Part shown: positions 1-64,000 of the stretch, in pieces
How the letters are laid out: each line of letters opens with the position of its first letter
How positions within the stretch are numbered: position 1 is the first letter of the stretch
DNA from: Phallusia mammillata
Taxonomy: Eukaryota
Length of the DNA: 64,000 bases
Direction: 5' to 3'
Assembly: GCA_965637545.1 (NCBI GenBank)
Contig: OZ281500.1
Location: 9,238,001 to 9,302,000 of the forward strand
Notes under the pieces: model-generated
Told to the model about the DNA's origin: nothing
Databases searched by the model: none
Seen by the model: the letters and a program-made list of their open reading frames with translations, nothing else
Position numbers and translations under genes: made by a program

Positions 1-148
1 GAATGTGACGTAATAATTCCCTTATTGATACTTTGGAAGAATTTCAAATTTATTTGTGTACATGAAAAAAATGTGTTGCCCTCAGCTTGAAAAAAAATGT
101 GTGACCCTGGTTATACGGCCCACCAACAAAAAATGTTGCACACCCCTG
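1..148. mobile_element. Right end of a hAT (Buster/Charlie-like) MITE, truncated by the window edge
   Basis: Terminal TGTTGCACACCCCTG ending at 148 resembles the CAGGGGT-type TIRs elsewhere in the window. It is followed by ttttaaag (central TA). The left end is not visible. Confidence 0.5.
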
Positions 149-521
149 TTTTAAAGAACCGGGATAGCGTAAAATATGGGAAAATTCCATCTCTGGTATA
201 ACTGCATGAGTAGCAATAAACAAGTAGTTGAAAAATTTGGAACAAACAAATGAAAAAAAAATTTTCGACACATGTTTTTACATATAACATGTTGAAAAAC
301 GTACATTTCCATTTACTTTTTAAATAGATTCACATATTTTGCCAAGTTCAGGAAAAGTATCTATAATCACTTGATAAGAAAACTGTGACCACATATAATA
401 AACCAGATCTCGTGGAAGGTAATACATCAAATTTAGGGTTTGAATATTCACAAGCATCAATTTTCCATTGTCCGTCCAGATACATTTCAGTTATTTAAGG
501 ATTTAGTACAAAATAACAAAC

Positions 522-3500
522 CTCTTGGCCGCCTCCTAGGCGAGAAAGTCGATCTTCAACCGATGTGAGTTTTGCTTCAGCTTTTCTCTTTTCCATCTCA
601 AGGACGTTGACTTGTGTTTTGGCGTCACTCAATTCGCTCGACATTTTTTCGCTTCTCGATTTTTCCGCTTCCAACATCTGTTGTACTGCATATAGTTGCT
701 TTTCCACAGCCTAAAACAAGTTAAGTACAACTTTCTTGAGGTTTTTACAATGCATTGCTAAATTAAGGTCGAAATGGATTAAGCTATAAATCTCGTTTTA
801 CCGAGACAGGAGATTCCAGAAGAGCTTTAAAACCTTTTTTGAATAAGAAACGTTTCGCCTACAAAAAGAAATATGCATTGTGGGACCAAATTGTGTATTT
901 GCCATATAATTTTACAAAACGTCTGGATATGGGCTATAGCACGTACAACAGTTTTTTGATAACGTTTTTTTTTCTTTCTTTTTTCCGTTTTTCTTGGATT
1001 GTTGCTCTGTACCGTACTTATGCTAAAGCGTTTACCTTTAACGTTGTAGGATAGGGCTACTTTTGGCAAAATCTTCTTCAAATGCATGAGTAGTAGCTTT
1101 TACCTGTATTGCATCTTGCTTGCTTTGTGCAGTGTTGTGGGAGTTCTGTCTTAAATTTGTGATCTCGCGTTCTTGGGCCTCAACGCGACTGTGAAGCTGT
1201 GAACGAACCTGAAATATAAAAGAGCAAGTAATGAGGTAGGCAGGTTTATTATAGAGATGTAACAAAAAAAGTAACTTCGCATTTATCCATATTAAGTGAA
1301 TAATAGTTGGATTTTTGGAATCTGAAAATTATTACCTCGAATGCTTGTCTTTCCATGCTTTGTTGAACCTTTTGAAGGTTGCTTAGCAACACACTCTGAT
1401 TTCTCTGTTCCCGTTGGAGCGAAGTGTTTTCCGTAGTGAGTCGATCCTCGGCACGCTTGCTTAAATCCAGTTCACTCTTTGTCGCTTCAAGGCGCCCCTG
1501 TGCAAAAAACATAGGTTTACTGTGTGAAAACAGTGGAAGAGTGATCACTGTTCAAAAAAACTTCGCACATACATTTTGTGTCAATACTGCTTCATACAGC
1601 TTTAGGTAAACGCGCATGTCCAAAAAAAGCTACAGAATGTACAGGGCAAATTTGCATTTTAGAACACGTCTTGTGTTCAAACCATTTCATTTTTTTTACT
1701 CGTTTAAAAATTTATTACTGCAATATTTTACGCTTTGTCACGTGGCATATTAAAACCATAGGTTTCAAAGGCATACAAGAAAACACCAGTGACACAAAAC
1801 TTTTTAATAAAGTCTAAAATCGTTTCCGAACCTCTAGGTGGAAAACAACTGATTAAAGTCAGTCCAGATTTTAAAGCTGCGAATCCCGTTTACCTTAAAC
1901 CGTTTTGACAAAAAAGGGTTGTATCATAATTATAAAAAGTAGGTAGACAAAATATATTTTAATTTTGAAAAAGTCGTATGAGATGCAATTAAAACGTCTT
2001 ACAAAACGGGAAAGTGCTTTCAACGAAATCCAACAAACTATATACTCGGGTTTTAGCAATCCTTTGGATGGAAACAGCCAAAAAAATAAAGCAATGAAGT
2101 CAAGGTTGTACCTGAAGTTTTGTGCAGCTTTCGCGCAAAGAGCCCAACTCGGCGTTAAGGTTGTTCACTGAACGTTCATGTTGCTGAGCAATGCTGTACA
2201 GCTGCGTGTTGCGTGATCTCAGTGCATCAGATTCCTAACAAAAACATTCGATTGACAATTAAAAGTTGTACAGAAAAATATTTTATTGTTTGAAAATCGC
2301 TTGCCATACAATGTATTACGATTTTTGGCCTATTATGTTTCACAGGTGTGACATTACGAGAAAAAGTTACCTTCTTTGCACTTTCCAATCCTGCCTTCAT
2401 CATGTCACATCGTTCTTTGGAGAATTCGACTTGAGCTTCGAGTTTAGCGCAGTTTGCTCGTTGTTGGGACAAGTCACTTTTTAGTGTCTCGATTTTCTCC
2501 TCAAAAACCCTGTCAGTTTAACACAAAGAAATTTAAGCTTTAGAAATCGTATATGGGCCCCCAAGCTTGTTTTCGTCAACACAATATTGAAATATTTAAA
2601 GGCTTCCCAACCTTTTCACACTCTCCCTTTCAAATTCACCACTTGTTTCTACAAAACACACAGAGAAGAGCAGTATTCCCAATTTAAAACAAAAAATAAA
2701 ACAACATCCAGCAAATGTCTTAAATCCGTTTCAAAAATTCTGGTAAGGTAAGTAATGCGAATCATATTTGCATGTCTTAGTAAGTGATCAAATGCATGCA
2801 AATCTGGACCTTGCTAGACGCCACGCGTTTTAGACTCATGCTTAACGTTAAACTTCTCACTCAATAAAATCCGCCAAAACATGCAGTTTTTTTTACACAA
2901 CCACAGCAATTTACTTGTTATTAGCAAGAACGTCTTTTTTGTACTCCTCAAATTCTTCTTGTAACTGAAGTAAAGCTCTTTTATCTGATCCACCTCCAAC
3001 ACCTGGACTCTTGCTGATGGACTCCGAGTGTTTGGTTGGAGTTGTGGTTGCCGAGGAAACCGACATGCCACTTGCGTTAAGCATGGAATGGTCCCCGAGC
3101 ATGGATGGGTTGGCAAGTATGCTGGGAGGTATACCGCCCTGTGCAGACAACATAATCAAAATTACCAGACTGTTTTATATACGAGTTTTTTGTTTCCACT
3201 GATGATGCAAACTGCTTTGAGTAACAAATTAAGTTGAGGGTATTACCATCCGAGTCCAAGTTAAAGTTAAAGACTCATTATCTTTGGATTTGAGTAAAGG
3301 AAAATTTTTAAGTCTTCCAGAACACACACAAACTGAACATACCGTTTCGGGGGTTAGTTATTGTTTCTATACATCTTTGAGTAGCAAATATAGTCTATTA
3401 CTGAACTAGTCCAAGATATAGTAATGATAGTTTCTGACGATTTGATTTAAGACAACATTTCAACACACAGTCAAATTGAAATCAAGTCCTTAAAATGTAC

Positions 3501-6500
3501 GATTTATCCTACTTAATCGACTTGACTGATCTTGATAATTGTTTTAAGATGTTTTTAAAATGCCAATTTTGAACGGCTGATAAAGTCAAACATTTTTATA
3601 CTTAGCTACCCTACCTACCAATTTACCAATCAACATAAGTTGAATCTTTTCTTTGACGAATTCAAATTTAGAGTAAAGATTGGACAAACTCGTTGTTGCA
3701 TGTCAAAATAATCAACACAACAAGAACCTGTGGGTTATGTGAGAGTAGGACTCTATACATATCACGTTGACGAACTATCGCTTCAACCATGGTCATCTGA
3801 CGAGACCGGTCCTCACGTAGACGTTCCAGTTCCTCGTTTGCTTCTTCCAGTTGAGCTTGCAATTCTAAAGTTTTCTTGTCAGCACCAGCTTTTTCTGCTT
3901 TCTCTTGCTCGTCGCTCAGTTGGCGAATAATCTGTTGATTTTAAAAACTACTCATCTGGTGTTTCGTTTGTAGGTAAAAATTTTAGTGTCTTGTTACAAA
4001 CAAAAGCTTTGTAGTTATCGGTTTGGTTTTGCAAAATAACGCTATTTATGAGGTCAAGTGATCAAAAGCAAGATCGATAAAACGCAATTTACAAACGCAA
4101 AATTTCGTACCGAAGAATAGGCAAATACCATTTGGTCAATGAGCATTTAAATTACAGGTATAAATCAACATGTTACACTGTATATAAATAATGGTTAGTC
4201 AGCCAAAAAAATCGGATTTACATGTTTTTGGAAAAATCTTGACCTAAATTGGTTCTAAACCTACAACCAAAGTCGATCTGAGGCAGACGCTCAACAAACT
4301 GCGCTGAAAAATCCTGGTGATTTTGCTTTTCAATATATAAGCAAATACACATCAACGCAATAGCGATTAGTGCACGAAAATACTCTATATCCAAAAACAA
4401 AAGCAACACTGACCGTCAACAGTTTCTGGTTTTGCTCCTGTAGTTCAGCAATGTCTTTGAACGTCACCAGCGTGTGCGTAATCAGCTCTGACGAACTACT
4501 GACGTCATTGCAGGAACCATCTTCATTAACGACAAGCAAGGATTTATCTCGTCGCTGGCCAGGGGACATCTGGACTTGTCTTCCACGCAATTCTTCAACC
4601 TCTTTGAGCAAAAACCGAACCTAGAGGCATAATATTAAACATTATAGAATTTGGTATTGTACTTTGTATATGTTTAAACACTGCAATACAACTGATTTGG
4701 ACCAAAAATGCCTAGTGCAATGAAATAACAATTTAGAGGTAATTTTTCGTTTAGGAAACTCTTGTCTTGCATTTAAAATATTTACTGAAAACTTGCATGA
4801 ATTTTGGAAACACATAAATGCTATGCACCGCATGACAAATATTCAGATTGTTGTTTATTTGACGATACAATTGGGCATATTGACTTGCTTGCTACAAAAA
4901 ATACAAATGTTGTGTGTAATGGGATAAGCACTTTTTAGTAGTGATGGGACGGGTACCCGGTACTCGGTATGGATGGTATCGATGGTATCGAACGATTTCA
5001 GCGATACTCGTACTCCGTATCAAAATATTTTGTCTCAGTTTTCCATACCAACGTGCGAATACGGAACGCCGGTTTACACCATAAGAATACAGGCAACTTT
5101 ATGCCAATATTTGCTTTGGAGAGCACAAAATCGGGCAAAAGTACCGCTAGGTTAGGTATATTTTTTCGCTATCGTATGGAGATTACATTTTTCTGTATGT
5201 GTGAGTGCACGGTACTCGTACTCGGTATCGGTACTCGCTTTCATGGCGGGAAAAAGTGGGGAAATGGGGATGCTCCATGCCGGGAAATCGGGCACACCGC
5301 GGGAAATTTTAGCTCTTTGTGTAAAAGCGAACACAAAAGTCGAAAATAAGTTTTGCGGTGGAATAACGCAACAGCGCCAGTTTTTATTACTGGTTACATC
5401 CGGCGATGCAACGAAACGTGACGTAACCAAAACGCTGCGACACATAGGTCAACACACAAGGTGCTGAGTGTCTTTGTTCGCATTGCGTGCGTGTGTGTGC
5501 ACGAGCACAACAATACGCATTTGTTTCACAACAAGTATAGCAATGGCGCGAAACAAAAACAAGCAGCAACATAAATGAAAAACAGAGGTAAATCCAGCGC
5601 ACAGTAGTGATAGTACACATCGTTGTTACGAATTTTTATCTTTACTAATCGGCTGGAGTTATTGTTAGAACCTGACAGACTAATTATGGAGTTTAAAAAT
5701 ATACTGCATCTCAGTGTTTTGTTTTTTGAACGCTTACGAATAGCGTAGTAGAAAGCAACGAAAGCGCATAAATAAGTTTGGAATACTCTTTGTGTGCGAA
5801 AATTACAACGTTGCTGCGTTAGTTTAGTTCTCCTGTTGCGTATATCAACTTGGGGGATTTACCGAAAAACGGCGGGAAATTTTGGTGGCTTCCCGGGAAA
5901 TTTGCATTTTTTCTAGCCCTGCTCGCTTCAAAACCTGGTATCGTCCCATCACTACTTTTTAGCATAAACTTTAATTTATCATTGCCAAAATCACCCATAT
6001 AGTACTTGATATACACCCATATAGTATGTGCTATTCTTTATGGTTCATATATTATGATGTTTTACCTGCTTTGACAGATCAACAGTTTCTTTTTTGTAGC
6101 GTTCAAGTTCCCTGGTAAGGTGGGCACTGTGTCGCACGGCATCATCTGCCTCCTGACGAAGATGCTGGAAATTTGTGGCAGCCTCATCCGTCTGAGATGT
6201 CAGCTGGTTGATGGTGATGAGAGCTCGTTCATAATCTTCTCGCTGCCTTTTTAACAGTGGAGCTTTTGCATTTAATTCCTAGAAAAAAACAAAAACAAAG
6301 GGTTAAAATGTTAGGGACATTGTGGCAGATATAAGTAGAGTCTTACATCTTTTACATACCTCCAGTATAGAGTCCATTGCTTCATTAAGTCTCTTATTTT
6401 CTTCCTTTGCCACAATCAGTTCATCTGATTGCTCAACATATTTTGTGTAAATCTGACATATATTTGGTCATAGTAAATTTTTAATTCAAATTTCGAATTT

Positions 6501-9158
6501 TTGAAAGAGTGTACATAATATATATTATATAATAGAGTAATGGCAACAATTCAAGTCAGCTATGGAGGTAGTGGTACCTGTGTCAAAGTCATTCCTGACT
6601 TTATAAACTTGCTGGTCATAGCAGCTGTTGGGCACAATTCCGCCAGTTCTTCCTCACTCAACTCATGTCTTTTATTGGCAGCAATCAAATCATTTGCCCC
6701 TTCAATTTCTTTTTGTAGTCTGAAAATTTTTACAGTTGTCTATAGTTATTGCCAACACAACATTGTGCTCCTGTATTGCCAACTTTACCCTGCAATGGTG
6801 ATTTCCTTTTCATGTATTGTATCTTTTGCCTTATTCAGCTGAAGTGCAAGATCATCATGCGCTAAACAAAAAAGTGAAGGTTAAAACATGTGAAAAGCAC
6901 ATTCACATGGAGTTGTATCCATAAATTTATGTGCATAGTGATAAATAATTTGGAGAAAAACTGAGCATATCAGACAACATACTTTCCGAACTTGACTTGA
7001 CAATTGTCTGAAGCTCTTCCACAGCTGAAATGAGCTCATCTGACTTTTTGTCTGCATCCTCTGCAGAAGATTTGTAAAGTTCAGCTAGTCTGGTTTGAGA
7101 CTGCAGTTCACTACGAAGCATCTCTTCCATGGAATGATAATCATCAGAGTTCTGTGCAAAATGTTTGACTGTTTAGCATGTGGAACAAAAATGAAACAAA
7201 TTGATAATTATTTTTAATGCACCTTTGCATTTTTTTCGTGTAACTGGTTTAGTTTTTCTTGCAGTGCGATCTCATTGGTTTTCAGCATATCATTTGTTTC
7301 TTTTAGCATTCGGTTCTCATTGCAAGTCAGCTCAAATTGGCTTCGAAGAGAAACAAGTTCATTTTCCTGGAAAGCAATCAAATGTAAGTCAAAACTAATA
7401 AACTCAAACTTCCAAAAATGCACATATACCTTCTCCTTTCTGTATGAAAGAAGCTGGTTAGATTTTTCACTCAATTCCTCAGTTAAAGTTTTGGTTTGCT
7501 GGGTGAGCAGTTCTCTTTCTTGTTCAACTCTTTTTGTGTGATAATGAGCAGTCACTTCAGAACTATTAACTTCATCTAGTTTTAGCTGTGCAAAAAAGTT
7601 GTATATATATATAAAAACAAAACAACATCTAAACCATAAAAAGATTTAACAAAGTACCTGAAGTTCATTTTTGACTGAGGTGGTTTCACTTAGGCGTTCA
7701 GAAAGGACTTTCCATTCCTCTATAAAACAGAAACGAAGTTAAAGCACAATAGTTATTCATGTTCAATTAAGTTGTGTTCATTTCACTTGGGAAAAGAACA
7801 GGCAAATACACAGATCAACAATAATGACAAGGTTACCATTCAATCTTGATATTTCTAAATCTCGTTTCTCCACGATATGTTGAAGACCAAGCTTTTCTTC
7901 TGACCAGGTGTCCTTGATTCGTTTAAGACCCACAATTTCCTGTTGACTGTCATGTAATGCGGATTCAATTTTACCCAGTTTTTCTTGAGAAGCTTTAAGG
8001 TCAGTTTCTGAAATTACAAAATAAAGTTGTTAGAATGCTCAACCTGAAACTAATGTGTACAAACATGTTTGTTTATAATTAACATGCTGTTAATAAGTTA
8101 AAACACATGCTGCCCAAGTTCTATTACAATTTACCAAGCTGGGTGCATTTGACAGAAGCCTTTTCATGCAATGACGACTCATTATCAAGTCGACTTGCAT
8201 TTTCAATCAACTTTTTGTCCAACTCATAGCACTTTTGTTCTGAAAAAAACAAAACAAAATTAACTATAGACAGATGTTGTTCAGAAAACATAACATCTTC
8301 TTCTCTTCTCAATTACAGTTCTTGGTATTTTAAAAAATCATAAATATTTTGGTGGATACAGTCACAATAAAGCACAGATTATTCCTAGCATTGTGCTTTC
8401 TACTAGAGATGTACCGAAACAGGTAAATTTGGGTTCGGACAAAACCGAATATTCGGCAGTTTTGCCGACCAAATTCGGCCCAATCAAGCCGGATCTTTTA
8501 TGGCGTCATGCGAAGGCGTTAGCTACGTGTTTAAAATGAAAACATGTTTTTCTACCAGGCAACAAGTGGTGCTTCACAACAGGATAATTGTGTTTTATTA
8601 ACATATTAGTCATGTGGGGTTTAAGGTTGCCTCTGCCATGGTTGAAGCCTGCCAATAATTTACTGACTTTTTGTCTGGGGTTGTTAAAACGATAATGCTT
8701 AAAAATCATAACAGTTGACATGATTTTAGTTATGGCGTAGTTATAGTGTGGTATCTCATTGAGCAGAAAAAAACACATTTTACTCTTTAATAAAAGATTC
8801 TGTTTTGGCCGAAACCGAATCTTTGTAAAAAAGGTCGATTCGGCCGAATAAATTCGACAAACCAAATATTCGGTACATCTCTACTGTCTACAAACTCTAT
8901 GTATCATATCACATTTTTTAAGTAACTGGTTAGAAAGATTACCATAATCAGATTTAGTTTTTTCATCATATCACATTTTTTAAGTAACTGGTTAGAAAGA
9001 TTACCATAATCAGATTTAGTTTTTTCAATTTCTGCTTCCAAACTCTGAATTGCTCCTTTTTTTAGTTGTACGTACTGGTCAAATTTTTGGGCTACACTTG
9101 AACCAATACTGTCTATTTCCTCTGCTGAGAAAATGTCTTGCAACAAAGCTGATGCCAT
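522..9158 (-). CDS. TPR: Nucleoprotein TPR (nuclear basket coiled-coil protein), 5' part; gene continues beyond the left edge
   Basis: 18 exons with GT-AG boundaries and consistent phases: 9158-9005, 8239-8135, 8007-7837, 7719-7658, 7585-7430, 7366-7223, 7151-6983, 6861-6578, 6452-6360, 6278-6066, 4620-4414, 3931-3728, 3138-2915, 2509-2371, 2234-2112, 1497-1336, 1208-1104, 710-522. The translation is a continuous coiled coil. MASALLQDIF, EQKCYELDKKL, KRVEQERELL, LAELYKSSAEDADKKSDEL, ELNAKAPLLKRQREDYE and TFKDIAELQEQNQKLL parallel recalled human TPR segments (MAAVLQQVL, EQQYFEIEKRL, KRLEQEKELL, LYKSAADD, EVEAKAPILKRQREEYE). Confidence 0.93.
4939..5954. mobile_element. Non-autonomous hAT element (1016 bp) in a TPR intron
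   Basis: TIR TAGTGATGGGAC...GTCCCATCACTA. Perfect 8-bp TSD ctttttag at 4931-4938 and 5955-5962. Subterminal GGTATCG/GGTACTCG repeats. Confidence 0.92.
8404..8883. mobile_element. hAT MITE (480 bp) in TPR intron 1; same family as 28919-29397, opposite orientation
   Basis: TIR TAGAGATGTACCGAA...TTCGGTACATCTCTA. TSD ctttctac/ctgtctac (7/8). Subterminal CCGAA/TTCGG repeats. Internal sequence is the reverse complement of the copy at 28919-29397. Confidence 0.9.
8903..9026. repeat. Perfect 62-bp tandem duplication spanning the TPR exon 1/intron 1 junction
   Basis: atcatatcacattttttaagtaactggttagaaagattaccataatcagatttagttttttc occurs at 8903-8964 and again at 8965-9026. Confidence 0.95.
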
Positions 9159-9648
9159 GTCAACAACAGGACACTCCGGCAGCAAGAAAACAAATCTTTT
9201 TCATGCAAATTGGTTTAACAGATAACTGGAAACAGAAGGTATAATAGATAACCCAAAAGCCAAAATCCACAAAATAATTACACGTTGTAATAAATTCCTA
9301 AATTTAACATCTATGAGACACATAAAAACCACACAAAAGTAAGCAAGGTTGTCAAGACTCAAGATCAAGATCAACATTGTCGAGGTAGCATTCAAGACAC
9401 AGTCAAAGATCCTAAGCAATGAGCACACAGGCTTCGAAAACATATTCGCGCACGCACATTGGATGACGTAACAGTAAACGGATGATCGAAGCTTTTTGAC
9501 GATCGGGCAAGCTTCTTAATTTACGCGAGAGACTTCATTCACTCATTGAGTTCAGTTCATATGCACTTTGTACGAATTAAGGTGATGCTCTGAACAGTAT
9601 TCCATAAAGAAAGTGATTGTTGTAATTTCATTTGTTAATCTCATCGTC

Positions 9649-9784
9649 CAGTGGTGGAATTCAATTTTTGTCAGCCGGTTCTATCACAAACGTCATATTT
9701 TTCAGCCGGTTCTGTTACAAAAAGTAACCAGTAATGCTAACCGGTTCTAAAGAAACGGTGCGACCTGGCTAAATCCCACCACTG
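9649..9784. mobile_element. Short hAT-type MITE (CAGTGGTGG family); related copy at 22494-22672
   Basis: Termini CAGTGGTGGAATT...AAATCCCACCACTG. Internal AGCCGGTTCT repeats are shared, reverse-complemented, with 22494-22672. TSD not preserved. Confidence 0.7.
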
Positions 9785-9826
9785 GTTGTAACCTCATTTA
9801 ATCGCAACAACTTTATCGTTGTAGAT

Positions 9827-10270
9827 GAAACTTGGGCAACCTTTTTGCATGCGCGGGCCAGAGAAGTAATGATATTGTGGGTGCGGGCCGCAACGATGCC
9901 ATGCAATGCTTTTACATCGAGCAACTAAAATTTCTGTATTTGCTCAATGTGAACAAGCACAATTGTCAAATGAACCACAGTACTTGCTTGCTAAAACTTT
10001 AGACAGGTTTGATTAGGTTACTAACAAGCAGGCCTAACCACATTGTAACTTACAACCCAGTACAACGGCTAACACACACACACAATATTATTGTCTTTGT
10101 ACGTAACAATGCCTATTCTTAGTGATAACTATTAGCGTATATTCCATCCGGTCGATAAAGAATAAAATATGATTTTTTTAATGCGGTCACGGGCCGGATT
10201 AATAAAGCAGTTAGAATGCGGCCGCGGGCCACTCAAAAGCTTTACGCGGGCCGTAGGTTACCCACCCCTG
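9827..10270. mobile_element. Degenerate hAT (CAGGGGT family) MITE
   Basis: Right TIR GTTACCCACCCCTG. Eroded left end gaaacttgggcaac. GCGGGCC subterminal repeats as in 50406-51266. Flanks ttgtagat/ttgtatag match only partly. Confidence 0.55.
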
Positions 10271-10879
10271 TTGTATAGATTTATCGTAGCAATTTAATCT
10301 TTTCATGGCAGCAACACCAAAGTTGTATTTTTTGCAACAGTTTAATCATAGTAATAAAGTTACATCACACAAAATATCGTAAATTCATACGAAGGCGATG
10401 TCGTTTGTAGCAACAAAAAGTTATTTATGCGAAAAGCAATGAGTGCAGTTTGCCTGTAAGTTTGTTGCCCCGTCTCAGATTAGGTAGTCAAATTATACTT
10501 AGGCAACACAGTAAGCCGGAGCCGATCAACTGGCGGATTTGATTTTGGAAACATAGGCTACGCATTTTTGTTGAATATTTTGTAAACAGTTGCTTTTCAG
10601 ATTTTAATTTGCAGTGTGGTATGGCGGTTTCTAAACTGGGATCCGCAAGACGTTTGAAGTCTTTCTACAATCTTGTGTGATGGCCGATCGTGCGACTGTG
10701 ACGAGAAAATGGTTCCACTTTATTTGTTTGTGTATTCTTTATGTTAATTTATTTAATTTTATTTATTTTGTTACACTATCATATTCAATTCCTAATTTAA
10801 CAACAACTTCTAACACGTAACTATACGTAATTAATTTTTAGGGCCCACTTGATTGGTCCTCCAACGTGTTGGCGCACAA

Positions 10880-11615
10880 GGTAGAGCTATTGACGGGGTG
10901 CCTCCTAGGACAGTGGTTCCCAAACTATGGTACTCGTACCACTAGTGGTACGCGAAGGTCTCCAAGGTGGTACGCGAGCAACTTATTAAGTTCACACCAA
11001 ACGATCGCAAATGATCTTCTATTGATTATCGTAAGCATTATTTTAATTCACACAAGTCACGTAGAGCGTGAAATTTCATACTATATTCCCTACTAAATTC
11101 TAATTCCTTGGTGTATTGTTTTGTTGACACTAGCACTGTAGCGAGGGCGGTAAAAATTGTACTAAATATTTGTTTAATATTTACGAGCCTTTGGTTACTA
11201 AAGACTAAAGTTTCTAAGGTAAAGTTAGTTAGTAAAGTTTAGTAACATTTTTATTCATTAAGTTCTAACAATTATTGTAGGTGGTACGAGAACGCTGCAT
11301 GAACCAAAAAATGGTACGCGAGTAGATAAAGTTTGGGAACCACTGTCCTAGGAGATCCAAAAGTGCTTAATTTTCGATAGGTGGCGTAAAGAGCTGAATT
11401 ATTTATTTAGCGGCTAAAGAGGGTTGGTTTATGATGCAAATGTTTAAAAATTTTACATTAGTAACTAACTTTTTGGGTTAGTTTTATTGAATTTTAAATG
11501 CTAATACCTTACCCCGACCCTAATAGCCCTAACCGTTAGCATTTTTTGAGATATACCGTTTCAAAAATTAGGCACTTTTGGATCTCCTAGGAGGCACCCC
11601 GTCAGTAGCTCTACC
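10880..11615. mobile_element. Non-autonomous DNA transposon with ~50-bp TIRs and a 9-bp TSD (MULE- or Merlin-type)
   Basis: TIR GGTAGAGCTATTGACGGGGTGCCTCCTAGGAGATCCAAAAGTGC (interrupted by the insertion below) mirrored at the right end (to 11615). Perfect 9-bp TSD ggcgcacaa at 10871-10879 and 11616-11624. Confidence 0.88.
10911..11345. mobile_element. hAT Buster-type MITE (435 bp) nested in the left TIR of the 9-bp-TSD element
   Basis: TIR CAGTGGTTCCCAAACT...AGTTTGGGAACCACTG. Perfect 8-bp TSD tcctagga at 10903-10910 and 11346-11353. Confidence 0.93.
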
Positions 11616-11652
11616 GGCGCACAACTGTATTATTAATTATTCGAGTGTTGAT

Positions 11653-11787
11653 CAGAGTTGTAAGCGGGCCCGAAATTCGAGCCAGAACCCGGCCCGAATC
11701 CGAAAGTGCAAACCTAAAACCCGGACCGAACCCGAATCGTGTTTGAGAAGCCCGTTCATGCCCGAATTTTTGATTCACAGGCCTCTA
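11653..11787. mobile_element. MITE fragment with AACCCG/CCCGAA subterminal repeats
   Basis: CAGAG...CTCTA ends. CCCGAA/AACCCG repeats resemble those in 44403-44922. No TSD visible. Confidence 0.45.
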
Positions 11788-13155
11788 AATAATGTCTACA
11801 AAACGTATTCCTGTACAGAATATAATTAAAAACGGCGGTTTAGGGTTGTTGGGCATTAGATAAAGTCCAGCAACTAGCTAACTTAGTTGAGTAATTTTAT
11901 TTTTTTTAAAGACACAGAGTTTAGAGTCAGGAAATTTAAAGTCACTTACAACTCTGGTCTTGATTGTGTGATAACTAAAGTGATGTGATAAAATTCTGTT
12001 AAAATTACGACTTTAGCAATAAAATTAATGAAAAACCCATATATCGTATATAAAGACCCATATATCAACCCATATACTATATAACCCATATGGTCGAACA
12101 CCAAAAATAGTCGCAGTATATTTGTAACTAATTGTTTTACATAAAAGATGAGCTTCTAAAATAAAAATTCACATTAGACTCAGTTATATTTATCATAAAA
12201 CCTTTAACAACCGTTACCCATAATCATCATGAGTTTCGTGTAAATTGCATTTTAAAAGTTTTCTAATGCTCTTTGCGCTGCCTGTCGGTATTTAGTTCAA
12301 CTTTGTTTGATGTTAGTTGTCACGTTAGTAGATTTTCCTTAAATAAAAGTTTAAAATGGTCGCTGCAACAAGTAACTCGGCCAGGTGTGTATATTTCAAA
12401 AGGGGGCCAAAAAAATTCGAGAAAGAATGTTGTGACGCAATACAAACTGAATTAAAAACATATGAAAAAAGCATTTTAAAATTTTCTACACCAGATGCAA
12501 TTCCCTTGTTCAGTAATCCACTTTATTGGAACAGCTGCAAAACGAAAATTAATGGCCAATTAATAATTACACCCCACGGGGAGAAAACGAAAATGTTTTC
12601 CAAAATTTTGCGCAGACCATAATCAGCAATGTGGGAGAGGAATGCATGAATTTAGTCTATGACGTTTTACAAATGTTTTCTGGTCAGCTGATCACTTTAA
12701 TTTATCGACATCGTGTTTGCTGCTTAACGCGACAAGGTATAGTTGTATTTTACGTCACATCGACAGGGAAATTCGATTTATCGATTTAAGCTTCCCTGGC
12801 TGGAACGTTTTCAATAAATATTTAATGGTGGCACTCCTAAAACCATCGACATTAAGTACAGGCCCCGTAAGGGAAGGATAAATAATTCATAGCAGCAAGT
12901 AATTCTCGACAGAGATTCACTGGGAATTTTTTGCTTTAGCGTGAGTTGCGACAGGAGTTCCGTGAGCATAGTCGATGAACGTTTCAAAATTGACATTTGA
13001 GCCGTTTTATTTCGCGCGGTCGGTATAAAATGCTGAGAATAGATATTTTAAGTTTTATTGACAAGTTTCCAAATACTGTTTTTATTTTTCAGCCTTAAGT
13101 TTATTTTCTGAATTTCTTGCACGAATTTGTTTGTCAGATAGAGTTGTCGTCGAAA

Positions 13156-15880
13156 ATGTTTCCAAGATCGAAACACAAGTCACCAGAGCACAGAAATGCA
13201 CAACAGTGCAGCGATAATGCTGAAGTACCGAAGTATTACGACTTCAGTAACTTAGAACCGATCAATGAACTGACGAGGGGGCGATTTGGCAGTGGAACCT
13301 TACTGGTGTATGACTGGTGCGAACAAACCAACTTTGTTGCCAAGCGTGTTTCGAAACTAAACCGGACTGCATGGAATCAAGAAATCCAAACCTATTTGCG
13401 CCTAAGCGCCTCACGTTATTTCGTGAAGTTTCTTGGTACTCTTCCATCTTCGACGCATTGCTTTCAGTTTCTAATGGAACACGTGATGGACGGAAACTTG
13501 TTCGATTTGGTGGTTCCCAATGTCGGATTGCCAGATCAGGCTTGCAAGCACATCGTGATGCAGGTGAACAAATGCCACGGGTCGTATGTCATAAACACAT
13601 CTCAAGTTTTGCAAATGCCGAAATGCTTTTGTGCAATATTAATAATAGCAGCAATTCTTCAAAAAAATGTGTTTGATATCACCCACTTAGCCCAATTGAC
13701 AAACCTTTACATGAAAGGACATCAAGGCTGTAAACAGAATTAAGTCATGAATATAAAAGGGTGGCTTTAAAATCTATTTAAAATGCAATGCACAACTACA
13801 TTAATACACTTCTGTTATATCGGGCAAAACGATTAAAACTGAAGAGTATTGGTTTACTCTGCTTTTTATATAGTTAGGTATTTTGTTTGATAACTTTGAG
13901 AAACCAGCGTAAAGAATATTTGTCATACTAACGCTATAAACGTATTTAAAATGACTCAAGCCGTGGCCCCTTAAAAGTATATTTTAGGCCTGGTGGACCC
14001 CTTTTAATGACAATGTAAGATCTGTGGTCCCCTGCAAACTCGTGTAAAATATGGTATTATTTCGGATTTAAACAAGTTAAATAGAGTAAACAACAAACTG
14101 TAAACGTGACAAACCTTAATATGGATAAAGAGTGTTAGGGAGTAAATATATTTGCAGCATACACTCAATTCTGCGCATTATAAAAGAACATGACTTATTG
14201 ATTTTCGTGGATGCTTCTGGTGAGGCTACACCCGTGGCCGCCCGGAATACAGCACGTGGCCTCCTTGGAGGGGGGCGAGGGCCCCGGTTGAGAACCATTG
14301 GACTAGAGTTTATGTCTAGTTGAAATTGTTTACTGAAAAAAGCGCACTTGAGTGCAACTAACTAAATTCAGTTGCATTTTATCACCAATTTATTGACAAA
14401 TTAATGAACCTTAAAGTAATTTTACAGCTACGAGATGCGCTTGAGTATCTACACAACAAACTGAAGATAATCCATGGAAATTTGTGCCCGCATCATGTTC
14501 TCATATCGTCGATGACTCATTGCCACATCAAGTTGTGCAGTTTCTCCAAATCGCACCCCATTGGCGCCTGCGTAAAGAAAAATGTGAAAAAGGGACGTGC
14601 TCATTTGCCCCCGGGAAGCGCTGCGGAGAGTTTAAAACGACTCCGTTCGTTTCTTAAACATCGCACTTCGTCACTAACTTCTAACGATCTTCATTCTTTG
14701 TCCTCAAGCGAGGTACAAAATAATGCATTAAACAAAGTTTTTTGCGCAAAACACTGTACCGAATAACATAAGGTATTTACTTTTTAGTCTACATGGAGCC
14801 CACGGTCAAATCGCCAGACTCCAACGTCAGAGCGCAGAAGACACTCTGTACTTCCGATCCAAAGCTCCGCCGACGATGAACTCCAAGCCGAAGTGCACGA
14901 GTACACAGTACTGGACATAAAACGTGAAATTTCGTCTGAGATATTCTCCAATGCCTTTACAGCTCCTGAGCTCATCAACGCCAGTCGTTACATTGCTTCT
15001 CCTGCCTCGGACAATTGGTCATTGGCTATTCTGGCTGTTTACATAATGACGGGAACTACACCGTGGGAAAATGCGTCGGTCGATAATGCCAAGTATACAA
15101 CATTCATTCGTTCCACGCGTCGCTCGCACAGCTTAAGTCCCATGCTGTCGTCCAAGGTGAAAAGCCGGCATTCGCTATGGAGTGCCAAGCGATCTTTGTC
15201 GCTGACCAGTGTGTTCAGTACGTTTCGAATGTGGGGAGGACGCGATCGCATACTCACAGTGGCCTTCGAGAAAAAAATTATCGAAATCCTTCAGACCGAC
15301 CCAACATCGAGGTAAGCTTAAGTTTTAAATTGTTTAACCAGCTTCGATACGTAATTAGGGCAAATCTTAACTCCTTTATCTTCCAAAGCTATTTTAATTT
15401 TCGAAATTTCTTTGAATGCCACATATTGCTAAGTATATTGAAGTGCAAATCAAATGCACCTCACTAATAATATTGAAATGAAAAGCTGCCTTGATCATGC
15501 TGTAAGCAAAAACGCACTCTACGATGATGATAACATAAAACAGAAGCATCGGCCCGAAATCGATGCCAATTGAATTTCCTGTCATTCGATTGACGTTGAA
15601 ACACAGAAGTCCGGATTTATAAGGATTGTTTCTTCCTGTATCTATTCAAATATATTTTGGAATAATATATATGACCTGATATATATATATATGTTGCGAA
15701 TGAGACCTTTGTTCACCTGCTGTTGATGTACCAATGTCATGTGCTGCGTTTCAATTGTTTTGCAGACAAAGCCTCAACCTCCCAGACGAATGGTTTACGC
15801 GAAAATGGGGATTTAACACACAAAAATGGTCAAATTACCAAGACCGCTTTTTCGACGAAACATGGATGAAAAATAGTTAG
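13156..15880 (+). CDS. SBK (SH3-binding kinase)-family protein kinase-like protein, predicted pseudokinase, 443 aa
   Basis: Exons 13156-13563, 14428-14712, 14788-15311, 15766-15880 (1332 nt, in frame). GNLFDLVVPNVGLPDQACKHIVMQLRDALEYLH parallels recalled SBK1 [58 protein letters not shown] and LQTDPTSR mark subdomains VIII, IX and XI. The catalytic loop reads HGNLCPHH and the DFG position reads SFS. Confidence 0.85.
13950..14300. mobile_element. One-ended hAT MITE remnant in kinase intron 1
   Basis: Right TIR-like GGTTGAGAACCATTG ends at 14300, with GGCCCC/GGACCCC subterminal motifs upstream. Left end and TSD not found, so the left boundary is approximate. Confidence 0.4.
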
Positions 15881-16469
15881 GAGATTTTTTAAAAAACTTT
15901 TTGGAATTTTTTTTTTTCAACGGGCTATGCGCCGGTGGTGCTGCACTCATCACTGGGGCTGCACTATATGGGCATTATGGCTATTCCTAGGGCTTTGGGA
16001 TGTGCGTCATAACAAACGTTTAACTGACACGAGGCACATGAAAAGCTGCGGCAGCTGTTAAAAAACGGAAGGTAAAGGAGAAATTAAACACAAGACTGGA
16101 TTTTATTTTAACCAGCGTCGATCAATAAACCAGGCGATTCTGAGGCATGTGTTTTGCCCTGCTATATTTGTAAACAAGTGCTTTTACATTGCAATCTACG
16201 TGTTGAATAGTTGATTTACCACATTGCATGTACATTTGTGACCTGTTAATCGCCCGACCTGAGAGAATGCAACAAATTTAAGAACACCACAATATTTATT
16301 CAATTTTTAATATTAAAAAATAACAAATTATGTCAACGAAGAACGAAGTGCTCCAAATTGTGTTAGACTTTTTTGACAAACACAAACTCAGTATTAAAGT
16401 GGTAAATACAATTTAATAAAGATAAACATTTAAAGAAAAGTCAAGCCTGGTCTGTGAACATTTCAAATG

Positions 16470-19400
16470 CTACATGTTCTGGTACAACGGTTTGTCTTCT
16501 TCTTTTTCATAAAACTTCGGGTTTTCAATCCTGGTTGTTGCACGTTCGTGAAGAGGATTGTCGCCCTAAAAACAAAAAAGTAAATAAACCGTTGTAGTTT
16601 GTGGACTAATTTCCGAACAACAGAAACAACAGTGAAGGTCAATTTGGGCTCGGGTACATTATAGCGTTGAAAGGCCATGTCTACACAAACAGCAGTAGGT
16701 AGCCTAAATAGTTCAGGGGATATACAGGTAAGTTACACAGGGTTTGAATTACAAGTTGCGTTTAATTTGAGGTAATTTAAATACGTTAACAGCAATTATG
16801 TTGCATTTAACCGAACGAATATCAAATCATGAGTAGGTCGGACCGGGTTTTTAGGGCCGGGTTCGTGCTTAGGATTTTTTTACAAACCTCGTAGGACCCT
16901 GAATTCACATCATGTGTCCGTAAAAAAATTACCTGGCTATAAGTAGCTAGTTGCTGGACTTAATCTAATGTTCAATGGTCCTAAAAAAGGGGTTCTTAAA
17001 CTTTTTCGGTCGTGCCCCACTTGACACTATTTATTTATTCTCACGCCCCCCTTAATGTGCTGCGCCCCCTTGCGAACCATTCCCTGGGGGGGGGGGGGGG
17101 GGGGGGGGGGCAGTTTAAGAACCCCTGTCCTAAAACGTCATGTTTAAGCCATTATCTGTTATTGTTCAGTGTGTATGTCTTTTTATATGATTAAACCTGT
17201 GAATCCAACTTTCGGACTGCAACGGGCTAAAAAAATAATCGGGTCGAATTTCCGACCCGCTTAAAAAAACTCTGAACCTAAACATAGCGAAAAATGTTTC
17301 TGTCAAACACTGGTAATTCAATAAATTTAAGACGCCAAATAATTCACCTGGGTCCACTTTTGTTTGTCAAGTTCACTTTGGAATTTTTCCCATTCCCGTC
17401 GATCCCACCGATTTTTGAGAAACTTCCAAACGATCAAGCCAATAATGCCAAGAACGATTACACCACCAACCGCAGGCAGGACAACCACAAGATAGTCGAA
17501 CGTTGGGCAGTCTAAAACACAAAACCAGTCAAACATTTGGAAGTTTGGTTGTGTGGTGTTAGAAAACCCAAATTTGTGGAAAATTTCCGGCGTTTTGGAC
17601 AGTGTGATTGCGTTTTGTCGACGGAAATAAACAGGTGGTATTTGGCTTTGGGATGTGCGCAATAACAAACGTATAACAAACAGTCACACAATCAATAAAG
17701 TTTTAAACCGCAAAAATAAATTGTTCAAAGAAAACTATCAAAAGGACACACATACACATGTTCGACCAAGTACTAATTGGGTCATAGTGCACTAGTCACA
17801 TGATTTCTTGCTTTTTGGGGGGAAAACTTACTCAATGTGTGATGGCAAAGTACGCACTCACAATAAAACGTTTTTAGTTATGTCCGCGTCACAACATTTT
17901 TTAAAGTGTTGATTGCTTGAACACTAAACAGTACTAGTAATAAAGAAACAAGCTGTAGCTGCCAGTCATAAAGTATGAACAAAGTATACATTTGCTCTTC
18001 CAGCAGTGTAATCATGAACAACCGTAGAACTTTATATATAAGGCGTCTCGCATGACCCCAATACCGTGAAGGACTTCGAAGCAGAAAAGTTTCAAACAAG
18101 ATATGAGAAACAAACCTTCGGTCTGACTTTGCTGAACGAAAAGATAATAACCATTTAAATCTTTGTTCCACGTGATCTTGTATTTTACTGCACAGTTATT
18201 AGCATCCGTAGTGTTACAGTCTTTGGACGGGAAAATGACTCTAAAATCATATAATATATTTTTTACCATTCGGTGTTTAAACGTGCCTGCTTTTTATCCA
18301 ATTGGCAGAAAATTCCTGAAGGATTTCTGTGGTCACTTAGGGCCGGCAATTTCAATTTCAAATTTAAAAAGCTGCAACGCTACAGACTTAATAATGTCAA
18401 TGTGATTATAAAATTAATAGCCAGAAAATCGATCGTCAAAGTTAAGAAGAATATTTTATGGGTATTTATGTTGTGACATTATACTCAACTAAACCTGTGT
18501 TTCTTATGCGAAATTTAAGGGTAATTCATAGAAGGGCCCACAAATACAAAATCAGCTTTTCGACAGCAAAACGGTGTTAAACATGCGAAAAAAATAAACA
18601 AGTAACTATACTTACTCGTCGTTTTGACGACATGCCATACAACCCGCATCAAGGTTATAATTTTCACACAAACTACAATCAGGAAGAAGTCCCAGTCTTA
18701 TAAAGTTGATCCCAATATCCTGACATTCTTGCTGACAAAGTGTTGTTCCTTGCTGCGAAATTCACTACTGTAAACTCAGAATGTCGTGTTGTCTTAGGGC
18801 AGTGCAGGTTGTTTAAAGTGGGCGTCAGCGCCCCTTTGAAGGCGTGTGCAATCAGTTGGGTAGTGCCGAGAAATACTTGGACACTTGGACAATAAGCATG
18901 AACAATTTGGTCAAATGTTTTCATTATATTAGCATTTTTTTTGATAAAACCGGTGTATATGCGTTCTTTAATCAATCAGCTAAAAAGGTTTGAGAAACCT
19001 GTTTTAGGCAAACCGCGCCGCGCATACTCTTGTTGGTGAACCTTTAATTCTTTAAAAGAAAGACGGTTATATAGGTACATATAAACAAAAACAATTGTTG
19101 TCTCTGTTCAAAGAAAAAGGGAACTTGAATATTTACTTAATCTAAAAGTTAACAAGATAAATAGGCATACACTGGTCATTTTAAACTGACGTAGAGACTA
19201 AAATCATATTTTATCGCCTTGCAACAATAATGGTTACCGTTCCGTAAACACAAATGGCACATTTTTCCACATCACCACCACATGTTCCTTCAATTTTGTT
19301 ACAAGACGGATGGACGCAGGTGTCGCAGTGAGTGCCAGCCCAAACCTGATAAAAGTGGCAAGTAATAAAACTTTAACTGAAGGAAACATGAACAGCACCA

Positions 19401-22400
19401 TTGACAAGACAAGCGGTAATAGCTTTTCGTGGATCTTCGCAAAATTAACAATAAAGATTTTGCCAAAAATATATACTTACATGCAACCGTTTCCACATAC
19501 GGTTTTAACGTTAAGCATACAATTGAATATCTGCCGGCTAGAACGATAAGTGTTTCAAAAAGCAACTAGTTTTATGCGCTCGAGTGGCACCCAACTTGCA
19601 TCTCAGCCAAGAAAAATGTTTATGCCGTCAGTTTCTGCATTTTAAAGCCTACCTTGCTGTTAGAGCATGAGCAGGAATGACAGTTGCAATCGCCTCGACC
19701 AGCACACAGTTGTTCATCTGTAGACACTGCTTTACACAAATTATCGTTGCACAGGCACAGACCCCCTACATTTTGATACCAACCAGAAGCAGCGTTGCAA
19801 ATACACGTCTGGTTGTCATAGCAATGATGACATTCGCCGTTTGAAGAACCTGGATAATTGGAAGTTGGATTAAATTGCTAAGGCGAAGCACTTTTGTGTT
19901 TTACCTCCACAAACAGCTCCGTCGATGCTAGGACAACCGGTGTTAGCACACTCGCAAAATTTGCCAGAAAAGCCTGGTTCACAAATACATTCACCGCAGT
20001 CGCATTTTCCTCTTTCACTGTTAAACAATTTGACTAGAAAATTGTTTCATAATTGACACCCATTACAAGTTTCACTTACTGGCATAGGGAAGTGGGGCCG
20101 CCAGAGACTAAGGGTTGAGTATCAGTGCATTGCCCAATCAGCTCGCTGTTGGTTTTATTGGTCTCGCATTGACACACAGAACCGCCGCGGCCGTTGAAGC
20201 AATCGCAGAGTCCGCACTGCGTACGATAAAGATTGTATCAGACCAGCATATATGTGGAAATTTGTTATTGCTTTGGTGTTCGTTTGGACAAAATTGCAAC
20301 CAAATTTAAAACGAGATAATAGGTTTCTCACATCACATGCTTGAAAGCCAGTTGGGTAAATGGCTGACTAGCAACAGCTTTTCAAGCAATGAAAAGGAAG
20401 TGTAGGTTTTTTTTATAGATTTATGCATGTATACGTAGTGTTTTGGTACAAACTGACGCCTGCGCCAAGGCGGATATTGCGTTGCTTTGAGATCTGTAGA
20501 CATGAGGTCAAAAAACAAACTAACGTCATTGACGTCAGATAGTTTTTGTGGAGGGCTTGCACATGCCTACACGTTTGGTATGGCGGCTTTATTGGATTGG
20601 TTTACTAATCGTAGTCCATCAAGAGTAAAAAAGGTTTTTGTGTGAAACAAAACATTAGAAAACATGCTGTTGGTTAGCGCCATCGCCTAATGCTCAGAAG
20701 GTCGAGGTTTAGGAGCAAAAAACCTAAGCGTTATTTTGCAAACCTTGAGAAACCTGATGCGATGAAATCAAAATTTTACTTGGTAAAAACATTTCAAATT
20801 ATCCATAGGACTTGCAAAGAGACGTGCTTGCTTGACGACAACATTGCTTAGCCAATCGAAGATAAGACAAGCAGACAGATCCCAACAATTTTTAGCAGCA
20901 GTGTCATTGAGCAATATCGAAAACAACTATAGCGGAAAGTTTGCATACAACTGTGAGCGACGTCGGGGTTAAGTTTTTATTAGCGGGTTTGATTCGGGTC
21001 TGGCTTTACAAACGGTTGCATTCATGTGCAGTGTTTTTTTAAGGTGTTTTGGGGGACCGAAACGGTCCCCCAAATTTCTCCAGCGGTTTCCCAAAATTTG
21101 GACTTGCAACTACAACTACAGTTTTTGGTATTTAAATGAACACTTGCGGTCTCTTAAAACTACTTAGCGGTCACCCAAACCAAACCATAAAAAAAACCTG
21201 TTCATGTGGTAATGTCATCTTATGCTTTTGGATTACAGCTTTCTGTTTATCAAAACAAGACAATGGTCCTTATTTTTCACCTTTAAGTTCCCTTGTCCAC
21301 TGCATTCATTGTCGCTGAACAAAGGGCGTTCACAGTCACACTCACATAAGTACTCTGAAATCGTTGTAAATCAACAATGTAAGTTAGTTCCCGGAATAAT
21401 CAGCGAAATATAAAGAGACTTACCAATACCGATCTTCACTACGTCAGGAATAATATCCGAACCAATGGTAATAGTGTCGACCTGAGTCTTGTTGGTTGGG
21501 CACGACTTTGCTTTAATTTCAAACTGGAAAACTACCTAAACGCGATTTTCAGTATTAACAGTGTGGAATACCTAAGTTAAATGAAAAGTGTGGTGATGTT
21601 TTCGCAATCAACACGTTGCGACAAAAAATCAAACCTCTTGAGGAATAGACACATTGTTGCACTGCAATGTATTTTCTGCCCATGTGGCCGAGTCGGGACA
21701 GAGGACTCTGTACTTTAAGTCAATTGATGGGGGTGCTGTAGGGATGGTCAAGCTGAATCTACTGCGTATTGCCTGTGAGATATTTGCAGTATGGTTGCGA
21801 AATCAAAATGCTTTGGCATTACAGGTTCTTTAAGCACTTACGTTGTAAGATTCTCCAATTAAATTTACGATGTTAGAGGAGTCGTTTGCGAGATACTGAA
21901 CAACTGCGTTCGGCAGGACTTTTGGTAAATCCTACAGAGTAAAAAAATGCGTTAAATTGCACACAAGTCCATCGTTCCAGACTGCGAAACAAACCCTGAA
22001 AATGTGTGTTGAACCGCTTACCTTGTAAACCTCGTAGACATCCCGATGAACGGCAAAAATCGTTTGAATTTTGGATTGCGAAAAAGCTTCGCGCAATTGT
22101 CCGATAGAAGGATAATCTTGTGCTACGGTTTCCGTATAATGGTAAACTTCACTTTCGTTGTTTATCTAAAGTGACAAAATATTAGGTGACATTTGAAATT
22201 GCAAATTATTTAGATGCGTACCTTTTCCAAGTGACAGGACATGTCGTTCGGCTTCAGCAAACCAATAAGAGCCCCATCCAATGCTTGATGGAATGCAGCG
22301 TCAGTAGACAATACAACCACCCGCAGCGATTCCTTTCTCCACTTTATCACATCCTGTAAACAAGATTACGCTTTCATATTCGTAATTATATTGCAAAAAG

Positions 22401-24405
22401 TCTGAATCTTTAGTTGGACGAATTTACATACATAAACATACAAGGCATGATAAAGAAAAACTGTCTAAAAAATCGACGGTATTGGCCTGTGTGCAGTGGT
22501 GGGATTCGGCCGGTTTTACCGGTTTTATAGAACCGTCTCGCGAAGTTTTATGAGATCAGCGAACCGGTTAGCATTACTGGTTACTGTCAATGGACTTTTT
22601 TTATCAGAACCGGCTGAAAAATATGACTTTTGTGATAGAACCGGCTGACGAAAAATTTGTATCCCACCGCTGCCTGTCTATAATAAAGCAATGATAGGAT
22701 GGCATTTATCTTTGATCTGATTTGAATAAAACTTGTACCTGACAAACCGCAATTTGCATCAAGGCATCAAACCCTCCTTCTGGTCGATCGATGTTAGCAG
22801 AAATCCTTGTGTCATTTAATGCTTGTTGAAATTTGTTGCTGTCGGGCGTAATTGACAACTGATGGTGGAATCCGAATGTTGTTTGGCAATTGCTGGTTCC
22901 ACAGGCCGCTGCAAGCCTGTCATTCAACAGAAAGTGCTTTATGCAAGGTGCCACCTTCATATCCAACATTTAATGGAGAAATTACATATATCCTCACAAC
23001 ATTGGAGACCTCTGCCTTTCGTAACAATAAATTACATCAAAATAGGCTAAATAACATTGTAAAGCATATTTCAGATATTTTAAAGACATTTGTTACCAAT
23101 TAAATAATCCAAGATCAGTAGCCTATTGTTGACTTGTGCCGGCATTTTTTGCCCTGGTTCTTTTAGAGACAGTACAGTCTTGGAATAGTCCGATTTTCGA
23201 AAAGTCGAACAGTCTAACAGTTTGTCAGCACAATTAACCTACACTCTACCAGTTGGGGTCTTTCGTAGCGAAGGGTAGAATTGTCTTGTCGACAAAACTT
23301 CCAAACGCCACTTGGACGTTGTCAGTCACTCTCGCTCGAATGTTGGGCACAATCGTACTTCCGACGCTCTGCAATACAAAAAGACGAAATTTTTATAAAT
23401 ACAAAAAGACGAAAGAAATTATGGCAACACTTTTTTGCAAACGTGAAAAAACTTCCAATGACGTTGCAGAAAAAAAACACTGTCTAAAAAGTACACTTTA
23501 CCCGCACTTACTGTAAGCATTTGCAAGTCGTCATGCATTGATTGAGACAGGTCCATCAAATAGTACAGATCAAGGGGGTAGTCCACAAGTTTCCGAAAGG
23601 TAATGTTAATCTTTTGACTTTCGCCTGGTACCAAACACAATGTGTTCAATCACAACAAGTGCTTTAATCGAGATTCGTATTAACTTACCCAAGCGTAGCT
23701 TTGCCTTGGTCAACTGTGGTTTCAGTTGAACCTGGTTTAGGCCATTCACAGTTGTGTTAAACATGTGATTGATTTCAGGTTTCGAGTAGCTGATGGGATT
23801 AATCGTTAGATTAGTGGAACACATTTTCTCGTTTTCCCTGTAATAAGGTACCTAATGCGTCAATCAGATGTTTGTTGGATACTGATCATAAACTTACAAA
23901 ATTGATTGACATCTTGACGATTCTGTAAAGTTGGATATTTGTTCGCACCATGAACAACCAGGTGTTCGGATACATTCTTCACAAGTGCTTTTACCAACGC
24001 AAGCTCCATGCGCTACAAAAAAACACACGATATTATGTCTACATATTTTTCACGTACAGACATGGAGTAGCTTTGAATAGAATGTTTGTCGCTTGTGTTT
24101 GGACTCGAATTAAGTTTTAAAGAACGACTCTGTTTTCTAAGAACCCAAGTAGGCTCTTAATTCAAGTTCTCATCGAAGGGCACCTTTAAATGTACATTTG
24201 ATGTAAAGAATTTCAAAAACACGTGCAAGGCTATCAACAATACACAACATTCGAAAGCAATACACGAACTTCAATTACTCTGGTTGACGTAATATCTTAA
24301 ACATTTAGAATACAAAAAGTTGAGAATTAGAGAAAGTTATGAATACAAAAACCTGTACTTACCAAGCGCCAGACACTGCAGCAAAATGACCAAAAATAAC
24401 CTCAT
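16470..24405 (-). CDS. Integrin beta subunit, 827 aa, 20 exons
   Basis: Exons 24405-24363, 24012-23898, 23837-23689, 23624-23512, 23368-23250, 22916-22739, 22353-22222, 22165-22022, 21931-21842, 21772-21635, 21535-21424, 21354-21281, 20216-20080, 20017-19905, 19849-19653, 19345-19238, 18752-18616, 18240-18116, 17511-17348, 16565-16470 (2484 nt). Signal peptide, PSI ([13 protein letters not shown]), beta-I domain ([63 protein letters not shown]), four Cys-rich I-EGF repeats, beta-tail, TM helix and DRREWEKF membrane-proximal tail. The paralog cannot be assigned from sequence alone. Confidence 0.95.
16987..17127. mobile_element. Short hAT Buster-type MITE (141 bp) carrying a G25 tract, in the last integrin intron
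   Basis: Ends AAGGGGTTCTTAAACT / AGTTTAAGAACCCCTG. Perfect 8-bp TSD tcctaaaa at 16979-16986 and 17128-17135. Poly-G at 17086-17110. Confidence 0.85.
22494..22672. mobile_element. CAGTGGTGG-family MITE in an integrin intron
   Basis: CAGTGGTGGGATT...GTATCCCACCGCTG. AGAACCGGCTGA repeats. Flanks cctgtgtg/cctgtcta partly matching. Homologous to 9649-9784. Confidence 0.75.
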
Positions 24406-25022
24406 GTCTCTTTAAAAATGATTTCTAAAAAATGACTTCTAGAATGTTTAACCCTCTCTGTGAAATATACACTGGAAGTCTATCCAAAAACCACTGTGGC
24501 GCAACTGATTGTGTCACAAGGTTTTCCGGTGACAGAGCATAGGTGGGTGGGTGCAAAACGCATGACGCTGCATCGACAAAGCTAGCCGACCTGTTGACTG
24601 GCCATTCTGTTTTCCTTATTTATCTGTAAAGCGTGGAACTTTGCGCAATCACACGGGAATCCGGTGCTTTGTTAACATCCTCGCTTTCTTCCAGTAGTAA
24701 ACACAATTTCCAAAATATATGTCGTTGGGTAAGCAAACCAGCATTACCTAATAGGACACCAGGTTATATACAATTAAAGCACTGTAACGCAATCTGGTTT
24801 GTCAGTAATTGGAACTTAGGTCTGCAAACATCAAGTTTTCATGAAATTGAATTTTACTTCATCTCACTGGAGTTTTACTGGCTAAAACAATTCATTACAA
24901 AATAGATACAAACAGACTTTTACAAGTACCTAGGCCATAAAAATATCAGTGATGCAATACATATAAAATTTGCATATATTGCACAATACAGTAACTTTGT
25001 GTAATGATTCAATATCAATGCT

Positions 25023-25752
25023 TTACAATTGGAAGTGTAGTGTCAAATCTTCTCCAAATTTATTAGTTTTAGGTGCAGGTAGGGGCTCCAGCGATTGTAG
25101 ATCCATTTCTGAGAGTGTTGAGCCTAAAGTGCTGTGGAGTTGCAATGCACAAACATGAAAGTAAAAGTGCATGTTATATTTTTTCACACATACTTACCTG
25201 CAGGTGCAATACAACAAATGCCCATCTTGGTGAAGTTGTTTTGCTAACTCAAACTGGTGATTGTCCATTAATTTCTCATTTACCACTACCACTAGAGGTT
25301 TTCTGGCCCCAAGAACTTCTAGACATGTTCCAGCACCTGTATAAAATGGAAGTAGATTTTATACTACAAAAATATTCAAAATACATTTTAGGTTTCAATT
25401 TTATCACAAACTTAATTTCTCCTTACAACCCCAAACATTTAATGAGCTGTTTCATGCCTGCATGGCTGATCACCAAATCTGCATTGGTTATGTCTCCAGA
25501 AATCGAATCTTTGTATCTGTAACCGTTGATTTTTAGTCCTGCAGTGTTACATTCTTTCACTTGATGGTGTCCCCTGCCATATTGTACCAGAAGAGATGAG
25601 TATGATTTTGTTTCCAGAATCTGTTGCACATTATGTTATGTCGGGTACAAGGTAAGTTCATACAGGACCATTACCTTTAAAATTGGTTCACTTGTAACCA
25701 ATTCAGTCAATTCATCAAATGATGTGGTCCCAACAGTGACAAATACTGACAT
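25023..25752 (-). CDS. ALG13: UDP-N-acetylglucosamine transferase catalytic subunit ALG13 (short GT28-only form, 162 aa)
   Basis: Exons 25752-25675, 25620-25458, 25336-25198, 25131-25023 (489 nt). Motifs [60 protein letters not shown] and [11 protein letters not shown] match recalled ALG13. Intron 2 has a GC donor. Confidence 0.95.
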
Positions 25753-25790
25753 GAAGCAAATTTCAGTGGTCCTAAATGATACACTATTGT

Positions 25791-25830
25791 CTATCAAAAT
25801 CAGAAATAAAAGTGACATAAAAATAAAACT
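25791..25830 (-). promoter_or_regulatory. Unpaired 3' splice acceptor upstream of ALG13 (candidate SL trans-splice site)
   Basis: The minus strand reads TTTTATTTTTATGTCACTTTTATTTCTGATTTTGATAG, ending at 25791. This is 38 nt before the ALG13 ATG and about 175 nt after the SIRT6 stop codon. Confidence 0.55.
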
Positions 25831-25966
25831 GAGCCCAGAAAACACATGTTCAAAATGTAATTTACATTTGATATGTGCTAAAAAAAGTATTGGTGTGTTT
25901 AAAAATGTTTCTTGATCATTTGCAATAATATGATGAATGCAATACATTGTGAAATATAAAAAAATG

Positions 25967-28900
25967 TCAGTTGTCTTTTTGTACAATTTCCTCATTGGCA
26001 ATTAAAGGTGCAGAAAACTTTAAATCTAAACTTTCTTGTTTGACAAAAATGTTTTCAGTTGTATTATTAACATCAGGCTCATTTCCATTAGAACTTTTAA
26101 TTACTGCTTTTGCAATGACATCAGATTTTGAATTGGATTTTGAGCCAGATTTGGCAGTCACGTCATTGTTTGTTTCAGATTTGGTGTCAGTTTGATTTGA
26201 AGTTCTTGTTTTTGTGAGCCTTCTCTTTTTTGTAGGGATTGGAAACTGAGGCAGAGAATGACTTGATCTCAAACATATTGTGGGTTTTTTGAATGGGGGA
26301 ACAGAAATATTAAGCGATTCTGCCACCATCTGCATGACATCATCCAGGTAGCTGCAAAACAAAGTTAACACTTTATCAAAGTAGTTTAATACCACGGTTG
26401 TAAACACAGTTGTCTGTTTTTATATCTTACCCATATATTCTGATGTCAGCAGATTTGTCTTTCTTTGTTGGTTGAAGATTTATTATGACTAGTTTTCCAC
26501 CATTTTTCTTGGTGAGTAGAGGGAGGTTTCCAGCAGGCAGAATCTGTAATACATATTCTGCTGTTAGTTATGTGTTTAAAATAATTGGTATTGGATACAA
26601 CTAGAGTAAAGGTTTGATGACAGGCCAGATCTCTTAAAAATGTGTATTTAAATGTGCTTTGGAGTTCATTTGTTATCAAACAATACCATACTTGCAATAC
26701 TGGCTTCACTTTAGCTTAAAACATTCTTGGTGACTTTCAAGTGTTATTTATATTTTGTTTGTTTTTACAACATTTTCAGGCTTTTACCTCCAAACATGGG
26801 TGAAAAACCTCAAAGACATTTGACCAAGTATTTGTTATTTCAAGCAGTGGGACAAACAAAAATCGCTAGTTCTTTGCCTTTCCCACAAATTTGGTCCTAG
26901 TTGTGCAACTGCACTTAATTGCTGATTTTTTTACCTGCAAACTACTCCCCATCACAATTGACAAATCAGCAATTTTGCAAAACTTCTCTGACATATCCAG
27001 TTCATCATCAGGTAATGCATCCTCCCAATCCAGAATTGTATCCGTCAGCATGCCTCTGCACTTTCTGCAATGTAGGTCACTATTTAATTACATATTTGTT
27101 TATTAAAGTAGATAGGCAAATGGATTATTCACAGGTAGATCTTTACTCATAAAAAAGTTTGGTTGTTTTTCTGTATGTGAGTTCATGACCACATATTTGC
27201 TACAATAATCCCAAATCCCAAAAAATAATTGCCGGAAAAACAGCAAAGGAGCATGTCTGTGAATCAATCCCTACACTACTAAACATTTGTCAGTTCTCCA
27301 AGGTCTTGTGAGCATATAAACAAATTGCAAAATACAACATGCTTATTACTGAAACCAGTGTTGTTGAAACACTGAACTGTGCCTAAAAGATTTCATAAAA
27401 AATGATAATGCATTAAAACGAACTATTTCAAACCTTCCTCGACACTTGAGTGCCTCGCACTTTTGGCCTGTCAGCTTCAGTCCCATTGTCGGAGAAACAT
27501 GATCTTGCACTTGTTCTCTACGACAAAACAGTAGACAATAAAGTAAAATTCCACATTACAAAAATGCTCTGAAACATCACATACTTTGCACAAAGTTGGC
27601 ACTTTTGGGTAAACATGTTTCCATGCAGTTCAGCAAGACGATCTTTTGGAAAACCAGAACGCAAATGAAGGCCATCAACATTTTGGGATATGACATAATG
27701 CACCAAGCCTAAAAACAAATGACCCATGTTAGACTGTTTTAATATTTCAAAACCACATAACTAGAAATAGAGACTTTTATGGGTGAAACTGCAAATGCAT
27801 AATAATAATAGTTAGGAGTGGTGACTTTGTGATAGAAAATTAACATAAATGTATCTACTACTTACAACAACAAAGCACCATTAAAGACTCAGTTAAAAAG
27901 CACTACAGAGCAATTTATTCCGCCTTCCTACATGCTTGCCAAGTTTATAAAAACATTTGACCAGCAAATGTAATAAAAGTAAATGGTTTAAGGTGACTTC
28001 TGTCTTAAAGTTTAACATGACATATAAAACCAGGCATTTTAGGACCTCAGTCCTTCATATGTGTTATACAGAGTGAGTAATCCAAATAACTAGATCAGCA
28101 TTTTTTTAAGTCACCAAGGACAATGTTGATGACTGGACATACAATCAAGCTTCCTTAGCATACTAAGCACCACTGTTAACAACATTGAATGTGGCCACAC
28201 ATTATTAAAGCACTGCATAAGTTTTCATGCATGTAGACAAGGTACACACAGAAAAAAAACATTTATAGGTCCTGATATTTGAGCAGTGAAACAACAGAGA
28301 AGGTTGCAATATGACAAACTAAAACCATCAACATGTAACAAAGACATTTAAAATTTTAACTTGCCAACTTTTTCCATCTCCACCAGCAACCGATGTGTAA
28401 ATGTTGGCACAGCTTGTTCAAAGGTGATATCAAAGTGAGGAGTTTCACCCTTTTCTTCAAGTGTCCATACCCCAGTTGGGCCACGAAAATCAGGAATTCC
28501 AGCAGATGTACTTAACCCAGCACCTTAACATTTATTCACAATTACAATGCAATTTTTGCTATTTCATGTCATAGATGAGTCAAAATGAAAAATAACATAC
28601 CAGTATGTACAACCACAACTTTGCTGGATTTAATTAAGTCTGCCAGTTTGGAAGCTTTTTCCTTGAGAATCAAATGGTCATCTTGTTTCTACAAAATAGA
28701 GCAATATTAGCAACTGCATATAGTTTTACTTATTTATTCACATGTAGACATACATATGTAATGTCTTAGTGAAAGAACTAGGGTTGGCAAGCTGGTCAAT
28801 TGACCGGTCAAATACGGTCAATTGACAGCACTTTATTTGACCGGTCAAATACTATTTTTAATTTTAAAAAATCAAATGTGGTAAATTTTCTTGGACTTGC

Positions 28901-31591
28901 TTTTTGGTTGTTGGAAAGTAGTGATGTACCGAATATTCGGTTTGCCGAATTTATTCGGCCGAATCGGCCATTTTTACAGAGATTCGGTTTCGGCCAAATA
29001 ATTTGTTGTGATTCGGCCGAAACCGAATCTTTTATGAACACAAATATAAAGCGTAAAACGTGTCTTTTCTGCTCAATGAGGTGTCACACCATTCCTTAAA
29101 CTACGCCATAACTAAAATCACGACAACTGTTATGATTTTTATGTATTATCGTTTTAACCACCTTGGACAAAAAGTCAGAAATTCATTGGCAGGCTGGCAA
29201 CCATGACTGAGGCAACCTCAAACCCCAACACAACTATTTGCTTGGTAGAAAAACTTGTGTTTTCATGTCAAACGAGTGGCTTACGCCTTCGCGTGACGTC
29301 ATAAAAGATTTGGTTGATTCGGCCGAATTTATTCGGCAAAACTGCCGAATATTCGGTTTCGGCCGATCCCAAATTTAGCCGATTCGGTACATCTCTATTG
29401 GAAAGGTTAAATTATTTCTAATAACCCTCAGGTAGAACAGTTTGGAGCATACTCTTGTATATTAAGTGCTTTTAAAGGCAATATAGATGTGTTTTGTTCA
29501 TTTGAAATAAATGCCAAAACAGTTAGGAGATATTTTTCATTTGAAACTAGAAGGGTGGCTTAGAACATTCTGTTGTTGCATTTACACTATAACCTATTTT
29601 AAAACATAAATATATTTCCTTTGCTTTTTTTGCATTGGGTCCCATATTAGCCATCGTCTTTTATAACTATAGTTGTTTCTGCAGGCAGAAACTCATCGGT
29701 CCCCACACATGTAAAGTTAAAAATAGTGCATTTCAAGAGACAACCATAGTCCACATGCTACCCAAATTTTAGCCAATTCCAACACTGTTTTATAAACTGT
29801 TTTATAAATGGGGTTTGACACTAAACTAAAAAAATATGAAACCTCAATGACTCAATCAATAGTACTGCAAAAGGCCAATCTGCCAATGTTTAAAATTGCG
29901 ACCATTAGAGGTGTTTTGAGCAAAAACTGTTAATGCTCTGACGTCATAGGGCTGTTAACAACCCCCTAACTGCCATGGCACAAAAACGTCCACCAAGCAA
30001 CCCACCAAGAGTAACATACAACTGGTTGCTGTTGTAACACTATTGCGCCACAGAATTCATTTCGTTTGTGGTGCCCAGTAACATATAACTATGTTTTACA
30101 CTTTAGGGGCTTGTGGGGTAAATGTTGGGGCTACAGGGTTGAACACAACAATCGACACCTATAAATGCCATACTCTACAAGCTATCCAAATTTCAGCCAA
30201 TTCCAACATTGTTTACAAACTCACTCATTTTAGGGGGCTAGCGGGGTAAATACTCGGGTTATCAACAAAAACAAAGTGGTATGCACATCTACATACTTAT
30301 ATCTACCATCTGTGTAAATTTCATCCAAATCCATCAAACATTTGATAGAAAAACGAGTCGGACAAACTTTGGCAAAAAAATAACCCTTTTTAGGGGGCTA
30401 GCGGGGTAAATACTGGGGTTATCAACAAAGATAAAGTGGGATGCACATCTACATACCTATATCTACCATCTGTGTAAAAATTTCATCCAAATCCATCAAA
30501 CATTTGATGGAAAAACGAGTCGGACAAACTTTGGGGAAAAAAAATTCGAGTAAAATCAATATGAATCCGATTAAAATTCGAGTAAAATCATAGTTAAGAA
30601 TCCGATTTACGTTATGGCAAACTTTGCAAGGTTTACAATGCAATTAAAAAACATGGATCACTTCTAGCACCGTTTTATCTAAAAATTGAGTGTGATATGT
30701 CCATGAGGGTAAGTTAGTTCATTAGTATATACTTGGCCATTTTTGCAAATGTTGCACATTTTTACTGACAGATAAAAAAATCTAAGTAATTTTAAGCATC
30801 TGTGTAAACTTGTAGGTCTACAGTCCTTTTTCTATAGTTGATCAAAAAATTGTTTGTAGCTATATATATATTTAGAATATAATTGCCCTGAATAGATTTT
30901 TGTGGATAAGTTACAGGTCGGTACTTTGGGATAAAGTACGTACATATCAAGCTTTTGTATATTCCTTTTTGGTCATGAATAGGGATGTGACAACAGCGTA
31001 ACATCATAAATTGTGACTTAATCAGGTAAAGCGAGTTTTGCAGTTAAATCTGTTTTATAAATGGGGTTTGACACGACTTGAAACCTTCATTTCCATTACT
31101 TATGGTTTAGAAGAAGAATTAACTTCCAACTTTTAACTAAAATTGCAATTTAATAATGTGTATAGTATTTGACCGATATTTGACTGGTCAATTGACCAAA
31201 TTTTATTTGACCGGTCAAATGCCCAACCCTAGAAAGAACACAGTCATACATCAGCTATAAGACCCAGGAGGTCATTAGGTCAGTGACCCAATCTCACGAA
31301 TCAAAGAAAGATTTAGTTAAGGTTGGCATTGGCCCTTTTTGCAAAACTGAACTTCCATAAGGTAAAAACTAAAACCACAAATATGTAGACAAACGTACAG
31401 AAGGTACCATAATTATGCAAAATAGAACTCTAATCATTAACTCAAAAAATATATCTGAGAGTTGTTATACTTGTTAATTTAGAATCAGATTTTTCCAAAG
31501 AGAAGCTCTGAAATAAAAATTATACCTCCGGAAGACCACACTTTCCTTTGTTCACATACGGAGATAAACCTGCAGAGTAATTTACGGACAT
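25967..31591 (-). CDS. SIRT6: NAD-dependent deacylase sirtuin-6, 382 aa
   Basis: Exons 31591-31526, 28688-28601, 28523-28365, 27708-27585, 27517-27434, 27064-26935, 26543-26431, 26351-25967 (1149 nt). [79 protein letters not shown] and [13 protein letters not shown] are SIRT6-type motifs. Intron 3 has a GC donor. Confidence 0.96.
28919..29397. mobile_element. hAT MITE nested inside the 28779-31231 element
   Basis: TIR TAG(T/A)GATGTACCGAA. Perfect 8-bp TSD ttggaaag at 28911-28918 and 29398-29405. Same family as 8404-8883. Confidence 0.93.
30231..30540. repeat. Two-copy ~160-bp tandem repeat inside the large hAT element
   Basis: TAGGGGGCTAGCGGGGTAAATACT...CGAGTCGGACAAACTTTGG starts at 30231 and again at 30391 with few mismatches. 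Related fragments lie near 29760 and 30180. Confidence 0.9.
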
Positions 31592-33224
31592 GACAGACAG
31601 AAATCGCTGGCAAGTAATAAATAAAGGAACAATTATTTGCTGTATATTTGACACATGTAACAATGTAATGTCTTCAGTTCTGTTCAGTTCAGTCCATCGT
31701 CATTCAATTCAGCTTGGCCAGGGGACTTTTCTGGTACTTTTTGTCCCATGAGCGTGACGATATTTCACTTTGAGTATACCGTAACAAAGGATTTACATTT
31801 TGTCTATTAGCGAGTAGTTGCCGTGAAACTTTTCTTTGCAATTTAACATCACTTCACTTACGTACAATATGGCGAATTGATTACAAGATGTCACTAAAAT
31901 TGACACTATTAAGCGATAAAGAACTATACACCTACAGCCAATTTTCATATGTGAAGATTGAATTGTTCTATTCTATGTTTAAGTGAAGAAATAGTTCGGT
32001 GTGTTTAAATATACTATTTTACCCACACACCTTTAGTATGTAATGCAGCGAAAATCGTGTTAAGACAATGGCCACTAAAAATGAGGACGAATATAAACTC
32101 CAGATCACCAGCAGCCTATTTAGCCTTTTTCAGTTGGTGAGTATATTTTTTACTTAACATTTTATTAAATCACGAGCACAGGACTATGTTGCTACCAGTA
32201 AAATTTAAACGTAACTTGTTGATTAACCTGCACTTTTTCCACCATTTTAAGAAATAACACCAAGCGGAAGTGCTGACTAAACCTTCCATACAATTTATCA
32301 TCCACTTAATTCTGCTGATTCGCCAGTAAGGTGTAATAACGACCAGCCAACGAAAGCATATACCATCAATAAACGAGTAGAAAAAAATCACTTTTTAAGT
32401 GCTCTGTGTACATGGCGCAGCAGACTATAAAGCGGAAAAAATAACAACAAAAGTATAAGGAGTAAGAAAGGACTTGTAGCAACCAAAAGTACACAGACGT
32501 ATCTGAAATCTTCAACTACAAAGTGGAACTTGGATTTCAAAAACATTTACATAAATTATTCGGTGGAGGCCGCCCAACTAAGTCGCTGAAAAACAAAATT
32601 ATGCTTTCGAACGCATGAAAATTGTCGAAGCAACACGATAACTGCTTGAGCAAACAAAAATGAGGCATTCTCGTACAACAAAAGGTAAGAGAACGTTGCG
32701 AAACTAAACAAGAGTATGAGAAGTGGACGAGAACGTTGCAAAATTGTTGGCACATAATATTATCTTGGTACGGCACTTCCACGCCAAACAATAACGAACA
32801 GTTGGCGAAGGGCGATTGCTGTATATAGCGAAGTCATCGGACAGGATGAAACTGCATTCCGATGCAAAGCAGTGGAAATGATGTGGCATAGCGGTGTGTG
32901 GCAGCAGCACTGTACATTTCGGATTGGGTTGTCGGTTTGTCGCAGCACCGAGTGGCTAAAAACTGAGATCGCGGTGTCAAATAAATACTGAAAATGGATA
33001 GGGTCGCAAAACAGTGTAAATCATAGCGTGAAAAAAAACAGGTACGCGGCACATGAGAAACGGGCGATACACGGAAATGCCGCAAAGTTTCCGAGTACAT
33101 GTGGAAAGGAATGGCGCACAAAATTTGATAGATTAATTAGCATTGTGCCGGGTGGTTGGCACCGTTCTGTGCCACCAATAAGGCTGAACTCACAAAAGAA
33201 AAAAAATGTGCTAGAAATCAAAGA

Positions 33225-40262
<7,038 letters not shown>

Positions 40263-43200
40263 TGCGCCGCGGCGTCAATTCTCAAATTAAACAATTGTTG
40301 GTAGTAAAGTTTGCTTTTCAAGGTCTGAAGGAACAACATGCTTGTTATTGAAATGCAAAAAGATTAACCTGTCTTGTTTATTCGTCAACTGCCATCCCCT
40401 ATGTGTCTTGTTGTTTGTCAGCTTATTTCTCTGTCTCCTCAGATAGAATAATCTTGAATAACTTACTACCTATTAAAAGCGTACGGCCAAGATCAACGTT
40501 TTTTGGCCACTGCATTATTGCATTGCCAACGCTTTATCAACATTTATAGGCTTGCCAAACGTACGCAGTAACATATGTTAAAGCATCCGTTTTTCAATAT
40601 TTTTACCACCACGTACTGTACTTATATCCTGGTACAAAAGCGCTGCCTGTGCTAGCACTGCTCGCTCGCCGCTGTGCTTTCTCGATTGATCACCGTAAGC
40701 TGGTAGCACGTCCCCTGTCAGACATACGGAGGCCAGAAGACAGATAAAGAGAGAGAAAAGAGTGGGAGGGAGAAACAGAGATAAACCTTTGCTTTTTTCC
40801 CGGCGCATGAGGTCAGAGGATCGTTATTTTTTCTCGCGCGCCCACTACCACGCCCCTGAATTCTAGTTTCAAATTGCCGAGCTGTATGCGAATTACTCGC
40901 GGGCTACTTACAAAGGGGAGAATAGGGAGAGAAGGAGCAAATGGAGCACGCCCTTTGTGCGCACATTGTTGGCAAGGCCAGGAGCTGCCAAGACGCATTT
41001 TTCTGTCTCTTCAAACACTCTTTGCGTTTGCCTTCAATTTCAAGTAGGGGTGGAGACCGCGAAGGCCGGTTTTGGGGGCTTGTTTTTGGCCAACGCTGTA
41101 AAATGTTGACTTTAGCAGTTTTTCCGAAGGCATGACGTACCTTATCACAAAACCTTTCATAGCATTAGCAATTACCCGTTAACGTCCACGCGAACTGAAC
41201 GACCGACGAGTCATTTGAATAAACAGCTGCCGTAATCGATTATATAATTTGTCAGAGCGTAAAGCGAAAAGGGTGTCATTACCACAATTAAAACCAAGTG
41301 TTTTACCAACGGCTACAGTTGATTGTGCGTCGATACGGTGGAATCGCGGAAACATGTTGCCACCGCCAGGGAAAACGCCAAACAAACAAGCTGTCAATCG
41401 ATGCGATCTGTTTATCTCTCAGCCGCAACCGGGCATCAGCTTGGCAAAAACACGACCCGACTTTGTGACGCAGGCGATGTCTACGTCAGTGGGTGTGACG
41501 GTTCGCGGCCTGTTTATAGTTACACGAGGTCTTTTGGTCAATTGTCGATTGATAATGTTTGGAGACACGCTAAGAGAGTTACGTCAAACGCAAACATCTG
41601 GCGATGGTGATTACAGTTTGGCCTGGTAACGGGGTTTTTCTTATTTGAAAAGAACTTCATTGTACTCTTGGAGGTTTTTTAAATGCTCATTGTCACGTTT
41701 CGTTTGCTGGCCTTTAGACGTAGGTGGCATTGAAAGACACCGCACCTGATAATGCGCTAAATCGACTCGCTTCATGAATTCTCCTTATTCAATCCGAACC
41801 GTAGTCGCAGTTGCTTTTTTATTTAGTTCGGGACACCAGCTACGAATCGGAAAGTACGTGATCCGTAACAGCCGCAAGTACCCAAACAATGCCGGCCTTT
41901 ATTGAAAACCGACGAGTTTCGTTCCGCAAAATAGTTGTCTGGCTGACGGCTATGTGCGCCGCTGAGGGTTTTGGGCGGTTCACTGCTGAGTGGGCGTACA
42001 CATTGATCCCAAAGTCGGGGATGCGTACATCCGCTCTGGGAAGTGTTAGCCAGCGGTCGATGAAAAATGCCTCGACCAGCTTGCCCACCTTAAGGCCGAC
42101 GCAGCAAGTCTAGCACCGTGTCGACTTAATCAACCCGCGATTAGGTTCGGGGGAATGTAAATACGGAAACAGGTCACAAGACTGCCACGACGCGGCAAAA
42201 GCAAGCTGACGTCACATGGCAATGAGCCGTGTCGGTGCACGCCCATTCCGACATTCGCGTCGCCTTTGTTCCCGCAAATCCCCCAAGTGCGCGCTTAGGA
42301 AGGACGCCCTATTCAGGCTACTAACAACAAGTCACTAAACGAAGCCACTTCCCATTGTGTTGGCCCGTTTTAGCGGAAAGCTGAATTTTCGAAGTGAAAA
42401 TTGCAGGAATAAAAATGGCGTGTACAGTAAGGCAGAAGTTAAATATAATCCAACTGCAGTAAAACACCAAACAAATACTGTCTTTTAAATAAATCAGTGA
42501 AAATGCCAGTATTAGTCACGTTTTATGAAGTGCAACTTAAATTACCATAACCTTCAATTTTTATTTGCTCTTGAAATTCCAGGTACATTTTAGGTATACC
42601 AAACATGGTTTTACAGCAAAGTGAAAACAAACATAACATAGCCCAATATGCGTACGCGGGTCTATATATTTTACTTTGAAAGGTTTTCCGGTCAAAGCGC
42701 ATGTCGCCATCCCCTTTCTATTGCCGGATAAACATAGACGTGTATTTACGGCGTTCGGTGTCCCGTAGCCGATTTAAAAACTCCAGAATCTATTTAGAGC
42801 AAGTTTTCTTTCATACCACATGCCACAAGCGACAAAAATATCGATGCTCCTCAATAAAACAGGTTTCCCAAAATATTTGTATGGTGGTTTCGGTGTCGCC
42901 TTACTGTTGTAGTTTATAGGCGTGAGCGGGTCGCCTCGTATTTCTTCGAAAAGGAGAAACGGCCAGGAAGCCCAGGTTGATTTGGGCAAACGGGAAAATC
43001 CGGAAAAACGTCACACAGCACTGGGTCGCGGCGCTCGGACGCAACAAACAGATCGAACAAGGTGACGCGAGTTCGATTTCTTTCGCCAGCTGATACACAA
43101 GAGCACGAATTGTGTGCCTGAGACAAGAGGGTCTGGCAAAACGCCCAGTCTCTGACGTGCGAAACCCGACCGCAAATAACCCGGCAAGTGTTATGGTGCT

Positions 43201-44402
43201 GAGGCCAATTCCGCTTAAAATATTCAAAGGCCTTTTTAAGATTTTTCGTTCCTTGTTCTTCCTGCGTTCAATATAACTAAAAAAACAATTTATAGCAGGT
43301 TTAGTTTATCCTAGTTTGCCCCCTCTAAAGTTTTGTGGTAAATGTCCTATTTTAGACTGGGTACAGTTTTTGCAAGACCGTTGTAGAACACAAAAACAGA
43401 ATAGCCAGTAAGTCACCTGAACCAAAATTTACATTGGACTGTTCTCCCTTAATCTGGCTTTCAGTATTGGCGAAAAAATTCTCACCAGATTGTATTGGGC
43501 TTGCGTCTATTTCCTATGTGCATTCACACGGCACAGTATTCTGCCTCTCACGGCGGCTCTGTGGCGGTTGGGAGAATATCCCTAGGTTGTCCACGGAAGG
43601 CAAAAACACACAAACATGCAGGATTCTAGCGACCTGTCCCGCCAATGAATCACCAAACGAGAATTTTATTTGTATCCAATTCGTTAGTGCTGGGCTACTG
43701 GGATTACGAACTTTTGGTAGCCTATGTTGTTGACAAGCACTGTCTGCAGGTGATTCTTGTTGTTGGGTTAAAGCGTTCACATGACCAAATGAGTTTTGTT
43801 CATTTTAAACAGCTTTAACGTTGATGTAACACCAAACAATTAAAAATCCATATTTAGATGAAATTCTGCTTGCGGTTTTCAAGATTGTCTTTTAATACCA
43901 AATATTTAAAACACGTACTTCTGTGAACCTCCATTGTTTTACATCTTCGCCGAGCATGTATTAACAAATGATTGCTGGCAAATGATGCCAATTACACAGG
44001 CGGGCCATAGCGCGGACCGCCCTAATTGATAAATAGTCGGATGGTAATTAGGGGGCAGTGCAGCATACATACACAATAGTATTTCACCCGTCATTATACT
44101 GACAAACAAGGGAGGTACCCCTGCCACAAAACCTCTAATTCGAAACAATTGACTTGTCCCCCAACCACCCGACATTCGTAACTGTCACGTGACAAACTGG
44201 CCCTTTGGTTGTTCACGATCACAAGCATGACAGCCGTTCATGTAGGTTTCTCGTGCTGTGAATACAACTGAACTTAAACGAACTTATTAGGGTTGTCACG
44301 ATGCTTACGACGTAAAGGTGTCTGCAAAGTGTTGACACGTGTGTTTATGGAACCCAGACTCAACTTCTAAAAGCGACGTCGTTAAAATATTAGACTTGCA
44401 AC

Positions 44403-44922
44403 CAGGGAGTCGAACCGCTTGTCATATGGGTTCAGGTTCGGTTCGGGTTCACTTGGTTTTGTTTTTAGGGGTTCGGGTTCGGTTCGGGTTTTTAAAAATA
44501 TATATTTTCGGGTTCGGGTTTTGTTCCGGTTTGGGCAAATATCCGGTGCGAACCGGTTTGCGGTTTTTAAACCGGTTTAAATTTTTATTCATTTTAATTT
44601 AATTCTACCCATCATCTACCTGACCTTAACAAACTCCAAAAGAATTTTGCTGGTACACTGTTATTTTTGACACGCCCTATAAGTGTTATATCGCGTATTC
44701 TTCAGTGCGCTGTTTTGAACAAAATCACAAAATATAAAACAAACTGCATTTTTTACGGGTTCGGTTCCGGTTCGGGTGCAACGCCCAACAAAATATGCGG
44801 TTCAACTCCGGTTCGGGTTTTCAGAAAATCGTAATTAGCGGTTCGGGTTCGGTTCGGGTTTAATGAAATTAACCGCTCAAACCGGTTCGCGGGTTCGGGT
44901 TCAGTTCCGGTTCGACTCCCTG
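44403..44922. mobile_element. hAT-type MITE (520 bp) with GGTTCG/GGGTTC subterminal arrays
   Basis: TIR CAGGGAGTCGAACCG...CGGTTCGACTCCCTG. TSD cttgcaac/cttgtaac (7/8). Confidence 0.88.
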
Positions 44923-47900
44923 CTTGTAACACAATAAGGCACCTATTAACGATATAATTTACCTGCGAACTTCGTCTGCTGTGGTGCTGCATTTTATAGT
45001 TGTCGTGCTTCTTATTCTTTGAGTACACAGTCTATAGCTTAAATCGCGACAATGGGAGTTAATCGTTTGAAGCGGATTTGTCACTGCTTCGGACACTAAG
45101 CTGGTCGTGCGCGAATCCTGAAGAGCTCCAACAGCTTTTCGCTTCTTCCGACCCGTTGGGTGACCTTGCAGTGTGTAGGCCGCGGCGGAGGTCACCTCAT
45201 CCCACGCATTCAGTGGGCGTGTTGCTAAACAGAATCGCTCGATTATCAGCGCAGTCGCTAGTCATGTTTATGACTGCGGTGCGGATGCAAAGCTGCTGAA
45301 AGAAGATCTGCCGCAGCTTGCGCAGACTTAACAGCGGACACGCACGACGTTGTCACGTTTTGATGTCGGGAACTTTTCTCCGACTGGGCGTTCCTATTAT
45401 TTTCGACCAACCATCCACAAATACTCAGTCACGTTACTGCAATGGGTCACCGACTCAGCCCGGTTCAGCAGAAGCCTGAAAACTGCCTGCGGAACCGTCA
45501 CAGGTCAGTTTGGTTTAAAGTAATTCGTTGTCGAGCATGTGGGTTATTGATCTAATTCCCTCCCGGGAGACAAGGGCATGTCATCTTCTTTACAGGGCGT
45601 TTCTTCGATATCTCTTGTCACGCCGCTTATGACCATGTTATTGCCAAATCCAAAAATAAATTATGGACATATCCTCGATACCGTGTTGTCAAAAGTCGTG
45701 TCGTCAAAAACTAAGAGTGACGAAAATGTATTAGGTTTGTTGCATCCTGTATGTTCGCGTTTTAGCAGTGTTTTCTGGGATCGTTGATACATCGGATATA
45801 CGTGCTGGGATGCGTCATGTGTTCTTTATTTACTGCAATTCAAAATTATAGGGTTTGTGACATTTAGTCAAAAAGTTATTCACTTTTAAAATGTTTTATA
45901 ATAACAAAACAAATACCCTTTTCCGTAAAAAGTGGCAAAACATATAAACGCCTTACGTATAAATGCCGGATTCTGGGTAAAATTTACGACTATCTGGATA
46001 AACACTAACTTAATATCTAAACTTCAAACACCCTTAAAGAAAACGCACGTGATGCATAATGTGTATTTTGGATGACGGAGCGTCTGCCGAAATGCGAGGC
46101 TGCAGGGTGAATTACCTAAGACGCTTTAAATGAAAAAACGTATGATTTTATTTGAAGCTTAATTAGCAGCACCGTGCAATTATGTGCTTGAGCGCGGCCG
46201 ACCACGCTCTGGAACAGCTGAAAGAAAATTGATATTTGTGGTGTGTAATCCCAGTTTGGTCTCCGGCGTAGAGTGAGGCCGTACCTGGCACGGACCAAGT
46301 GCCTTGTTGACACCTCTGCAGTGCCACACCCTCGACGAGGACGTGGTCATCGCACATACCGCCATTGTGTCAGTTTTTTTTTCATGTTTTGACCCTCTCC
46401 GGATTAAATGTCACCTTCTTAAAATGTCAATTTCTAAACCAGCGAAATGTACAAAAGTTTTTTATCCTGTTTTCCCGTACAAAAGTGTCGAAATTTGCCC
46501 CCTGAAGCTTGTTTGTAATAAACGCCGATAAATAAAATGATCAACAGATGTAATCGGGACTATAAAATATTTTGTCGTAGACATGACGTTGATTGTGTGC
46601 GTCGTATTATAAAAGGTCGTCTCTAAAAATTAACAGTGGCTGAAAAACACAAAGCACAAAGCTCATTAAAAGAGAAACCCAATTAGTTAAAAATCAGCAA
46701 ATAGATGTTTTTTGAAAGTCTGCTTTCGACTAATAAAGTTTTACTTTCGACTAAAGAGCTAATAAAGTGATCTGGTTTAATTTTGAGTGTATATTCCGTG
46801 AAATCAGTGGTATCACACATTTGGCAAGTACGATGCTTAGATAAAAAACAAGCCAAGGTAGTAATTTCTATTTAGTTGCTTAGGGCGCTGCAATATAGGT
46901 CATGGAAAAACAAATATCGTATTAAGTGTAGGAATGATTAAGAAGCAAATGCTCCCATTTGATTTTACATGTAGTCAAGTTTCTGAAAGCGGAATCACGA
47001 AGGGCACAATATGGAATAAAAAGACTTTAGTTACGATTTAAGGTTAAGAATGGATGTCAACACTGGAGCTTTCGCGCTGCATTGACCGGAGAACACTGCG
47101 ACCTCTGGCGTAGCGGATGGAGTGTTTTCCGTAATTGAAGCAACGTAGCAATCATGGCTTTGGGTCCGCGGTCGAGAGATACGCGTGCATGGCACAGTGT
47201 CGCAAGAATTTAAGTCCAGCCGACCAAATCGATTATAAGCCCATAATTGCCGCCTGCCGAAAGATGCTCCTGTTCCGAATGACAGGCTCCAGTTTTCATA
47301 GGTGAACTCACGAACGATAGATCTGCTGTCGTCATCCTCCTAGAAGGCGGGGCGCAGACGCTGACGCAGAGGCACTAAACGTGACATATCGTTAGATCTC
47401 AATGTTTGTAGTTTATGTTAATTTACCACCCTGAGCCACTCGATGTATGTTGTCTGAAGTTTATCAATCAGGAGGCTGCAAAATCCTGGTTAGAGGTCGT
47501 TGCAGAGCAATATGCGCGCGCAAAATTGTAATAAATGAACACCAGTCGCTAATTTTTAGGCATGTAAAAGATCAAGGCACCTTGTTTTGTCTGACAAGTG
47601 GAATTATCTTTTGTTAAATTCAGGGCAATTGAGCAGTTACAAAACATTTTTACTGACTTTGCAAAATCTTCATGATTGACAAATCCAGATGCCTAAAATA
47701 TTGCTAAATCGCATTTTCATCCCACACACACAGGTTAACTGCAAGAACAACAACCACGAAACTGAAAAACATGAACTTTAAGAGTAAGATCTGGGGAATT
47801 TTTTGCATTAGGCACTTAATTCCGAAACAAGGTGGAAACGGCAAACATCAAATTATCTTACGACACTCCTCCTTGTGGAGCTACGCCCGTCGAGCCTACG

Positions 47901-49521
47901 CATTCCAGCACCAGCCCGTACCAGGCGCGAGTCGATGTCATCCACGCCATGCCAATTATCAATGGTCACGATTTCGAATCTTACACCTGCTTTACGAGGC
48001 AACGCGAGTTCGGGACGCAGACGAAACAGAGGCCATGTCCCACAGGTCGGCACCTATTTTCGGCTGCCGCGTTCTTGTAATCGTTGCTATATCGGCGCCG
48101 CGCACTCAAAAACAAAATGACTAAGCCAATATTTGACATTGAACTCCGCGTCTTAAATTTTAATCACTTCCCGGTGGTCCGTGTTCAATGCAAGGCGGAG
48201 TGCGTAAAGGTATTTGTTAACTGACCAATAAAAAGCCTAATGTATTTAGTTAAGTGACCTAGAATACACGGAAAAGCGTATATCGTCGTTTGGGTATTGT
48301 CGTTTATAGTATCCATTTACCCTATATAAGATCCAACATTTTGTTTCTAAAATGAAAAAAAACTTGTTAGAAAAATAAAGCATAGTTTGCAATAGGGCCA
48401 CTACCACAACAACTGGTTTCTGGATGATTACTGTTCTTAAGATTAGCATTATCCAAACTTCCAATGTAAAAAAGACCTAGTTCGAAATATAATCAACATT
48501 AGGCCTCTACCCAATTTTGCACAAAAAAGCCTTTAAATTTCGGAAATTTCCTTGTTCAAATCAAAATCTTATGGAGAACATAGGCTATGGTTGGTAAAAA
48601 AGGTTTCTACCGGACGATTCTGTTTGACCCAGGATTCTATACACTGATTTTTTAGATTTGGTTATCAGCTGAAACCTTCACAAAAACATATGTTGTGCAG
48701 AAGCACTTATGGTCGTTACCCGACAAACTTTAATCTAAAAACCATTCGAACTCAATGTTTGTTTCCTTGCTTTTCAGCCAAGGATGTCCCTGATTGCAAA
48801 TCCCCATCCGTTTTGGAAGTCCTGGTGTGAAATTGCTTTTGCCATCGATTGCGAACTCAGGCAAGTCGATCAGAAACGGAGTTTTTTGCATTGCTTCGAC
48901 TCAGGGGCGCCGTTTGTTGACAATTAAATTATAACAGAAACAGAATATATATCACAGCAGATAAAGTTAAAAACTATATCGCCTAGGCCCGTAAATTGGT
49001 GATGTTAAGAATAAGAAATAATTTGTATAATGGTATAACTTTGCCTTCAATTCCCAATGTCCTTTCGAAGAAATGCTAACAAAAGGATTTAGGTGTTGAC
49101 GGCCAACTCATCTTGCAATTGACGCTTGCAACCTACCAGTGTATAAAATAAGAACAATATTTTTTAAATTCAAGGTTTATTTAAAGGTGAAGCAAATCTA
49201 TGACTGTTATTATAAGCTAAGCTGCGACTGTTTTTAATGGCCTATGAACCCGAATTTTACATTTCTATGACTTGGTCACGTGATTAAATCGCTTGAATCT
49301 GCTTTCTGTGGTTTAGGTAAAAGTGTCTTGTTAAGGAAGTAATTGTAATTTGCAATTTGCTGCTGACTAAATTAAAAACTATGTTTTATAAATTATTTAT
49401 TGTACAGGGGCTGCCGTATTTGGTGCAAATGTAGCACTGCAGTACATAGTCAAAAGACCAAGGTTTTTTTTTTATCAATTGGCAGCTTGTTTTGCTTCTG
49501 TAGTTGCTTTTCATTGCAAAC

Positions 49522-53712
<4,191 letters not shown>

Positions 53713-54315
53713 TATTGTTTATTTTAGTCCACCTACTTATAGCGCATTTTATACACGTGTAAATTTTTGTACCAATTACTTCACTGGATTTATATTGATG
53801 TTCATTCACACAAGTCTGCTAAACCAAGCATGTTTTTCATGGTCTTTATTAGCTCTAATATGGAGGCTTAATGAAAATTCTGTTGATCAATTTTTCTGAT
53901 TAGAAAAACAGCATTTTTTGTGAAATGTATAGGTGAAATAATATTTCTTCCACTTTGACTTGTATCACTGCTTTTAAATGTTGATTTTGTTTATGTCTTG
54001 TCATAGAAAATATTAAGCTGTTCCAAGCAGTGCATTTTTTGTGTTAAACATTTATGGCTTCTGGCAGTATCTGTAGTTTAGTCAGACATGTATGCTTGAG
54101 GAGTCAGTTTCTAAGGCATATAAATTAACATTTTGTATTAAAAAAAACTTAACATCACAGTGCATCTCACATACACATGCAGTGCATAACGTACAATTTT
54201 CAACAAGAGAATACATGGGTCCTGTCCATGCAGTACATATAATATAAAAGTTGACTTGTTTTTTAGATTACACAGTGGCGGTTTTACATTTATCCCACAC
54301 CTATCTGTTGACAAG

Positions 54316-57300
54316 TCAAATCCCCTCAGGGTCCCTTCGTTGAAGTTCAACTGGGTATGACCCATAAAATTTTGTGGCAAGATTGCGAGCAGGTGGTTGG
54401 GCTTTTTGTTCTCTTTTTGCCTTCCGTAATAAAATCTCATCACGCTTTTGTCGGTTCTTTTCCAGAAATGTTGGAGAACGCGTAATACTTGAAAAATCAA
54501 ACAAAGTGGTGAATAAAACATACATATATTTTTTGTGATTCCAAGAATTTGTTTATGTGATCAAATTTGAAATATGTTCCGAGAGTATTTACTTATAGTT
54601 CATTGCAAAATATGTCGTATCCCTTAGTGTTCACTTGTGTTTCCATGAAAAAAGGGCTAGTTATGACATAAGACACATTGAAAAAAATTTGACAAACTTG
54701 CACCCAACGTGTATTCAAGCATTATTAAGCTGACAGGTAAAAATTTTATCAAAAAATATTCTTTTTGTGAGTTACATAAATTATCCTGTTTTGCTGGTTT
54801 CTACAGAGATAGTGTGTAAAATTTGCTATTGTAGATTTTAGTGTGTAGACTTACTTCAGATTTGTTTGAGGAAGTGAATATCCACCTTGGGCGTAATTTA
54901 AATATCGCTTTACTTTGTTTGGTTGATTTCTTGTTTCCCAACTCACTACCTGGTACTGTTTGCTACACAGTGGACAACAAACCTTGTTTGCCATCACATC
55001 TGAAACATAATAAATAAGACAACATGACTTCAGAGAAAGAAGATGGTCATATGTCATAGAATACAAGTTCTGTTAATTAATTTTGACAGTTACCTTGCAT
55101 TAATCCCGGATGACCAGAATTACGAGCACATTGCATTGCATCATTGCCTTGAATATTTTGAAGTTGGGGGTCAGCATTATGCTGAAGTAGGCAGTTGGCA
55201 CATTTACCTTGAGCATTTCGAGCTGCTAAATGTAGTGGAGTATCACCACTATCTATAAATACATGTGAACAAAATTTAAAAACTTATAAGCCAGAATTAC
55301 ACATAAGGTGATATGTACCATCAGCTACATCAACATAGGCACCAGTTTCAAGCAACCAATGTAGCACATTCACAGCTCCATCCTTGCTGGCAAAATGAAC
55401 TGCAGATCTTCCATTCCAGTCTAATGACTGTAGTTTTGCACCTGACAGAAACGAACATGAAGTAATTAGCATTACTAACTTCATACTTAAGGTTAATACA
55501 GTACTAACCCTGTTTTCCTAAAAACTGTAGGCATTTCAAATGATTATTGGCAGCTGCATAGTGATGTGGGTTACGCCCAAGACTGTCTTTGGCATTTACG
55601 TCCCCATCTAAATTAACCAAAGTGCGCAAGCAGTTGATGCCTACAATAAAAAAGGAATGAAACTCACAACAGAAAAAACAACATCTTTAAAGACATACTT
55701 CCACTGGCAGCTGCAATGTGCATTGGTTGCCTGCCACGGTCATCAACCCTTTCAATGTCGACCCCAGCTTTGAACAGAACTTTTAGTATGTCTGCTTTAT
55801 CTCTTAAACAGCACACATGAGATACTGTTCTACCCTCCTTGTCTCCCAGCAGTGGATCACAACCTAATTGCAAAAAATAAGGTGGTAGTTGGAATAAACA
55901 CCGTATTTTTTATTTTAATGGCTGTGGTCTTGCATGACTTTTAATAATTTCTACCTCTACCAATGAGAATCTTGACGCACTCAGTTTCTCCATTTAAAGC
56001 TGAAAGGTGACAGGGTGTCTGTCCATTTGCATCCTGTTCATCAGCATTATCAACAAAAGCAGCTAAAAACATGTTTGTTTATTTAGCATCTGTCAATATT
56101 ACAGAGTCACCACTTGCAAAACTAATTGAGAAAGTTTCACAAAATTTTACACTATTTCTTTTTCACAATCATAAATGTAAATTAACTTACTTAGAACATC
56201 AACCGCTTGTGGATGTCCCCCAATGCACGCTTCATGCAATGCGATTCTGTGTGCAGAACTTTTGTTGTTCACATCTGCCCCACCCTATGAACACATATGT
56301 TATTAGTTCTTGGAACTTTTTAGGTATTATCTAACATAGGCACAAAAAGCATGAACCTCAATAAGTGCCACTATGGTGTCCACTTGTCCATAAGCAGCAG
56401 CTCTGTGTAAAGCTGACCTCAATTCACCACCAGTGTCTCTGTTACTGCAATTAGGGTTGACCTAATTGAACAAAAAAATATTTTTAACTTTAACATCTGA
56501 TAAAAAACTTTGTCTAAATAGGTAAAGTGAAAAAGAATATAAAGACCCGTTTAAATTGCTGTGCAAGCAATTACTTCCATAAACAGTGTTATCATAAACA
56601 AGATATGGGCAACATGCAAGCATGCACAAACTGCAAACATTACCAATTTAAGTGACCATGGCAATGTGTACATTAAAATATGGCTCTGTATTGATTAAAA
56701 CAATTTTTAGTGGGATATTATGAAAATCATATTTCTTTACACCTGCAATTTATGCACAAAAAGACATAAAGACACTTGCAGCCATTCATGAAACAAGGAC
56801 CTAAGATGGAGCAAGCAAAGGCACCAAATGTAACACTTGTGCCTGCATTGGCATGGGATGCGCCGCCCTGACCCAATAAAATGAAAATGTGGAGAATTCA
56901 AACAACTGATAAAAGATTTCTTGAAACAAACAAGCAAAGGAATGAAGATACTGAAAACTATATGCTTCACAATCTTTAGATTTATGTTTAAGTATTCACA
57001 TATTTTCTAATTTTTGTTTGAGGGACATATGATCATTGCCAAAGTTATGGCTTCTATGATATGATCAGTTTTAATAGACATTTTTCTGATTTGTTTTGAC
57101 AAGTGGCAACTAAATACCAAACCTTTAGTTTGCTGATTAACTCTTTGACTTGATCTACATCTCCAGTTTCTGCAGCGTGAATTAGCTGCTTTCCTTGGTT
57201 TACTAAACAAATTATACACTTTAGGTTTGTAAGTGTAAATTTTGTTTTTATGTTATGTCTCAATTATACGTTAATGTCAATTTGTCAAATAGTCATAAAT

Positions 57301-57458
57301 GTACACAAGATATCAAACAACCACCAGTCTCTTTGTCCTAAACTAAATATTAGTTTCAAGCGAATTTATTACTTTCCTATCCTTTAGTAAATCGATGTAT
57401 TTTTTATTACAAAGTACTGTAAAAATAAAATATTGTTCTTACCCAACTCGACCTCCAT
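54316..57458 (-). CDS. Ankyrin-repeat protein (~9 repeats plus a basic C-terminal tail), 427 aa
   Basis: Exons 57458-57443, 57193-57123, 56461-56357, 56284-56191, 56062-55961, 55863-55699, 55640-55509, 55441-55319, 55252-55094, 54999-54855, 54487-54316 (1284 nt, phases close). Repeated G-x-T/S-P/A-L-H-x-A-A motifs (SALHRAAAYG, GQTPCHLSA, GRQPMHIAA, GDTPLHLAA). Confidence 0.88.
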
Positions 57459-58394
57459 CTTATTCACTAAATACGGGTTCAACTTCAAGAATGTTGCCAC
57501 AGTAAACAATTTCGAAAAACCAAGGTAACGTAGTCTAAAATATTCACATCGGTTGGTGCGTAAACAAACTAATTTTATTCAGTCTCGGCGGGAATACCAT
57601 AAGAGTAGTGCATGTACGAAACGAAAAATCATGACACAACTTGCTAAACATGTCACATAAATTTACCTAGCCCTTTTCACATCAAATATTTTCCATCCTT
57701 GCAACATGAATCACTGAATTTCTCAGTTGTATGCCATGGCCTTCATTCTCAACATTTACTTCAATTCAGGCAGTTGGTTTTTGTGCATGCGGTCACATAA
57801 GTATGAGCGATTGACACAATTACAAACACACAAAATTGTTGCAAGTATCCAACAATTAACCACACAAATAAAACACAAAGGTTTTAAATCCACATTGAAA
57901 AGTCATGTTGCAGACACTTGGCCCAATATGGGTATAAGAGAAGTACCTTTGTTTAAAGAATTGAAATGAAAAAACGTGTAATTTAAAGGCACAAATGAGA
58001 CAATTGCCTCTGTCAGTTCAATAACTTGTATCCCAAGTATGCGTTACTTTAAATGTCAAGTTCGCATACAAAACACACAGCACCAGGACAAGACAACAAG
58101 AAATACACTAATTGAAGAAAAATATCAAGCATATCATTGAGTAAATAAAAAGCACAGTCGGTACACTTTAGGTGGACTGTTGTTTATAATTTGCTTATAC
58201 AATTTTGTAAGTCAAAATCCCTAAAAACGAATCTAGGTTGTCTCTTACAAACTACCAACATGGTTGCCTCATAGGAACTAACCCCTTATTGTAGAGAAAA
58301 ACTAACACTACATCCATCCATGAAAATAATGCACAATGTGTATGAAAAAAATAAATAGATATATCTTGTATGTATGCTTGATTTTTGTGCAACA

Positions 58395-61318
58395 TTAACA
58401 ACCACATGTTCCTTCAGACTGAGTTCGCAAAACTTCCTTGTCAACTGACAGAACAGTTGCCCTGTTCATTTTTGGATAGTCCTGAGTCATCATAGGTTTT
58501 TGGCACTTCAGCTTATGTGCCAATGTAAGAAATATTGCTTCAACGTTATCACATTCCTTGTCTTCCTTGGCAGAAGTTTCAAACAGGGGCATTGAATGAG
58601 CATCAGCAAACCTTTGGGCAATGTTTGTTTCAACCTGCACAACAATCACATAAGCCTGTTGTATTTTTCTTTTTTTTCTTATTTTTCAATTAATTATGTG
58701 ATGAAATTTTTGTTCAGATTGTTGATAAATCATACTTGTAGCAGGTCTAATTTAACTACGAAAAATTGCATCCACCTGTACTTGATTGGTGAGATCACAT
58801 TTGTTTCCCACCAAAATGCGTGGCACAGAGGCATTTAATGAATGTTGGTCGCATTCCTCTAACCACATTGGCAAGCCTTGAAAAGATGCGAGCTAACAAA
58901 AAAAGTTAATTAATGAAATGAACAGATTTTTTACCCTTTTTATGGTTTAAATCAGCGGTTACCAAACTGGGGTCCGTACAGCAGTTTTCGAGAGTCCGCA
59001 ATGAGAATTAGTCTTAAAAACTTTAAAGCAATTTAAGAGGGCCCACAATGTACAGCAATGATTGCAATCACAATTGTAATTCAATAATAAACCTTGTTTT
59101 ATGTTAGTCTTTAGTTAGCGAATGTTTTCAACATTATAGCTGTATTATTATGCTATACTAGAAAAAAATATGCTTGATTATTTGGTATCATAGGGTGTTT
59201 TAGGATGTTTCTTGTGACATCATAAAGCATATATTATGCTGCACTACCAGCTATCGGCGAATCGTTTGCATTAGTTAGAAAGTTGTTACGTTAAAAGAAT
59301 CGTGACTGCATTAGTGTACTATAAGAAACATGGGTTTTGTATTTTTCCTATAGTATTCTTAGATTTTTATATGGCTGCAAAATATCAAAATAATTGCCAC
59401 AAGGGTCCACCAGTCAAAATTCTTAGAAAAGTTTGGGAACCGCTGGTTTAAATACAACATGTACCTTCGTAACATCATAGGTAAATACAACAGCATGGAC
59501 ATTTCTGTAATAATGAGGCACCATTGACTTTCTAAACCGCTCTTGTCCAGCTGTGTCCCACAGTTGCAACTGCAACAAAAAATTCAAACACTTTGCAACA
59601 CTGTTACAGAGACAAAATAAATCACACTGCAGAAAGAAACCTACAGATAAGGAATACTGGTTCCTTTAATTATTAGAAGCGCTCTGCTTTGATAAGAAAG
59701 GCAGCAAAACATGTGAAATTACGTAAATTGATGAAGGCAAGAGTTATTGGCAAACTGGTTTGAATGCATGTCACATTTGAGTTCATGTTTGCTGACATAA
59801 CAATTAAGCAGGAAAAGTAATTATCTAATCTATGTGGAAATACAGACAAACAAACAAACCCGGAAGGGTGAATAAGCATTCACATCCTTTGAACATACAC
59901 TATATATACATTGCCTATTTTGAAAGGAGTATAATATCTTTTTATACAGGGTCTAATATTTGTTAATATTTCTGTGAACAGAAACTCAGAGATACCTACA
60001 AATCAAAGTTGCATTTCATGATATAACCATGGAAAGTTTAGTGCAGGGAGGTCAAACACAACAATCAAATTTAAACTACAGTTGCATATTTAAGACATAA
60101 GTTGCTTATCTTCTACAAATACAAATTGTTCAAATTTTATCCATGCTTTAAGGAAGCAGGTGGGGTTACATTCCACAAACTATCAAATACTTATAAACGG
60201 CTAGCAAGGTAGCCACAGTAAAACAAATCCATTTTACCTGTGTGTCGCTAACAATGAATGTTAAATAACCTTTTTTATAACACGGTTTCGGTTAGAGAAC
60301 GGGTCCTATATTTAAAATGAGTCTCATTTACGTGAGACTTATTATAAATACAACATAAACACTGGATAAATAGTGTATATATGGGAACCAAATTTTTGCT
60401 AAAAAACACAGCACTAAGTTTGCTTTGCCTTAATTAGTTCTCCATCAATATCAACAGTTCGTTCACGAAAGTCAACTCCTATAGTAGCCTCTGTTTTGTC
60501 AGGGAATTTTCCTGCACAAAATCTGAATACAAAAACAAATATAAATGGTTTGCATGTAGCATTGCAGGTAACGGCAACACATCTATGCGATAAAATGGGT
60601 TGAACGCTTGGATATAGTGCTGGATTAACCAGTAGGCAAAGTAGGCACATGCCTAGAAGTCAGTCAAAAATCCAGGCCAGTTGCTACAACGATCTTTGTG
60701 ACAATGATTTGGCAACACTGATAATTCTAATTTTTTAGTTGGCAACTCTGATATTCAGGTTATAAAATGTGCCTACAGGCCAGTGGACTGTTAATCTGGC
60801 ACTGCTTGGATATGAGGCTAAGAACATCATTGTGTTAATAATTTTAATAGTTTTGCAACTCTGACAAAGAGTGGCTTAAGTTGCTTACAACATAGTTTAT
60901 TTTTCTTTACATCGTTACCAATCCTACTGTAAAAAATATGTTGCCTGTTTTAAACTTTTATTAGTTTTTTTAACTACCAGTAGTCCTTATGTTAAAGTTA
61001 CTGTTTGTTTATGTTACCAATAGCCTTTAAACTGAAGATACTGTGTTTATGTTTTTGGTTAATATAAACAAATTGTTAATGGTTATGTTACCTCCCAAAT
61101 AATACATGTATAATCAGTGACAAAATTGTTACAAACAAAATTTAATTTTTTTAATGGTTTTTGCAACAACATTTGTTTTTATCATATTCCTGAATACTTG
61201 GCACTAAAATGTACCTGTATGTCAAACATGTTTTTCCTACATCAGAATCCCCAATCACAATAATTTTAAAAACTTTTCGCTGAACATCTTGGGCTTCTTC
61301 ATCAACGTTTTTTGCCAT
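58395..61318 (-). CDS. RAB33: Ras-related protein Rab33, 219 aa
   Basis: Exons 61318-61215, 60522-60429, 59569-59465, 58892-58776, 58634-58395 (660 nt). [85 protein letters not shown] and a C-terminal CGC are Rab33-diagnostic. Intron 2 has a GC donor. Confidence 0.95.
58953..59445. mobile_element. hAT Buster-type MITE (493 bp) in a RAB33 intron
   Basis: TIR CAGCGGTTACCAAACT...AGTTTGGGAACCGCTG. Perfect 8-bp TSD gtttaaat at 58945-58952 and 59446-59453. Confidence 0.92.
60615..60804. mobile_element. Short hAT MITE (190 bp) in RAB33 intron 1
   Basis: Ends TAGTGCTGGATTAAC / GTTAATCTGGCACTG. Perfect 8-bp TSD cttggata at 60607-60614 and 60805-60812. Confidence 0.88.
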
Positions 61319-62853
61319 GACCTTATGTACCTAAAGTACAGTATTTGTAAAAGATAAATTAACTTTTATGTAAACAGTATCAGCTAAGTTGATGCATACA
61401 ACCTATCAATCATGTACATTAATGAGCACTGATTTGCAAAAGCTTGGTAAGTATATTTACAATTACAACCAAATACTTGTAAATCATTTTGTATAACTGT
61501 CTATAAGTGATAATGTGTCAGAGCAATGGTTTTTGTACCAAGTATAAAATACAATGCTTTTATTATGTCTTCTTAGATAAATGTTGTTTTACAATTAATA
61601 TGTGGTTTATGTTTTGACTTTACCACTAACAATTTTTAGGCATCTCACGATTGTAAAAAAAAATTAAAACTACCATGAATCATGCAAAAGGCTGAGTTCC
61701 CCAGAAATATCAAATAGAACTTGTCTAGCATTTTTGGTATTTAAACGATGTAACCATTTTGTACCTTACTCATAAATGGGTCACTATCATTCTTTGTATT
61801 TTGTTCAATCTCAATGTATGCCATGTGATAGAACAAAAACAATAGGTTTGCATTTGTGTTGTAAATACATGTTCCGAACTTATTACTATTGTTATTATTT
61901 GATTTCAGTTAAGGGTCAAACATGCATTACATTTCATAGCTGCTATGACAAAAATTGGAGACAGTTGTATAAAGAATATTACAAACTGATTCTGTGTGAA
62001 TGTGGATAACAAAGTGTTAACATCAAATTGAAATCCATTTGGAATTAAACGGTGTGTGTAAATTATCGTAGGTTAGTTGATAGCACACTGCTTGGCGACA
62101 ACACTCATTTCCAGGCTATGTTTTGAAAACAACAAGTGCACTTGTTCATGAACAGTGTGGCCTAACAAATGCTGCAAAAATTGCTTAAAATAATACAATG
62201 CTTAATAGAATACCAAGCGACTTGTCTATCACAAACTAATTCCGGCTTATTATTTACCAAAACGTCGTTTTGTCGCTACAAACTCGTTTTTTGTTTGTTT
62301 ACGAACTTATACATGTTACATTTTTGTCAACTATATTTACATAAATTGGTGAACCGAGACCAACGCGGGCAATCAGGCGTAAATTATCTGAAAAGATGAT
62401 AAATAAGAAACTATAACTGAAACTATAACTAATTACCGCGGTTTAATTAACAATCTGCGAATATATTGGAGCCCAATTACAGCTTATAGCCAATTATCTA
62501 ACTTAAACACTACAGCGCAAAACGTTGTATGTTGAAAGTGTTTAGGACGCACGATAAACAATATACTTTGTTCAATGAAAATCGCAGGATATTACCCATG
62601 AAATTCCGATTTAGTTGTGTAGTTGTGCAAATTGAACTATTCCGTAGTTACTGGGAACGATTTAAAATAACAATTTCTGAATCAGCATCCTGTATTTCGC
62701 CAGAAAGCACATCCCGGCAATTGTGTTTGTCATTAAATCGCACGTGGAATTAAACGAATTGTATAATGTACATAAATTTTCGAACGTTTTAACGGAAAGT
62801 TTATTGCGGGGATAGATTTATTCGGCTGTTACCTAGAAGTGAGATAATTTGGC

Positions 62854-62861
62854 TATATAAA
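62854..62861 (+). promoter_or_regulatory. TATA box of the WYD-repeat gene
   Basis: TATATAAA lies about 40 nt upstream of the ATG at 62899, which fits a TSS near 62885 and a very short 5' UTR. Confidence 0.6.
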
Positions 62862-62898
62862 TGAAGCTCGCAGTCATGCCTTCACCAAAAGCATCAGC

Positions 62899-64000
62899 AT
62901 GCAAGTTTTGACGTATCTTGCCGTCGTGTTGGTCCTGGGATCCCAGGTATCCCAAGGTCTCCCGAAAAGCAAACATGGTAAGTCCAAGAAGCCTCATACT
63001 TGGTATGATTCGGCTGACTACTGGTACGATTCGGCCGACTACTGGTACGATAACAAGCCTATGAATGACCATACTTGGTACGACTCATCTGACTACTGGT
63101 ATGATTCATCTGATTACTGGTACGATAGCAAGGCCAAGAAACCTCATACATGGTACGATTCGGCTGACTACTGGTACGATAGCAAGCCCAAGAATGACCA
63201 TACCTGGTACGATTCGGCTGACTACTGGTACGATAGCAAGCCCAAGAATGACCATACCTGGTACGATTCGGCTGACTATTGGTATGATTCATCTGACTAT
63301 TGGTACGATAGCAAGGCCAAGAAACCTCATACATGGTACGATTCGGCTGACTACTGGTACGATAGCAAGCCCAAGAATGACCATACCTGGTACGATTCGG
63401 CTGACTACTGGTACGATAACAAGCCCAAGAATGACCATACCTGGTACGATGCGGCTGACTACTGGTACGATAGCAAGCCCAAGAATGACCATACCTGGTA
63501 CGATGCGGCTGACTACTGGTACGATAACAAGCCCAAGAATGACCATACCTGGTACGATTCGGCTGACTACTGGTACGATAGCAAGCCCAAGAATGACCAT
63601 ACCTGGTACGATTCGGCTGACTACTGGTACGATAGCAAGCCCAAGAATGACCATACCTGGTACGATGCGGCTGACTACTGGTACGATAACAAGCCCAAGA
63701 ATGACCATACCTGGTACGATTCGGCTGACTACTGGTACGATAGCAAGCCCAAGAATGACCATACCTGGTACGATGCGGCTGACTATTGGTACGATAGCAA
63801 GCCCAAGAATGACCATACCTGGTACGATGCGGCTGACTACTGGTACGATAACAAGCCCAAGAATGACCATACCTGGTACGATGCGGCTGACTACTGGTAC
63901 GATAACAAGCCCAAGAATGACCATACCTGGTACGATGCGGCTGACTACTGGTACGATAGCAAGGCCAAGAAACCTCATACCTGGTACGATGCAGAGGAAA
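62899..64000 (+). CDS. Uncharacterised secreted Trp/Tyr/Asp-rich tandem-repeat protein (open at the right edge; at least 367 aa)
   Basis: Stop-free frame from ATG 62899: MQVLTYLAVVLVLGSQVSQG (signal peptide-like), LPKSKHGKSKKPHT, then 17 units of (WYDxxDY)1-2-WYDxKxKxxHT from 63001 to 63981, then WYDAEE. Differences between copies at TAC/TAT, GAT/GAC, TCG/TCA, GCT/GCC and ACC/ACT/ACA are synonymous only in this frame. Confidence 0.88.
   Translation, partial: MQVLTYLAVVLVLGSQVSQGLPKSKHGKSKKPHTWYDSADYWYDSADYWYDNKPMNDHTWYDSSDYWYDSSDYWYDSKAKKPHTWYDSADYWYDSKPKNDHTWYDSADYWYDSKPKNDHTWYDSADYWYDSSDYWYDSKAKKPHTWYDSADYWYDSKPKNDHTWYDSADYWYDNKPKNDHTWYDAADYWYDSKPKNDHTWYDAADYWYDNKPKNDHTWYDSADYWYDSKPKNDHTWYDSADYWYDSKPKNDHTWYDAADYWYDNKPKNDHTWYDSADYWYDSKPKNDHTWYDAADYWYDSKPKNDHTWYDAADYWYDNKPKNDHTWYDAADYWYDNKPKNDHTWYDAADYWYDSKAKKPHTWYDAEE
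63001..63990 (+). repeat. Coding minisatellite of 21-nt and 33-nt modules (54-nt and 75-nt units)
   Basis: Fourteen 54-nt units and three 75-nt units. Unit starts are 63001, 63076, 63151, 63205, 63259, 63334, 63388, then every 54 nt to 63928. A partial unit starts at 63982. Confidence 0.97.

Follow-up and report, generated by a model that had tools for sequence, protein, structure and literature searches.

An apparently unannotated gene of Phallusia mammillata that very probably encodes a secreted WYD-repeat protein, with a possible role as an extracellular material

The 3' end of a 64,000-nucleotide stretch of Phallusia mammillata DNA (the whole stretch that was analysed, referred to below as the window) carries a long repetitive reading frame, and the question it raises is whether this frame is a gene and, if so, what its product might do. 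Translation of the plus strand revealed that the frame, named WYD here after the residues with which its repeats begin, occupies positions 62899-63999 as 367 codons with zero stops. The features of the locus are as follows.

62854-62861, plus strand: putative TATA box TATATAAA, read in the sequence, approximately 38 nt 5' of the ATG
62899-62958, plus strand: start codon and predicted 20-residue signal peptide, from the translation, with cleavage after SQG
62959-63000, plus strand: Lys/His-rich N-terminal piece LPKSKHGKSKKPHT, which looks like the tail of a long module
63001-63981, plus strand: repeat array with 37 modules, all in frame (20 of 21 nt, WYDxxDY; 17 of 33 nt, WYDxKxKxxHT), from Tandem Repeats Finder, translation and a pattern count
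63982-64000, plus strand: post-array residues WYDAEE..., with the frame open at the end of the window and the C-terminus and stop beyond it

The initial annotation had proposed a TATA box, a signal peptide ending in SQG and an uninterrupted frame, and each of these was recovered: the TATA box lies at the listed position, the frame runs to the end of the window without a stop in the translation, and the N-terminus fits the hydrophobic-core and -3/-1 rules. An in-frame stop (62845-62847) is located just 5' of the putative TATA box, and the ATG at 62899 is the first ATG downstream of that stop. The predicted signal peptide has the core LAVVLVL, with a Kyte-Doolittle mean of approximately 2.7 over nine residues, and a cleavage context of Ser at -3, Gly at -1 and Pro at +2; this signal peptide call is a heuristic one, combining hydrophobicity with the -3/-1 rule.

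The repeat part resolves into 38 pieces that each start with WYD, comprising 20 short modules, 17 long modules and a final WYDAEE that is off-pattern. All short modules read WYD(S/A)(A/S)DY (21 nt, n = 20), while the long modules (33 nt) comprise 13 copies of WYD(S/N)KPKNDHT, three of WYDSKAKKPHT and one of WYDNKPMNDHT. These counts match the 20 WYDxxDY and 17 WYDxKxKxxHT modules previously proposed, with the qualification that WYDNKPMNDHT carries a K-to-M exchange, so that 16 of the 17 long modules fit the strict WYDxKxKxxHT pattern. Short and long modules follow one another in varying order along the array. Tandem Repeats Finder identified a 54-bp period at 63293-63992 (13 copies, 95% matches, 0% indels) and more diverged periods of 21, 75 and 183 bp at the 5' end; the 5' third of the array is thus the more diverged, while the 3' two thirds consist of near-identical 54-nt units that are 95-100% identical to one another. 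The corresponding 18-residue unit carries two Trp, three Tyr, four Asp, two Lys and one His. An array of this kind would evolve by unequal crossing-over or gene conversion. A degenerate DNA pattern encoding WYDxxDYWYD was matched 20 times in the array and 0 times in 100 shuffles, and a pattern scan found it nowhere else in the 64-kb window. Regarding the extent of the array, the initial annotation was right that the frame is open at the end of the window, with one correction: since the repeats stop at 63981-63992 and are followed only by a closing WYDAEE, the WYD repeat part appears to lie wholly inside the window, with the C-terminal end and stop beyond.

An open frame across such an array proves little in itself, since tandem repeats keep frames open easily, and two of the five other frames contain just one stop each over 63001-63999. 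The WYD frame is the sole stop-free frame, and the sole one that is continuous with the ATG, the hydrophobic signal sequence and the putative TATA box. The lengths of all 37 modules (21 or 33 nt) are multiples of three. Alignment of the core W, Y, D, H and T codons revealed that five of 30 columns vary and that all five are synonymous third positions; with eight of the 30 columns being capable of synonymous change, the hypergeometric p value is 3.9e-4, which is indicative only, because repeat copies are not independent. Amino acid changes are confined to the x positions (S/A, S/N, P/A and ND/KP). The previously proposed invariance of W, Y, H and the core D residues was therefore borne out, and extends to T. 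The codon-aligned antisense frame constitutes a 229-aa ORF of hydrophobic repeats, and is interrupted by a TGA stop at each Ser-Ser variant encoded with TCA.

These observations bear on the possibility that the frame is silent or very young, i.e. a minisatellite that stands in frame by chance behind an ATG and a hydrophobic stretch, and that is either not transcribed or a recently born gene lacking an established function. In that case the locus would merely be a minisatellite with a lucky frame. The ease with which repeats keep frames open would be in keeping with this possibility, as would the near-identity of the 3' units, which points to recent expansion, the lack of a relative in the protein collections searched and the lack of a putative-RNA contig over the unique 5' part (see below). 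Conversely, the variation in the core codons is all synonymous and 37 of 37 modules are in frame, while the TATA box, first ATG and well-formed signal peptide are positioned exactly where a gene would need them. Furthermore, the divergence of the 5' modules indicates an array of some age, in which W, Y, D, H and T have nonetheless been kept. We consider a silent frame improbable, and conclude that the WYD frame is very probably a real coding gene, and apparently an unannotated one.

None of the 19 sequencing runs that share some sampled words was recorded as RNA. Four read runs were compared with positions 62000-63100 only, a region that stops short of the long repeat. Run X4 covers the promoter region evenly, which identifies it as DNA, and over the first repeats its depth increases approximately ten-fold, in line with an array roughly as large as the part in view. 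One repeat contig of 84-138 nt, at a depth of 6-10, was obtained from each of runs X17 and X18, which are tentatively regarded as RNA, and from X8, a small run; none of these contigs covers the unique 5' end (62820-63000). As the repeat unit is present 13 or more times, these contigs are consistent with faint expression or with carry-over of genomic DNA. The reads also disclosed sequence variation. At position 62974, X4 reads G for C, which replaces His26, shortly downstream of the predicted signal peptide, by Asp, and several further differences in the upstream region are consistent with a polymorphic population. In the 138-nt contig of X8 (63021-63074), modules are joined in another order (back 36 and 54 nt), which suggests either that the contig stems from a different stretch of the array or that individuals differ in the order of their copies. 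Another organism label, X16, contains 9% of the sampled words and may represent a close relative.

Searches for relatives of the WYD protein were performed at several levels. A Pfam scan at E values up to 10 assigned it to no family, and a word-indexed search of 5.8 billion protein clusters, covering targets of 202-642 aa, yielded 5663 candidates, none of which scored. An exhaustive phmmer search of 1.84 billion representatives returned 18 matches; the eight of these 18 that were inspected are unrelated tandem-repeat proteins of 15-39% identity in which WYD motifs are absent. The best score of an ESM Atlas feature search, 0.75, was uninformative. The WYD motif strings matched no paper in a literature search and are absent from the supplements of a shotgun proteome of the tunic of other ascidians, whose species may differ. 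Several known families were considered individually. The YD-repeat profile describes units of approximately 20 residues with a GxxxRYxYDxxGR-type consensus, and Rhs/YD-repeat proteins were ruled out by the empty Pfam scan, in which no profile of a known carbohydrate-binding module, cellulose-binding or otherwise, was matched either. A thyroglobulin-like hormone precursor of ascidians, considered for its Tyr-richness, is defined by Tg1 domains (PMC12992692), and was set aside since these domains are absent from the WYD protein. A sequence search of the PDB gave a sole match, the designed PQQ-like beta-propeller Scone-R (7awy; 21 bits, E = 8e-4, alignment accuracy approximately 0.5), in which the hairpin NPDGTEK-W is aligned with the turn KPKNDHT-W of the WYD protein. 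The repeat lengths differ (propeller blades of approximately 40 residues versus the 18-residue unit) and Pfam found no match to PQQ-like or WD-type propeller repeats; the alignment was judged to be repeat-on-repeat noise and at most a hint of hairpins. The initial annotation had recognised no named family, and this agrees with the lack of a Pfam match, homologue, PDB relative or paper. By sequence comparison, the WYD protein thus appears to be an orphan in the collections searched, which may lack unannotated genes of P. mammillata and other tunicates.

Scans of metagenome and prokaryote genome collections with DNA patterns identified DYWYD-type frames on three sequences (L001, L004 and L006). 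These frames share acidic aromatic repeats of the DYWYD type with the WYD protein, but have another period, and lack the Lys/His linker and, at the start of the ORF, a signal peptide; with a BLASTP E value of 40, they are considered convergent low-complexity sequences rather than relatives. The frame on L004 (279-923, with the same sequence on L001) is an environmental one of 214 aa that is composed nearly entirely of W, Y, D and E in DYWYDYE-type octads and is without a Pfam match. Immediately upstream of it, beyond one stop codon, is a frame of similar acidity, an arrangement that might reflect a variant genetic code. L006 (2353-4359, minus strand) encodes a 668-aa protein of a sheep-gut Lachnospiraceae with a C-terminal Y/D/W repeat tail that includes DYWYD.

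Structural models of the WYD protein were generated with AlphaFold without an alignment. The full-length model is all-beta (pLDDT 53) with one 12-residue strand per unit, while a model of eight repeats, also all-beta (pLDDT 65, pTM 0.56), displays a strand-turn-strand arrangement per unit, in which the strands YWYDS and NDHTWYD are linked by KPK and SAD turns. The strand layouts of these two low-confidence models disagree. Comparison of the eight-repeat model with the PDB by Foldseek gave no match at an E value of 0.001 or better; its top neighbours, all non-significant (E values of 0.09 or worse, TM-scores of 0.15-0.37), were the curli protein CsgA, FapC, left-handed beta-helices and ice-binding proteins. 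Beta-solenoids such as CsgA, FapC and the ice-binding beta-helices likewise employ approximately 18-23 residues per strand-turn-strand unit, although their motifs are entirely different from the WYD units and there is no sequence relation. The models thus offer beta-rich stacking of the WYD units as a lead rather than as a result.

The composition of the protein is extreme in its aromatic and acidic content: the 367 visible residues include 38 Trp, 59 Tyr and 72 Asp, which together make up 46.0%. The mature part employs 14 residue types (D, Y, K, W, S, A, N, P, H, T, E, L, G and M), and its visible portion contains no Cys, Phe or Arg; a recount gave counts identical to those of the initial annotation, which had reported 46% Trp+Tyr+Asp and the same three absences. 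The visible mature part amounts to 43.7 kDa, and the secreted protein would therefore be at least approximately 44 kDa. Its pI is 4.7, its net charge -34.6 at pH 8 and -7.7 at pH 5, and its GRAVY value -1.9; charged residues constitute 33%, aromatics 28%, Asp 20%, Lys 12% and Trp 10%. Despite the abundance of Asp, these residues occur singly between aromatics, and poly-Asp or Asp-Ser/Gly runs are absent. The protein contains neither an N-glycosylation sequon nor a WxxW or WxxC motif for C-mannosylation, and a C-mannosylated Trp protein was ruled out on the latter ground. At 20 Asp-Tyr sites, three acidic and 0-1 basic residues fall within five positions; together with the absence of Cys and sequons, these sites agree with the consensus for tyrosylprotein sulfotransferases, and by this consensus they would be candidates for sulfation.

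Such features raise the possibility that the protein acts by its charge, as a polyanionic ion or mineral scaffold, possibly with sulfated Tyr, rather than as a load-bearing matrix, and that it serves to bind Ca, Mg, Fe or V or to regulate a mineral phase or a granule phase. The Asp content and the net charge at pH 8 of the mature part are compatible with this function, and both His and Asp side chains act as metal ligands. The acidic context of the 20 Asp-Tyr sites is the classic one for sulfation, and ascidians do sulfate tyrosines, as exemplified by cionin (PMC8149874). However, the protein displays none of the poly-Asp runs or Ser- or Gly-rich acidic stretches of known acidic mineral-matrix proteins, its charge is partly offset by Lys, and it is not obvious how the high aromatic content would serve ion binding. 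Additionally, the Pfam scan identified no metal- or calcium-binding family. An ion scaffold is thus regarded as unlikely.

The 38 copies of Trp-Tyr and 20 copies of Tyr-Trp-Tyr that lie downstream of the predicted signal peptide suggest a different fate, in which a multi-copy precursor is cut to small aromatic peptides (W-Y, Y-W-Y or units of 7 to 18 residues) that are then hydroxylated or brominated like compounds of the tunichrome, clionamide, celenamide or morulin type. Clionamide (6-BrTrp-dehydrotopamine) and celenamide E, which consists of dehydrotopa-6-BrTrp-dehydrodopamine, have these Trp-Tyr and Tyr-Trp-Tyr skeletons, respectively (PMC3039461, PMC10531651). Clionamide and the celenamides are, however, sponge compounds, and the ascidian tunichromes listed in the same two sources are without Trp. 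The comparison with prohormones is likewise mixed: a signal peptide is present by the heuristic used, but dibasic or Arg sites flanking the copies and amidation donors are not, and the unit borders bear no mark of a cleavage site. The dibasic sites are limited to four KK pairs, each followed by Pro, and the mature part contains a single Gly. A multi-copy precursor is disfavoured given the absence of Arg and of a Gly amidation donor and the position of all four KK pairs before Pro, and we consider it very unlikely. A related proposal, to which we assign a similarly slim chance, is that the WYD gene provides the ribosomal backbone of a morulin-like blood-cell product, whose Trp-Tyr pairs would be brominated and hydroxylated and the chain possibly trimmed to W-Y or Y-W-Y. 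All 38 Trp-Tyr pairs could then give rise to 6-bromotryptophan and DOPA/TOPA, and these two kinds of modification, TOPA and 6-bromotryptophan, are combined in morulin Pm of an ascidian (PMC3039461). If correct, this would offer a first genetic handle on the synthesis of tunichrome-related catechol peptides in tunicates.

Compared at the level of sequence character, the WYD protein seems closest in kind to the secreted short-repeat material proteins of marine invertebrates, while being a member of none of these groups; it is set apart from them by the lack of a profile match, its acidic charge and a motif not found elsewhere. Mussel foot proteins of the Mefp-1 type and Pvfp-1 are also secreted and built of short tandem units with Tyr and/or Trp, Lys and Pro, but have no sequence similarity to the WYD protein and are basic, in contrast to its pI of 4.7. 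The WxxW motif is missing from the WYD protein, and a modified Trp is known from Pvfp-1 of Perna viridis. Classic DOPA adhesives are basic; the WYD protein shares with this type the secreted short repeats rich in Tyr and Lys, but not the basic pI. Acidic biomineral matrix proteins are characterised by poly-Asp or Asp-Ser/Gly runs, which the WYD protein does not have. Ferreascidin, morulin Pm and the tunichromes, compared by description only, are likewise ascidian and very rich in aromatics. Tyr/DOPA predominates in ferreascidin, which is not known to be rich in Asp, while the tunichromes are without Trp, as opposed to the 38 Trp of the WYD protein.

Of the three functions put forward in the initial annotation (a matrix, adhesive or tunic protein, a peptide precursor and an ion-binding scaffold), the first appears the most plausible, judged by composition and analogy. 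We give about an even chance to the reading that the WYD protein is a lineage-specific secreted material protein of the extracellular matrix, tunic or adhesive type; the sequence features are observed, and its function, fold, modifications, partners and location are inferred. The visible frame would then be the first, and possibly the only, exon of a gene restricted to this lineage of tunicates, and removal of the signal peptide would leave the 37 modules as a string. Aromatic stacking and Asp-Lys pairs may cause the units to form beta hairpins or a beta-solenoid-like stack, in which aromatic "stickers" would alternate with Asp and Lys, with one His per unit. At granule pH the protein would carry almost no net charge (about -8 at pH 5), and in sea water it would be strongly anionic (-34 at pH 8); owing to this pH-dependent charge it could be stored condensed and then spread on release. 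Once released, it could bind Ca/Mg, cellulose or other components of the matrix, and might be cured by peroxidase or phenoloxidase chemistry on Tyr and Trp, with Lys and His as nucleophiles. There are precedents for such chemistry: oxidised tunichromes have been proposed to couple to proteins and cellulose during tunic hardening and wound sealing, phenoloxidase has likewise been proposed to participate in both processes, and the Tyr-rich protein resilin is cross-linked by peroxidase (PMC10531651). Moreover, in the repeat adhesive Pvfp-1, 7-hydroxytryptophan appears to replace DOPA (PMC4275877). Counting against a material protein are the acidic nature of the WYD protein, as opposed to the basic classic DOPA adhesives, and the lack of a WYD peptide in the tunic proteome supplements of other ascidians. 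Other roles, for example in the egg coat or in defence, share the leftover probability.

If expressed, the WYD protein would rank among the most Trp-rich natural secreted proteins (10% Trp, 28% aromatic, 20% Asp). Secreted short-repeat proteins of marine animals have repeatedly given rise to new material chemistry, including DOPA, hydroxy-Trp, coacervation and metal curing, and little is known about the proteins involved in the tunicate tunic, wound sealing and larval adhesion. The Cys-free, repetitive aromatic and charged sequence should be easy to produce recombinantly and could be tested for binding of cellulose or ions, phase separation and oxidative cross-linking. Additionally, it provides proteomics with a concrete target mass, allowing for bromo-Trp, DOPA/TOPA and sulfo-Tyr.

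Analysis of the remainder of the window identified four further coding features.

13117-13743 and 14893-15315, plus strand: protein kinase domain in two exons (Pfam Pkinase, E 3.8e-5 and 1.5e-8)
36564-37184, minus strand: exon ending in a KLF/Sp-like C2H2 zinc finger (Pfam zf-C2H2, E 7e-4, below the gathering score)
49504-50361, plus strand: long exon with a MYT1-type C2HC zinc finger (Pfam PF01530, E 1.1e-10)
61151-61318 and 60414-60650, minus strand: two exons at the start of a Ras-family GTPase gene (Pfam Ras, E 6e-5 and 7.5e-5)

The GTPase at 60414-61318, which is putatively Rab33-like, judging by its motifs, has its start codon at 61318 and is separated from the WYD gene by approximately 1.5 kb. 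Since it is located on the opposite strand and points away from the WYD gene, the WYD array does not lie inside the GTPase gene. Finally, the G+C content is raised to 0.43-0.49 between positions 32000 and 48000, the block in which the zinc-finger exon at 36564-37184 lies, compared with 0.32-0.39 elsewhere in the window.
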